In this document: piece after piece, positions 1 through 43,982 of the stretch
Layout: each line of letters begins with the position of its first letter
How positions within the stretch are numbered: the first letter of the stretch is position 1
Source of the DNA: a virus
Strand: one strand, 5' to 3'
DNA: 43,982 nucleotides
Virus genome (UHGV): UHGV-0179801
Translations under genes and position numbers: made by a program
The notes under the pieces: model-generated
Databases searched by the model: none
Seen by the model: only the letters and a program-made list of their open reading frames with translations
What the model was told of the DNA's origin: nothing

Positions 1-31
1 TCCACGAACTTAGAGACATCAAGCGCGAAAC

Positions 32-391
32 TCATTTTCTCACCTGAATAAAGTAGGCTACGACATCATCGTTAACCATCTTCTTCTCAATGGCTTCGAT
101 GGACCATTGCTCGCCGCCGAATTGCACCTTGTCTTCCATCTTCGGAACGACGCTGCAATCGGCTTTAACAATCATGTCGCCCGCCTGAATCGTCGTACCG
201 TTTACCAGTCCCGCGTTTACCGGAACCGGAACAGCCTTCAACGGCAGCACTTCATCGTCAGACCAGACGTACTCGCCGAGAACTTCATCCCACACTTTCG
301 AGCCAGCGCGAATCAGCGACACCGTGCTGCCGAATTTGGTCAGCAGGCGTGTACCAACACCTTGCATACGTTTACTGAAAGCTGTACCCAT
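32..391 (-). CDS. neck/structural protein, hypothetical (119 aa)
   Basis: Track ORF 32..445; in-frame ATG at 391 overlaps the stop of the upstream gene (TAATG coupling); last gene of the leftward late operon at the window edge. Confidence 0.45.
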   Translation of the reverse strand: MGTAFSKRMQGVGTRLLTKFGSTVSLIRAGSKVWDEVLGEYVWSDDEVLPLKAVPVPVNAGLVNGTTIQAGDMIVKADCSVVPKMEDKVQFGGEQWSIEAIEKKMVNDDVVAYFIQVRK

Positions 392-1005
392 TACGCGGCC
401 TCCAGTCTCGAAATAACCAGTAGCGCGGAAGGCGCGGCGCCCCATGCGGTTACGGTAGCGGCTTGCGGGTATACACCACCGAAGTTGCTTCCGGCGCTAT
501 CTCGCATAATCTGAACGGCAAACGTCTGGCCTGCGGTTGGGTTAATAACGACGCGAGACTCAATCGGGATTGTAATATCCGCGCTCACCAGTTTCGTGGC
601 GGCGGGCGAGCCGTACTGAGTACCGTTTACTAAAATACGTGATAGCAAGATTGATGTGCCACTTGCCCCTGTGCGACCCGCTTGTAACTTGATGCGAACG
701 GCGTAGTTACCCGCAGTGTTGAACGTAACCATACCCGCTGCATTAATCATTACCGGGTCAGATGCACTCCCCTGAGCGGAGCCGAAAGTTAACTGCAATG
801 CTGTGTCCGTCGCGGTTGGCGCTTGTATTACAGTGGACGCGGCGCGAAGAACTTCAACCTCTTTTACCCCAGGAGTGGCGTAAATAGGCGAGTCGGCCAT
901 CTGCGTCATTACCTCGCGTAACTTCGCGGGTGTGATAAGCCCGGTCGTGTTATCAGGGAGGTTCGCACCGATAAGGGTAAACATCTCTGTTTTAGTCTTC
1001 GCCAT
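391..1005 (-). CDS. structural protein, hypothetical (204 aa)
   Basis: Track ORF; tightly packed in the leftward late operon downstream of capsid genes; function assigned by position only. Confidence 0.5.
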   Translation of the reverse strand: MAKTKTEMFTLIGANLPDNTTGLITPAKLREVMTQMADSPIYATPGVKEVEVLRAASTVIQAPTATDTALQLTFGSAQGSASDPVMINAAGMVTFNTAGNYAVRIKLQAGRTGASGTSILLSRILVNGTQYGSPAATKLVSADITIPIESRVVINPTAGQTFAVQIMRDSAGSNFGGVYPQAATVTAWGAAPSALLVISRLEAA

Positions 1006-1007
1006 TT

Positions 1008-1520
1008 TTAACCCCGGTACACGTTAAACGAGAAACCATTGTTAAGACCGCCGCACAGTAACGGGCGTAAGGCGTCGTCTGCGGCTGTAATAGCAGTTGT
1101 TGCTCCACTGCTGCCGTTGTTGAAGTAGGTAACGGTCACTGCACCCTCGACACGCTCGGTCTGCACGGAACGCCCATCAGTGTTAGCGCGAACATCAGTT
1201 CCAGCACCATATGTAGCGGCGGCGATTACCTGCGCAAGAATCACCTGTTTCGGGATGACATTGTTCGATACTGGGAAGCCATTCAACGTTACGCCGGCGC
1301 GTGGGTAAGCGAGAGACTGTTCAGCGGATACGCGACGACCGCACATCTGCGGTTCTGCAAGCCCGACATAAGTAGCACCGTTGCGCAGAGCTACTTCCGC
1401 GGCGGTATCGTCTTCTGGCAACTCCAGGCCATAATTAGCCGCTAACGCGCGGGCGTCAGCCAGACTAATGTAACTGTCGGCATTCGGTACGATTTCCCCT
1501 GTCTCCACGATTAGCGGCAT
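1008..1520 (-). CDS. head-tail connector region protein, hypothetical (170 aa)
   Basis: Track ORF; 2-nt spacing to the next gene; position between capsid and tail genes. Confidence 0.5.
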   Translation of the reverse strand: MPLIVETGEIVPNADSYISLADARALAANYGLELPEDDTAAEVALRNGATYVGLAEPQMCGRRVSAEQSLAYPRAGVTLNGFPVSNNVIPKQVILAQVIAAATYGAGTDVRANTDGRSVQTERVEGAVTVTYFNNGSSGATTAITAADDALRPLLCGGLNNGFSFNVYRG

Positions 1521-1523
1521 AAA

Positions 1524-1703
1524 TTATTCCTCTGACTTACGGCGACGACGCTTAGTACCGCCACCGTTGTTGTGCGCTTCTTCGTTGTCCGGTTGTGTTG
1601 CAACCAGTTCTTCCGCTTCTACCGCACCGCGAACAGGCATCACCTGACCGTCAACAACATCAACGTGGGTGTACTTTTCGCGGATTACATAATTATCTGC
1701 CAT
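1524..1703 (-). CDS. small protein (59 aa), basic C-terminus
   Basis: Not in track (<60 aa). ATG at 1703 preceded by AAGGAAAGG; ends GGAGGAATAA just before the ATG of the next gene at 1520. Confidence 0.4.
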   Translation of the reverse strand: MADNYVIREKYTHVDVVDGQVMPVRGAVEAEELVATQPDNEEAHNNGGGTKRRRRKSEE

Positions 1704-1739
1704 GACCTTTCCTTATTACGGCCCCGAAGGGCCGTTGTA

Positions 1740-2081
1740 TTAAGATACAGTTGCTACGGTGCTGCTGGAGATAATATTACCATACACATCGTGAACAACC
1801 ACTTTATACGTGCCTGAATCGGCGGTAGTGGTAGACGCTTTAGCATAGGTAGCTGCGGTAGCTCCGTCGATGGCGTTGTTGTTCTTATACCACTGGTAAG
1901 AATATGGCTCCAGACCGCCAGTTGCGACCACGGTCAGCGTCATAGTTTCACCTGCGGTTACCGAGGTAGTAGCGTTAAGCGGGGTAGAAAAAGACGCAGG
2001 TGAAATAGTCGCCATGTCAATCTTAGCACCTACGGTGTCCGCAGAGACGCCAGTGATGCGTCGTTTCAATACGTCTGCCAT
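1740..2081 (-). CDS. Ig-like domain protein (possible capsid decoration)
   Basis: Track ORF; AAGAGGA RBS; Ig-like signature (PYSYQWYKNN ... DSGTYKVVVHD); immediately downstream of the major capsid gene. Confidence 0.5.
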   Translation of the reverse strand: MADVLKRRITGVSADTVGAKIDMATISPASFSTPLNATTSVTAGETMTLTVVATGGLEPYSYQWYKNNNAIDGATAATYAKASTTTADSGTYKVVVHDVYGNIISSSTVATVS

Positions 2082-2142
2082 TGGGGAATCCTCTTAGTAA
2101 ATGAAAAGAGGGACCGAAGTCCCTCTCGATTATAGCTTAACC

Positions 2143-3192
2143 TTAAGACCCGACACCAGTTACCAGGAAGGCAATCGGTACATGCTTACGTTCAACAACA
2201 CGGTTCCAGTTAGAGGCGTTCGCCAGGTCCTGCCAGGAAGCGGAGCGCGGGGTAGTCTCGGTGCCGTTGCCAGTGATTACTGCGCTGGTGAAGCTGTAGC
2301 CAAACGGATGCAGCAACCAGGTCTTACGGGTCCACAGGGTTTCAACGCCGCCGCCATTGCCGCGGGACTCTTCACGCTCATAGGCCAGCGGATTGGTTGG
2401 GTTGCCTTCACCATAACCGATAGCGCCGTTGCCGAAGATGATGGAGATGAACTTACGGCTAGGGCCAGTACCGACTACGGTCATGCTGTCGTCAACAATC
2501 ACGCGGTAGCCCTGGTAGGTGGCGAACAGGGTGTCGTTGTCAGCGTTTTTGATGAAGTCGATAAGCTGCTGCTTACGGGCCTGCGCGTATACGAAGCTGT
2601 GCATAGCGATAGTGCCCAGCACTTCACCACCGTTGCCCATCAGCGCGTCACCCATAGTCTGGGTAGCGTCGATGAACGCGCCTGCGTCGAAGCCCAGAGT
2701 AGAGGACACGTCGATTACCATGTCGTTCTGCTCGTGATATGCGTCGGTGGCGGCTACGTTGTCATTGTACAGACCGAGCGCGGTGGCGATCAGACGGCGT
2801 TGTGCCTGGCGCTGCCAGAAGTTATCCAGGCGGGATGCTACGGATTGCAGCGGGTTCTGGCTGGTCAGTTCTACCGTCAAATCCGCCTGACCAAAGCCTT
2901 CGTTCAGGTACGCAACGCGGGCCATCATCTCACCGGTCTGCACATTACGCGGGGTAGCGATGTCCTGGTATACGTCGTTCGAGTAGTTCGGCTCGATAGA
3001 GGTATCAATCGCTTTCCAGAAAGGAATATTAGCGATGTTGGACGGGCCGCGGGCAATCTCGGCAGCGTACGGAGTCGGAGTCAGAATACCGGACTGGAAG
3101 AACGCGGTTTTTTCTACCGGGTCCTCGGTCATATAAGATGCCAGGACCGGGATGTTGCCAGTTACGATATCGCCGATAGTGGTAATTGCCAT
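2143..3192 (-). CDS. major capsid protein
   Basis: 349-aa ORF directly after the scaffold gene; AGGAA RBS; size and position typical of an HK97-fold capsid protein. Confidence 0.7.
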   Translation of the reverse strand: MAITTIGDIVTGNIPVLASYMTEDPVEKTAFFQSGILTPTPYAAEIARGPSNIANIPFWKAIDTSIEPNYSNDVYQDIATPRNVQTGEMMARVAYLNEGFGQADLTVELTSQNPLQSVASRLDNFWQRQAQRRLIATALGLYNDNVAATDAYHEQNDMVIDVSSTLGFDAGAFIDATQTMGDALMGNGGEVLGTIAMHSFVYAQARKQQLIDFIKNADNDTLFATYQGYRVIVDDSMTVVGTGPSRKFISIIFGNGAIGYGEGNPTNPLAYEREESRGNGGGVETLWTRKTWLLHPFGYSFTSAVITGNGTETTPRSASWQDLANASNWNRVVERKHVPIAFLVTGVGS

Positions 3193-3194
3193 TA

Positions 3195-3896
3195 TTATTT
3201 CCTCAGGGCTTTAAGTTGCCGTTCAAATTCGGCAGGGTTCGATTTATACAGAGCTAAACGCTCCGCTTCACTCATGTCTTTAAACGCTGGTGCGGCCCCG
3301 CCGCCTTTGCTACCGGAAGCCCCGCCGCCGGAAGCTGCATTTGCTTTAATCAAATGCGAAAACGCTTTGTGTTCACGCAGATATTTGCGGAACTGTTCCG
3401 GGTCAGTCGTGATTACGTTACCGTCTGCGCTGACAAACTTAGTAACCACATCATCGCCTTCGAACTCAGTCTTAACGAACGGTGCAAGGATGTCCACTGC
3501 TTCCGGGGTGATAAAGTCACCTGCGAAAGAGCCTAACACCGCTTTACGTTCGCTACCGAGAATGCGCTCTGCCATTCTGGAGATGCGGCCATCTTTCTCG
3601 GCTAACACCGGGTCATACTGGCTACGAATCGTCTTTTCGAACTCGTCCATCTTACCAGCGGCTTTTAACGCCTCCTGGTGGGCACGCTGCCGTTCTTCTT
3701 CGGCCTCTTTTGCTTTACGAGCGGCTTCTTTCTTCTCCGCAAGTAATGCTTCCTGATTAGCCTTAAGCCCGGCAACTTCTTTCTCAATCAGCGCCTGAAC
3801 TTCTTCAGCGGTGAACATTTTCGGTGCGTCACCGCCGCCAGATTTATCTTCTGCTCCAGCTTCTTCCTGGAACGGATAACGTAAAAAACGATTCAT
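3195..3896 (-). CDS. scaffolding protein
   Basis: Ala/Glu/Lys-rich predicted coiled coil (EALLAEKKEAARKAKEAEEERQRAHQEALKAAGK) just upstream of the capsid gene. Start uncertain: ATG at 3896 chosen; track start 3950 is a TTG. Confidence 0.6.
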   Translation of the reverse strand: MNRFLRYPFQEEAGAEDKSGGGDAPKMFTAEEVQALIEKEVAGLKANQEALLAEKKEAARKAKEAEEERQRAHQEALKAAGKMDEFEKTIRSQYDPVLAEKDGRISRMAERILGSERKAVLGSFAGDFITPEAVDILAPFVKTEFEGDDVVTKFVSADGNVITTDPEQFRKYLREHKAFSHLIKANAASGGGASGSKGGGAAPAFKDMSEAERLALYKSNPAEFERQLKALRK

Positions 3897-3978
3897 AGTC
3901 AGTATGTCCCCTGGACGTTGGAATCCGGGCCACCCGGATTTACATGTCAAGAATAAATTATTCCAACATGCAAGGCAA

Positions 3979-4242
3979 CTATTCCAGAATATTCCTCACA
4001 TAATCCTGCAACATGAACACTTTCAGTCTCAGTTGCCGTGCACATTCGGCATTCTGAACGTCGATAGCTAAATCCTCGTCCGCGTCGCTACTTGGCGGCG
4101 CCAGTTTGCACGGCGGCTGCATCATCGTCATATCCGGGGATGGAATTAGCGTTTGCGACGGCGCGGGACTTGAGCAGGACGCGAGCATCGTCGAAAGTGC
4201 ACACGCTGCGGCCAGGCGTTTTAATGTACTTAACGACTTCAC
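3979..4242 (-). CDS. o-spanin (Rz1-like outer-membrane lipoprotein)
   Basis: Signal peptide with lipobox LASC then a Pro-rich mature region; begins in the +1 frame inside the Rz-like gene and extends past its stop (overlapped spanin architecture). Confidence 0.55.
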   Translation of the reverse strand: MKSLSTLKRLAAACALSTMLASCSSPAPSQTLIPSPDMTMMQPPCKLAPPSSDADEDLAIDVQNAECARQLRLKVFMLQDYVRNILE

Positions 4243-4474
4243 GGGTAATCACCTCTGATTTCGTCTTGCCTTCGTTGTCAGCGGCTGCGGCCTTTGATTC
4301 ATCCTGCTGCTGCCGTTGTGTTTTCTTTGCTAACTCGGTCTGTGCTTTCTGCTGTTGCTGCGAAACGAGATTCGCCCGGCCTTCGTTCCAGCCGCTGCGA
4401 TATTGGTAGATGCCGTGGGCGTAAGACAGGATGATGAAACATGCTCCTGCTACGACAGTTGCTTTAAGATTCAT
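4088..4474 (-). CDS. i-spanin (Rz-like)
   Basis: N-terminal TM helix (ATVVAGACFIILSYAHGIY) followed by a charged Gln/Lys/Glu-rich periplasmic coiled-coil region; AAAGGAGAAAC RBS; contains the embedded lipoprotein ORF. Confidence 0.55.
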   Translation of the reverse strand: MNLKATVVAGACFIILSYAHGIYQYRSGWNEGRANLVSQQQQKAQTELAKKTQRQQQDESKAAAADNEGKTKSEVITREVVKYIKTPGRSVCTFDDARVLLKSRAVANANSIPGYDDDAAAVQTGAAK

Positions 4475-4793
4475 GTTTCTCCTTTCTCGATAAGTAAAGC
4501 CCCGCCATAAAGCGGGGCGCTAGTCCTTATCATTTAAACATAGAAACGGCGTAATCTCAGTAAACCAGTTACTTTTTACACAAGCAATAGATTATGGCCC
4601 TTCCGAACGCGTCAGCGTAACTACACTCAGGACTTACGTCCCGCTCCGTTACCTGCCCGCGCCGCGGTCGCTTGTTCATACTTCACAAGCTCAGGTGGAG
4701 CTTAGCACATTTTTAGTGAAAAGTCAACTATTCGAATAGTTTATTCCAAGATTTACAATTCGGTGGAATAACTGGGATACCTAACCAAATAGT

Positions 4794-4822
4794 TTGCACA
4801 CACCAATATAATAGGGTACTAT
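4794..4822 (+). promoter_or_regulatory. sigma70-like promoter TTGCAC-N17-TACTAT with AATAG-N4-CTATT inverted repeat
   Basis: Conserved 25-nt block caccaatataatagggtactattca (4801-4825), near-identical at 6608 and 40231, followed by the conserved leader tcgaaacgaggaga and an ATG. Confidence 0.55.
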
Positions 4823-4850
4823 TCATTACATCGAAACGAGGAGATGAAAA

Positions 4851-5024
4851 ATGTTCAAAGAAAAAGACATAATGCACGAAAACGGCAAATACTGGGTTCT
4901 AAATGATAAAGGAGTGTACTGCGTAATGATTTCCGGGTTTACCCACGCTAAAGCTGATAGTGCATACGCTAGTTTAGATTTAGCGATAGCCCGCTGTGAT
5001 TATCTGGCGAGTAGAGACGCATAA
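4851..5024 (+). CDS. small moron protein (57 aa), hypothetical
   Basis: ATG 4851 after the conserved promoter/leader (gaggagatgaaaaATG); opposite strand to the flanking late genes; followed by a terminator hairpin. Confidence 0.5.
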   Translation: MFKEKDIMHENGKYWVLNDKGVYCVMISGFTHAKADSAYASLDLAIARCDYLASRDA

Positions 5025-5027
5025 ACT

Positions 5028-5050
5028 AAGGCCCCGTAATGGGGCCTTTT
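5028..5050 (+). terminator. rho-independent terminator (AAGGCCCC-gtaat-GGGGCCTT-TT)
   Basis: Perfect 8-bp GC-rich stem, 5-nt loop, T-run; member of a conserved hairpin family recurring at 7183, 30767 and 42010. Confidence 0.6.
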
Positions 5051-5051
5051 A

Positions 5052-5510
5052 TCAATCTGGCTTAGTGACCTTCGCCGCCTTGCTTACCACCTCAACTCCA
5101 TCGGTATCAGTAACTTTAACGAAGTATTCGCCAGCTGCGTTAACCGACAGAGACAAAGCCTGTTCTGGTGCGTTAACCACTTCCTTACCGTCCTTGTACC
5201 AGGTCAGAGTATACGGCGCTTTACCCGCTTTAACTTCGACAGTGATAGTTGCGCTGCCGTCTGCCAGTTCGGCGTCCTGCGGTTGCACAGAGAAATACAC
5301 ATCGCCAGCATCAGCCAGATACGGAATCTCATAAAGCATACCCGCCGCCGGCAGCGCAATACCGGTTTTATCTGCAAACGGCATATCGTCTACGGGCGTA
5401 CCGAGTACACTTTCATCTTCAATAAATACCACGTTCTCGCCGGAGCCAGACACGCGGGCGTACTGGACTACGCGACGCGCGGGTACATCAGTTACTTTGA
5501 AAAAGCCCAT
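5052..5510 (-). CDS. Ig-like domain structural protein
   Basis: Track ORF; GGGGA RBS; C-terminal Ig-like signature (APYTLTWYKDGKEV ... GEYFVKVTD); downstream of the head morphogenesis gene. Confidence 0.5.
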   Translation of the reverse strand: MGFFKVTDVPARRVVQYARVSGSGENVVFIEDESVLGTPVDDMPFADKTGIALPAAGMLYEIPYLADAGDVYFSVQPQDAELADGSATITVEVKAGKAPYTLTWYKDGKEVVNAPEQALSLSVNAAGEYFVKVTDTDGVEVVSKAAKVTKPD

Positions 5511-5512
5511 CG

Positions 5513-6556
5513 TTATTCCCCTTTCAGATAATCAGCAACACGTTTATCGAGTTCCGCCATCTGCTTAAGCGTCAGCGGATTCCCGAAACCATCTACAGAT
5601 ATTACGCGAAACTCTTCCGGTGATATACCGCTGTTACGGAAAATCTTACCGCGTGTCGGCCCGAGTGCTTCATCCTGAAACCATGCCGGTTGTTGTTTCA
5701 GGAACTCGTAATAGGTTGTGTCCGCGCTTACCTGAGTTCCTCCGTCTGCACCCTTAGCCGCACGTTTTGCGCCTTTATCGAGGAAGTCGAACTCCGAGCT
5801 AATTACCGGAGCCGTGCACGACCGGCAGTTCGGATGGGCGGGGGGCATCGGCCCTTTACCAATTTCCCACGTCATCCCGTCTCTGGCTCTGCAAATCGTA
5901 CTTGTACGGCTGTCGAGGGTGGATACCCACTCGTACTTCTCGATGATGTCGTCGTTCTGACGGTACGTCTCGTTACGTGCTTCGTTGGACACGTGGGACA
6001 GCGCGGTGCGTATTACAGTAGCCGCATTGCGCTCAGAGACATCGGCCAGGCCACCCGCGCCAACAACATTCTTAACAATCTGCCGTGTGGTTTGGCCTTG
6101 TACAAATCCCATCTTAACGCCCGTTACCAGGCGCGCGACCTCCGCTTCGCCCCAGCCATCCATCAGCTTGGTGAAATCGACAGGCTTGTCACTTAGTGAC
6201 AGAGGTTGAAACTCGGCAGCGGCCCACACCTGCTCAGCGGTAGGAGTAATAAATTCTGCGTTAACATTGGTCGTCAGTGTTTTTACGTTCCACTCAGCCT
6301 CATATGCCGCCAGTTCCTTAAGGTCTTCTGTCAGCTTTGTTTGCCAGTCACCTGTAAGGCCTGCCAGTGCTTCTTCGAGGTCGCGTAACAGTTTATTCAG
6401 TCTGGCGGTGCTGCGACCGTCGTCGCCGAATAACAGCACCTGCCGTTTTATTTCGTCACGCATCTCCTGAATGAACGGTGTGAGGTCTTTCACCTCGCCG
6501 GATGCGGTGCGTTGCAGCCATATCTGGTGGCTGATTAAGGATGTAAGTAAGCTCAT
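5513..6556 (-). CDS. head morphogenesis / minor capsid protein (Mu F-like, SPP1 gp7-like)
   Basis: Motif STLDSRTSTICRARDG typical of the Mu-F/gp7 family; located after the portal gene; ATG 6556 with GGAGGG RBS preferred over the track start 6613. Confidence 0.65.
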   Translation of the reverse strand: MSLLTSLISHQIWLQRTASGEVKDLTPFIQEMRDEIKRQVLLFGDDGRSTARLNKLLRDLEEALAGLTGDWQTKLTEDLKELAAYEAEWNVKTLTTNVNAEFITPTAEQVWAAAEFQPLSLSDKPVDFTKLMDGWGEAEVARLVTGVKMGFVQGQTTRQIVKNVVGAGGLADVSERNAATVIRTALSHVSNEARNETYRQNDDIIEKYEWVSTLDSRTSTICRARDGMTWEIGKGPMPPAHPNCRSCTAPVISSEFDFLDKGAKRAAKGADGGTQVSADTTYYEFLKQQPAWFQDEALGPTRGKIFRNSGISPEEFRVISVDGFGNPLTLKQMAELDKRVADYLKGE

Positions 6557-6600
6557 ATGCCCTCCTGTAGTATCGACAGTGTAACGCATAAAAATAATAT

Positions 6601-6629
6601 TTGCAGACACCAATATAATAGGGTACTAT
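6601..6629 (+). promoter_or_regulatory. sigma70-like promoter TTGCAG-N17-TACTAT (conserved family)
   Basis: Same 25-nt block as at 4801 and 40231, followed by the conserved leader tcgaaacgaggagatgagaaATG. Confidence 0.55.
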
Positions 6630-6656
6630 TCAGTTATCGAAACGAGGAGATGAGAA

Positions 6657-7178
6657 ATGGTTACTACAGTAATTACTTTCCCTGCGTATGTAGGGGCGAA
6701 AATCTGCAGGGCGAAAAATGATGTGCGCTATTATTTGAACGCTTTTTACATAGACCCTGAAGGATTGATAGTTTCTACGGATGGTCACAGATTGTTCTGC
6801 GACAACGTGAAGACAAACGTCGAAACTGGAGTTCTAATAGACATCAAAGGGAGGGAGCCTTCTAAATTTAACTACGCGGAGGTAGACCACGACAACGGTA
6901 GTGTTTCTTTCTATGACGATAGTAGTGCGCTTGTATGTACACTTCCTATTGAAGTTGTAGACGGGAGATTTCCTTACTGGAGACGTGTGGCCGGCATTAC
7001 GCCGGGTTCAGTCGATAGCATAGGGTTCTCTCTGCGCTATTTGGCGGACGCGTACAAGATTTCTAAGGCATACAAAAATGAAATTGCCCGTTTCGATTTC
7101 CAGGACCAAACAAACGGATGCAAAATATCATTTTCAAACACTGCATTTATGGTGCTAATGCCAGCGCGATTTAAATAA
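6657..7178 (+). CDS. truncated DnaN-like (beta sliding clamp) protein, 173 aa
   Basis: Matches to recalled E. coli DnaN: NDVRYYLN (DnaN DVRYYLNG), STDGHRL (ATDGHRLA), VVDGRFPYWRRV (LVDGRFPDYRRV), SIGFSLRYLAD (EIGFNVSYVLD), C-terminal AFMVLMPARFK (AYVVMPMRL). Roughly half DnaN length; own promoter and terminator. Confidence 0.7.
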   Translation: MVTTVITFPAYVGAKICRAKNDVRYYLNAFYIDPEGLIVSTDGHRLFCDNVKTNVETGVLIDIKGREPSKFNYAEVDHDNGSVSFYDDSSALVCTLPIEVVDGRFPYWRRVAGITPGSVDSIGFSLRYLADAYKISKAYKNEIARFDFQDQTNGCKISFSNTAFMVLMPARFK

Positions 7179-7182
7179 AACT

Positions 7183-7208
7183 AAGGCCCCGAAAGGGGCC
7201 TTTTCTTT
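7183..7208 (+). terminator. rho-independent terminator (AAGGCCCC-gaaa-GGGGCCTT-TTCTTT)
   Basis: 8-bp stem, GAAA loop, T-run, directly after the stop at 7176-7178; same hairpin family as 5028. Confidence 0.6.
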
Positions 7209-8679
7209 ACTCCTGTTGCTGCTGCGCCGACTGCGGAATCTCTCCTGCTACCTGAGTAACAGCACCCAATGGCAACGGTGCATCTTCGATAGCGTTCTGA
7301 ATATCCTCGTCGGTCCAGTCGGTCACACCTGCCTTACGCAACGCCGCATAGTAAGCGGTAGCCGGTAGCAGGCCCGCGTTAATGTCCGCCATCCACTGAG
7401 CGCGGTCCTGGGCGGTCATCGGTTGCAGGAAGAACTCCATATTCAGTTTGAACTCAATCTCTGTGCCTTCACGCAGCCCAAGCATCGCCGCTACCCAGCG
7501 CAACGCATCTGTATACGCCATGCTTACATTACGTGCGATTGTCGCCATGACGGACGTATCCGCACCACGTTGCAGGCGGGCTGATTCGGCGGTGATTTGC
7601 TGCGTCGGGGTGATAAGCTGTGCGCCAATCTGAATTGCCTGATTCTCTTTATCCAGCATGTTCTGTTTGGCGAGGTTGTTCTCTCCCGCCTGAACCAGAA
7701 ACGCATTGCCGCCGTAGCCGATGTTATGGCCTGAACGAGACCCCATGCGCACGCCGTGTGGGTTAGCTTCTTTCCACTGTTCCATGCTCATGTTCTCACC
7801 TGGCGCAATGAACAGAGTGGGCTGGCCTACAACGAAGCTGGACTCCTCATTGTCCGCGCTGTTGCGGAAATGTCCGATATTAAGCTCAGCCAACGGCAGC
7901 AAAGGTGCATCATCAATGGTTGCGTCGTTGTTGCTCGCCCCAATGAACGTGAACGGTATTTTACCGCGCAGCTGTTCTCCGAGTTCCGGGAAGATTTCGA
8001 TTACGTCACCCTGAGCACCACCTTCGGCGTCGAAGCGGTAAATGCGCTGGCGGTAGCGCCCGTCAATCAAATCGAGAACGCGGTATTGTTCGCCGAATTT
8101 TGTTTCGAACTCCGCGCCCGGTTCTGAGTATTCCCACACCTCACGCAGCACGACCGTTGTCACACGGTTAACAGAACCGATGCGTGTCAGTCGCCAGTTG
8201 ATGATGTTCTCTGCGGTATAGAATGCGATTACCGGGTTTAATAACCCCGCGTTCTGCTCTGCCGCCGTTGCCGCGGCTGTCTCTGGGGCGTCCACCAGCA
8301 ACCCGCCGCGGCCAACCGAGTCAATCTCCATCAGCGTGTCCTGCGCGTGCTGCCACAACCCGACACCAGAACCGTCGGCATTACGTAACAGGTACTCCAG
8401 TTCAGGCGGGATAATTTGCTCGGGGTCTTTACGCATCACTGACCCCACCATCCCGGCCAGAGTACGTTTGGTGAAGTTGTAGCAGATAGCGCCGTTCTCG
8501 TATTCTTCCTGGCGCTGCGCAGCGTAGGTAGGCTCCGGCTCGTTCTTCCCGACGTTGCGAAGATAGCGGATAAGGTCGCCTTCCAGCGCGTGGCGTACCT
8601 TCTGCCATTTATCGAAGTGATGCAGCCATTCCCGGTGTTTTGTTTTAACACCCTGATTCTGACCGTTCATAGTTAACAT
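7207..8679 (-). CDS. portal protein
   Basis: 490-aa ORF immediately downstream of the large terminase gene; AGAGGA RBS; size and position typical of a portal. Confidence 0.7.
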   Translation of the reverse strand: MLTMNGQNQGVKTKHREWLHHFDKWQKVRHALEGDLIRYLRNVGKNEPEPTYAAQRQEEYENGAICYNFTKRTLAGMVGSVMRKDPEQIIPPELEYLLRNADGSGVGLWQHAQDTLMEIDSVGRGGLLVDAPETAAATAAEQNAGLLNPVIAFYTAENIINWRLTRIGSVNRVTTVVLREVWEYSEPGAEFETKFGEQYRVLDLIDGRYRQRIYRFDAEGGAQGDVIEIFPELGEQLRGKIPFTFIGASNNDATIDDAPLLPLAELNIGHFRNSADNEESSFVVGQPTLFIAPGENMSMEQWKEANPHGVRMGSRSGHNIGYGGNAFLVQAGENNLAKQNMLDKENQAIQIGAQLITPTQQITAESARLQRGADTSVMATIARNVSMAYTDALRWVAAMLGLREGTEIEFKLNMEFFLQPMTAQDRAQWMADINAGLLPATAYYAALRKAGVTDWTDEDIQNAIEDAPLPLGAVTQVAGEIPQSAQQQQE

Positions 8680-8691
8680 TGAATAATCCTC

Positions 8692-9963
8692 TTAAAGTGC
8701 GAAAGTCACCGGGACGTTAATAACTGGTTTGCGAATCGGCATTTCATACGCAATTGGGTATGTGGTTCCGTCATTCTGATGGTCCACGCCGCCAGATTTA
8801 TCCGGTTCGCCGTTCTTGTCGTAAGCCTGTTGCTCAAGGCATCGCGCCGTAACCGGACAAGCCTGCTCGTTAATCATGACCATACCAGATTCAAGCGCCT
8901 TATTCATCGCCGATACTCGGTCTTTAACCGGTGGGTTTGCCGATTTTGCACGCACTTCGAAACCGGCCTGCTGTAACTGGGCGATGTCTGATGTACTGGC
9001 GTTGTTGCTTTTACGGTTTTTGCCGCTGGCGTCAGGATACATAACAATATAGTGGCCTTTACTTTTCCATCGCTCTGTTATCGCCCGCACCACATCTGGC
9101 GTGTCGAACATATCAACCAACTCGGCAACAGCGTGCCAGACTTTACCACGTTGCACGTAAACTGTGCTCGCCATGTGACCTACGTTAAAATCCTGCCCAA
9201 TATACAGAGTCTCGCCAGGCTTGATTGTTTCGCGACTGCTGTTTTTCCTGCGGTCGTAAGCGTAATAGACCGTTCCGGCTGTGAGGTTTACGAACTCGCC
9301 GTTGATGTAGGCATCAATCAACTGCCCCGGGTAGGTGTCGCGCAATGACTGCACATAATCTTCTGGCAGGAACGGGTTAGACAGGGTGGATGCCTGAATC
9401 ATCTCGTAACCGGGATTCTTTTTGACCACCCAGCGGTCATGTACGAAACGGAATCCCTCCGGCGTAGTGAACACGGAAACGGTATTAGCCGGTTTAGGTG
9501 TAATAGGTTTATATGTCCGCGGCAACTGGCGGTTACGGGCGATGACTTTGTTCCACGCGTGCTCGGCGTGCTCCATGTTAAGGGTGTCCAACTCGTCGAT
9601 TTTTGCGCGAAACGATTCGTAGCCAACGATTCGTGCTGGATTATCGAGAGTACGCAGGACAAAATCCCCGAATTGTCCGGATGATGTATAGATTATGTTG
9701 TCGGACTTATTGTATTTGTACCTCACGCCCCAGTCGGTGAGTTTTTCTTCCATACGAGGCGCAAGGATGAGGCGCACCAGGTCGTATGTCGGCTCGTACA
9801 TGGCGATGATAGAATCGCTACCACCTTCCATGCTGTCGAGTAGTGCAGAGTTGCACATAACTTCGGATTTGCCAGTGCCAAATCCCGCCACGAATGCCGG
9901 AAACTTGCAGTGCATTCCGAGAAACGCGCCTTGCGGTTCTGTCGCCGTGATATTAACGTTCAC
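8692..9963 (-). CDS. terminase large subunit
   Basis: Walker A-like GFGTGKS near the N-terminus; 423 aa; start overlaps the small terminase stop; followed by the portal gene. Confidence 0.75.
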   Translation of the reverse strand: MNVNITATEPQGAFLGMHCKFPAFVAGFGTGKSEVMCNSALLDSMEGGSDSIIAMYEPTYDLVRLILAPRMEEKLTDWGVRYKYNKSDNIIYTSSGQFGDFVLRTLDNPARIVGYESFRAKIDELDTLNMEHAEHAWNKVIARNRQLPRTYKPITPKPANTVSVFTTPEGFRFVHDRWVVKKNPGYEMIQASTLSNPFLPEDYVQSLRDTYPGQLIDAYINGEFVNLTAGTVYYAYDRRKNSSRETIKPGETLYIGQDFNVGHMASTVYVQRGKVWHAVAELVDMFDTPDVVRAITERWKSKGHYIVMYPDASGKNRKSNNASTSDIAQLQQAGFEVRAKSANPPVKDRVSAMNKALESGMVMINEQACPVTARCLEQQAYDKNGEPDKSGGVDHQNDGTTYPIAYEMPIRKPVINVPVTFAL

Positions 9964-10462
9964 CGGACACCACCTTAATTGTTACTTCACTGATTGGCTC
10001 GTCGCGTACTTCTTCGGGGGCAACAGTTTTATTCAGCCCCAGTTTCGCGGCAGCAAACGTAGCGGAGATACCGGCTGCGCCCGTCTCAGTGAAGTAGGCC
10101 TCTTCCAGCGCCTGTGCGGTTTCATAGGCTTCTGCAAATGCGGGAATCTCGCGCAGCCACAGTTTAATAATCGGGATAGTGACGCCGATGTGTAAGGCAA
10201 AGCGAGCCAGTGATGGGGGTTTATCCTGAATCAGCGGGCGCTCGTCACCCTTGGACGTAGGCACAAGTTCCCACGACGTGCGGTCGAAGAACTCGATTAA
10301 TTCGTCGCAATAGTCCGGGTCCCACAACGCGGCGGAATTACGGGATGATTGATAAAGGCTCTGTTTACCGTGCGGCCGCCTGCGGCGACGGTTTGCGCTA
10401 ACAGCTTCTTCATGTGCAGCTTGCACCACCTCTGGCGATGGCTGCTTGAGTTTCAGCTTCAT
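9953..10462 (-). CDS. terminase small subunit (putative)
   Basis: Assigned by position: immediately upstream of and overlapping the large terminase gene. ATG 10462 with AAGGGGA RBS preferred over track start 10501. Confidence 0.45.
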   Translation of the reverse strand: MKLKLKQPSPEVVQAAHEEAVSANRRRRRPHGKQSLYQSSRNSAALWDPDYCDELIEFFDRTSWELVPTSKGDERPLIQDKPPSLARFALHIGVTIPIIKLWLREIPAFAEAYETAQALEEAYFTETGAAGISATFAAAKLGLNKTVAPEEVRDEPISEVTIKVVSGER

Positions 10463-10552
10463 AGAATCCCCTTGCATATGCGTCTGACCATCAGAGCGCA
10501 CCAGACGCGCCCTACGCGTCTAAAGGGATTATATAAGGGGATTGGGCGGGAT

Positions 10553-10580
10553 GTACAGAAAAGCACTCCGTAGAGTGCTT
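10553..10580 (-). terminator. putative rho-independent terminator (minus strand)
   Basis: Perfect 8-bp inverted repeat AAGCACTC/GAGTGCTT with a 4-nt loop, followed on the minus strand by TTTTCTGT; lies between the small-gene block and the terminase genes. Confidence 0.45.
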
Positions 10581-10585
10581 GTTGG

Positions 10586-10726
10586 TCAGGAGATGGCCTT
10601 AAATACGAAGGCTACTGTAACACACGCGGCAAAGAACGTAACGCAGTTCAACAACCATTGCACGACCCAATATCGGTGTGGTTTAGCTGCAATCCAGTCA
10701 CTTATTTTATCCAGAATATCTTTCAT
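10586..10726 (-). CDS. small hydrophobic protein (46 aa)
   Basis: Not in track; ATG 10726 with GGAGAGCGAGAG RBS; hydrophobic stretch VVQWLLNCVTFFAACVTVAFVF. Confidence 0.35.
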   Translation of the reverse strand: MKDILDKISDWIAAKPHRYWVVQWLLNCVTFFAACVTVAFVFKAIS

Positions 10727-10769
10727 CTCTCGCTCTCCAATCAATTATACAGGCCGTATCATGGTTATT

Positions 10770-11000
10770 TTACAGCTCTACAGACGCTAGACGACTGGCT
10801 GCGGCTTTAACCGTATCTTTAAGGTTATCATACGCGGAAGTAAAAGACGTATGCGCTCCTTTTGAGGCAACTGTAGCGCCGCCGTTAAAGTACGCTTTTG
10901 CTCTCCAGCTACCATTTACCTTATCAATAAGGATGTAGTGGCTACCTTCTTCCGTTACCGTAACTGTGTTTTCATCGATTACTTCAAATTTAGTATCCAT
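10770..11000 (-). CDS. hypothetical protein (76 aa)
   Basis: Track ORF on the leftward small-gene block. Confidence 0.45.
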   Translation of the reverse strand: MDTKFEVIDENTVTVTEEGSHYILIDKVNGSWRAKAYFNGGATVASKGAHTSFTSAYDNLKDTVKAAASRLASVEL

Positions 11001-11187
11001 ATTTGCTCTCTCTCTGTTCGTTAAATTAGTGTATGAAGCGTTTTAACTATACTAGCAGGCTATTCACGCGTCAACAACTTCTGTCTGTATCAGTTATATA
11101 GGCCGTGGCGTGGTGCTCTTTTACCGTCGCCACCGTAATGGTCGTTAGCTACGGCTATAACCCAGGCGTTTTGGATGATTAGCATTC

Positions 11188-11367
11188 TCATTTCAAGAAT
11201 CTCAACAGGGCATCGGCAATACCTGATGTTACCAGTCCGAAAAACATAGGCCACCAGATATATCCGGGCAGATTGGTAAATGTTTCTGGCTTAGTACAGA
11301 AAGCCAGTAAAAACGCGAACCAAAACACTATATAACTAATGCTGCTGAGTAATTCTAAAATGCTCAT
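11188..11367 (-). CDS. small membrane protein (59 aa)
   Basis: Not in track; ATG overlaps the upstream stop (ATGA); two hydrophobic segments (ISYIVFWFAFLLAF, WWPMFFGLVTSGIA). Confidence 0.4.
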   Translation of the reverse strand: MSILELLSSISYIVFWFAFLLAFCTKPETFTNLPGYIWWPMFFGLVTSGIADALLRFLK

Positions 11368-11600
11368 TCCCCACCCTCCCCTTTAGCAATACGTTGCTCT
11401 GTTTTAGTGATACCGCGGCGCGTGAATAACACCGGGCTTGTCTTAACGTGCGTCATCAGACGGTTGTTATAAATTACGTGGCGCTCGCAATCAACGTCTT
11501 TGCTGTACTTTGCAATCGTCATTTCGTTGATGCCGGTTTGTCGACATGTCTCCGCCATTGTGCCGAATTCTTTGATCAGGTTCGGAATGCTGGTAATCAA
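11364..11600 (-). CDS. hypothetical protein (78 aa)
   Basis: Track ORF; coupled to the downstream small membrane gene. Confidence 0.45.
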   Translation of the reverse strand: MITSIPNLIKEFGTMAETCRQTGINEMTIAKYSKDVDCERHVIYNNRLMTHVKTSPVLFTRRGITKTEQRIAKGEGGE

Positions 11601-11878
11601 TTTGTCTCTCCTTTAGTGACAGTAATGTCTTTCTTATCCAGGTCTACAAAAATCGTATGTGCACCGCTTGTGTAAATGTGGCACCGCGGGATGAGGCTTT
11701 CTGTGGTCCATAAAAACTCGTGCGGACGACCGGCGCGCACTCTCCTGATTTCAAACTTGCCGTATTTAATAATAACCCCGTAGTTATGTGTCGCAGATGG
11801 GTTACAGAATTTGCTATAAACAGCTTCTTCTATCGCGGATTCAATATCAGTGAATCTCGATGCAACAGTGCGCGCCAT
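11597..11878 (-). CDS. hypothetical protein (93 aa)
   Basis: Track ORF; start/stop overlap with neighbours. Confidence 0.45.
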   Translation of the reverse strand: MARTVASRFTDIESAIEEAVYSKFCNPSATHNYGVIIKYGKFEIRRVRAGRPHEFLWTTESLIPRCHIYTSGAHTIFVDLDKKDITVTKGETN

Positions 11879-11881
11879 TAT

Positions 11882-12145
11882 TTACAACTCCACATACCCA
11901 ATACCCCACATAACTAACATCCCAACCGCCACACCAATCAGAATCGATACAGTGGTATTAGTCCACGCCCGCTGGCTACGCAAAGTTTCTGCGTTCTCCA
12001 GAATGTCACGAACACGCGTTAAGTGTGCAATCTCCAGTTTCGCAGCGGTCAGCTCCTGAGTTGATTTTGAATACTTACCGTTAATCTTGTCCAATGCCTT
12101 CTTAAGGTCTTTGTTGTTCTTCTTGAGTTGCTCAATCTGTTCCAT
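11882..12145 (-). CDS. coiled-coil protein with C-terminal TM anchor (87 aa)
   Basis: Track ORF; N-terminal charged heptad-like region and C-terminal hydrophobic helix SILIGVAVGMLVMWGIGYV. Confidence 0.45.
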   Translation of the reverse strand: MEQIEQLKKNNKDLKKALDKINGKYSKSTQELTAAKLEIAHLTRVRDILENAETLRSQRAWTNTTVSILIGVAVGMLVMWGIGYVEL

Positions 12146-12160
12146 AACTACCCCACTATC

Positions 12161-12325
12161 TCATCGCCTAGCCGTTTCTCGTATATCGTCTACCACACAA
12201 GCGGCGTGCTCACGGCTAATTGCAAAAATGTAGAAGCTGAACTTCTTCCCGTCGGCGTCGATGTGGCTAACAGAGTATGGTTTCCACAGGACGCCATCGA
12301 TAACTACTGGCTCAGGCGTCCCCAT
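12161..12325 (-). CDS. small hypothetical protein (54 aa)
   Basis: Not in track; ATG 12325, stop 12161; sits between two track ORFs on the same strand. Confidence 0.3.
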   Translation of the reverse strand: MGTPEPVVIDGVLWKPYSVSHIDADGKKFSFYIFAISREHAACVVDDIRETARR

Positions 12326-12548
12326 ACGCTTTACCACATTTAACGCATGTCACTCGATGTACCCCATCAAAATGTATGTAGTAGTCGTGCTCGCAAGGCT
12401 TTTCGTCCGCTTTCAACTTATCAAGCAACAACTTAAACGCCTCCAGTTGAAACTCTCCGTTAATCGACAGTTGTCCGCCTAACGTCTGTTTCTCCGACTC
12501 AAGCACCAGAATACGGCGCTCTAGTGATGCGATTGTGATTTTAGGCAT
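12312..12548 (-). CDS. small Cys/His-containing protein (zinc-ribbon-like, 78 aa)
   Basis: Track ORF 12312..12557 (GTG start); ATG at 12548 used; C-terminal CEHDYYIHFDGVHRVTCVKCG. Confidence 0.4.
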   Translation of the reverse strand: MPKITIASLERRILVLESEKQTLGGQLSINGEFQLEAFKLLLDKLKADEKPCEHDYYIHFDGVHRVTCVKCGKAYGDA

Positions 12549-12726
12549 TGGCGCCACCTTTGTTCAGGTTAAAGCGGTTAATCAGTTCACGGCGTGTCTC
12601 GTAAAGCGACTCAACCATTTGCTCGGCTACAGCGATTTTAGTATTCAGGACGTGCATAACATGGCTTATGTCTACGCCGCTGGCAACAGCCTCAACCATC
12701 ATCTTTTCGTATTCGCGGTCAGTCAT
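12541..12726 (-). CDS. hypothetical protein (61 aa)
   Basis: Track ORF; overlapping start/stop with neighbours. Confidence 0.4.
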   Translation of the reverse strand: MTDREYEKMMVEAVASGVDISHVMHVLNTKIAVAEQMVESLYETRRELINRFNLNKGGANA

Positions 12727-12881
12727 TCTTTACGCTCTCCCCACATGCGATTGAGATACTTGTTCTTGTCCGGCCCCGGGAAACTGTTACGTTTCATCAG
12801 TTCCTCGCGTGACGGGAACGGGGTGTTACTGACCTTACGGCCTACTCGTAACGGCTGGCTCACTGGACCTTGTTCGCTCAT
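12723..12881 (-). CDS. hypothetical protein (52 aa)
   Basis: Track ORF 12723..12998; internal ATG at 12881 with GGAGAGAAGAA RBS preferred. Confidence 0.35.
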   Translation of the reverse strand: MSEQGPVSQPLRVGRKVSNTPFPSREELMKRNSFPGPDKNKYLNRMWGERKE

Positions 12882-13224
12882 TTCTTCTCTCCTGCGAGTT
12901 CCATATTGAATACAATACGAACGTTTTCCAGGGGCGTAGTACCTACTAGCTTTGCCGCGTAAGCCCCCGCATCTCCAGATTGGTGAAACTGGCCGCAATC
13001 AACATACTCATCCCCGTTGAAAAAAAGAAACAACGAAACAACCTTTACCAACTTCCGTAACTATATTTTTCATTTCTTCTCTCCTACATAAGCTGCTTTC
13101 AGTGTCTGCATCGCGGCGAACCAGAACGCGTCCGCGGGGATGCTGTTGCTCAGGTTACTGACGGCGATGCGTGCCATTAGTTGTGCGTCTTTGAATGCTT
13201 CGATGTCTGTGATTTTCATATTCA

Positions 13225-13437
13225 TTATCCTGCGTTGAATGAACCTAGTACGATGCCACTTTCTTTTGGTTTCTTGATTTCGGTAACTTTTACGTTATCG
13301 TTGAAGTTATTCATGGTTGTCGGGTCATCCTTAGCGCGTACCAGGCTCAATGCTTCATCCGGGTACTTAGCCCACACCACAAAAGAATCGTATTGGTCAT
13401 AGTCGCACCAGTCAGCTTCTACTAAATATAATTTCAT
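13225..13437 (-). CDS. hypothetical acidic protein (70 aa)
   Basis: Track ORF 13225..13500; internal ATG at 13437 with GGAG RBS preferred. Confidence 0.4.
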   Translation of the reverse strand: MKLYLVEADWCDYDQYDSFVVWAKYPDEALSLVRAKDDPTTMNNFNDNVKVTEIKKPKESGIVLGSFNAG

Positions 13438-13521
13438 CTTCTCTACTCCGTTCTCGTTGTCGATGAAAGTAAATATAGTAGGGTCGAGGATAATAGTCAA
13501 CTAGTCATTACAGAAAATAGA

Positions 13522-13553
13522 TAAAAAAAATCCCGGCTGGGTCAGGGCCGGGA
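13522..13553 (-). terminator. rho-independent terminator (minus strand)
   Basis: TCCCGGC/GCCGGGA 7-bp stem with 9-nt loop, followed on the minus strand by T8 (the A8 run at 13523-13530 on the plus strand); just downstream of the endolysin gene. Confidence 0.6.
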
Positions 13554-13618
13554 TAAAACCGGAGAGCAGAGGAATGGAACAGGAGGTGATTTAAGTATCG
13601 TCGGATTAGTCTCAGGTG

Positions 13619-14125
13619 TCAACCTTTCACCGCGCGCCCAATAGCCTCAGCCTCTTGCCACGATTTACCGTCGAACAGCGCCAGACGTCCGGCAACACGT
13701 CGGCGTAGGCCAAGCACAGGCTCAAGTTTACCGGTTTTCGGGTTACGCTGGTTGATGAACTGACTCATCTTGTGCCGTAAGGTAGGGATGTCTCCCTGCC
13801 GTAGTGCCTTACCGGTACCGGTCGTCGCCGCGATAACACCAGTTCCGGCGTTAAACACCAGGTCGACAACGGCATCAAACTGAGCCTGGGTCAGTGAGGG
13901 ATGTGCGACTTCATCAACTGCTTTCACCGCCCACTGCATATCGCGGTTCAGTAACAGCAGCCCCTGGCCCTCGGTAATCTTCTGCCCTTCATACACATCC
14001 GGCCCGGTATGACCCCAGCCTATAGTCCAGTATTTCTCGTTCTTTGTGGCTTTGTATGCAGTTCCGCGAAACTTCTCCCACGCTTTCTTGAACTGCAACC
14101 CATTATCTGAAATGTTTCGAGACAC
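13619..14125 (-). CDS. endolysin, phage lysozyme (GH24-like)
   Basis: Lysozyme signature AWEKFRGTAYKATKNEKYWTIGWGHTG; GTG 14125 with GGAGG RBS chosen; alternative ATG at 14176 (track) lacks an RBS. Confidence 0.65.
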   Translation of the reverse strand: MSRNISDNGLQFKKAWEKFRGTAYKATKNEKYWTIGWGHTGPDVYEGQKITEGQGLLLLNRDMQWAVKAVDEVAHPSLTQAQFDAVVDLVFNAGTGVIAATTGTGKALRQGDIPTLRHKMSQFINQRNPKTGKLEPVLGLRRRVAGRLALFDGKSWQEAEAIGRAVKG

Positions 14126-14375
14126 GCTTATGTCCTCCGTATGACAGCCACGCCTGGCGAATTTGACGCAGCGCAACTAATGTGATTAACGTCTCGGGCA
14201 ACGTCGGCGACATGCTGCCCTGTAACAGGTGGATGCATCCGGCGGCGCAGACGATAGCGGTCAGGATATAGAGCACCCGGCCAAATATCCCGTCGTCCAC
14301 ACTCGGATGATACACATTAAACAGCGATGTGCCTCCGATTGCCAGCATACCGCCGAACCAGAATAACTCATTCAT
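14103..14375 (-). CDS. holin/antiholin-like membrane protein (90 aa)
   Basis: Internal ATG 14375 of track ORF 14103..14555, GGAGG RBS, overlaps the stop of the upstream membrane protein (ATGA); two hydrophobic helices. Confidence 0.5.
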   Translation of the reverse strand: MNELFWFGGMLAIGGTSLFNVYHPSVDDGIFGRVLYILTAIVCAAGCIHLLQGSMSPTLPETLITLVALRQIRQAWLSYGGHKRVSKHFR

Positions 14376-14676
14376 CCGGGCCTCCTCGACGTGCAATGTA
14401 TTCTCCGGCGACGATGCCAGAAAGGCGGGAATAAATAGGCATCCAGAGAACGGCAATGATAAAGCCCAGGCCCGCGATTTCACGGTCGCCCGTGATGCCG
14501 AACCATTGAGCCGCGAGAGGTGCGCCAAATACGGCGCAGGTGAAGCCGGTTGCAATAAAGCAGAATCCGTCGATAGGGCCAGAAATAACGGACTTATGTT
14601 GCCTTAGTCCGATGACCCCACCGGCGAGTGCGGCAGCGAGAAGCCAGCCTGTCACTGTTTCAGTAAATTTATCCAA
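14368..14676 (-). CDS. holin-like membrane protein (102 aa)
   Basis: Multi-TM small protein immediately upstream of the second membrane protein and endolysin; TTG start with GGAGG RBS. Confidence 0.5.
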   Translation of the reverse strand: MDKFTETVTGWLLAAALAGGVIGLRQHKSVISGPIDGFCFIATGFTCAVFGAPLAAQWFGITGDREIAGLGFIIAVLWMPIYSRLSGIVAGEYIARRGGPDE

Positions 14677-14735
14677 GATGAATCCTCCAGGTGCGTATTA
14701 AGTATGCAGTAACTGGAGGATACCACGGGTAGGAA

Positions 14736-15173
14736 TTATCCTAATAGTTGTTTGGTAATAATCTTGCCACCTGTGTTAGCGTCAAACTTCGATGCAACGG
14801 CTACACCGCCATGTGCTGAATACCCACATTCCATAGCCGCGAGTGCATAAGGAGAACCGGAACCAACGGCAGCAAAGCTATCAGCAATCGGAATAACCGA
14901 ACTAAGAGCACAATCCCATGATTTACAGAACTCCACCTTACACAACGTTTCGATGTCTCTAACCCACACCAAAGCAGAGAAATCAAAATCGTAGTGTTTA
15001 GGCACTAAAATACTATCGTCCTTCACTAAAAGGATACCAACTCCAGCGTCACCCGCTACACCGATAACAACAAACTCGTTCTCGTATATCTTAGTGTCAG
15101 TGTTGTATATATGACTTCCCGATACACGCGTGTCACACGCCATTGTCTTTCCGTCAAACGCGATAGTAGTCAT
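14736..15173 (-). CDS. HslV/proteasome beta-subunit-like Ntn hydrolase (compact, 145 aa)
   Basis: N-terminus MTTIAFDGKTMACDTRVS (Thr directly after Met, as in proteasome beta TTIAGV...ADTRAT), DTK, GVAGDAGVG, and AVGSGSPYALAA (GSG motif); ATGA-coupled to the upstream gene. Confidence 0.6.
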   Translation of the reverse strand: MTTIAFDGKTMACDTRVSGSHIYNTDTKIYENEFVVIGVAGDAGVGILLVKDDSILVPKHYDFDFSALVWVRDIETLCKVEFCKSWDCALSSVIPIADSFAAVGSGSPYALAAMECGYSAHGGVAVASKFDANTGGKIITKQLLG

Positions 15174-15463
15174 TTGTGTCTCCAGATGTATTGTCGTCTC
15201 TGCGGTTTCGTCGGAATACCCTCGTATCCCAGAGATTTCCAGTAGTTAAATAGCCGATTAGCGATTGCTGCGCGTTCCTTTGTCTTGAACTCACCGAGAT
15301 TCACGGCCTTACCGTTCTGGAATCCACAGGCGCGGACAGCTTTGCGTCGGGCCTGAATCTCTGGGTACAGCGCATTACGGCGGCGCTTGTATATCCGTGT
15401 TTTAGCTCTCGGTGCCAGCGGCGCAAGGCCGCTTCGTTTCAGGATGTCAGTTGCAAGAGACAT
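15170..15463 (-). CDS. basic hypothetical protein (97 aa)
   Basis: Internal ATG 15463 of track ORF with GGGAGGGGTGGAG RBS; Arg/Lys-rich. Confidence 0.45.
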   Translation of the reverse strand: MSLATDILKRSGLAPLAPRAKTRIYKRRRNALYPEIQARRKAVRACGFQNGKAVNLGEFKTKERAAIANRLFNYWKSLGYEGIPTKPQRRQYIWRHK

Positions 15464-15738
15464 CACTCCACCCCTCCCACATATGTAACTAACCCACAGT
15501 TCGCGCACTCGACGTAATCAGGGAACTGGTCTTTGTATTTCTGTAACTCGGCGTTTACTTCTGCCAGTCTAGACACAAGCCTCTCTATCTCCTCTTCGGC
15601 GTCGGCGAGGCGTTCCTGGTAATAGTCATCCAGTTCCTTGTAGCTGTCGTACTCTACATAATCGCCATATGCGTACTCAGCCATCTCAGGCTCTGGAAGG
15701 CCCCACGCGTTTACCTCATATCTCTGTACCATAATCAC
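15463..15738 (-). CDS. acidic hypothetical protein (91 aa)
   Basis: Track ORF; ATGA coupling at both ends; C-terminal CANCG. Confidence 0.45.
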   Translation of the reverse strand: MIMVQRYEVNAWGLPEPEMAEYAYGDYVEYDSYKELDDYYQERLADAEEEIERLVSRLAEVNAELQKYKDQFPDYVECANCGLVTYVGGVE

Positions 15739-15995
15739 TTCTCCTGTTTACCAAGTCGCTTAGGTGAGCAGATAGCGCGTACCTCTGAATCGTTGGGCTT
15801 GTCACCCTGAAACAAGAAATGCGCGTTCTCTGCGGCGCGTGCCGCTGACTGGCACGCCTCCATCGAGTAAAACGTTTCTGATGCCGCCAGGTGCATCTGG
15901 CCTGCGGACAGTACCCAGATAAAGAGGATGCTGGTCATTTCTTTAACCCGCATTTCTTGCACATCATCGATGTGCCTATATCGTAAAAGTACCAA
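15735..15995 (-). CDS. hypothetical protein, possible signal peptide
   Basis: Track ORF; internal hydrophobic MTSILFIWVLSAGQMHLAAS suggests a shorter secreted product starting at ATG 15938. Confidence 0.4.
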   Translation of the reverse strand: MVLLRYRHIDDVQEMRVKEMTSILFIWVLSAGQMHLAASETFYSMEACQSAARAAENAHFLFQGDKPNDSEVRAICSPKRLGKQEK

Positions 15996-16417
15996 TCGTG
16001 TTCACACTCGCTGGATTTAGTCACGCCGCAATTAATACATACGGCGTGAGCCTTGCCGTTAACAAATCGCCAGTTATGGTGACATTCCTGCGTATCCTCT
16101 TTACGGCAACCAGATTGCTCCGGCAGTACCGGCGTCGGGATACACCGACAATTTACCGTTGCCCCGGGCACGTGTTCGCCCACCACGTAGCGCTGACCCG
16201 CGGGAATGTATCCACCCTTGCGGATAAATTTATATGCCTCAACGTCCCCGTTCATTAACGTTATTGTCCCCATCAACTCGTCCACCAGCTCCGACATATC
16301 ACGTAGCTGATTCTTAAGTGACTGCACCTCCTGCGCCAGGTCTTCGCACTGGTTGTTATTTACCTGCTGCCGTAGCTGGTCAATCAGGTACTCGAATACT
16401 TCGTTTTTGTTACTCAT
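15935..16417 (-). CDS. coiled-coil plus Cys-rich zinc-ribbon protein (160 aa)
   Basis: ATG 16417 with conserved leader AAACGAGAGGAGAGACAGAAG; C-terminal CxxC pairs (CINCG, CKKCG) and CRC/CHH motifs. Confidence 0.5.
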   Translation of the reverse strand: MSNKNEVFEYLIDQLRQQVNNNQCEDLAQEVQSLKNQLRDMSELVDELMGTITLMNGDVEAYKFIRKGGYIPAGQRYVVGEHVPGATVNCRCIPTPVLPEQSGCRKEDTQECHHNWRFVNGKAHAVCINCGVTKSSECEHDWYFYDIGTSMMCKKCGLKK

Positions 16418-16436
16418 CTTCTGTCTCTCCTCTCGT

Positions 16437-16709
16437 TTACTCAACAGCACCTGTTATTGCTATAAGCCCAGTTTTACCCCGGCGGCGGTACTTACGAATC
16501 ACCGTTTTAAGTTCGTCATTACTACTCTGATGCCCAAAAGTGATCGGCAACTCTTCCCCACCTGTCATACCAAACTCGGTGTCTGTCGGTTTGTTCCGCC
16601 ACCCCTGAATAAAACCGAAACGGTCGCGAGTTATATACCGGTAGTTGTTAGGGAGGGGCAATTCCAGCCCCTCAAAATCAACGGTAACGGTGTAGCTGCT
16701 AAAATTCAT
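16437..16709 (-). CDS. hypothetical protein (90 aa)
   Basis: Track ORF 16437..16715 (TTG); ATG at 16709 used. Confidence 0.45.
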   Translation of the reverse strand: MNFSSYTVTVDFEGLELPLPNNYRYITRDRFGFIQGWRNKPTDTEFGMTGGEELPITFGHQSSNDELKTVIRKYRRRGKTGLIAITGAVE

Positions 16710-16848
16710 AGTCAATTACCCCGAACTCGTTGATGATTTGCGCCTTGTAGAAGTTGCCGTTTGAGGCCAGGTGATACGCCTGCGCCATAGTCATCTCGCG
16801 ATAAGTTGCGGTGCTATTTTCAAACTCCATAACCATCAAAGTAACCAT
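16699..16848 (-). CDS. small hypothetical protein (49 aa)
   Basis: Not in track; ATG 16848 with the same conserved leader AAACGAGAGGAGAGACAGAAG, directly downstream of a promoter. Confidence 0.35.
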   Translation of the reverse strand: MVTLMVMEFENSTATYREMTMAQAYHLASNGNFYKAQIINEFGVIDYEF

Positions 16849-16879
16849 CTTCTGTCTCTCCTCTCGTTTGTGCAAATGA

Positions 16880-16908
16880 ATAGTAACCTATTCTATCCCA
16901 GTGAGCAA
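16880..16908 (-). promoter_or_regulatory. sigma70-like promoter TTGCTC-N17-TACTAT (minus strand) with AATAG-N4-CTATT repeat
   Basis: Minus-sense reads TTGCTC-17 nt-TACTAT then the conserved leader and an ATG; inverted repeat at 16879-16892. Confidence 0.5.
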
Positions 16909-16979
16909 GTAAATTTTATTGGTGTTTTAAAGATAATCGTTCGCTACTAATCCAGTAGTACCTCGGGCGTCGCGCCCAC

Positions 16980-17240
16980 TTACGCACCAACCACCCCACA
17001 AAAAGAAACGCCTGGTTTAAGTTTCAGGTTACGTACAACCACCATCTCTACTGAATGGATTGATTCATACCTCGAGTGTCCTCTTCCGTGGCCAAGTTTA
17101 ACCATGCCGCCAGCGACTTCGGTTACTAGCCTCTTCCTCCCGTTGACCAGGACGACATCACTCGGGCGCACATCAGGATGTTTAAGTCTAGCCAGTCTCT
17201 CTTCATATCTGCTCATTGCTGCATCTCCTGCAATAGTCAC
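16980..17240 (-). CDS. hypothetical protein (86 aa)
   Basis: Track ORF; GGAG RBS upstream. Confidence 0.4.
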   Translation of the reverse strand: MTIAGDAAMSRYEERLARLKHPDVRPSDVVLVNGRKRLVTEVAGGMVKLGHGRGHSRYESIHSVEMVVVRNLKLKPGVSFCGVVGA

Positions 17241-17267
17241 TTCGATTGTTGCGTTTGGTGAAATAGA

Positions 17268-17307
17268 ACAAAAATGAGAAAAATGGTACGCTGCTGTGTA
17301 GCAGCGT
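17268..17307 (-). terminator. hairpin plus U-tract (minus strand), terminator or attenuator
   Basis: ACGCTGCT/AGCAGCGT 8-bp stem with 4-nt loop, followed on the minus strand by ACCATTTTTCTCATTTTTG. Confidence 0.45.
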
Positions 17308-17330
17308 AAGTCACAAAGCCAAATAGTAAC

Positions 17331-17492
17331 CTATTGACCTATTACACCACCTGTTACACCAGCGCGAAATTGCACACCAGCTTTCCACGCCCGCCACGCG
17401 AGACGCGTCTTAACGTTCAGGTACTCTTTCTTCGAACCTTTGTTAACCGGCAGACCCTCTACGACGGCCCACCGTTCAAATGCTTCTCTCAT
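17331..17492 (-). CDS. small hypothetical protein (53 aa)
   Basis: Not in track; ATG 17492 overlaps the stop of the upstream ORF (ATGA). Confidence 0.3.
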   Translation of the reverse strand: MREAFERWAVVEGLPVNKGSKKEYLNVKTRLAWRAWKAGVQFRAGVTGGVIGQ

Positions 17493-17713
17493 AACTTAAC
17501 CCCATGGTGTTTAAGGAAACTGGTTAACTTGTACTCCCGGTACTGCGCTACCGCCTTAGCGTGAGCCAAATGCCACGACTTCCAGGGTGTGTATTTCGCC
17601 TTTTCCCAGCATTCAACACCAAACTCAGCGGCCCGCAGACCACCAACAAGACGGCGTAAGCGGAATTCGTTATACGGACTCACACCAACCCCCACAACGC
17701 GTGCATCACACAA
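17489..17713 (-). CDS. hypothetical protein (74 aa)
   Basis: Track ORF (TTG start). Confidence 0.4.
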   Translation of the reverse strand: MCDARVVGVGVSPYNEFRLRRLVGGLRAAEFGVECWEKAKYTPWKSWHLAHAKAVAQYREYKLTSFLKHHGVKL

Positions 17714-17804
17714 ACGGCGATGACAATTAAAATAAACAGGTAATTATTCACGGCAACCTCCCTCAGAGTCGTCGGCACTGGCATCATGATTCGACGCCGT
17801 GGTT

Positions 17805-18023
17805 TTATTTAAAGTAGATAGCGAATTTCTTGTAACCCGCAGGCTCGTTACGAAGCCCTTTACCATTAGCGAAACGTTGTACGTTGTTAAAATCATTTTC
17901 ATCCATTCCGTCGGTGTCGAACGTAAAGAAGTTGCGTTTGTTCCTGATAATTACGCGCTCTGAAATATCGATACCGTAAACTTCTTTGATTGCTGAAACT
18001 ACGCTTGCAGTCGCTTTGTTCAT
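17805..18023 (-). CDS. hypothetical protein (72 aa), first gene of the leftward block
   Basis: ATG 18023 with AAGGAA RBS, about 35 nt downstream of the conserved promoter. Confidence 0.5.
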   Translation of the reverse strand: MNKATASVVSAIKEVYGIDISERVIIRNKRNFFTFDTDGMDENDFNNVQRFANGKGLRNEPAGYKKFAIYFK

Positions 18024-18056
18024 CTTTAAATTCCTTATGTCTCGTTGCTATAAGTG

Positions 18057-18086
18057 AATAGTATCCTATTATATTGGTGTGTGCAA
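18057..18086 (-). promoter_or_regulatory. sigma70-like promoter TTGCAC-N17-TACTAT (minus strand)
   Basis: Reverse complement of 18054-18086 is ttgcacacaccaatataataggatactattcac, the same conserved block as at 4794, 6601 and 40223. Confidence 0.55.
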
Positions 18087-18455
18087 GAGAGTAGTTACGC
18101 TGCCGTTGTGATTCTTCAGGTAGGGTTGTGCCTTTATTCTTATTACTTGGTAACTAAAGGGCAGGCCTTAAGCCTGCCCGGTAAGGGTTACATTTTTACG
18201 GTTGCGAATCTACGGCACTTTAATAAAATCAGATACTTAAGAGATATGCCGCCGATGAAAATAGAGCTTGCCCAGGGCAACCGGAGATACTTAGAAAGGA
18301 AAGTTACGATAATTCTTGTGTTCAGTAAACTTTCGCTTAACCCTTTGCTTAACGCACGGTTTAAGCGGTTTTACAAGGTGAACAAGAATCAAAGTAACTA
18401 AGATATAGAAGCACCTTAAACGAAGATTTTCATAATGTCAATAGGTGTGATTATG

Positions 18456-18484
18456 TTTGATTTCCCATTATTCGCAATGTATAC
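18456..18484 (+). promoter_or_regulatory. candidate sigma70 promoter TTGATT-N17-TATACT for the rightward replication operon
   Basis: Hexamers with 17-nt spacing about 35 nt upstream of the first rightward gene, at the end of a ~430-bp non-coding region. Confidence 0.4.
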
Positions 18485-18517
18485 TCGATTTTGTTAACTG
18501 ATAATGAGGGTTTGAGA

Positions 18518-18688
18518 ATGACACAGAATGAAGTAGCCGAGCGTATCGGTGTTACTCGTCGCACGCTGAATAACTGGTTAAAGAGTGGGAAGTTCCCTGA
18601 TTGTTGTATTCGCATTATGGGCCGCCGTCAGCCAGGTACGTTTGACCGGGAGAAAGTGGAAGCGTGGATTAAGGAGAACGTGAAATGA
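18518..18688 (+). CDS. AlpA/excisionase-like HTH DNA-binding protein (56 aa)
   Basis: EVAERIGVTRRTLNNWLKSGKFP resembles the AlpA-type helix-turn-helix; ATG 18518 with GAGGG RBS (track start 18491 is a TTG). Confidence 0.5.
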   Translation: MTQNEVAERIGVTRRTLNNWLKSGKFPDCCIRIMGRRQPGTFDREKVEAWIKENVK

Positions 18689-18918
18689 CCGAGTTTCAGT
18701 CACGGGTATTTACGGCGGTCGTTTCGTTAACGCATAAAAAAGGGTCGTGCAGCGTTATGGACTTGCGCCGTAGTTATTTTAGGTACTATAGTTCCGCCAT
18801 TATTGAAGGGTCGTTACGTGTACTGGTTAAATCTGGTGTCGTGAAAAACGTTGGCGGGAAATATAGTGCCGTTGCCGAAGTTCGCGGAATGACATCTACT
18901 TTAGAAGACCTGGAATAA
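18685..18918 (+). CDS. hypothetical protein (77 aa)
   Basis: Track ORF; ATGA coupling to the upstream gene. Confidence 0.5.
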   Translation: MTEFQSRVFTAVVSLTHKKGSCSVMDLRRSYFRYYSSAIIEGSLRVLVKSGVVKNVGGKYSAVAEVRGMTSTLEDLE

Positions 18919-18976
18919 AAGAAAGCCCCGACGCGGTGAACGCCGAGGCCAAATTACTTGCTGAAGGAATTATAAT

Positions 18977-21244
18977 ATGTCCGATGTAATTTTATCCTAC
19001 TCGTGGTCCCGCCGCAACGCGCGGGCGGAGAAAAAGGATATAAACGTCAGAACCACACACATGGCAACACTGGACGACCTGAAAGAGTTAATCCAGCCGC
19101 TTGATGCCGTGCGTGACGGGATTAACCCGAAGACAGCGCCCGGCTATATCACTGCCGCGTGCGACTCAACGCACAGCACCGTAAAAGACCCGGAAACAGG
19201 TGACTTTAAGCAGGCGCGTAAAGGTTTCTTTTATCGCTGTGACGCGTCTGTAAGCAAATCGTCGCTGGCGTATCTGGACTTCGACAGTGCAACACCGGAA
19301 GAGTATCAGGAAGCGGTGCGCCTGGTTAAGCGCAGCCGCCAGGCTATGTGCCTCTATACCACGGCATCTCATACCGATGAGTCTCCGCGCTTTCGTGTCG
19401 TCATGCCGCTGGCGCGCCCGGTTGAAGGCGGAGACATCATCCGAGTTCGCCACGGATTGCTGGAGCACTTCTTCAAAGGCATGGGCGCGGACCGCAGCGG
19501 GTTTACCTTGTCGCAGCCGATGTACCTGCCGCCGGTTGGTGCTACTGTTATCTGGTCGCGCCGCAACGACCTGATTGACCCGGACGAGTTACTGGAAGGC
19601 ATCCCGGATTACGAGGTGAGCAGCGCATCGGATTACCAGATACCAGAGGAACTGCGCACCGCGTTTACTGACGCGTTCGAGGCACTGGCGTTTGAGTACG
19701 GCGGCATCATGACACCACGCGGCCTTAAGATGCCAGCTACACCGAAACACGCAGAGAACTACAGCGACCCGACGCCGAGGCCAGATGACTTCCTGCTGTG
19801 CTTCCCGCGCGAAGGGTACGAAGCGCCGAACGTAACAATGATTCACGACACCGACATTACAGCAACCGAAGGCATGTTGCCGAAAGAGGTGTGGAAATAC
19901 GCGTGCGATGCGACCGGGCTGCCGTTCAGTGAAGTCGCAGAGGCCATCGGCTGGGGTGCACGAGAATCTGTCTCATGCAGCCTGGACGACCTGGAAGACG
20001 AGGATGACTCAGAGGAGGACGAGCTACCGGAACCGGTAAAGGCTGATTTCGTCGTAGAAGGGTACATGCCGTCGGATTGCATATGGGATATCGTCGGGGA
20101 ATCTGGCACGTACAAATCGTTCTATACTCTGGGGATGATGTACCTTAGCGCCGCCGGATACCGGTTCGCAGGGGCTGATACCCAGCGTTGCCACCATTTC
20201 TATATTGATGGTGAAGGTGGTGCGGCTACACGTACACGTATTGACGCACTCGCCGCTAAATATGGTGAGGAAGGTAAAGATTATGTACACGTCATCGACA
20301 TGGGTGAAGTCGGAAAACTGAAAAGCCTGATTAAGCTGATGCGAGAAACTGCGGGTGACGAGCCAATTGGGATGGTCGCGTTTGATACCCTCAACCAGAC
20401 GCTGGCCCTGACGATTGATAAGTTCGACGAGAACAGTTCGTCAACGGCAATCGGCATGGGTAAAGTTATCGCCATCCTGAAAGAAGTACGCGATGCAACT
20501 AAAGCCGCGGTAGGCGTCGTACACCATACGCCGAAGGGTGGAAAGAAAGCCCGCGGCAGCGGGGCATTGTATGCAGGTGTTGATGTGGAACTGACAATCG
20601 AACGTGCTACCGACCGCCAGATAAACGTATACCACTCGAAATTTAAGCACGGGCCACAACAGAAAACGGTTGGGATGGTGCTCGAGTCGGTACAGTTCCG
20701 TGAAGCGCCGCCGCCGAAAGAGTACCGCGCGGTTGAGTTCATCGGTAACACAGAGGAATATGGAACAATCGTAAACCTAGACTTGCCCGAGCCGCACAAA
20801 GCGCTTGTTCTGATGCCGTGGGGCTTCGAGCCGTTCAAAACTGACGAGGAGAAAGAGCGGGAAGAAGGGCTGACGAAGGAAGGTAAAGAAAACGTACGTA
20901 AAACCGTAGAGAACGTCGTCAACAGTTCGGAGGCCACGATACTGGCAGCGTTTGAACTGGCGGAAGGAACCTACAACGGCAACGAAGGTATCACGGTAGC
21001 CGCAGCTAATAAGCTCGCACAGTCCGACCCCAACGCAAAGGCGTTTAACTCCAAAGAAGCTATAGAACGTGGGAAGATTAAGAAAATGGTTGAGGCTGGA
21101 TATCTTGTTCCGGGGACTGACGAAAACAATCAGATAATCCCAGGCCGTTACAGGCTGAACACCCGAATAACCGATAACAAGATTCCGAAGACAATATACG
21201 AACCGAATGAAATGTTAACAGTGACAGAGGAGGATTTGGAATGA
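18977..21244 (+). CDS. primase/helicase-like replication protein with RecA-family ATPase domain
   Basis: 755 aa; Walker A-like VGESGTYKS, hydrophobic-then-acid MVAFDTLNQ (Walker B-like), GVVHHTPKGG; N-terminal ~350 aa domain of unclear type. Confidence 0.65.
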   Translation: MSDVILSYSWSRRNARAEKKDINVRTTHMATLDDLKELIQPLDAVRDGINPKTAPGYITAACDSTHSTVKDPETGDFKQARKGFFYRCDASVSKSSLAYLDFDSATPEEYQEAVRLVKRSRQAMCLYTTASHTDESPRFRVVMPLARPVEGGDIIRVRHGLLEHFFKGMGADRSGFTLSQPMYLPPVGATVIWSRRNDLIDPDELLEGIPDYEVSSASDYQIPEELRTAFTDAFEALAFEYGGIMTPRGLKMPATPKHAENYSDPTPRPDDFLLCFPREGYEAPNVTMIHDTDITATEGMLPKEVWKYACDATGLPFSEVAEAIGWGARESVSCSLDDLEDEDDSEEDELPEPVKADFVVEGYMPSDCIWDIVGESGTYKSFYTLGMMYLSAAGYRFAGADTQRCHHFYIDGEGGAATRTRIDALAAKYGEEGKDYVHVIDMGEVGKLKSLIKLMRETAGDEPIGMVAFDTLNQTLALTIDKFDENSSSTAIGMGKVIAILKEVRDATKAAVGVVHHTPKGGKKARGSGALYAGVDVELTIERATDRQINVYHSKFKHGPQQKTVGMVLESVQFREAPPPKEYRAVEFIGNTEEYGTIVNLDLPEPHKALVLMPWGFEPFKTDEEKEREEGLTKEGKENVRKTVENVVNSSEATILAAFELAEGTYNGNEGITVAAANKLAQSDPNAKAFNSKEAIERGKIKKMVEAGYLVPGTDENNQIIPGRYRLNTRITDNKIPKTIYEPNEMLTVTEEDLE

Positions 21245-21555
21245 ATATTTACGATTTTATAGATAATCCGTTTAGAGCAGTGAAGGCAGGATACCGCCCA
21301 TCGTACCTGACTTGTGTTTCTTGTGTAGCTCACCAATGGGGTGCTGTTTGCAAGCTGGCGCTAGAGGAAGTTACAGAATTGCGTCATGTTATGGATATGA
21401 CGTTAAAGGAAATTGTAGCGTGTACCGTCCACATTGTTTTCAGAACTGCAGCTGTGGTTAGTTTTCCGTTAAGCGTATGGCTTTTTGCGTGGATTCAGTA
21501 CCTGAACGTGCAACACACGATTAAGAATATGGAAGAGCTCGATAAGTTGCTATAA
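21241..21555 (+). CDS. hypothetical protein with C-terminal hydrophobic segment (104 aa)
   Basis: Track ORF; ATGA coupling to the primase gene. Confidence 0.45.
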   Translation: MNIYDFIDNPFRAVKAGYRPSYLTCVSCVAHQWGAVCKLALEEVTELRHVMDMTLKEIVACTVHIVFRTAAVVSFPLSVWLFAWIQYLNVQHTIKNMEELDKLL

Positions 21556-21584
21556 AAAAAAAATAAAGGGGCGTTAAGCCCCTT
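21551..21584 (-). terminator. rho-independent terminator for the XRE gene (minus strand)
   Basis: AAGGGGC/GCCCCTT stem with a 5-nt loop, followed on the minus strand by a >=10-nt T-run. Confidence 0.6.
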
Positions 21585-21789
21585 CACCAAACGCCAGCCA
21601 CTTTGCGTCTACTTGCAGCACTTCCGCCAGCTTGAACAGCGTCGCTGGACGTACGTCCTGAGTTACCCCAAGTGCCAGCTGGTTAATCGCGCCCTGGGAA
21701 ACACCGGCCAGGACAGCCAGACGGCGCTGGGAGATGCCGAGTTCTTTGCGGCGTTGTTCTACACGGATGCCTAGTTCAGATGGTTGCAT
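21574..21789 (-). CDS. XRE-family (Cro/CI-type) HTH transcriptional regulator (71 aa)
   Basis: LGISQRRLAVLAGVSQGAINQL is a classic HTH_3 helix-turn-helix; AAGGAG RBS; transcribed divergently from the early promoter at 21854. Confidence 0.7.
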   Translation of the reverse strand: MQPSELGIRVEQRRKELGISQRRLAVLAGVSQGAINQLALGVTQDVRPATLFKLAEVLQVDAKWLAFGEGA

Positions 21790-21815
21790 GTCAATTACTC
21801 CTTAGTTAGTTGATA

Positions 21816-21840
21816 TGTGAATAGTACCATATTAATTATT
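21816..21840 (-). promoter_or_regulatory. promoter/operator for the XRE gene (TGnTACTAT extended -10, degenerate AATAG-N4-ATATT repeat)
   Basis: Minus-sense aattaatatggTACTATtcac about 25 nt upstream of the XRE start; shares the tgaatagt core with the other promoters. Confidence 0.45.
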
Positions 21841-21853
21841 TTAGAAAAGCCCA

Positions 21854-21882
21854 TTGACATCATGAATAGTTCGCTATTATAG
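21854..21882 (+). promoter_or_regulatory. sigma70-like promoter TTGACA-N15/17-TATTAT/TTATAG with AATAG-TTCG-CTATT repeat
   Basis: Consensus -35 TTGACA; inverted repeat 21865-21878 overlaps the -10; followed by leader ccaaacgagaggagagacaaaATG. Confidence 0.55.
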
Positions 21883-21913
21883 TTAGCCCATACCAAACGA
21901 GAGGAGAGACAAA

Positions 21914-22063
21914 ATGATTAACAACCGCAAAGCAAAGATTCTGTTAGGCCTTGATATTGCATTTGGGGCTAAAGAAACCGCACGCTATCGCGTAAGCAAC
22001 AATCGTGTGGGCTTCTTCGACAAAGCAACAGGCCAGTTAGTTAAAACCGTTAAGTATAAATAA
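21914..22063 (+). CDS. small early protein (49 aa)
   Basis: Not in track; ATG 21914 with GAGGAGAGAC RBS immediately downstream of the early promoter. Confidence 0.4.
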   Translation: MINNRKAKILLGLDIAFGAKETARYRVSNNRVGFFDKATGQLVKTVKYK

Positions 22064-22078
22064 ACAGGAGAGAAACAA

Positions 22079-22531
22079 ATGTTAGAACAATTTCTTAAAT
22101 TACTGGAACGTTTCGTAGTTGCACATGAACTGATTGCCGCGAACAGTGTGAAACAAGTTGTCGTTGCTGAAACTGCAACAATCGCGCCTACTGTTGCAAC
22201 AAAAGAAATCCCGGTCGAAGGTGAAGACGTAGTTGACACTAAACCGGCAGAAGAAGAGAAGCCGAAACGCAAGCCGCGTAAAGCTAAAGTAGAGGAACCT
22301 ACGCCAGAGCCAGAAGAAGAAGTCGACTACCAGTCTCTGCGCGACCAGATTCAGGCTATCGATGATGCCATTAACGAAGGTCCGAGCGATGCCGCGTGCG
22401 ACGATTCTGATGAACTGCTGGAAGAGTTCACGGGTAAGAAGATGAAGATTGCTGCGATTAAAGACGAAGACCTGGCCGAGTACCTGGAGCGCCTGACGGC
22501 AATCAAGAACAAGTATTTCGAAGAAGAATAA
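22079..22531 (+). CDS. highly acidic early protein (150 aa)
   Basis: ACAGGAGAGAAAC RBS; Glu/Asp-rich low-complexity sequence (EEEKPKRKPRKAKVEEPTPEPEEEVD...DDSDELLEEF). Confidence 0.55.
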   Translation: MLEQFLKLLERFVVAHELIAANSVKQVVVAETATIAPTVATKEIPVEGEDVVDTKPAEEEKPKRKPRKAKVEEPTPEPEEEVDYQSLRDQIQAIDDAINEGPSDAACDDSDELLEEFTGKKMKIAAIKDEDLAEYLERLTAIKNKYFEEE

Positions 22532-22538
22532 CTATCCC

Positions 22539-22557
22539 GCGGCCTTCGGGCCGCTTT
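22539..22557 (+). terminator. rho-independent terminator with UUCG tetraloop
   Basis: GCGGCC-ttcg-GGCCGC followed by TTT, immediately after the stop of the acidic protein gene. Confidence 0.5.
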
Positions 22558-22574
22558 AAATGAGGGTCGGAATT

Positions 22575-22910
22575 ATGAACTACGAAAATTTAACAGACAT
22601 AGAAATTAATGCACGCGTCAGCCGCGAGCTATACGGCAATGTTTCGCGAGGGCATCAGATGGAATTAGCTTCTGGTGATGTTGATTATTGCAACCGCGTT
22701 GAAGACGCATGGCCTGTTATCACCGGTAACAACATCTCGATTGTAGCTACCGATTCAGAATGGATTGCTTTACCGGATAATGCGGTTATTGACGGTATTA
22801 CCGGAGACGCCACCAGTATGATTTACGTTGGTGACGAATGCGTTATCGGCGAAAACCCTCTACGCGCCGCCATGATTGTATTTCTGAAAATGCGGGAGAA
22901 GGCGCAATGA
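22575..22910 (+). CDS. hypothetical protein (111 aa)
   Basis: Track ORF 22560..22910; ATG 22575 with GAGGG RBS. Confidence 0.5.
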   Translation: MNYENLTDIEINARVSRELYGNVSRGHQMELASGDVDYCNRVEDAWPVITGNNISIVATDSEWIALPDNAVIDGITGDATSMIYVGDECVIGENPLRAAMIVFLKMREKAQ

Positions 22911-23179
22911 TTTACCAACTCTACCGCGCCGTAGACAGGCGGGATAACACAGAGGCGCTATGGCTGTTACGTGCGCCGTCAGGGGCGCACCTGATGGAAG
23001 AGATGGCGTACTTAGGCAAAGTACCTCGGCCTAAAGATATAGGCCGTCACGTGTCGCAGATTAAGCGCACGACTTTCGCAAAACCTGACTTCTATGTCTT
23101 CGAGTCGATGTACAGCTGGGCCTTGCATTGCGACCATAAGACACAGCATTTAATCGACCAGTGGGAGAACAGGGTATGA
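22907..23179 (+). CDS. hypothetical protein (90 aa)
   Basis: Internal ATG of track ORF 22838..23179, overlapping the upstream stop (ATGA) with GGAGAAGG RBS. Confidence 0.45.
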   Translation: MIYQLYRAVDRRDNTEALWLLRAPSGAHLMEEMAYLGKVPRPKDIGRHVSQIKRTTFAKPDFYVFESMYSWALHCDHKTQHLIDQWENRV

Positions 23180-24417
23180 TTCTAAAAGAACGCGGCGGCA
23201 ATAACGATGTGCACGCCTTATTGTCACCATCAGGCGCTAAAAAGTGGTTAAGTTGCGCCGCATCACTGGCCTGTGAAAAAGATATTCCTAACACGTCCGG
23301 TAAAGCAGCCGTTACAGGAACCGCGTGTCACACTATAGCTGAGGTCCATCTAAACCAGTACATCAAAGGCACTGCGCTGCCGTTAGAGCGTGAAGTCGGT
23401 GCCTACGTGCTGGATGAGGGTAAAGGCCAGATTAAGGCGCTAATCAGCCCGATGAAAGGCGCTGTACTGATTACGGCGGACATGATTGAGCAAGTGCGCA
23501 AGTACACCGACTACTGCAAACCGATTATTGACGTCGCGACTTATGCCAAGCTGGAAATGCGCGTCAATCTTACTGAGGTATTGCATCCTGGTTATGAAGA
23601 CGTCGAGACGTTCGGGACAGCCGACCTTGTTGCCGTTCAGGAGCTGGCTAACTCCGACGAGCACATGCTTATCGTCGGCGACCTTAAAACCGGACGGCAT
23701 CGTGTCGAAGCGAAAGAAAACAAACAGCTTATGCTATACGCTCTCGGTGTTTATCGCCGACTCAAGAGACGTTATAACATCACCGTGGTTCGTCTGGTCA
23801 TCTTCCAGCCCTACGCTGGTGGTGCGTCGGAGTGGGACATCTCGGTTGAAGGCCTTGAACTGTTCGCTAAGTTTGCGCAGAAACGCGCACTGTTAGCTCT
23901 TGATGCGTATTTCCGTGGTAAGAAGAACCTGAAAGCATCGGATTTCAAGCCGTCTGTCGATGGTTGTCAGTGGTGTCGGTTCTCTGAACAATGCGCCGCG
24001 CGTACAAAGACGGTTAATTCTGTACTGGCAGAAGAACTGGAAGACGACTTTGCGCTGGAACTTACACCAGAGCAACTCGTAGCTGAGTATGAGAAGTTGC
24101 CGTTGTTGCGCCAGCACATCGACAAGGTTGAGAAAGCTATGGCCGCCGCGTTGCATTCCGGTAAGAAAGTGCCAGGGTACAAGCTGGTTGAAGGTAAGAT
24201 GGGCAACCGTGCGTGGAAAGACGCGGAGAAAGTGGCAGAACTGTACGGCGACAAGCTGACTAAAGAAGTGCTCATGACACCGACCGAAGCGGTTAAAGTA
24301 ATACCGGAAGAAGAACTGAAAGACTTCATTACCCGTAAGCCTGGCGCGCCATGCGTCGCAACGGCAGACGACAAACGGCCTGAATGGAATCAGGTTAGTG
24401 AAGAAGATTTGGAATAA
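23176..24417 (+). CDS. PD-(D/E)XK nuclease, Cas4/RecB-like recombination exonuclease
   Basis: Nuclease core GTADLVAV ... IVGDLKTG; one N-terminal Cys plus C-terminal CQWCRFSEQC cluster as in Cas4-like Fe-S nucleases; ATGA coupling upstream. Confidence 0.65.
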   Translation: MILKERGGNNDVHALLSPSGAKKWLSCAASLACEKDIPNTSGKAAVTGTACHTIAEVHLNQYIKGTALPLEREVGAYVLDEGKGQIKALISPMKGAVLITADMIEQVRKYTDYCKPIIDVATYAKLEMRVNLTEVLHPGYEDVETFGTADLVAVQELANSDEHMLIVGDLKTGRHRVEAKENKQLMLYALGVYRRLKRRYNITVVRLVIFQPYAGGASEWDISVEGLELFAKFAQKRALLALDAYFRGKKNLKASDFKPSVDGCQWCRFSEQCAARTKTVNSVLAEELEDDFALELTPEQLVAEYEKLPLLRQHIDKVEKAMAAALHSGKKVPGYKLVEGKMGNRAWKDAEKVAELYGDKLTKEVLMTPTEAVKVIPEEELKDFITRKPGAPCVATADDKRPEWNQVSEEDLE

Positions 24418-24421
24418 AGTG

Positions 24422-24447
24422 TTGACACCTGAATAGTTAGCTATTAT
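24422..24447 (+). promoter_or_regulatory. sigma70-like promoter TTGACA-N14/17-TATTAT/TATATT with AATAG-TTAG-CTATT repeat
   Basis: gttgacacctgaatagttagctattatattc upstream of the SSB-like gene. Confidence 0.55.
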
Positions 24448-24516
24448 ATTCTAATCACTGGCCGGGCAGCTCCCGGAGTAAACTTTGAAATATAAACTGA
24501 AAAGCGAGAAATCAAG

Positions 24517-25146
24517 ATGGGCATTAAACTGAATCTGCGTAAAGTAAACACTGCATGGGTTAACGTATTCGAACGCGCTGCCGACTCTGAGGACAAGAAA
24601 ACCGGTAAACTGATTAAGGGTAAATACCAGGTTACGGTTCTTATGCAGCCTGACCACCCTCAAATCGACGCGCTTTACGACACCGCGCTGGAAGTTGTAA
24701 CAGAGGCAATCGGGACCGCTGCTGCTGAAAAATGGATGAAGGCCAACTACGGTGTAGACCACCACGCAGATAAATGCTGCGTCCGTGACCTGGCAATGCG
24801 GGATAATCCGATTGAGGATTTTGAAGAAGGTCTGTATTTCCGCGCCACTAACAACCGTCAACCGGTGATTATGACATCGGCTAAAGGTGAAAAACAAACC
24901 GAGCCTGATTTCAACATCGATGGGCAGGAAGTAGAAGGCGAGCAGGTGTACAGCGGGTGTGTAGCAAACGTATCTGTAGAGTTATGGTGGCACAAAGAAT
25001 GGAAAAACCTGTGCGCTACCATCCTCGGCATCAAGTATGCTGGTGAAGGTAAACGCTTCGGCGGCTCCAGTGTAGTAGCGAGCACCGACGACCTGGAAGA
25101 CGACGAAGAAGATGGAGCACCACGCCGCGAACGTCGCCGTCGTTAA
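24517..25146 (+). CDS. single-stranded DNA-binding/annealing protein (putative)
   Basis: 209 aa with acidic tract DDLEDDEEDG near the C-terminus; located between the nuclease and the polymerase; assignment by context and composition. Confidence 0.5.
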   Translation: MGIKLNLRKVNTAWVNVFERAADSEDKKTGKLIKGKYQVTVLMQPDHPQIDALYDTALEVVTEAIGTAAAEKWMKANYGVDHHADKCCVRDLAMRDNPIEDFEEGLYFRATNNRQPVIMTSAKGEKQTEPDFNIDGQEVEGEQVYSGCVANVSVELWWHKEWKNLCATILGIKYAGEGKRFGGSSVVASTDDLEDDEEDGAPRRERRRR

Positions 25147-25165
25147 TATCTGAATCAATTTTACT

Positions 25166-25189
25166 AAGGCCCTTCATTGGGCCTTTTTA
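25166..25189 (+). terminator. rho-independent terminator (AAGGCCC-ttcatt-GGGCCTT-TTT)
   Basis: 7-bp stem and T-run about 20 nt after the SSB-like stop. Confidence 0.55.
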
Positions 25190-25202
25190 CTAAGGGTCGA
25201 AA

Positions 25203-25361
25203 ATGATGTTTTTCTGTAAGCACGTTTATCGCTATATGAAACCGCTTCCGTGGTACGCGGATGAGTACCGGGCCGGGTACGGGCATGTGTGGATTTGCCG
25301 TGATTGTATGAAAATAAGACTCAGCGAAACGAAGGCACTGGATTTAAGGAAAAAGAAATGA
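25203..25361 (+). CDS. small Cys/His protein (52 aa, zinc-ribbon-like)
   Basis: Not in track; ATG 25203 after AAGGGTCGAAA; CKH...CRDC; its stop overlaps the polymerase ATG (ATGA). Confidence 0.35.
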   Translation: MMFFCKHVYRYMKPLPWYADEYRAGYGHVWICRDCMKIRLSETKALDLRKKK

Positions 25362-27559
25362 GCTATTTATACCTGGACTTTGAAACATTCTCCGAGGCCG
25401 ATTTGAAGAAAGTCGGTTCCTACGCTTACGCCGAACACCCAACCACAGAAGTGCTTATCTGTACCTATGCTTTTGACGACGAGCCTGTGCAGGTATGGGA
25501 TTGCACCGACGGCAGCGACATGCCAGGTGATTTACACCGCGCGTTACGCCGTCTGGTGAAGCTGAACAGCCACATTAAGATGGTGTGGCATAACGGCTCA
25601 ATGTTCGATCGCCTCATCATGAAACACTGCTGGGGTTTTGATATTCCGGTAAGCAACACCATTGATACGATGATTTGGGCGTTTCGTCACGCGCTGCCGG
25701 GTTCTCTTGATGCGTTGTGCGAAGTGCTTGGCGTATCTGCTGACAACGCGAAAGACAAACGAGGCAAGGCGCTGATTCAGCGTTTTTCTAAACCGACACC
25801 GAAGAACTACAAAATCCGCCGTTACACCGCAGAAACACACCCGGACGAGTGGGCGTTGTTCATCAAGTACGCTGTGAGTGACATCACCGCGATGCGCGAA
25901 GTATTCCATAAGCTGCCGCGTTGGGGTAACTCAGAGTTTGAAGACCGTGTACTGGAACTGGACCAGCTAATCAACGACCGCGGGTTTAAGGTTGACGTCG
26001 CACTGGCAGAAGCCGCGATTGAAGCCGTGGAGAAACACAAGGCACAGTTACAGGAAGAAGCCCAACGTAAATACGGCGGCTCGCTTACCGGAAATGACTT
26101 CCTTCCGATTCTGCGTGAACTCGCACCGGCGCACCGTATTCACAACGCGCAGAAGTCTACACTTAACGACCTGCTGGCGGACGATGATTTACCTGACGAC
26201 GCCCGGACGATTATCGAAATGCGCCTCGGGGCGGCGTCTACTGCGTCAACGAAATATAACCCGCTGCTGTTGGGTCGCTCGTCTGACGACCGTCGTCGCG
26301 GTTGCTTGCAGTACGGTGGGGCGAAACGTACTCTGCGATGGGCAGGTAAAGGCTTCCAGCCGCAGAACCTGGCACGCGGTTACTATCACGATGATGAGCT
26401 GGATAAAGGCATTTCGGCGTTACTTAAGGGCCGCGCCCATCGCCGTTTCGATGTAGCCAAGCTAACGGCATCGACGGTTCGTAGTTGCATCATACCGGAA
26501 GCCGGGCACAAGTTTGTCGTAGCTGATTACTCTAACGTCGAAGGTCGGGGGCTTGCGTGGTTGGCTGGTGAAGAAACCGCGCTCGATACCTTCCGCGCCG
26601 GGTTGGATATTTACTGCGTAACCGCGGGCAAGATGTTCGGCATGGACCCTGATGACATTAAGAAAAACTTCAAGGAAATCAGACAGATAGGCAAGGCATG
26701 CGAACTTGGCCTCGGCTACGAGGGGGGCGTAGGTGCTTTCGTTACGTTTGCTAAAAACTTAGGTCTTGACCTTATTGAGATGGCAAAAACAATGGACGGG
26801 ACTTTCCCCGACCACATCTGGGCTGCTACCGCACGTGGGTATGAGTGGGCGCGTATACAAGAAGCAAAGCGCCCTCCACATCCAGGTGAAAAGGATGACA
26901 GACCATCGTATATTCTGGACAAGAAAGTGTGGCGCACATGCGATGCGATCAAGCGTATGTGGCGCGAGTCACACCCGGAAACAGTAGCGTTCTGGCGCGA
27001 CCTTAAAGACGGAATCTTAGCCGCTGTTCGTAATCCTGGACGTGAATTTTGGGCGGGGGCACACTTGCGCAGGAATGGGGAAAGGGCGATCCGCATATGG
27101 CGTAATGTAGAATTTGATTCGTCCGGTAGGAAGGTTCCGGGTTGGTGGTTGTGTGTGGAGTTGCCGTCAGGCCGTATCCTCTCGTATCCGGGAATTGGGG
27201 TTAGTGTGACAAAGGAAACAGACGAGGACGGACGGGTGAACACGAATGTGCGAATCAAGTATCAAGGCGAAAACCAGTTAACCCGCCAATGGACCACCCT
27301 GTACACACACGGCGGCAAAGCCTGTGAAAACATTGTCCAGGCGCTGTGCCGTGATTTACTCGCATATGCGATGATTAATGTTGAGGGCGGCGGGTACCCC
27401 ATCGTGCTTTCGGTACACGATGAACTGGTATGTGAAACTCCAGATACAGCGGATTACACGGTACATGATCTGGAAAAATTAATGTGCGCGTTGCCTAAGT
27501 GGGCAGAAGGCTTCCCTCTTGTAGCGGAAGGTCAGGAGTTAAAACGCTATGCTAAGTAA
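25358..27559 (+). CDS. DNA polymerase, family A, with 3'-5' exonuclease domain
   Basis: Exo I LDFETFS; polymerase motif A DYSNVEGRGLAWLAGE; motif B RQIGKACELGLGYEGG; motif C SVHDELV. ATG 25358 preferred over track start 25304. Confidence 0.85.
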   Translation: MSYLYLDFETFSEADLKKVGSYAYAEHPTTEVLICTYAFDDEPVQVWDCTDGSDMPGDLHRALRRLVKLNSHIKMVWHNGSMFDRLIMKHCWGFDIPVSNTIDTMIWAFRHALPGSLDALCEVLGVSADNAKDKRGKALIQRFSKPTPKNYKIRRYTAETHPDEWALFIKYAVSDITAMREVFHKLPRWGNSEFEDRVLELDQLINDRGFKVDVALAEAAIEAVEKHKAQLQEEAQRKYGGSLTGNDFLPILRELAPAHRIHNAQKSTLNDLLADDDLPDDARTIIEMRLGAASTASTKYNPLLLGRSSDDRRRGCLQYGGAKRTLRWAGKGFQPQNLARGYYHDDELDKGISALLKGRAHRRFDVAKLTASTVRSCIIPEAGHKFVVADYSNVEGRGLAWLAGEETALDTFRAGLDIYCVTAGKMFGMDPDDIKKNFKEIRQIGKACELGLGYEGGVGAFVTFAKNLGLDLIEMAKTMDGTFPDHIWAATARGYEWARIQEAKRPPHPGEKDDRPSYILDKKVWRTCDAIKRMWRESHPETVAFWRDLKDGILAAVRNPGREFWAGAHLRRNGERAIRIWRNVEFDSSGRKVPGWWLCVELPSGRILSYPGIGVSVTKETDEDGRVNTNVRIKYQGENQLTRQWTTLYTHGGKACENIVQALCRDLLAYAMINVEGGGYPIVLSVHDELVCETPDTADYTVHDLEKLMCALPKWAEGFPLVAEGQELKRYAK

Positions 27560-27680
27560 ACTGATTATCGCGATACTGGCGGGATTCGCCGCTGGTGTCT
27601 ACTGTCACGAGGGTCAATACGGCATGATTGTCGCCGTGTTAGGTATGTTCATCGCAATTTATCTGTGGGTGCTGGAATGA
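27549..27680 (+). CDS. small membrane protein (43 aa)
   Basis: Not in track; two hydrophobic segments; overlaps the polymerase stop. Confidence 0.3.
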   Translation: MLSKLIIAILAGFAAGVYCHEGQYGMIVAVLGMFIAIYLWVLE

Positions 27681-27761
27681 AAATTTACTTGTTCTACGAA
27701 GAAGACTGCCGAATCTGTCCGCGCTGCGGGATTGAACATACAAAACGGGAGGGGTGCGTAG

Positions 27762-28067
27762 ATGAGCACGCCTGAGGGCCGCGTACAGAAATACGCAAAG
27801 GAGCGATTCGAGGCCATTGGTGGCCTCGTTAGAAAGCTGTCTTATGAGGGTAGAAACGGAGCGCCTGACCTGCTGGTAGTCCTTCCGGGAGGGGTGATAT
27901 GGTTCGTCGAGGTGAAGAAAGACGAAAACACGGAACCGGAGGCCCATCAGTTGCGGGAACACAAACGGCTTCGTAAACGTGACGCAAATGTTTTTGTAGT
28001 AGGAACAAAAGAAGAGGTTGACACCCTAATAGCGAACTATTATAGTAGCCATACACCAACAATATAA
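27762..28067 (+). CDS. VRR-NUC domain nuclease
   Basis: GAPDLLVVLPGGVIWFVEVKK matches the VRR-NUC PD-(D/E)XK signature; GGGAGGGG RBS. Confidence 0.65.
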   Translation: MSTPEGRVQKYAKERFEAIGGLVRKLSYEGRNGAPDLLVVLPGGVIWFVEVKKDENTEPEAHQLREHKRLRKRDANVFVVGTKEEVDTLIANYYSSHTPTI

Positions 28068-28078
28068 GGAATTGAGAA

Positions 28079-28270
28079 ATGAAATACGAATATGACCGTA
28101 AACCAGCACGTGACATCGTACCTGGCGACATGATTTTCAATGTTAAGACCCGCCGTCCTGTTGCCGTTGATACGGTGTACGTAGAGTCGAACGGTAAACT
28201 GGTTATCGAAGATGTAACCGGTAATATTACGGCGTTTGGGCGTAAAGAGTTAGTTCTGGTGGCGAAATGA
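28079..28270 (+). CDS. hypothetical protein (63 aa)
   Basis: Track ORF; AAGGAATTGAGAA RBS; ATGA coupling to the methyltransferase gene. Confidence 0.45.
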   Translation: MKYEYDRKPARDIVPGDMIFNVKTRRPVAVDTVYVESNGKLVIEDVTGNITAFGRKELVLVAK

Positions 28271-29211
28271 ACTATTACAATGAATGGGATAAAGGCGCTG
28301 CCGCGTGGCTGCGTGAATTAATAAAACAGGGGCACATACCTTTTGGAGTTGTAGATGAAAGAAGTATTACCGAAGTTAAGCCAGAAGACCTCGACGGATT
28401 CACCCAGTGTCATTTTTTCGCTGGTATCGGCGGCTGGCCTCTCGCGCTCAGACTTGCGGGAGTTCCGGAAGATGCGCCTCTCTGGACGGGAAGCCCGCCT
28501 TGCCAACCGTTTAGCGCGGCGGGAAAGCAACTTGGACAGTTCGACCCGAGACACCTCGCGCCAGTCTTCCTCGACCTCATCAGCGAGTGCCGCCCTCCAG
28601 TCCTCTTTGGGGAACAGGTTGCGCCAGCAATTGCAAAATCGTGGATGTGCGATTTACAAACTCATCTGGAAGGAGAAGACTACGCCGTCGGGTTTGCTGT
28701 ACTCCCAGCTTGTAGCGTCGGCGCACCGCACAAAAGAGAACGACTCTTCTTTGGTGCGCACGAATTGGCCTACACCGACAGCGAACGACTACAAGGGGAG
28801 TGGAGAGACAGTGATTCGCAAGGACGGGAAGGACAGAACATTCGACAGGCTGGACTACTCAACGGAGCAGGGGCTGAAACTGACGAGTTGGCCTACTCCT
28901 CGCAGTGCGGACGGAGAAAAGAACGTGAGAACATTAGAGGGGTCGCTATCAGAGATTCGGAGGAAGGGTGGGCCTCAGGACGTAGCGCAAGCTGCTGCAA
29001 TAACACAGCCAATCCGCATCACGGCTTCTGGTCAGACGCTGACTGGCTTGGATGCAGGGACGGAAAGTTCAGGCCAGTTGAATCCGGCACATTCCCGCTG
29101 GCTAATGGGATACCCGCCAGAGTGGGACGATTGCGCGGTTACGGCAATGCCATCGTCCCGCAAGTAGCCGCTGAATTTATAAAGGCGTTCATGGGGGCTG
29201 TAAATGAGTAA
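28267..29211 (+). CDS. DNA (cytosine-5)-methyltransferase, reading frame apparently disrupted
   Basis: Frame 1: motif I FFAGIGGW (28411-28437), motif IV GSPPCQPFSAAGKQ (PCQ), motif VIII PHKRERLFFG, motif X GYGNAIVPQ (29137-29163). Frame 2 (track ORF 28355..29167): NWPTPTANDYKG, SWPTPRSADGEK and motif IX RWLMGYPPEW (29099-29125). Confidence 0.6.
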   Translation: MNYYNEWDKGAAAWLRELIKQGHIPFGVVDERSITEVKPEDLDGFTQCHFFAGIGGWPLALRLAGVPEDAPLWTGSPPCQPFSAAGKQLGQFDPRHLAPVFLDLISECRPPVLFGEQVAPAIAKSWMCDLQTHLEGEDYAVGFAVLPACSVGAPHKRERLFFGAHELAYTDSERLQGEWRDSDSQGREGQNIRQAGLLNGAGAETDELAYSSQCGRRKERENIRGVAIRDSEEGWASGRSASCCNNTANPHHGFWSDADWLGCRDGKFRPVESGTFPLANGIPARVGRLRGYGNAIVPQVAAEFIKAFMGAVNE

Positions 29212-30628
29212 GTTTCAAAGGCGCGAGTACCAAAAGCTCATGACCTCGTTCATGTTGCGGCATCATCGATGCAACATATGGGCAAGCATGGGCGCCGGGA
29301 AGACTGGCAGCGTACTGTGGGCTTTAAACCGACTGTTCCGCAACGGCCAACTTAATGACGACGACCGCGTGTTAATCCTTGCCCCGCTGCGCGTTGCATC
29401 AGGTACATGGCCGGCAGAACAAGAGAAATGGCAATTCCCATGTCTGAGCGTCGTAGATGCGACAGGTTCAGAGAAGCGCCGCATCGCGGCGCTGGAGTCT
29501 GACGCTAACGTGGTATGCACGAACCACGAAGTTATCGAGTGGCTGATTGACTACTACGGCAAGGATGACTGGCCCTTCACGGTTATCGTCGCAGACGAGA
29601 GCACGAAGCTGAAATCATTTCGTAGCCGTTCGGGTGGCAGCAAGCGGGCGAAAGCGCTCAGCAAAGTGGCGTTCGGAAAGGTTAAGCGCTTCATCAACCT
29701 GACTGGTACACCGTCGCCGAACGGCCTCAAAGATTTGTGGGGCCAAAACTGGTTTATAGACGCGGGCGAGCGTCTTGGTTCTTCATACACGGCATTCACC
29801 GACCGATGGTTTAACTCGGTACAGAAAGGTAAGTCAGCGATGGACCGTGAGTATCACGCACGCCCAGGCGCAGATAACGAGATTCATCAGAAGATGAAGG
29901 ACATTAGTCTCACGATTGACGCTGCCGAGTGGTTCGGTTGCGAAGCGCCGATTATTGTACCGGTTGAAATCGACCTGCCGAAGAAAGCGCGCCAGGCGTA
30001 CGTCGATATGGAGGAGAAGTTATTTGCGGAACTCGAGAGCGGAGAAGTTGAAGCCGCTAATGCGGCAGCGAAGACATCGAAGTGTCTCCAGATTGCATCA
30101 GGTGCCGTGTATGTATCAGGGCCCGACGGTGAAGCAACGAAAGACTGGGAGAAAGTGCACGACACGAAACTGGATGCGCTGGAGTCCATTGTCGAGGAGT
30201 TGCAGGGTGCGCCGTTGCTGGTGGCCTATCAGTTTAAGCACGAACTGGAGCGTATCCTTAAGCGATTCCCGCAGGCGCAGGCGTTTGCAAAAGGCGCTAA
30301 GGGTAATAAGCAGATGGAAGCGTGGAACCGCGGGGAAATCGAAATCTTATGCGTACACCCTGCGTCAGCCGGGCACGGCCTCAATTTACAGGACGGTGGG
30401 CACCACCTGGCGTTCATATCGCAAGGCTGGAACCTTGAGCACTATTTGCAGGTTGTTGAGCGCATAGGCCCGGTACGCCAGAAACAGGCAGGCCACGAGC
30501 GCCCGGTGTTCCTGTATCACATCGTCGCTAAAGATACGCTGGACGAGGTTGTTGCTGCGCGTACGGACGAGAAGAAATCGGTACAGGAAGAGTTGCTTAA
30601 TTACATGAAGAGACGAGGTAAGAAATGA
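29204..30628 (+). CDS. SNF2-family (SF2) helicase
   Basis: Walker A SMGAGKTGS; motif II VIVADESTKLK; C-terminal HPASAGHGLNLQ typical of SNF2 helicase-C; start overlaps the methyltransferase stop. Confidence 0.75.
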   Translation: MSKFQRREYQKLMTSFMLRHHRCNIWASMGAGKTGSVLWALNRLFRNGQLNDDDRVLILAPLRVASGTWPAEQEKWQFPCLSVVDATGSEKRRIAALESDANVVCTNHEVIEWLIDYYGKDDWPFTVIVADESTKLKSFRSRSGGSKRAKALSKVAFGKVKRFINLTGTPSPNGLKDLWGQNWFIDAGERLGSSYTAFTDRWFNSVQKGKSAMDREYHARPGADNEIHQKMKDISLTIDAAEWFGCEAPIIVPVEIDLPKKARQAYVDMEEKLFAELESGEVEAANAAAKTSKCLQIASGAVYVSGPDGEATKDWEKVHDTKLDALESIVEELQGAPLLVAYQFKHELERILKRFPQAQAFAKGAKGNKQMEAWNRGEIEILCVHPASAGHGLNLQDGGHHLAFISQGWNLEHYLQVVERIGPVRQKQAGHERPVFLYHIVAKDTLDEVVAARTDEKKSVQEELLNYMKRRGKK

Positions 30629-30762
30629 ACATCATAGCCCCGATTCCGGCATTGCAAAAACGTATCAAGGAACTTGAAGAGGAGGTTCTACGACTACGAC
30701 AGCAGAGAGATGCCGCTAATGCGCAACTGGCGTTTGTACTGGAGAAGTTATCCGAAGAGTAG
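30625..30762 (+). CDS. small coiled-coil protein (45 aa)
   Basis: Not in track; ATGA-coupled to the SNF2 gene; last ORF before the convergent terminator. Confidence 0.35.
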   Translation: MNIIAPIPALQKRIKELEEEVLRLRQQRDAANAQLAFVLEKLSEE

Positions 30763-30766
30763 AGAA

Positions 30767-30793
30767 AAGGCCCCAAACGGGGCCTTAGTTTTA
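30767..30793. terminator. bidirectional rho-independent terminator (AAGGCCCC-aaac-GGGGCCTT)
   Basis: 8-bp stem; T-rich tracts on both strands (agtttta on plus, ttttctct on minus); sits between the convergent replication operon and the tailspike gene. Confidence 0.6.
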
Positions 30794-30795
30794 TG

Positions 30796-32985
30796 CTAAT
30801 TATTATCCTCCACCACCTCAAGAACGCCATTGTTAGAGCGAAGTCTTTTATATGCATTATCACCTACATCACGAACAATAACACCACCAGATGCATACAC
30901 AGTATTGAATCTACCATCCACACCACCGAGGTTCTGAACATTATCGGCAACAGGCGTCAATACACCAGCAACACGATTAGCTTTACGGGCATACCAGACA
31001 TTCTTGCCAACATCTTTATCCATCGGGGTATCAAAGTTAAAACTGGTGCTGTTAGTGGAGAGTCCTGATTCAGATGCAGATGAAGTATCAACAATTAACT
31101 TGAGTGTTCCGCCAGTAAGCCCATCAGACGCAACATACAATTCTGCATTCTTAAAGTTACTTAACCCACCTAACCCATTAGCAAACGTAACCTTGCTGGC
31201 ATCCCCATAAACAATCAGTCTGTTCTCTTTAAACCTTTCAGCATATAACCCGAACGCCACCCCGTCCTGATCATGGATGTCGATGGTTGCATGAGTAATA
31301 TTAATAGTGGGTGGGATACCAAATGTAATGGTGTTCCCTCTAAACTCTTTAACTTTGAAGTTCAAACGATACTCATTGGCATAGTCATTTGCATACCTGT
31401 TCTGAAATTCACAGTCAATGAAGCTATAGCATTCAAGACCCATAGGAGCTGGTGAGCCGGTATCAATAACGCTGCCTATAATGGTTGTACCTACAAACTT
31501 AATATTGCGCGCATTACCTGCGTTAAATACAGCACCGTCAGAGTGCATACTATGTAGCACACCACCAACAACCGTAATATCGTTAACAGTACCTGGTACG
31601 GATACAGTCTGTAATGCACCCTTACCTGTGTTAACAATTTTAGGGTTAATGATTCTAATGTTGTAAGGGTTGCCTCCTTCAGCCTCAATATCAATACCTG
31701 CTTCTGGACCAGAGAAGTGCGTACCAATGCCTGTTGCCAGACGACCAGATCTGGTAATGATTGGATTGATAATGTCAATGTTTGCACCGCCGGTTAATGA
31801 ATAGCAATTACGCCCACAATCCTGAAACACGCAGGTGTCCACTACTGTATTAGGGATGATGTCAAGAAAACTTCTTTCACCAGTGGCTTGCATATGAAGA
31901 CCATCAACAGCGGAGTTTTTAAAGGTGTGTCGCGCTATCTGAAATCCTTCTGACTGATTCACCCACATGTTATATGCTGGCACTTGATACCCTGTATTGC
32001 CGTACTTCCCACCCCACTGAAGGTTAACAAGGTTTCCATCTGTAGCACCGTTTTTTATTTCCACATTAGGCGCAAGATAAATTTTTATCAGATAACCAGT
32101 TGATGCGAGGTAATTTGCATCAGGAGTCTCAGAAACAACATCGGATGCAGGATTTCCGGTTACAGGGTCGTAAGCGCCTACCCTAAGCCCACTATTTAAT
32201 TTCAAGGTCCATCCCGACATATCCAAAATTATTTTTTGATTTGTTTGCGCGACGGAAAACCACCCCATAGCAGAAGGATCTGACCATGAACGAGATTGAT
32301 AAGATGGCCGGTATGAATACCCCAATCCATATGCACCAGCTAATTGCTGAGAGCCTACGAGACTGACACCTGAAGGAAATACTACGTATAGAGGCTCTGT
32401 GGATGAGGATAAATATTGACCTAGCGCCCAAAGAGCGTCTGCATTGTCGGAAGAATCAGTTTTTACACCAAAATCCTCTGCATAGATGACTCGGATATTT
32501 ATTTTATCCAATGCGGCAGTGACTGTTTCTGCAATTAACGATTTGGGGTTTTTGTACCCTATCAACGACCCGCCGTCAGGGGCCTCCGTAGACGATAATT
32601 GTGATCGTAAATCAGGGTCTGTCTGCGGTTTCCAGTCCGCATTACCAACAGGGTTAAAACCAGCCGGAACCGTAACTGGAAGCGTACCTGCATACGAATA
32701 CCACGTTTTACTTACAGGGTCGTAGACAACTTTGCCTCGGTCGTTAGCCGTGAGAGTGCCTCCGGCGGAAAAGTCCCACGACACAGGCGAAAAGCCAGCG
32801 TCGCGCAACACGGCAGGGAGTGTCTTCTGTGTCTGCCCCGTAACGGCGTTTGTCGCGTAGTCGATATCTGCGCCACCAGCAACACCCCCGGATTTACCTG
32901 TAATAACCTCGGCTTCGAAAATCTGGTGTTTCTTGGCGGTCTGTAAATCCGCCAGGCTTAAAACGTCACCACATCCGCTTGACAT
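30796..32985 (-). CDS. tailspike / tail fibre protein with beta-helix-type repeats (putative depolymerase)
   Basis: 729 aa at the distal end of the tail module; AAAGAGGA RBS; Gly/Asn/Thr-rich repetitive body typical of right-handed beta-helix receptor-binding proteins. Confidence 0.7.
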   Translation of the reverse strand: MSSGCGDVLSLADLQTAKKHQIFEAEVITGKSGGVAGGADIDYATNAVTGQTQKTLPAVLRDAGFSPVSWDFSAGGTLTANDRGKVVYDPVSKTWYSYAGTLPVTVPAGFNPVGNADWKPQTDPDLRSQLSSTEAPDGGSLIGYKNPKSLIAETVTAALDKINIRVIYAEDFGVKTDSSDNADALWALGQYLSSSTEPLYVVFPSGVSLVGSQQLAGAYGLGYSYRPSYQSRSWSDPSAMGWFSVAQTNQKIILDMSGWTLKLNSGLRVGAYDPVTGNPASDVVSETPDANYLASTGYLIKIYLAPNVEIKNGATDGNLVNLQWGGKYGNTGYQVPAYNMWVNQSEGFQIARHTFKNSAVDGLHMQATGERSFLDIIPNTVVDTCVFQDCGRNCYSLTGGANIDIINPIITRSGRLATGIGTHFSGPEAGIDIEAEGGNPYNIRIINPKIVNTGKGALQTVSVPGTVNDITVVGGVLHSMHSDGAVFNAGNARNIKFVGTTIIGSVIDTGSPAPMGLECYSFIDCEFQNRYANDYANEYRLNFKVKEFRGNTITFGIPPTINITHATIDIHDQDGVAFGLYAERFKENRLIVYGDASKVTFANGLGGLSNFKNAELYVASDGLTGGTLKLIVDTSSASESGLSTNSTSFNFDTPMDKDVGKNVWYARKANRVAGVLTPVADNVQNLGGVDGRFNTVYASGGVIVRDVGDNAYKRLRSNNGVLEVVEDNN

Positions 32986-32997
32986 ATAGAGTCCTCT

Positions 32998-35553
32998 TTA
33001 ATAAAAACCGTTGCTGAATCCGTCGGAGAAACCGCGACCTAAAGGCGCGACGCCGTCGTATTTGTAGAATCCGTCGTCATAGTTGTAACCAGTAATCTTG
33101 ACCGTGCGGTCGTCGCCCGGGTCGATTGAAGAAACAACTATCTTCTGAGCATTATGCCTTGCTTCGTTGCCGAATGAAAACTCAGTTTTTAGTGCGCTAT
33201 TCCCCGTGTAGATTGCTTCCTCCGGCGCGGAGAGCATAATCACCTCGCGGTCATGGCTTCCTTTGATAACAGAGATACTCTGCACCGAGCCGTCGCGCTT
33301 CTTGAGGATGATGGAGTGGTCGTCTCCAGGGGTAAACGTAACAGGCTGAGACAACGTCAGGGTAAGCCCATTAACAGCAACGACATAGCCGTCCTGGGGC
33401 GCAATACGCGAACCTTTAACCACGCTGATTACACCACCTGGGGTAGCAAGAGCGCCTTCTTCCGTAGCTTCGAATTCTACGACAACTTTACTTAACGCGT
33501 TGCGCTGATAGCGACGCCACGCCAGCCAATATGCCTGTTGGTAGTTACGCACGCCCTTTGATTCGTATTCCTCCGTATTTGCGCCCAGTTCTTCCGGGAT
33601 ATAAATCGTTTCCTGTACGTTAGTATCCGGGTCGATGTATGAGAATGACAAGCTATCGTAGGTTGTCGAATCGTTGAACGTGCGCGTCCATTTCTCGGTA
33701 CCGGTAGTTTTGCTGCGGTGGGTGAACACCATTTCAGGCCCCGCGACAGGACGGTCGAATCGCAGCATAATATCTGCGCCTTTACGGTACGCAGTACAGA
33801 ACACGGCTTCCGCTATGGTCTGGACTATGTCCTGCATCGTGGTATCGTAGTCGTCGAACGTATAGCAGAATTGTCCGGCTAATTCGCTGCCAAAATAGGA
33901 CTCAATTTCTTCCTGCACAGCGAGTAACTTATCCATATTTGCCGTTGTCAGTTCCAGATTACCCACCGCCGGGTCTCGAGCCAGTCTGATTAGTGACTGC
34001 ACCGCCTGTGTATTAGGCGTCATTACCGTATCAAATACCCCATTGCCTAAGTATTTGTAGCACATCTCGGTCGCAATCATGCGCAGTTCCGGGTTGTCGA
34101 TACTGGCGGCACGCGGTGTCTGTTTACGGGCACAATGTACGGTAGTTCGGTTTCCGTAATGCGGGGTAGTGTCCAGTGACTGACCGTACAGGTTGATGAA
34201 CGTTATTTCGTCGCTTACCGTTCCGTCGTAGTCCTTGTCGAAATTAGTTATACGGCGCATACGGGCGCGGAAACGAGATGCGGTCGGAAACTGCCCGTAG
34301 ATAGACGTACCGACGTAATCCGTATTATTGCCTGTAATTGTGGCCTGTACCGTGTAAATGTCGCTCAAAGGGTTGCGTTGAGAGTCAATCATCTGGTACT
34401 GGAGTTCTACGGTTACGCTGGTGCGGTTATAGCCGCCGTCGTATTTGTAGAGGCCATTCTGCCCCGCGACGTTAGCAAGCACACGGTCAACCTCTCCGCG
34501 CACCATGTAGTACCAGTCTGTCAGGGATACATCATAGGTGTTGCTCGGGCCGATAAACGTATCTGAACGCTCTGTTAGGGTGTACGTCTGTCCGCTGGTC
34601 AACGCCGCCCAGTTAGACGCACCGTTTACAGCTAATCTTACTTCGAAGTCGTCAACGTATAAAACCTCAAACGAGCCGTTCAGGTTAGTGACGTCCTTAA
34701 CGTCAAAGTTGCTCAGCACCGCGATATCGCCAACGCTAAGAAACTCAGAAAAAGCAGAGTCGCCCGACGGGTCATAGATGTAGCCGGTGGTTGAAATACG
34801 TTTGGCGGTGCCACCGGCGCTTGGGTTAGCCCCAATGTCGTTGGGTGCTTTCAGTACAATACCGTCAACGTCGTCGTTGGAGTATGTTACATAAAGTTTC
34901 TGGTCAATTACGTCGCCGATTTGTAGTTGCGGTGAAGTGGTGTTGTTAGGTGATGTATACGGCGCATACACGGCAACAGAGGAGCCTGTGATGTCGCTTA
35001 TCAGGGTGTCACCCTCGGTTACACCATCCGCCTCAATATGCAGATGCCCGCGCCCTGCGTCGTAGTACGAATACTCCAGCAAAGCACCAGTGGAGTTGAA
35101 CGCCTTATACGTCTGCATAAGGTCGTTGGGGATTGTCTGCACAGTCCCGCAGATGTCATAAGAGCGCTCGTAAGGACGCGGCTTGTTGGAGCGGTCTGTT
35201 AGGCTGTTATTCGGTGACGTTGTCTGGTTGTTAGTCGCCGTGTAGTTGGCGTTGGCGGCCGTGTTCAGGCCAAACAACTTGGCGATTGGCTTAAGGATAA
35301 AACCAAACACCTTACTAACCGCACCGAGCGCCCCGCTACCCGCGCCCTCAATAATGTGGTACACGGCATCTTCGTCTTTAAGCGCATCGAAGTCGTCCGT
35401 TACGTCTGTATCATCGCCAATCTCGCCGAGGTAGACGCGCACCGGCACGCCGTCCGGGATACGGTTAACGACAAACTCCATCGGCATCCCGACGTGTTTT
35501 GTACGGTCGAAAACGCCATCAGCGTTCCGCGTGTAGTGCAGGATTATCGCCAA
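32998..35553 (-). CDS. tail tip / central fibre protein (lambda J-like)
   Basis: 851 aa, downstream of the minor tail proteins; assigned by size and gene order. Confidence 0.65.
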   Translation of the reverse strand: MAIILHYTRNADGVFDRTKHVGMPMEFVVNRIPDGVPVRVYLGEIGDDTDVTDDFDALKDEDAVYHIIEGAGSGALGAVSKVFGFILKPIAKLFGLNTAANANYTATNNQTTSPNNSLTDRSNKPRPYERSYDICGTVQTIPNDLMQTYKAFNSTGALLEYSYYDAGRGHLHIEADGVTEGDTLISDITGSSVAVYAPYTSPNNTTSPQLQIGDVIDQKLYVTYSNDDVDGIVLKAPNDIGANPSAGGTAKRISTTGYIYDPSGDSAFSEFLSVGDIAVLSNFDVKDVTNLNGSFEVLYVDDFEVRLAVNGASNWAALTSGQTYTLTERSDTFIGPSNTYDVSLTDWYYMVRGEVDRVLANVAGQNGLYKYDGGYNRTSVTVELQYQMIDSQRNPLSDIYTVQATITGNNTDYVGTSIYGQFPTASRFRARMRRITNFDKDYDGTVSDEITFINLYGQSLDTTPHYGNRTTVHCARKQTPRAASIDNPELRMIATEMCYKYLGNGVFDTVMTPNTQAVQSLIRLARDPAVGNLELTTANMDKLLAVQEEIESYFGSELAGQFCYTFDDYDTTMQDIVQTIAEAVFCTAYRKGADIMLRFDRPVAGPEMVFTHRSKTTGTEKWTRTFNDSTTYDSLSFSYIDPDTNVQETIYIPEELGANTEEYESKGVRNYQQAYWLAWRRYQRNALSKVVVEFEATEEGALATPGGVISVVKGSRIAPQDGYVVAVNGLTLTLSQPVTFTPGDDHSIILKKRDGSVQSISVIKGSHDREVIMLSAPEEAIYTGNSALKTEFSFGNEARHNAQKIVVSSIDPGDDRTVKITGYNYDDGFYKYDGVAPLGRGFSDGFSNGFY

Positions 35554-35909
35554 AATTCAATCTCCGTGTACGTGTCTCTGAGGTCTGCCAGCCTGTCAAG
35601 CCGTACCTGACGTGACGCAAGTTCACAATGACTCACCATCCCGTCGAAGTAAACTCCTGCGTGCCACACGATACGGCCCCCGCGGCGATACCCCATAAGC
35701 ACCGCACAAAAGTTTTCAGGCTTATCAATTTTTGTAAGCCCCTTCGTGTCACGGTGGCCTTCGTCAAACGCTTCGTTAATTGCCGTTGGGCTTGTAACGT
35801 CGAACGCCGGGGTTTCTAACCCGGCATCCGCGCGGACAATGCGCACATGGTGCCAGCAATTACGTTTGCGAAAGTCGTAAGGTATTCCCGTGTAGTCGTT
35901 AATATTCAT
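35544..35909 (-). CDS. tail assembly protein (lambda K-like, possible peptidase fold)
   Basis: 121 aa with Cys/His (RNCWHHV ... GMVSHCE); ATGA coupling; position between L-like and J-like genes. Confidence 0.4.
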   Translation of the reverse strand: MNINDYTGIPYDFRKRNCWHHVRIVRADAGLETPAFDVTSPTAINEAFDEGHRDTKGLTKIDKPENFCAVLMGYRRGGRIVWHAGVYFDGMVSHCELASRQVRLDRLADLRDTYTEIEFWR

Positions 35910-36421
35910 GTGGTCAACAGGCCGCGCAATAACGGTATCTCTTTAGGTGTCATCAGTATACCAGTGCTCCGTTGGTTCAGCATAGGTGTACCGACATCCG
36001 CAGAGAACTCGCCTTTCTCCTGGTTGATAGCCTGTAACTCGTACACGACCGGGCCGTCAGCCGGATAAGACAGGTCGGTGCTGACATACCGGCGGAATAC
36101 GAACTTCGGCAACTCAGTGTTACTCATCGGGATTTTATCCATCTCATCATCAAGTTGATTGAGAATATCCGGTAAAGTAAATGTTGTCGTCTGGTCCATA
36201 TCACTGTTGTTAGCAGCCCCTGACGCCTCCATCGGGGTTGGCTCGAATGTTATTGTTTCGCCCGTCTCCAGTGTTGCCGTAAGTTCCTGTAGCCCGCGCA
36301 CAAGATAGTACGTCTTCGACAGCAACGGGTGGCTGATTTGCAACGTGATGTAGTCCATCTCGCCGTCGGGGTTTGAGGCCAGCTTACGGCGATAGGCGGC
36401 TTCTACTGATTCCTGGCTCAT
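35906..36421 (-). CDS. minor tail protein (lambda L-like)
   Basis: Gene order after the tape measure and M-like genes; ATG 36421 ATGA-coupled (track start 36436 is a TTG). Confidence 0.5.
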   Translation of the reverse strand: MSQESVEAAYRRKLASNPDGEMDYITLQISHPLLSKTYYLVRGLQELTATLETGETITFEPTPMEASGAANNSDMDQTTTFTLPDILNQLDDEMDKIPMSNTELPKFVFRRYVSTDLSYPADGPVVYELQAINQEKGEFSADVGTPMLNQRSTGILMTPKEIPLLRGLLTT

Positions 36422-36918
36422 TGCATCGGGTCCCAAATTCGAGGAAACGTTGATTGCGCAGTTCCGTAGGCTTTAAGGAGGCACCCCAGCACATCACCAT
36501 AGCAACCATACAAATCTGGCAGATTGTTAACAAGGCACTGATTATCTTCGTCCTGAAACGGCGATTTCTCGGCGGTTGCCGTGAAAGTAATCGTCCAGTT
36601 AATACCGTCTTCGGTGGCCTCGGCGATGGTGGATGTGATCGTTACCTGATAGTCCTCAATACCCATGCCGAAGTCGTGCGCCATCCAGAAACTTGACGCA
36701 CCGCCATCGACTTTCTCAAGGAACGACAGGAACGCCTGCCGCCCTAGTGCAGATGTAATCAGGGTTACGCTTATCGGAAACACGTCGTAATATGTGTCAC
36801 GGCCCTGACGCACCCCGCCACCGGCTAAATCGACACTCCAGACGTTGTTACGTCTGGTCATTGAGTAGCCTTTTGACACCACCGGCTTAAGGCTACGTGG
36901 AAAGTATAAGTCAGTCAT
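36418..36918 (-). CDS. minor tail protein (lambda M-like / distal tail)
   Basis: ATG overlaps the tape measure stop (TAATG); assigned by gene order. Confidence 0.5.
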   Translation of the reverse strand: MTDLYFPRSLKPVVSKGYSMTRRNNVWSVDLAGGGVRQGRDTYYDVFPISVTLITSALGRQAFLSFLEKVDGGASSFWMAHDFGMGIEDYQVTITSTIAEATEDGINWTITFTATAEKSPFQDEDNQCLVNNLPDLYGCYGDVLGCLLKAYGTAQSTFPRIWDPMQ

Positions 36919-39341
36919 TATTTAAACCCCGGCGCGTTTCTTGTGGCCTTGCGGGCCTTGCTAATCTTACTGTTGCTGTTCTGCAAAGACGCAGCCACTT
37001 GCTCTTCGATGATGATACGCAGACGTCCTTCGTCATCTTGTTCAGTAGACACATTGCCAATCTGACTCGATGTGTTATTTACGATGGTAACATTAGATGG
37101 GCCACTATTTCCGCTATTATTGCCGTTTAACTGCTGCCGTGTTTGGCTTGCGTTTACCGCGCGCCCCGCCCCCGCCATCTTGATAATCTCTGGGCCGCGC
37201 TCACCGACAAGATAGCTGCCGCCAGCGTTCATTTGCCCGCCCTGTTCGCGGAATCCGGTTAAGGCTAACGCTTGGGTACTCGCAACCGTTGATGTGATGC
37301 CCGCCATCGCCGGTGCGCTGTTTGTCCCTAGGGTAGCCAGGGACGCCATAGCTGCAGCGGGGGCATACGCTGCAGCAATCGCCGCTCCGGTAGCCGATGC
37401 TGTCGCGATGGACGCCGCGGATGCCGTTTGGCCTGTAATCATGTTTTTCAGGTACTCCACCCCCATCTGTGTTAGCCCTGAAACGACCGATGACAGGATT
37501 GCGTTGCCGAGGTTTGCCATTGCTTCGCTAGCGGTCTGAGTACCATTAATAAGTCCGACTATGGAGCTGGACGCGGAAGCACCCACAGCGTCCAGGGAGT
37601 CCATAAGCATATTGTTCCACTCGGATTGGTTGCGGAAACGCTCCTCGGCAGCGGCAGCCAGCCCATCGTTATATTGCTTGTCCAGTTCCGCCCGTGCCTG
37701 CAACGCGACTTCATGCACGGAGTTTTCTTGTGCCTCGTACTCCTCTATAACCGCAAGCCTTTTCTGCCGCTCGAGCTGTAAGTTAGCGATAGGGTCTATT
37801 GACGCCAGAACCGCCACACCTTGTTGCAGTTTTTTCTGTTCCTCGGCTAACTCTTTATCAATAGCGTCTTGTCGTTTTTGCCCGTATTGAAGAACTATTG
37901 CTGTTTTCGCCTTTTCGTATTCTTCAGCAGTTAGCGCCCCTTCTTTTCGGTATTTAGCGGCCTCCTTAAGTTTCTGCTGTTCCTGCGCGTTAATAGCCTT
38001 TAACTCATCGTTGTTCTGACGAGCCAAAGTGTCGAGATAATCTTGCGCCTGTTTACGCAATTGCTCCGCTTTCTTAGCGGCGGCTTTCGCGTCTTTGTCG
38101 TTGGTGTTTCCTGTCCCACCAGTCCCGCCCTTTTTATTAACAAGGCTGGCCAAGTCAATTTCTTGCTTCCTGCGCTCGTCGTACTGCTTGCGCTGCTCCT
38201 CAATTTCTTTCTTGCGCTGCTTAGACCTGTTGGTAATGGCCTGTGATTCGGCCTCTGCACGTTTTATGCTAGCGTCATACGCGGCGTCAGCCTCTGCGGT
38301 CAGGTTTTTAAATGTGAGCGCTGCCGTTTTGCTCGGGTCAAACACGTCGGCAAGGGTCTGGCCAAGCGCTACGGCGTAATCGTCAATGCGCTGGAACCAC
38401 GCAATAACCTCGTGGAATGTCTGCTGAATGTCAGGCAACCATTCACGGATAGCATCTGGAATAGTCCCCAGCGAGTCTGACATATCCGCGGATTTGTCCT
38501 CGGTATCGAATGCCAGGTCATTCAGGGCATCAGAAATAAACTTGAACGACTCATTGAACAGCGTCACCCAATCCTGGAGCGTGGCTGCTATCTCATTAGA
38601 CACTATAGCGTCGGTGAGCGCCGTTACTGCGTCTTCTGCCAACGCAGCTTGTTCGCCTACGGCGTCGCCAAAACCAGACTGCGCTACCGCAAGAACAAGG
38701 CCGTCGAAGGAGTCGGCGAGGCTCGACAACTGACCATCTAATGTCTTCGAGCGCGTCTCCATCGCCCCGGCGAAATCGGTGTTGCCGATGTTTAACAGAT
38801 ATTTCTGAATCTCTTCGGAGTTCTTTTTAACCGTGGTGGTAACGCCGCGGAACGTGAACGACACTGTATCCGCCTGTTGCGACGACTTGATGCCAAACTC
38901 TTTTAGTCGCTCAAACTCAAAGGTACTGGCGTCGGCAACTGCCTCAATCATCTGATTAAGGTCTTTACCCATAGCCGCCGCGGTGTTGCCGTAGGAGATT
39001 AATGCCTCTTTGCTGGGGTTCAGGCCCAGAGCCACCAGCTTAGTAAAGCCTTCCACCGCCTGATTAAGCCCGTATGGTGTTTCTTTTGCGAACTGTTGCA
39101 GGACGCTGAAAGCCTTAGCGGCATTCTCAGCGCTCCCGGTCATCGTGATGAGGCCAGAGTTCAGCTTATCGAAGTTTCGCTGGGATGCCACCAGCGCACT
39201 GAACACCTGCTTGGCGGTTTCCAGGCTGACAACGGCAGCGGCGGCCGCCCCCGCCGCCTTAGTAAGCCCGTTCAGTTGGGATGTGGTTTTATCGACGCCG
39301 GTCGATGATACTCGTACTATCAAGCTAGCGGTATCAGCCAT
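36918..39341 (-). CDS. tail tape measure protein
   Basis: 807 aa with long Gln/Lys/Glu/Ala-rich predicted coiled coils (KQRKKEIEEQRKQYDERRKQEIDLASL...) and Gly/Ala-rich C-terminal region; follows the chaperone pair. ATG 39341 preferred over track start 39356 (TTG). Confidence 0.8.
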   Translation of the reverse strand: MADTASLIVRVSSTGVDKTTSQLNGLTKAAGAAAAAVVSLETAKQVFSALVASQRNFDKLNSGLITMTGSAENAAKAFSVLQQFAKETPYGLNQAVEGFTKLVALGLNPSKEALISYGNTAAAMGKDLNQMIEAVADASTFEFERLKEFGIKSSQQADTVSFTFRGVTTTVKKNSEEIQKYLLNIGNTDFAGAMETRSKTLDGQLSSLADSFDGLVLAVAQSGFGDAVGEQAALAEDAVTALTDAIVSNEIAATLQDWVTLFNESFKFISDALNDLAFDTEDKSADMSDSLGTIPDAIREWLPDIQQTFHEVIAWFQRIDDYAVALGQTLADVFDPSKTAALTFKNLTAEADAAYDASIKRAEAESQAITNRSKQRKKEIEEQRKQYDERRKQEIDLASLVNKKGGTGGTGNTNDKDAKAAAKKAEQLRKQAQDYLDTLARQNNDELKAINAQEQQKLKEAAKYRKEGALTAEEYEKAKTAIVLQYGQKRQDAIDKELAEEQKKLQQGVAVLASIDPIANLQLERQKRLAVIEEYEAQENSVHEVALQARAELDKQYNDGLAAAAEERFRNQSEWNNMLMDSLDAVGASASSSIVGLINGTQTASEAMANLGNAILSSVVSGLTQMGVEYLKNMITGQTASAASIATASATGAAIAAAYAPAAAMASLATLGTNSAPAMAGITSTVASTQALALTGFREQGGQMNAGGSYLVGERGPEIIKMAGAGRAVNASQTRQQLNGNNSGNSGPSNVTIVNNTSSQIGNVSTEQDDEGRLRIIIEEQVAASLQNSNSKISKARKATRNAPGFK

Positions 39342-39666
39342 GATTTCTACCTTCAAAGATTGCTTCTAAGCCCATGATAATGTCTATCTCGAACAGGCTA
39401 AGCTGTTTTTGCGTAACATCGAGATAGGCTTTCAGGTCTTGCCACGTAACGGATTCTCTTGCAAACAATACTACAGCGTCCTCGCGCACGTGTCGCGTAA
39501 ACTTAATGTCACAGTACGTCTCAAAGGTGGATATAAAAAGGGGCGGGCATTCTAGCCCACCCCGTCGCGCTGCACGTTTTTTCTTATCGATTACACCCAT
39601 CGCGATAAGCGCCTGTTCGTGTCCGTCAGCTATAGAATCAAACTCTCTGATTTTATGCTTGTCCAC
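39334..39666 (-). CDS. tail assembly chaperone, T-like frame (likely made as a G-T fusion)
   Basis: ORF in the -1 frame relative to the upstream chaperone; its frame stays open back to 39723, overlapping the last 8 codons of the G-like gene. Confidence 0.45.
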   Translation of the reverse strand: MDKHKIREFDSIADGHEQALIAMGVIDKKKRAARRGGLECPPLFISTFETYCDIKFTRHVREDAVVLFARESVTWQDLKAYLDVTQKQLSLFEIDIIMGLEAIFEGRNHG

Positions 39667-39698
39667 AAACTCATAGGTGGCGAACCTGTACAGCGCGT

Positions 39699-40115
39699 CT
39701 ACTTTTCCTGTAATGCTTTGCGCTCAGCGTTATGGAACGCAGCTACCTGGGTTCCAAGCCCTTTGAACTGGTCCAGCAATTTGTTAAATGCTTCTTTAGA
39801 GAAAGGCTCATCAAAACTCCAGCCGTTTACTACTTCTGCCGCGAGTTGTCGGTTGAGATCTTCCGCCAGTTCGTTAACCGCCAGGTTATATTCAGTATAG
39901 TCGCCGGATTTTTTGGCGGCTTTTTCCAGTTCTTCGAAACGCGCCAGCCCGCGGCGGTACGCGATAATGAAAGCACGCCCGGCTTTAACGGCGGCATCCG
40001 CATCCGGATTTACAACGTTAAGCCACTCCCCTGAGTCTTCACCATTTGGTAGGAGAATGGGCATCTTCTTGCCTACCAGTGCTTTCTCTTCGAAATAAAA
40101 ATCAGAAAGTTTCAT
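39699..40115 (-). CDS. tail assembly chaperone (lambda G-like)
   Basis: 138-aa acidic protein between the major tail gene region and the tape measure gene; AAAGGA RBS. Confidence 0.55.
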   Translation of the reverse strand: MKLSDFYFEEKALVGKKMPILLPNGEDSGEWLNVVNPDADAAVKAGRAFIIAYRRGLARFEELEKAAKKSGDYTEYNLAVNELAEDLNRQLAAEVVNGWSFDEPFSKEAFNKLLDQFKGLGTQVAAFHNAERKALQEK

Positions 40116-40222
40116 TCTTTGATCCTTTGGTTAAGAGGTTACAGGTTAAGGGAAATGCGCCAGACGGGAACCACCCGCTTTTCGTGTGCGACACTAGGCG
40201 CAAACTTATTCTAGCACACTAC

Positions 40223-40251
40223 TTGCACACCCCAATATAATAGGGTACTAT
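40223..40251 (+). promoter_or_regulatory. sigma70-like promoter TTGCAC-N17-TACTAT (conserved family)
   Basis: acttgcacaccccaatataatagggtactattca, the same block as at 4794 and 6601. Confidence 0.55.
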
Positions 40252-40281
40252 TCACTTACACCAACAATGGAGGAGTTTAAA

Positions 40282-40473
40282 ATGTCAAGTTTACCAGTTT
40301 CCTTAATTCTGTTTGCACTACTCGCTTATTTTGCGCCTTTCCTGGTTGCATATTTCCGCAACCATAAAGCGAAGTTAGCGATATTCATGGCTAACCTGTT
40401 TCTTGGCTGGATTCTGCTGCCGTGGGTATTTATTTTAATCTGGGCTTGCAACTCGAATGTCAAAGAGAAGTGA
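40282..40473 (+). CDS. small membrane protein (63 aa)
   Basis: ATG 40282 after GGAGGAG RBS; two hydrophobic helices (LPVSLILFALLAYFAPFLVAYF, LFLGWILLPWVFILIWA). Confidence 0.5.
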   Translation: MSSLPVSLILFALLAYFAPFLVAYFRNHKAKLAIFMANLFLGWILLPWVFILIWACNSNVKEK

Positions 40474-40510
40474 GCTAGTATAGGACAAATCCTAAGCACG
40501 AGGAATAAGC

Positions 40511-41641
40511 ATGGCCAGGAAGAAAATAACCGACGAACAGTTGCAGGAAGAATTGAACGCCGGTATGAAGAATATCGACATCGCTCGTAAATACGGCATC
40601 TCAGACCGCGTTATTCGCATCCGTAAAGCGAAGCTGGCAAAGAAAGGCGTAGGTCATGGGCGCGACGTTAGCCACCTTGTGCCAGATGGCTACAAGATTA
40701 AAGGAACGTCGTCACTTGTCGATGAGTTCGGCAACACTAAATTGCAATGGGTTAAGACCGACACCGATGCTGAACGTCAGGTTGAACTGATGAAAGCCGT
40801 GGTTGAAGGTATGAAGTCAGAGATTACCCCGGTTGCGCCTGTTAAAGCGACTCGAGCCAAACGTGACGATAAACTGCTCAATCTTTACACTGTGTCTGAT
40901 TTCCATCTCGGTATGCTTGCATGGGCCGACGAGAGTGGCGACGACTGGGACATGAAGATTGCAGAAGACCTGTTCTCTCGCTGGTTCGACGCAGCGTTTC
41001 AGAAAGCGCCGGACGCAGGAACGGGCGTTATTAACCTGCTTGGTGACCTTGCGCACTTCGATAGTCTGGATGCCGTTACGCCGGCAAGCGGTCATGTTCT
41101 TGACGCAGACACGCGCTATCAGAAACTGGTCCGCTACATGATTCGTATGGTCCGCCGTGTCGTTGATATGGCCCTTGTTAAGCATAAAAATGTTCGCTTG
41201 CTTATTGTGCAAGGGAACCACGACGAGAGTGGCATGATTTGGCTGGCTGAGATGTTCAGTACGCTATACGACAACGAGCCGCGTGTGTTCGTCGATACGT
41301 CACCGGATGTTTACAAGATGGCGCGACACGGCAAAACAACGTTGTTCTTTCACCATGGACATAAAGCACGCTTCGACGCTATCGAGCCGGTTATGATTGC
41401 CAAGTTCCGCAAAGCGTTCGGCGAGAGTGTTTACAGCTACGCTCACGTAGGGCACCTGCACCATCAGAAGATTGTAGAAAGCCGTAACATGATTGTTGAG
41501 CAGCACCGCACTTTAGCGGCTAAAGATGCCTACGCCTCCCGCGGCGGATGGATGTCAGGCCGTAGTGCAAACGTAATTACTTATAGCGCCGAATATGGCG
41601 AGGTCGCGCGTTTAACTATTTCACCGGAGATGCTGGGATGA
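40511..41641 (+). CDS. HTH domain fused to calcineurin-like metallophosphoesterase
   Basis: N-terminal HTH-like NIDIARKYGISDRVIRIRKAK; phosphoesterase motifs VSDFHLG, GDLAHFD, GNHDE, HHGH, GHLHH. Confidence 0.65.
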   Translation: MARKKITDEQLQEELNAGMKNIDIARKYGISDRVIRIRKAKLAKKGVGHGRDVSHLVPDGYKIKGTSSLVDEFGNTKLQWVKTDTDAERQVELMKAVVEGMKSEITPVAPVKATRAKRDDKLLNLYTVSDFHLGMLAWADESGDDWDMKIAEDLFSRWFDAAFQKAPDAGTGVINLLGDLAHFDSLDAVTPASGHVLDADTRYQKLVRYMIRMVRRVVDMALVKHKNVRLLIVQGNHDESGMIWLAEMFSTLYDNEPRVFVDTSPDVYKMARHGKTTLFFHHGHKARFDAIEPVMIAKFRKAFGESVYSYAHVGHLHHQKIVESRNMIVEQHRTLAAKDAYASRGGWMSGRSANVITYSAEYGEVARLTISPEMLG

Positions 41642-41868
41642 CTTCAAAATACAACCGCACAATGACAAACACTCACGGTAGCACTATGACAGTAGATGTT
41701 TACGATGTGCTACGTGCCTTCGACATCCGCGACCCGGCGTTGCAACACGCATTGAAGAAACTATTGTGCATGGGCTTGCGGGGGCACAAGGACACCGGAA
41801 CAGACTTAGCGGAAGCAATTGAAAGTCTGGAGAAGTTACGGGAATATCGAAGCAATATTGACGAATAA
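41638..41868 (+). CDS. hypothetical protein (76 aa)
   Basis: Track ORF, ATGA-coupled to the phosphoesterase gene. Confidence 0.45.
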   Translation: MTSKYNRTMTNTHGSTMTVDVYDVLRAFDIRDPALQHALKKLLCMGLRGHKDTGTDLAEAIESLEKLREYRSNIDE

Positions 41869-41882
41869 CTACTAGGTATTTT

Positions 41883-42005
41883 ATGAAACTAATTATTAAC
41901 TTCTTTAAAGCCTTAACAGGTAACGATTTTGAGATCGACGGAGGTTGGCTAGTGTATGACCCTACTTTTGATACTTGGTTGTGGCATAAAGAGAAACCTC
42001 GATGA
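41883..42005 (+). CDS. small hypothetical protein (40 aa)
   Basis: Not in track; ATG 41883; ends just before the terminator. Confidence 0.3.
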   Translation: MKLIINFFKALTGNDFEIDGGWLVYDPTFDTWLWHKEKPR

Positions 42006-42009
42006 GAAA

Positions 42010-42036
42010 AAGGCCCCTTTCGGGGCCTTAGTTTTA
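42010..42036. terminator. bidirectional rho-independent terminator (AAGGCCCC-tttc-GGGGCCTT)
   Basis: 8-bp stem with T-tracts on both strands, between the rightward cassette and the convergent major tail gene. Confidence 0.6.
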
Positions 42037-43203
42037 TGCGTAGGTGATGCGCTGGATAACAATAGACGACTGATATTGGTTGCCGGTAGCCTGGCCTTCG
42101 ATGGACTGAGTGATTGACTCTGGTCCGCCAATCTCAGGCGTAACCGCCGTAAGCTCTGCGCGTTTCAAACTGAAAGACATAACCCCGTTTACCCCCGCCA
42201 GAATAGAGTTAATCTCTACCTGCTGTTCATTGATAAACTTCTGAATCATCGCCATGTCGTACAGCTTGCCGGAGATGGAGAAGGTGTTAGCCGCGCGACC
42301 ACGTTCCACGAACGCAACGCTACTGTTCCCTAGTTCAAACTGAGCGGATGCGCCGTTGTCGTTGGTGATGGTCAGAGTATCGCAACGCAACGGCGTAGAA
42401 CCGTCGAACACGGACACATCTACAGAAGAGAACGGCTCGTCAGTGAACGTCACCTGGGAGAAATCAGAGCCAGACGGCGGCGCGGTAAGAATCTCCTGAC
42501 TCAGACCGATGAATGGGAAGCTCCCCGTTACCATCGCGTTAACAGCCTGCTCGATAGTAAAACCGGAGATTTCCACGCCTTTGGTCAACATGTACGCGTC
42601 CGGGTTCCCGCACTGACCTTTGAACCATGTCAGGATGGAGAAAGTCTTACATGCATTACCGGTTTCCAGTTTGTCACCGGTTTTTCCATCGGTCTCAATA
42701 GGGCCTTCGGCGGTAAGGGTGTGCTGAATGCCGGCGCCAGTAACCACAGTAGCTGTTACGGCAGTAACGATGAACGGCTTAGAGTTATCGCCAGTTAAAG
42801 CGTCAAAATACAGAAGGTCCCCGACCTCTACACCGTCAGTAATGAAACTGCCAGTGTTGCGGGTGAAAGTTTTTGCTACCGGGTCTACCGTAATACCAAC
42901 AGCGGATAAGGTTACCCCATCCTGCCACGTAGATGTCATCGCACCAGCAAGGAAATCATCCTGACTACGGGAGCTAAGCTCAATGGCATACTCCCCGCTA
43001 ACCTGTTTGTTACCGGTGCGGATAGATGTAGTTTCACGGCTGCCGTCCAGTTCGTTGGAAGTCAGCGCATCGCGGGTTACAGCGGGAACACCGCCGGTGT
43101 TACGCAACGGCGACCATACCGGGTTACTTGGTGTTACGCCAGGGGTCACTTCCGCCACATAGAATTGCGCGGTATTCGCGCCCTTAAAAGGAGTTGTAGC
43201 CAT
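42034..43203 (-). CDS. major tail protein
   Basis: 389 aa; AAGAGG RBS before ATG 43203; first large gene of the tail block after the neck genes, followed by a strong terminator. Confidence 0.6.
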   Translation of the reverse strand: MATTPFKGANTAQFYVAEVTPGVTPSNPVWSPLRNTGGVPAVTRDALTSNELDGSRETTSIRTGNKQVSGEYAIELSSRSQDDFLAGAMTSTWQDGVTLSAVGITVDPVAKTFTRNTGSFITDGVEVGDLLYFDALTGDNSKPFIVTAVTATVVTGAGIQHTLTAEGPIETDGKTGDKLETGNACKTFSILTWFKGQCGNPDAYMLTKGVEISGFTIEQAVNAMVTGSFPFIGLSQEILTAPPSGSDFSQVTFTDEPFSSVDVSVFDGSTPLRCDTLTITNDNGASAQFELGNSSVAFVERGRAANTFSISGKLYDMAMIQKFINEQQVEINSILAGVNGVMSFSLKRAELTAVTPEIGGPESITQSIEGQATGNQYQSSIVIQRITYA

Positions 43204-43205
43204 AT

Positions 43206-43622
43206 TCACAGCCTCTTGGTGAATGCAATAAAGTTAATTGACAATGGTCGTTTGGCCCATCCGTTTTCTACAATCAGCGGCCCCAGGCTAACCGATTGAA
43301 CCTCGGCGCAGATGTCGTTACGTGAAAATGACTTACCTGCTTTAAACGCCGTGTTAAGTAAGTCTGCCATTTTATTGATTGGCGCGCTACCTTTCACCGA
43401 TGCATAGTTAATGTCGACCTGATAAATACCGGAGCGTTGTTCCGTGAAGAACAAATCCGCCTGTTCCGTATCCGCAAGTAGCATGTAACTAGCCAGATAC
43501 GGCGTATCGGTTGACGTCGGCGCGTCGATGTTTTCAAGTGCTACCTTGATGCCGTTGGCGGTTCCGAAGGCTACCAGCGGCACATCAAACGCTTTTGTTA
43601 AGTCCTCAAAGTAGCCCATCAT
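43206..43622 (-). CDS. tail terminator / tail completion protein (putative)
   Basis: 138 aa immediately upstream of the major tail gene; assigned by gene order. Confidence 0.4.
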   Translation of the reverse strand: MMGYFEDLTKAFDVPLVAFGTANGIKVALENIDAPTSTDTPYLASYMLLADTEQADLFFTEQRSGIYQVDINYASVKGSAPINKMADLLNTAFKAGKSFSRNDICAEVQSVSLGPLIVENGWAKRPLSINFIAFTKRL

Positions 43623-43954
43623 TTCACCTTGTTGGCTTCTTCGTTAATGAGTTGCTGGAAGCGGGACACATTTATCCTGACCATGCCTTGTGGGGCCTGT
43701 TTCGACCAATGGCCGTACTCCAACCGTTGCGCATACGGCAGGTTGTTTGTCAGCGTGAACTCGTGCCAGTCTGCTGCTTTCAGTACGAAACTCGTAGCGT
43801 TTCCGATAGCTATGTTTCCTGATTTATCCGTAGCGTCCGTAATCCCGGGGGCAGGAATGCCACCAGACGCCATCCAGTTCATACGAAAGCGGCCCGTATC
43901 TACCGGACTCGCCTTTATGATAGCGGAAAACAGCTTGATAGACACCTGACGCAT
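43619..43954 (-). CDS. head-tail joining protein (HK97 gp10-like, putative)
   Basis: 111 aa, ATGA-coupled, upstream of the tail terminator-like gene; GAGAAGG RBS. Confidence 0.4.
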   Translation of the reverse strand: MRQVSIKLFSAIIKASPVDTGRFRMNWMASGGIPAPGITDATDKSGNIAIGNATSFVLKAADWHEFTLTNNLPYAQRLEYGHWSKQAPQGMVRINVSRFQQLINEEANKVK

Positions 43955-43982
43955 AACCTTCTCAGGGTTCTTCTTCGCCTTT

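Follow-up and report, generated by a model that had tools for sequence, protein, structure and literature searches.

A conserved non-canonical A_AAG site adjoining a stop codon probably joins the tail assembly chaperones of a Kagunavirus phage by −1 frameshifting

Phage lambda makes two tail assembly chaperones, G and GT, by a programmed −1 frameshift at the heptamer G_GGA_AAG (Levin 1993; Xu, Hendrix & Duda 2004, 2013, 2014, summarised in PMC5009743), and both proteins are absent from mature virions (PMC5009743). Annotated sites lie on average 26-36 nt from the stop codon in two phage data sets (PMC10885494). Shorter −1 sites, of four or six nucleotides, have also been described: IS3 has A_AAG, and sites of the form NNA_AAG are used by IS1222 (G_CGA_AAG) and present in B. 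subtilis cdd (A_CGA_AAG) (PMC5009743, PMC4066793). Of the tetramers, A_AAG shifts most readily in E. coli; in reporter assays it gave 5.6% frameshifting with a pseudoknot and about 0.15%, barely above background, without a stimulator (PMC4066793). One-tRNA slippage in the P site takes place with the A site unoccupied and does not need a downstream structure (PMC6771820). At a 'shifty stop' (Weiss et al. 1987), a slowly decoded stop codon lies beside a P-site tRNA that can re-pair, as at the +1 sites CCC_UGA and prfB CUU_UGA (PMC3082878).

We examined a stretch of 43,982 nucleotides of a viral genome (UHGV-0179801; called the window below), which comes from a Kagunavirus (K1G-like) phage of E. 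coli. In the chaperone region, identity to Kagunavirus phages (ST20, K1G, RP180, fKuEco01 and others) is 95-96%, and K1G and a 25-kb piece of the window share approximately 89% nucleotide identity over 80% of the length. On the minus strand the genes follow the order tail terminator, tail tube-like gene (phrog_290), a cassette on the opposite strand, G, T and tape measure. The gene downstream of T was identified as the tape measure gene by its match to phrog_1538 (E 1e-165); its match to Pfam TMP_3 scored 38.2 bits, under the 41-bit cutoff. The two chaperone frames thus lie between the tail tube and tape measure genes, in the same order as in K1G and Bas74. G matched Pfam Phage_TAC_4 (PF08748; 27.4 bits, cutoff 21.1), and the product of the T frame matched Phage_TAC_18 (PF23812; 62.8 bits, cutoff 27). 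Both also fall on phrog_15027, a 259-position profile of the fused protein, with G on positions 1-138 and the product of the −1 frame on 135-259, so that the pair matches the Guernseyvirinae-like fused chaperone from end to end. We found no relatives among solved structures; the single weak match, 7uek, had no significant stretch.

The opposite-strand cassette, which separates the tail tube gene from G, contains a homologue of superinfection-immunity (Imm) proteins, a metallophosphoesterase or 'DNA repair exonuclease', and a 76-aa reading frame that matches only the C-terminal third of ATPase-like PHROG profiles of about 235 aa. This last frame looks like a remnant of the genes for an ATP-binding protein and a polynucleotide kinase that K1G has at the same place.

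The criteria that we applied for a chaperone pair of the G/GT type are attributed to Xu, Hendrix and Duda (2004) and were drawn in part from PMC5009743. The second reading frame at this locus lies in the −1 frame relative to the first and overlaps its 3' end, as it does in 87 other loci. The G-like frame ends ...GCA TTA CAG GAA AAG TAG, and AGGAAAAG occupies positions 39709..39702 of the minus strand (coordinates of the features are collected in Table 1). The list of open reading frames gives T only from a GTG, as 39334..39666 (110 aa), which is one part of a longer open −1 frame: following a TGA at 39726..39724, this frame stays open for 129 codons, beginning at 39723 and closing with the TGA at 39336..39334, and overlaps G by 22 nt, which is the last 7 to 8 codons of G. 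The sequence and its reading frames thus agree with the first-pass annotation, which had put the T-like frame in −1, open back to 39723 and overlapping the last eight codons of G, with G ending in CAG GAA AAG TAG. Within the overlap, A_AAG is the only Z_ZZN in the zero frame, and no other slip site was found there. The first codon of the −1 extension is GTA (39702..39700). The predicted GT fusion has 260 aa and a computed weight of 29.6 kDa, and the same calculation gives 15.5 kDa for G alone. At the far end, the T frame and the tape measure gene overlap in ATGGCTGA (39341..39334), which contains the T stop and the tape measure ATG (39341..39339). G is the only one of the 30 long reading frames of the window to end in A_AAG and a stop.

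Table 1. Coordinates of the chaperone locus and of neighboring features in the window.
Feature	Position	Strand	Basis or remark
G-like tail assembly chaperone gene	39699..40115	minus	standard decoding; 138 aa, 15.5 kDa
Slip site G_GAA_AAG (putative)	39702..39708	minus	sequence and comparison across loci
Core tetramer A_AAG	39705..39702	minus	sequence and comparison across loci
G stop TAG, candidate 'shifty stop'	39699..39701	minus	adjoins A_AAG in 87/88 loci
GCG CTG hexanucleotide (Ala-Leu in the −1 frame)	39691..39696	minus	synonymous positions frozen; 5-10 nt past the slip site
T-like extension in the −1 frame, 122 codons and TGA	39334..39702	minus	translation
Tape measure protein gene	36918..39341	minus	phrog_1538, sequence
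Intrinsic-terminator-like element	39535..39563	minus	within T-frame coding sequence
Leader matching int-alpA RNA	40140..40204	minus	RF02996; just upstream of the G start (40115)
Opposite-strand cassette	40267..41868	plus	
Superinfection-immunity (Imm) homologue	40267..40473	plus	
Metallophosphoesterase/'DNA repair exonuclease'	40511..41641	plus	
76-aa reading frame	41638..41868	plus	
Tail tube-like gene	42034..43209	minus	phrog_290
Tail terminator gene	43206..43622	minus	

This arrangement resembles lambda in several respects. In both, an overlapping pair of frames lies directly upstream of the tape measure gene, the second frame is in −1 and has no start of its own, the slip, here a predicted one, falls on a lysine codon in ...A_AAG, and a short chaperone is expected in abundance beside a rare fusion. 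The protein families differ, however, being Phage_TAC_2 (PF06894) and Phage_tail_T (PF06223) in lambda; BLASTP of the window's G and T against lambda G and T gave no alignment, and on this measure the pair is outside the lambda family. Lambda also differs in that its heptamer is canonical and lies 15 nt (five sense codons) before a TGA, whereas G_GAA_AAG adjoins the stop, and in that the window has the opposite-strand cassette between the tail tube gene and G. The first three nucleotides of the window's heptamer are not XXX, so it is not a canonical X_XXY_YYZ site; with AAG as a zero-frame codon behind an A, it has the form of the minimal Z_ZZN and NNA_AAG sites. As at those sites, the tRNA-Lys would move from AAG to AAA and the preceding codon, ending in A, need not re-pair, which fits lineages that have GCA_AAG or TCA_AAG at this position. 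The tested tetramer sites need a 3' pseudoknot to rise above background (PMC4066793); here none is conserved, and a stop follows directly instead. The stop would be in the A site beside a P-site tRNA that re-pairs well in an overlapping frame, as at shifty stops, but the classic utilised shifty stops direct +1 shifts and the direction here is −1, and a stimulation by the stop is suggested only by its invariant position.

The G-T frameshift fusion is already annotated in the type species K1G and in other relatives. Joined coding sequences are on record for K1G (NC_027993), fKuEco01, fFiEco02, Pantoea AH01 and Shewanella 3/49, and RefSeq lists for K1G an ORF22A (G) and an ORF22B joined from two pieces. 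All of these genes are orthologous to the window's pair; in K1G the slip region is identical (caggaaaagTAGacgcgctgtac), the junction is the same (...LQEK/VDALY), and the window's version of the fused protein differs by a few residues. By exact look-up, this junction was found in the deposited proteins ADA82267.1 and YP_009168804.1 (both K1G), QNO11738.1 and UniProt D2XJ88; neither the alternative junction ...LQ/GKVD nor the window's own fused sequence was among the deposited proteins searched in this way. Among the relatives that have joined coding sequences or fused proteins of the same junction on deposit, identity ranges from about 25-31% to 96%. Public annotation is nevertheless inconsistent: T is annotated as its own gene, beginning at a CTG or TTG 8 nt past the G stop, in Bas74 (PQ850627), SETP13 (NC_022752) and Schulenburg (MK931438), and the records, including that of SETP3 (EF177456), variously start a separate T at CTG/TTG or at an internal codon or call it a hypothetical protein. 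The announcement of the related phage Shashou describes the case as lacking a canonical slippery sequence (PMC6776780), and our literature search found no experimental test of the frameshift in this phage group (Guernseyvirinae). What we add is a family-wide demonstration, from sequence comparison, of selection on the non-canonical site at the nucleotide level, together with an invariant adjacency of a TAR stop and a frozen hexanucleotide on its 3' side. This selection, the stop adjacency, the avoidance of TGA and the frozen GCG CTG were not reported in the papers or database records that we searched.

We compared 88 loci with G homologues, collected in IMG/VR, among GenBank phages and in two bacterial genomes (84 distinct sequences). 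Clustering 86 of them at 80% G identity gave 20 clusters, which reach down to about 25-31% identity with the window. Only two loci came from a scan of genome contigs, and one of these is the degenerate copy in Sodalis. Searching for homologues of the fused protein by word index gave 7 short matches that had no junction information, and tblastn against phage records was used instead.

The comparison, which had been proposed with the original reading as a check, found A_AAG and the adjoining stop to be invariant in 87 of the 88 loci and in all 20 clusters: G ends in NNA AAG followed directly by TAA or TAG. In 87 of the 88 loci, too, a −1 frame of approximately 120 to 190 codons reaches the tape measure gene. 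Codon 137 is GAA, GCA, GTA, AAA, GGA or TCA, encoding six different residues (E, A, V, K, G, S), and its third base is always A; the last lysine codon is AAG in 20/20 clusters. Based on codon usage in the window (AAG, 43% of lysine codons; GAA, 55%; GCA, 22%; GTA, 27%; TCA, 16%), the nominal chance of AAG in all 20 clusters is ~5e-8 and that of a third-base A at codon 137 throughout is ~2e-9, figures that treat the clusters as independent although they are related by descent and that are therefore upper bounds on significance. The base before GAA is G in every GAA-type cluster, and codon 136, to which that base belongs, is CAG, TCG, GCG, TTG, CTG, ATG or AAG (Q, S, A, L, M or K). Because this G is kept while codon 136 varies, G_GAA_AAG itself is, as judged from the alignment, conserved at the nucleotide level.

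The first-pass annotation had called the heptamer non-canonical. This holds for G_GAA_AAG in the window, and canonical forms occur at the same position in some relatives: G_GGA_AAG in an RP180-like locus and A_AAA_AAG in Shewanella 3/49 and in cluster L103. In two other loci (L025 and L026), the −1 frame has a TAA 8-10 nt before the G stop and opens only 7 nt before that stop; a shift there is therefore confined to C_GCA_AAG, where only the tRNA-Lys can re-pair. The single exception among the 88 loci is on the chromosome of Sodalis sp. RH13 (NZ_CP178740.1, 3416467-3418208), where G (31% identity) ends in GCA AAA GCC TAA and the −1 frame has only 83 codons. This is possibly a decaying prophage copy.

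Conservation passes from one frame to the other at the proposed slip site. We calculated entropy per position for 20 representatives of the clusters and found third-position periodicity in the G frame as far as AAAG and in the −1 frame from GTA on. A peptide motif of the −1 frame, V-x-A-L-Y-x-F-A-x-W-x-F-V-...-K-F-D-S-I, is conserved from the third T codon, and the first conserved ATG is T codon 35 (39600 in the window). In several clusters, none of the first 34 T codons is ATG, GTG or TTG. The second frame thus has no conserved start and ribosome binding site of its own, and its conservation begins in the overlap. Translation of T from its own start at 39666, an outcome that the first-pass annotation had named as evidence against a frameshift, seems unlikely because this GTG is GTC or GTT in close relatives. 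Judged by these comparisons, the arrangement of G and T is far beyond chance.

A stop codon directly 3' of a re-pairable codon, here A_AAG_TAG, is what places the site among candidate shifty stops (87/88 loci). This stop is TAG in 13/20 clusters and TAA in 7/20, and never TGA. By comparison, the 30 long reading frames of the window end in TAA (17), TGA (10) and TAG (3), so TAG is in excess after the slip codon (13/20 clusters versus 3/30 frames). The avoidance of TGA is not a constraint on the protein, since TGA would keep valine (GTG) in the −1 frame. Downstream of the stop, GCG is kept in 19/20 clusters, as is CTG. Third-position entropy at these two codons is 0 to 0.29 bit, compared with 0.94 to 1.99 bit at 29 other conserved G-T residues that have several codons. 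The leucine codons seen at the position of 39693 are CTG and TTG only, both of which are also possible weak start codons.

We looked for flanking stimulators, and found neither a conserved hairpin or pseudoknot on the 3' side nor a conserved SD-like element on the 5' side; the linear, frozen GCGCUG was the only such feature. A single-sequence fold of 113 nt from the site was no better than shuffled sequences (z = -0.64), RNAalifold on the 20 representatives gave no consensus structure in any of six windows around the site and no conserved pairing partner for GCGCUG, and an Rfam scan of the region had no match at the slip site. A stem between GCGCUG and upstream codons resembling CAGCG can be drawn in some lineages (the window, L057, L060) and is absent from others, and was rejected. 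As a 5' SD-like stimulator we considered AGGA, but the upstream positions vary and AGGA is absent from the GCA, GTA and TCA lineages. The frozen hexamer also does not fit, by eye, the consensus for transcriptional pausing (G-10 Y-1 G+1).

Overall, we consider it very probable that the Kagunavirus G and GT chaperones are made through a −1 slip by a minority of ribosomes at G_GAA_AAG. The original proposal, that a programmed −1 frameshift joins the chaperones, is supported by the joined coding sequences of relatives and by the conservation of the motif. Most ribosomes would translate G and terminate at TAG. A minority would move back one base at G_GAA_AAG, where the peptidyl- or aminoacyl-tRNA-Lys would leave AAG and re-pair with the overlapping AAA; GTA would then be decoded in place of TAG, and a further 122 codons would be read, giving a 260-aa G-T fusion (...ALQEK-VDALYRF...) that ends on the tape measure start. 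The expected junction peptide is ...ALQEKVDALYRF. If the proteins work as in lambda, the G part would be the one that binds the tape measure protein, the T part would bring in the tail tube protein, and the frequency of the slip would set the ratio of G to GT. Mass spectrometry of virions would be a poor test, because lambda virions are without G and GT and because trypsin would cut the junction at K138.

Two contributions to the slip are likely, and both would yield the identical product. One is a single-tRNA slip on A_AAG, favored by the stop in the A site; it would need no RNA structure and would operate in all lineages. The other is near-cognate re-pairing of the preceding tRNA, from GAA to GGA in the window, which would add to the slip in the GAA-, GGA-, GUA- and AAA-type lineages, the window included. 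We infer from the sequence that slippage occurs and that the stop and the frozen GCGCUG may have roles in it. The absence of a conserved hairpin, pseudoknot or upstream SD-like element at the slip site counts against the frameshift; the lack of conserved 3' structure does fit one-tRNA slippage, which needs none (PMC6771820).

The main rival is independent initiation of T, or reinitiation at CTG 39693 after termination at the G stop. T would then be a separate protein and no fusion would be made, with CTG/TTG 39693 (8 nt past the stop), GTG 39666 and ATG 39600 as candidate starts. Gene callers and several GenBank records (Bas74, SETP13, Schulenburg) start T at CTG or TTG, the leucine codon at 39693 is limited to the two NUG codons behind a frozen GCG, and in GAA-type lineages AGGA lies 11 nt upstream. 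CTG, however, is a very poor start codon in bacteria, and the SD-like sequence is absent from the GCA, GTA and TCA lineages. The other two candidates fare no better, as GTG 39666 becomes GTC or GTT in close relatives and a start at ATG 39600 would drop 34 strongly conserved residues. A separate T would also leave unexplained why A_AAG is invariant, why codon 137 always has A as its third base, why GAA is preceded by G and why relatives have canonical heptamers, and we regard it as very unlikely. Slippage by RNA polymerase on the run of A, rather than by the ribosome, could in principle supply the extra base; the run is four A in the window (GGAAAAG) and six in Shewanella-type lineages. The GCA, GTA and TCA lineages have only three A, however, and the runs known to give productive transcriptional slippage are far longer than that (see PMC5009743 for a general account). 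The need for AAG over AAA as the last codon is, moreover, a signature of tRNA-Lys and the ribosome (PMC4066793), and transcriptional slippage seems to us hardly credible.

A different question is whether the shift could be purely a translocation-coupled slip of two tRNAs on G_GAA_AAG, as in lambda, with no role for the stop or for GCGCUG. The G at −7 is invariant in GAA-type clusters (~1e-3, a rough estimate from codon usage), relatives have canonical heptamers, near-cognate P-site re-pairing of the G_GA type is known in other viruses (PMC5009743), and the lambda heptamer works at 15 nt from its stop. Against this, the P-site tRNA cannot re-pair in 7/20 clusters, which have GCA or TCA at codon 137 and a variable base before it, and these clusters keep the same arrangement. 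The position of the stop next to the site in 87/88 loci, the absence of TGA and the two frozen codons downstream would not be expected if the heptamer alone mattered. We therefore give a pure two-tRNA slip a limited chance, about that of a reading to be kept in mind but doubted.

Two RNA elements near the frameshift locus were also detected. Within the T-frame coding sequence there is an intrinsic-terminator-like element, GGGGTGGGC-TAGAAT-GCCCGCCCC (9 bp, 8 of them GC), followed by TTTTT. Of the 18 clusters with a G-P-E-C-P motif, about 11 have a homologous hairpin with a U tract; a SETP13-like Jerseyvirus cluster is without it. Pairs of the outer stem covary (GA/UC, AA/UU, AC/GU), with 36 double-change cells compared with 17.5 in shuffles (0/500 shuffles as high), and synonymous choices (CTT/ATT and TTT) maintain the U run. 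The T region is rarely translated if, as proposed, most ribosomes stop at the G stop, and the element could serve to end, or to stabilise, a transcript of G alone. Upstream, the leader just before G matches the Rfam int-alpA RNA over its full length, with 33.1 bits (E 1e-5 to 9e-5), which falls narrowly short of the gathering score (35.8). The same motif is at the same place before G in K1G (31.8 bits), Bas74 (27.8 bits) and a 57%-identical locus (33.5 bits); our searches gave no described function for the motif.

Beyond the frameshift itself, the site may be a compact linear recoding cassette, A_AAG + UAR + NN + GCGCUG, in place of a heptamer with an RNA structure, and the terminator-like hairpin may add a further layer. 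This is speculative, and we think it unlikely. On this reading a stop read by RF1 would keep the A site empty while the peptidyl-tRNA-Lys slips back, and the frozen GCGCUG, lying in the mRNA entry channel, would tune termination or slippage. The hairpin at 39563..39535 could add a transcriptional layer, so that more G is made than GT or tape measure protein. If true, the site would be a −1 'shifty stop' that is put to use, and its unstructured 3' stimulator would be of a new kind.

For annotation, the frames of the window should be given as G and a joined G-T coding sequence with the shift at 39702, and not as a chaperone and a hypothetical protein. More generally, this chaperone family offers a natural series in which canonical heptamers, a near-cognate heptamer or the A_AAG tetramer alone occur at one and the same position, so that the contributions of two-tRNA slippage and of one-tRNA, stop-assisted slippage would be directly testable in E. 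coli.

Follow-up and report, generated by a model that had tools for sequence, protein, structure and literature searches.

Why does a rightward gene cassette interrupt the leftward tail operon of this Kagunavirus-type coliphage, and what does its largest product do? The locus occupies positions 40223-42036 of a viral genome of 43,982 nt (UHGV-0179801; the window, by which we mean this whole stretch of DNA), between the tail-tube gene (42034-43209, minus strand; Pfam Phage_tube_2, E 3e-37) and two tail-assembly-chaperone ORFs (39699-40115 and 39334-39666, both minus strand), with the tape measure gene at 36918-39356 (minus strand). It contains a promoter box, four ORFs and a strong bidirectional terminator. 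A preliminary description had portrayed it as a self-contained rightward unit, running from a promoter at 40223 to a terminator at 42010 and breaking into a leftward tail operon, and every one of these elements was recovered at its position, including the two small ORFs of 76 and 40 codons. The novelty implied by that description was overstated, because many GenBank records already have the cassette annotated, those of hundreds of Kagunavirus and Jerseyvirus genomes among them, and a megablast search with the cassette matched 448 phage records. It is a standard, conserved accessory cassette of the Guernseyvirinae (Kagunavirus/Jerseyvirus) and, being annotated in hundreds of published genomes, is real but largely ordinary; the point of note is ORF2. 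None of the four proteins is covered by a model in NCBIfam or PADLOC. In the account that we favour, with a confidence a little better than even, the cassette combines an Imm-family membrane protein (ORF1), a stand-alone enzyme of the Mre11/SbcD/gp47 type (ORF2) and exchangeable small genes (ORF3 and ORF4).

Transcription of the cassette would run counter to the tail operon and start from one of five phage-specific, sigma-70-type boxes (TTGCACAC[A/C]CCAATATAATAGGGTA). Copies lie at 4794 (plus), 6601 (plus), 40223 (plus) and 18062-18086 (minus), with a weaker one at 16884-16908 (minus), compared with 0.08 copies expected by chance from shuffled sequences. The aligned copies are conserved over about 36 nt, reaching ...TACTATTCA, and each precedes a ribosome-binding site and an ATG start codon. 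In the cassette copy (40223-40258, plus strand), TTGCAC (40223-40228) and TACTAT (40246-40251), separated by a conserved 17-nt spacer, read as the -35 and -10 elements of a predicted sigma-70-type promoter, and a perfect TATAAT lies inside the spacer (40236-41). Only 8 of the 12 consensus positions are matched, which explains why a generic promoter scan missed the site. The annotated genome of phage fBC-Eco01 shows a phage promoter, predicted by PHIRE, at this site. The remaining boxes would head the small-gene early region and two more reverse-oriented units in the head module, and the cassette itself would be expressed early. At its other end, an intrinsic terminator (42010-42029) with an 8-bp GC-rich stem and T-runs on both strands (dG -26.3 kcal/mol, z = -4.5) is shared by the cassette on the plus strand and the tail-tube gene on the minus strand; the fBC-Eco01 annotation has a terminator on both strands at the corresponding place.

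ORF1 (40282-40473, plus strand; 63 aa) encodes a two-helix inner-membrane protein of the T4 Imm (superinfection immunity) family. A start at 40267 would extend it to 68 aa (40267-40473), but the ATG at 40282, which follows a GGAGGAG ribosome-binding site, is the likelier one. The two helices expected from the preliminary description correspond to hydrophobic segments at residues ~4-25 and ~31-56, with a basic loop (RNHKAK) between them. The protein matches Pfam PF14373 (Imm_superinfect) with E 1.6e-12 and 47.6 bits, against a gathering cutoff of 27.9, and phrog_1039 ('immunity to superinfection') with E 4e-24. Like T4 Imm it is a small two-helix membrane protein of a virulent phage, but it is shorter, and only its second helix region is conserved across the Guernseyvirinae. 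By tblastn it occurs in 368 phage records, nearly all of Guernseyvirinae, and its GC content is 41.7%, compared with 50.6% for the window. As a bona fide member of the Pfam Imm_superinfect family, ORF1 is a candidate superinfection-exclusion protein, and its family membership suggests that it most likely blocks DNA entry of superinfecting phages. In a Kagunavirus transcriptome paper the Imm gene is classed as late rather than early (PMC12645636), an observation that counts against the early expression included in our favoured account.

The preliminary description had further suggested that the membrane protein and the phosphoesterase act together in superinfection exclusion. The membrane protein stands as a candidate, on the bit score given above, while the joint module does not: some relatives carry a 108-aa signal-peptide protein in the Imm slot, and homologues of ORF2 occur without Imm in T1, Webervirus, Dhillonvirus, Autographiviridae, Campylobacter phages and lambdoid contigs. 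Linkage of Imm to the enzyme is seen only in Guernseyvirinae-type loci. That ORF1 and ORF2 adjoin behind a single promoter box is what speaks for such a module.

ORF2 (40511-41641, plus strand; 376 aa) consists of an N-terminal HTH (residues ~8-44), a conserved module of a beta-hairpin plus helix (~61-103) and a binuclear metallophosphoesterase core (~119-376). Its core carries motifs I (SDFHLG), II (GDLAHFD), III (GNHD) and V (GHLH), which are closer in style to those of Mre11/SbcD than to those of PPP enzymes. An initial homologue search returned near-identical sequences only, and diversity was obtained from searches of 50%-identity representatives and from profile searches. In an alignment of 100 homologues with 33-50% identity, D130, H132, G178, D179, N236, H237, H282, G314 and H317 are invariant, and the same nine residues are invariant again in 124 homologues, suggesting that enzymatic activity is under selection. 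The AF2 model (pLDDT 83, pTM 0.71) predicts a beta-sandwich metallophosphoesterase fold, preceded by three helices at residues 8-16, 21-28 and 32-44. The model and the alignment of 100 homologues together bear out the earlier proposal of an HTH-like N-terminus fused to a complete calcineurin-type motif set. Weak matches of the family profile to GerE/LuxR-type proteins lend further support to the HTH, and homologues carry precomputed HTH Pfam matches.

The family is large, with about 4,600 clusters at 50% identity, and is found in 2,056 phage records, T1 included, as well as in Weberviruses that are candidates for Klebsiella therapy and in phages of the BASEL collection. Its members are labelled variously as 'DNA repair exonuclease', 'DNA polymerase II small subunit', 'calcineurin-like phosphoesterase' or 'winged HTH protein', and a literature search found no experimental study of any of them. 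Direct assignment gives little: ORF2 scores below the Pfam gathering thresholds for PF00149 (19.9 bits versus 21.5) and PF12850 (20.7 versus 27), the family being too divergent for these curated models, and a direct search of its sequence against PDB chains returned noise only. The family profile found marginal PDB matches, to GerE and to SbcD/Mre11 (E 0.04-0.5); those to SbcD and Mre11 reach E 0.2-0.5 only, which counts against the favoured account.

Could the N-terminal domain be the main functional part, with ORF2 acting chiefly through its HTH to regulate the conserved promoter boxes or late genes? Residues 3-36 weakly match a PHROG labelled as a late transcriptional activator (E 9e-4), and the gene is often placed where early and late regions meet, close to Q, lysis and terminase genes. 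The catalytic residues, however, are invariant family-wide, and the HTH is wholly absent from the Campylobacter-phage homologues. Whether as such a regulator or as half of the joint membrane exclusion module discussed above, this kind of role for ORF2 is extremely improbable.

Comparison with characterized enzymes is more informative. By hhalign, the family profile aligns with T4 gp47 at 75.7% probability (E 2.4e-5) over 184 columns, spanning all motifs and continuing into the segment after motif V (TLAAxDAYAxRGGW versus TLTAGDENDPRGFW). Nuclease-type relatives rank ahead by fold as well as by profile, so that the nearest characterized relatives of ORF2, as judged by these comparisons, appear to be the DNA-end nucleases Mre11, SbcD and T4 gp47. 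The preliminary description had considered an Mre11/SbcD-type repair role unlikely, and the gp47 alignment points the opposite way. ORF2 shares with these enzymes the nuclease-type catalytic core, closest to that of Mre11/SbcD, but differs from them in architecture. Only 186 of 362 Mre11 residues align with it; the capping domain is absent, the model stopping at residue 376 with core strands; and the C-terminal region that binds Rad50 or SbcC is missing, with no match of ORF2 to Pfam SbcD_C or Mre11_DNA_bind at E values up to 0.1. Conversely, ORF2 adds the N-terminal HTH and the conserved beta-hairpin module, and the two belong to different PHROGs (704 for ORF2, 100 for gp47).

The partner is missing as well. 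The annotation of Bas74, a complete genome of a close relative, lists no SbcC/Rad50/gp46-like gene, and the long ORFs of the window are all accounted for and include no SbcC-like candidate, in agreement with the earlier remark that the phosphoesterase has no such partner. Nor was a Rad50/SbcC/gp46 partner found beside the homologues in T1, Webervirus, Autographiviridae and viral contigs. The lack of both capping domain and SbcC partner suggests that ORF2 is a stand-alone, HTH-tethered enzyme of the nuclease type.

In the favoured account, ORF2 would be the constant core of the cassette and, as an Mn/metal-dependent enzyme of the Mre11/SbcD/gp47 type, would work alone as a nuclease or phosphodiesterase. 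Its own HTH, and probably also the beta-hairpin module, would hold DNA in place of the SbcC/Rad50 clamp and the capping domain. During infection the enzyme would work by processing DNA ends or breaking DNA down, and would serve either the recombination, replication and repair of the phage or the degradation of host DNA. A nucleic-acid substrate, most likely DNA, is suggested by the N-terminal HTH together with the usual neighbours, which are genes of replication, recombination and nucleotide metabolism, including a PNKP-type phosphatase, a P-loop kinase-like protein and a ligase. In T1 and Webervirus the ORF2 homologue follows a helicase and Dam; in the Autographiviridae glasur and phiEa1H it follows DNA polymerase, exonuclease and endonuclease VII; in Campylobacter phage F368 a DNA ligase lies directly upstream; and in lambdoid-like contigs it ends a DnaB/nin-like early region just before Q.

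This last position bears on the earlier suggestion that ORF2 dephosphorylates host or phage proteins, as a functional analogue of the lambda Ser/Thr/Tyr phosphatase NinI. In 8 lambdoid-like viral contigs the gene stands immediately upstream of the Q antiterminator gene, which is the place of NinI in lambda, and the two proteins belong to the same metallophosphoesterase superfamily. The likeness is confined to position and superfamily: hhalign between the ORF2 family profile and NinI gives 0.7%, with no detectable similarity, and the PPP-type signatures GDxHG, GDxVDRG and GNHE are absent from ORF2, which has SDFHLG, GDLAHFD and GNHD instead. Moreover, a NinI-like phosphatase and a protein of the ORF2 family coexist in one Burkholderia prophage, suggesting that the two are not interchangeable. 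We found no support for protein dephosphorylation, and a phosphatase of the NinI kind is highly improbable.

Other phage metallophosphoesterases are more distant than gp47. Those of cluster A mycobacteriophages (Bxb1 gp47, A10ZJ24 gp48) are likewise phage-encoded and stand-alone, with their genes placed among those for replication; A10ZJ24 gp48 is an active phosphodiesterase that damages the DNA of its host and that the phage requires for replicating its own (PMC12287305). Unlike ORF2 they are about 255 aa long and lack an HTH, and Bxb1 gp47 aligns with the ORF2 family at a probability of 4.7% over 86 columns, which indicates a different family within the superfamily. The pre-early protein A1 of T5, tied to host DNA degradation, shares a local 'NHDxxxSxWL' around motif III with ORF2, but only 19 columns align (hhalign 19.5%), and A1 differs in length (556 aa), architecture and location in the first-step-transfer region. 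PolD DP1 and the eukaryotic polymerase B-subunits have an OB-fold and a polymerase-binding module that ORF2 lacks. The label 'DNA polymerase II small subunit', which derives from these proteins, was rejected as a transferred remote similarity; the phage has a family A polymerase.

The class III cNMP phosphodiesterases (CpdA/Rv0805) share their motif set with ORF2, which counts against the favoured account, and nucleotide second messengers of host defence had been among the substrates proposed at the outset. As an anti-defence phosphodiesterase, ORF2 would hydrolyse the messengers of CBASS, Pycsar, Thoeris or type III CRISPR systems. None of our results supports this. There is no similarity to PADLOC-related or known anti-defence families, the nuclease-type relatives rank higher in both fold and profile comparisons, a small-molecule substrate would leave the conserved HTH unexplained, and the usual neighbours are genes of DNA metabolism. 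The known anti-signalling enzymes Acb1 and Apyc1 have other folds. We therefore regard second-messenger hydrolysis as very unlikely.

A stronger contender comes from the gene order in sister phages, where a PNKP-type 3'-phosphatase and a P-loop kinase-like protein replace ORF3 and ORF4. The order enzyme, HAD_PNKP phosphatase, P-loop protein is present in 7 Kagunavirus contigs of IMG/VR that encode an enzyme 98% identical to ORF2 of the window, and recurs in Webervirus Call and in Erwinia phage phiEa1H, where a DNA ligase comes next; counterparts in Kagunavirus, Webervirus and phiEa1H are 38-57% identical. Adjacent pairs are found in Klebsiella phage RCIP0040 and in Yersinia vB_YenM phages. The HAD protein is ~30% identical to the phosphatase domain of T4 PseT. 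In these sister phages, the products of ORF2 may feed the adjacent 3'-phosphatase and P-loop kinase-like enzymes.

Such an arrangement, together with the ligase of F368, is also what would be expected if ORF2 were an end-healing enzyme: a 2',3'-cyclic-phosphate or 3'-phosphate phosphoesterase, or an end-cleaning nuclease, that works in phage break repair with the PNKP-type 3'-phosphatase, a 5'-kinase and ligase to reverse damage by host nucleases (anticodon nucleases, DNA-nicking defences), its partners having been lost or replaced in the present phage. The metallophosphoesterase domain of Clostridium thermocellum Pnkp does heal ends as a 2',3'-cyclic phosphodiesterase, and lambda phosphatase is likewise active (PMC2190708). 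Against this, the window contains neither phosphatase nor kinase, ORF3 and ORF4 being homologous to neither; the phosphatase and P-loop neighbours occur in just 3 of 57 diverse viral contigs, a minority of lineages; no similarity to lambda phosphatase can be detected with the family profile; and the HTH argues for a duplex DNA substrate rather than tRNA. The PHROG that best matches the P-loop protein carries the label dNMP kinase, as would suit nucleotide salvage no less than end healing. Across the same 57 contigs, clustering of genes around the enzyme revealed no universal partner; all that emerged was a tendency of the enzyme gene to stand where the early region ends. End healing as the function of ORF2 is unlikely, though less so than the other alternatives to the favoured account.

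A wider proposal, speculative and in our view rather improbable as a whole, is that the HTH-fused metallophosphoesterases are a widespread group of Mre11-like nucleases that need no SbcC and find their target by themselves. Together with the PNKP-type 3'-phosphatase and the P-loop kinase of sister Kagunaviruses, Webervirus and some Autographiviridae, they might form a system for break repair and end healing, or equally for salvage of host DNA into nucleotides, that counters nuclease-based host defences, and proteins like ORF3 and DUF3310 would be recurrent partners.

The last two genes would be exchangeable cargo. ORF3 (41638-41868, plus strand; 76 aa), whose start overlaps the ORF2 stop as ATGA, encodes a soluble protein that is widespread among phages as a small protein. 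Neither ORF3 nor seven of its homologues matches Pfam, including PF11753 (DUF3310). A weak lead comes from hhalign of ORF3 against neighbouring DUF3310 proteins, which aligned 43 columns at 28% in the expected register, and the ORF3 homologue L060 shares an 'FGQQN' tail with DUF3310 proteins. The coordinates of the ORF3 PHROG profile had hinted at a relationship to the C-terminal domain of the P-loop protein, but they appear to reflect longer relatives such as L060. The possibility that ORF3 is a remnant of the P-loop protein was rejected, as BLASTP detected no similarity and the alternative cargos share no DNA homology. ORF4 (41883-42005, plus strand; 40 aa) is a putative ORF with a GC content of 37.4%. 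It has no family match in Pfam, PHROG or NCBIfam searches, and is confined to 5 phage records, in all of which identity is at least 97%. Bas74 lacks it, and there the terminator and the tail-tube gene come straight after ORF3.

Behind the differing database labels stands a single phage family, large, coherent and untouched by experiment, which pairs an Mre11/SbcD-type active site with a predicted DNA-binding domain of its own and lacks a Rad50-like partner. Because Bas73, Bas74 and T1-like phages infect E. coli K-12, the role of ORF2 should be easy to test. Should ORF2 prove to be a nuclease that acts on DNA ends alone and unaided, it would reveal how phages manage without the ATPase clamp, and would provide a handle on how such phages degrade host DNA or repair their own.

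The window covers nearly all of a Kagunavirus-type genome, whose structural genes lie on the minus strand, and the rightward unit at 40223-42036 is a known accessory cassette that has already been annotated repeatedly. By megablast, the segment 40200-42040 matches 448 phage records, nearly all from Salmonella and Escherichia Guernseyvirinae (Kagunavirus and Jerseyvirus). The relatives fBC-Eco01, phiEc3 and Bas74 carry this rightward cassette too, between their tail tube and tail-assembly-chaperone genes. Its first gene is annotated there as 'superinfection immunity protein', its second as 'calcineurin-like phosphoesterase', 'DNA repair exonuclease' or 'DNA polymerase II small subunit', and the others as hypothetical proteins; the fBC-Eco01 annotation also includes a predicted promoter and a bidirectional terminator at the cassette. 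In the window the cassette is flanked on one side by the tail tube gene (Phage_tube_2, E 3e-37) and on the other by two tail-assembly-chaperone ORFs, followed by the tape measure gene. The chaperone ORFs (39334-40115, minus strand; 138 and 110 aa) align with one PHROG profile, phrog_15027, at its positions 1-138 and 152-259 respectively, and look like the usual programmed-frameshift pair. All four ORFs of the preliminary description are present as described, as are the conserved promoter box at 40223 and the terminator at 42010.

The promoter box belongs to a motif, TTGCACAC[A/C]CCAATATAATAGGGTA, that a scan of the window found at 4794+, 6601+, 40223+ and 18062-, with a weaker copy at 16884-, against a chance expectation of 0.08 from shuffles. 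About 36 bases are conserved among the aligned copies, and some 25-30 nt downstream of each come a GGAG-type ribosome-binding site and an ATG. One reading of the box is a -35 hexamer (TTGCAC), a 17-nt spacer and a -10 hexamer (TACTAT); within the conserved spacer, which could be an operator, lies a perfect TATAAT as a second candidate hexamer. The copy at 40223 was not picked up by a consensus promoter scan. Its position ahead of the cassette indicates ATG 40282, rather than ATG 40267, as the start of ORF1, in agreement with the 63-aa length first assigned. On the plus strand, the boxes at 4794-4830 and 6601-6637 head rightward units that lie within, and run counter to, the leftward head module: a 57-aa ORF (4851-5024, phrog_20712) and a 173-aa ORF (6657-7178; no Pfam match; phrog_3007, labelled 'RusA-like Holliday junction resolvase', E 1e-35). 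The minus-strand boxes (18050-18086 and 16872-16908) head leftward units where the small-gene early region begins. The shared box suggests early expression of the cassette, with which the listing of the Imm gene among late genes in a Kagunavirus transcriptome (PMC12645636) sits uneasily.

A strong hairpin at 42010-42029 with T-runs on both strands (dG -26.3 kcal/mol, z -4.5) terminates the cassette as well as the tail-tube gene that converges on it. From 40116 to 42033, the interval separating the tail-tube and chaperone genes, the minus strand showed no promoter-like site, so expression of the chaperone and tape-measure genes may rest on read-through of the bidirectional terminator and on antisense transcripts running across the cassette for about 1.9 kb. 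Such read-through would mean convergent transcription with the cassette promoter.

ORF1 (40282-40473) belongs, on profile evidence, to the T4 Imm family (Pfam Imm_superinfect, 47.6 bits against a cutoff of 27.9; phrog_1039, E 4e-24), with two hydrophobic helices joined by RNHKAK, and its function would be superinfection exclusion. Of the 368 phage records with a tblastn match to it, nearly all are Guernseyvirinae; beyond close relatives, conservation is limited to the second helix region. Its GC content (41.7%) is well under that of the genome (50.6%). The constant element of the cassette is the ORF2 homologue, around which the other slots vary. Imm fills the first slot in 12 IMG/VR loci; a 108-109-aa protein (phrog_14165; L020 5610-5936, L015 2109-2438) with an N-terminal signal-peptide-like segment takes its place in three more and in Jerseyvirus T102. 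The third slot holds ORF3 with or without ORF4, a HAD phosphatase with a P-loop protein, a HAD phosphatase with ORF3 and ORF4 (phiEc3), or an HNH protein with ORF3 and an Ant/Rha-type protein (Jerseyvirus). Among the loci examined, the Imm-enzyme and ORF3-enzyme linkages were seen only in Guernseyvirinae-type loci. Swappable slots and so confined a linkage argue against a dedicated Imm-enzyme machine, and thus against the joint exclusion module proposed earlier; a regulatory or joint-exclusion role for ORF2 is very improbable.

ORF3 (41638-41868, 76 aa; phrog_2452) has relatives in 774 phage records from many genera and contains one strongly conserved motif. It is confidently predicted to fold as a beta-hairpin and three helices (pLDDT 88); a structural-neighbour search with this model gave nothing informative, and a Pfam search gave no match. 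Seven diverse contigs (L048, L052, L055, L070, L072, L081 and L095) have a gene for a DUF3310 (SaV-like) protein upstream of the phosphoesterase, 1-3 genes away. Comparison of ORF3 with DUF3310/SaV-like proteins by hhalign reached only 28%, and the 'FGQQN' tail of the DUF3310 proteins is also present in one ORF3-like protein (L060, about 4870-5334). ORF3 may be a divergent relative of these proteins (for SaV biology, see PMC8306868). The putative ORF4 (41883-42005, 40 aa) has low GC and occurs in only five near-identical records.

ORF2 (40511-41641, 376 aa) is assigned to phrog_704 (E 5e-167); in Pfam it has only sub-threshold Metallophos matches and a weak GerE match, and searches of NCBIfam and PADLOC gave none. 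The family has 4,601 representatives at 50% identity (E <= 1e-3), mostly of 370-400 aa. Relatives were found by tblastn in 2,056 phage records, including T1 (ST16, 45% identity), Webervirus, Dhillonvirus, Autographiviridae (glasur, phiEa1H) and Vibrio, Rhodobacter and Campylobacter phages; no experimental work on the family was found in the literature. An AF2 model built from 124 sequences (pLDDT 83, pTM 0.71) has three N-terminal helices (8-44), a beta-hairpin and helix (61-103), and a phosphoesterase core extending to the C-terminus. Invariant in 100 homologues (33-50% identity) are D130, H132, G178, D179, N236, H237, H282, G314 and H317. Family-specific invariants lie in the middle module (G65, S67, W80, K82), the loop after motif II (T190, P191, D198, D200, R202) and the segment after motif V (E323, Q331, H332, T334, L335, D339).

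In hhalign comparisons, the family profile aligned with T4 gp47 over 184 columns (75.7% probability, E 2.4e-5), spanning every motif and extending into the post-motif-V segment; the values for lambda NinI, Bxb1 gp47 and T5 A1 were 0.7%, 4.7% and 19.5% (the last over 19 columns only). By these profile comparisons the Mre11/SbcD/gp47 nucleases come nearest to the catalytic core, and PPP protein phosphatases are distant from it. Protein dephosphorylation, one of the roles first proposed, is accordingly very unlikely. The capping domain that defines the Mre11/SbcD/gp47 family is absent from ORF2, and the equally defining SbcC/Rad50 partner is encoded neither in the genome nor beside any inspected homologue, as the preliminary description had noted for SbcC. 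ORF2 is therefore likened to an Mre11/SbcD-type nuclease but not filed as a member, and the earlier judgement that an Mre11/SbcD-type repair role is unlikely holds for the missing partner but not for the core. Holding the DNA, for which the usual parts are missing, would fall most obviously to the N-terminal HTH.

Among the contexts examined, ORF2 homologues have no universal neighbour. They follow DNA polymerase, 5'-3' exonuclease and endonuclease VII in the T7-like phages glasur and phiEa1H; in Campylobacter F368 a version without the HTH lies directly downstream of DNA ligase; and in T1 and Webervirus the gene has Dam methylase on one side and lysis genes on the other. In 57 diverse IMG/VR contigs the DnaB-containing early region ends with the homologue, the next gene being a Q antiterminator in 8 and an HNH gene in 5; lysozyme and terminase genes come later. 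In those eight lambdoid-like contigs (L049 2858-3217 and seven other IMG/VR loci) the HTH-phosphoesterase, directly upstream of the Q-type antiterminator, occupies the slot that NinI, an unrelated phosphoesterase, has in lambda (L098 1225-2510); a NinI-like phosphatase and an ORF2 relative co-occur in a Burkholderia pseudomallei prophage (L012). Unrelated phages (Jerseyvirus KE06, T1, Vibrio phage 91E30-2 and contigs; L016 3671-4171, L004 6207-6689, L006 5241-5750 and five IMG/VR loci) repeatedly have an HNH endonuclease gene immediately after that of the phosphoesterase, probably a homing-endonuclease insertion next to a conserved gene.

A further recurrent order has the enzyme followed by a HAD phosphatase and then a P-loop protein (phrog_139, labelled 'dNMP kinase'). 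The phosphatase matches Pfam HAD_PNKP (E 1e-17 to 1e-20) and shares about 30% identity with the phosphatase domain of T4 PseT. This order occurs in seven IMG/VR Kagunavirus contigs (L018-L022, L024 and L034; about 7128-8170) whose enzyme is 98% identical to that of the window (phosphatase 162 aa, P-loop protein 184-189 aa), and also in Webervirus Call and Erwinia phiEa1H (L011 4213-5273; L005 5169-6244), with DNA ligase next in phiEa1H. Counterparts across these occurrences share 38-57% identity. The window carries ORF3 and ORF4 in place of this cargo, and no DNA homology was found between the two. The association fits end healing or repair, or nucleotide salvage after DNA degradation; either implies a nucleic-acid substrate for ORF2, and hydrolysis of signalling nucleotides, also proposed earlier, has little probability. 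We lean slightly towards ORF2 acting in phage DNA metabolism or in the breakdown of host DNA, as a DNA-end nuclease or phosphodiesterase. The main rival, end healing with PNKP-type enzymes, draws on the three-gene order, but the phosphatase and P-loop pair is present in only 3 of the 57 diverse contigs, and this reading is doubtful. The mycobacteriophage metallophosphoesterase A10ZJ24 gp48 is an active phosphodiesterase that causes damage to host DNA and is needed for the phage DNA to replicate (PMC12287305); since it belongs to a different family, it serves as a functional precedent only. The preliminary description was correct in its observation and partly supported in its interpretation. 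The sole real interest of the cassette lies in its core enzyme, which represents a very large, uncharacterised family of phage metallophosphoesterases that are SbcC-less, HTH-fused and Mre11/SbcD-like.
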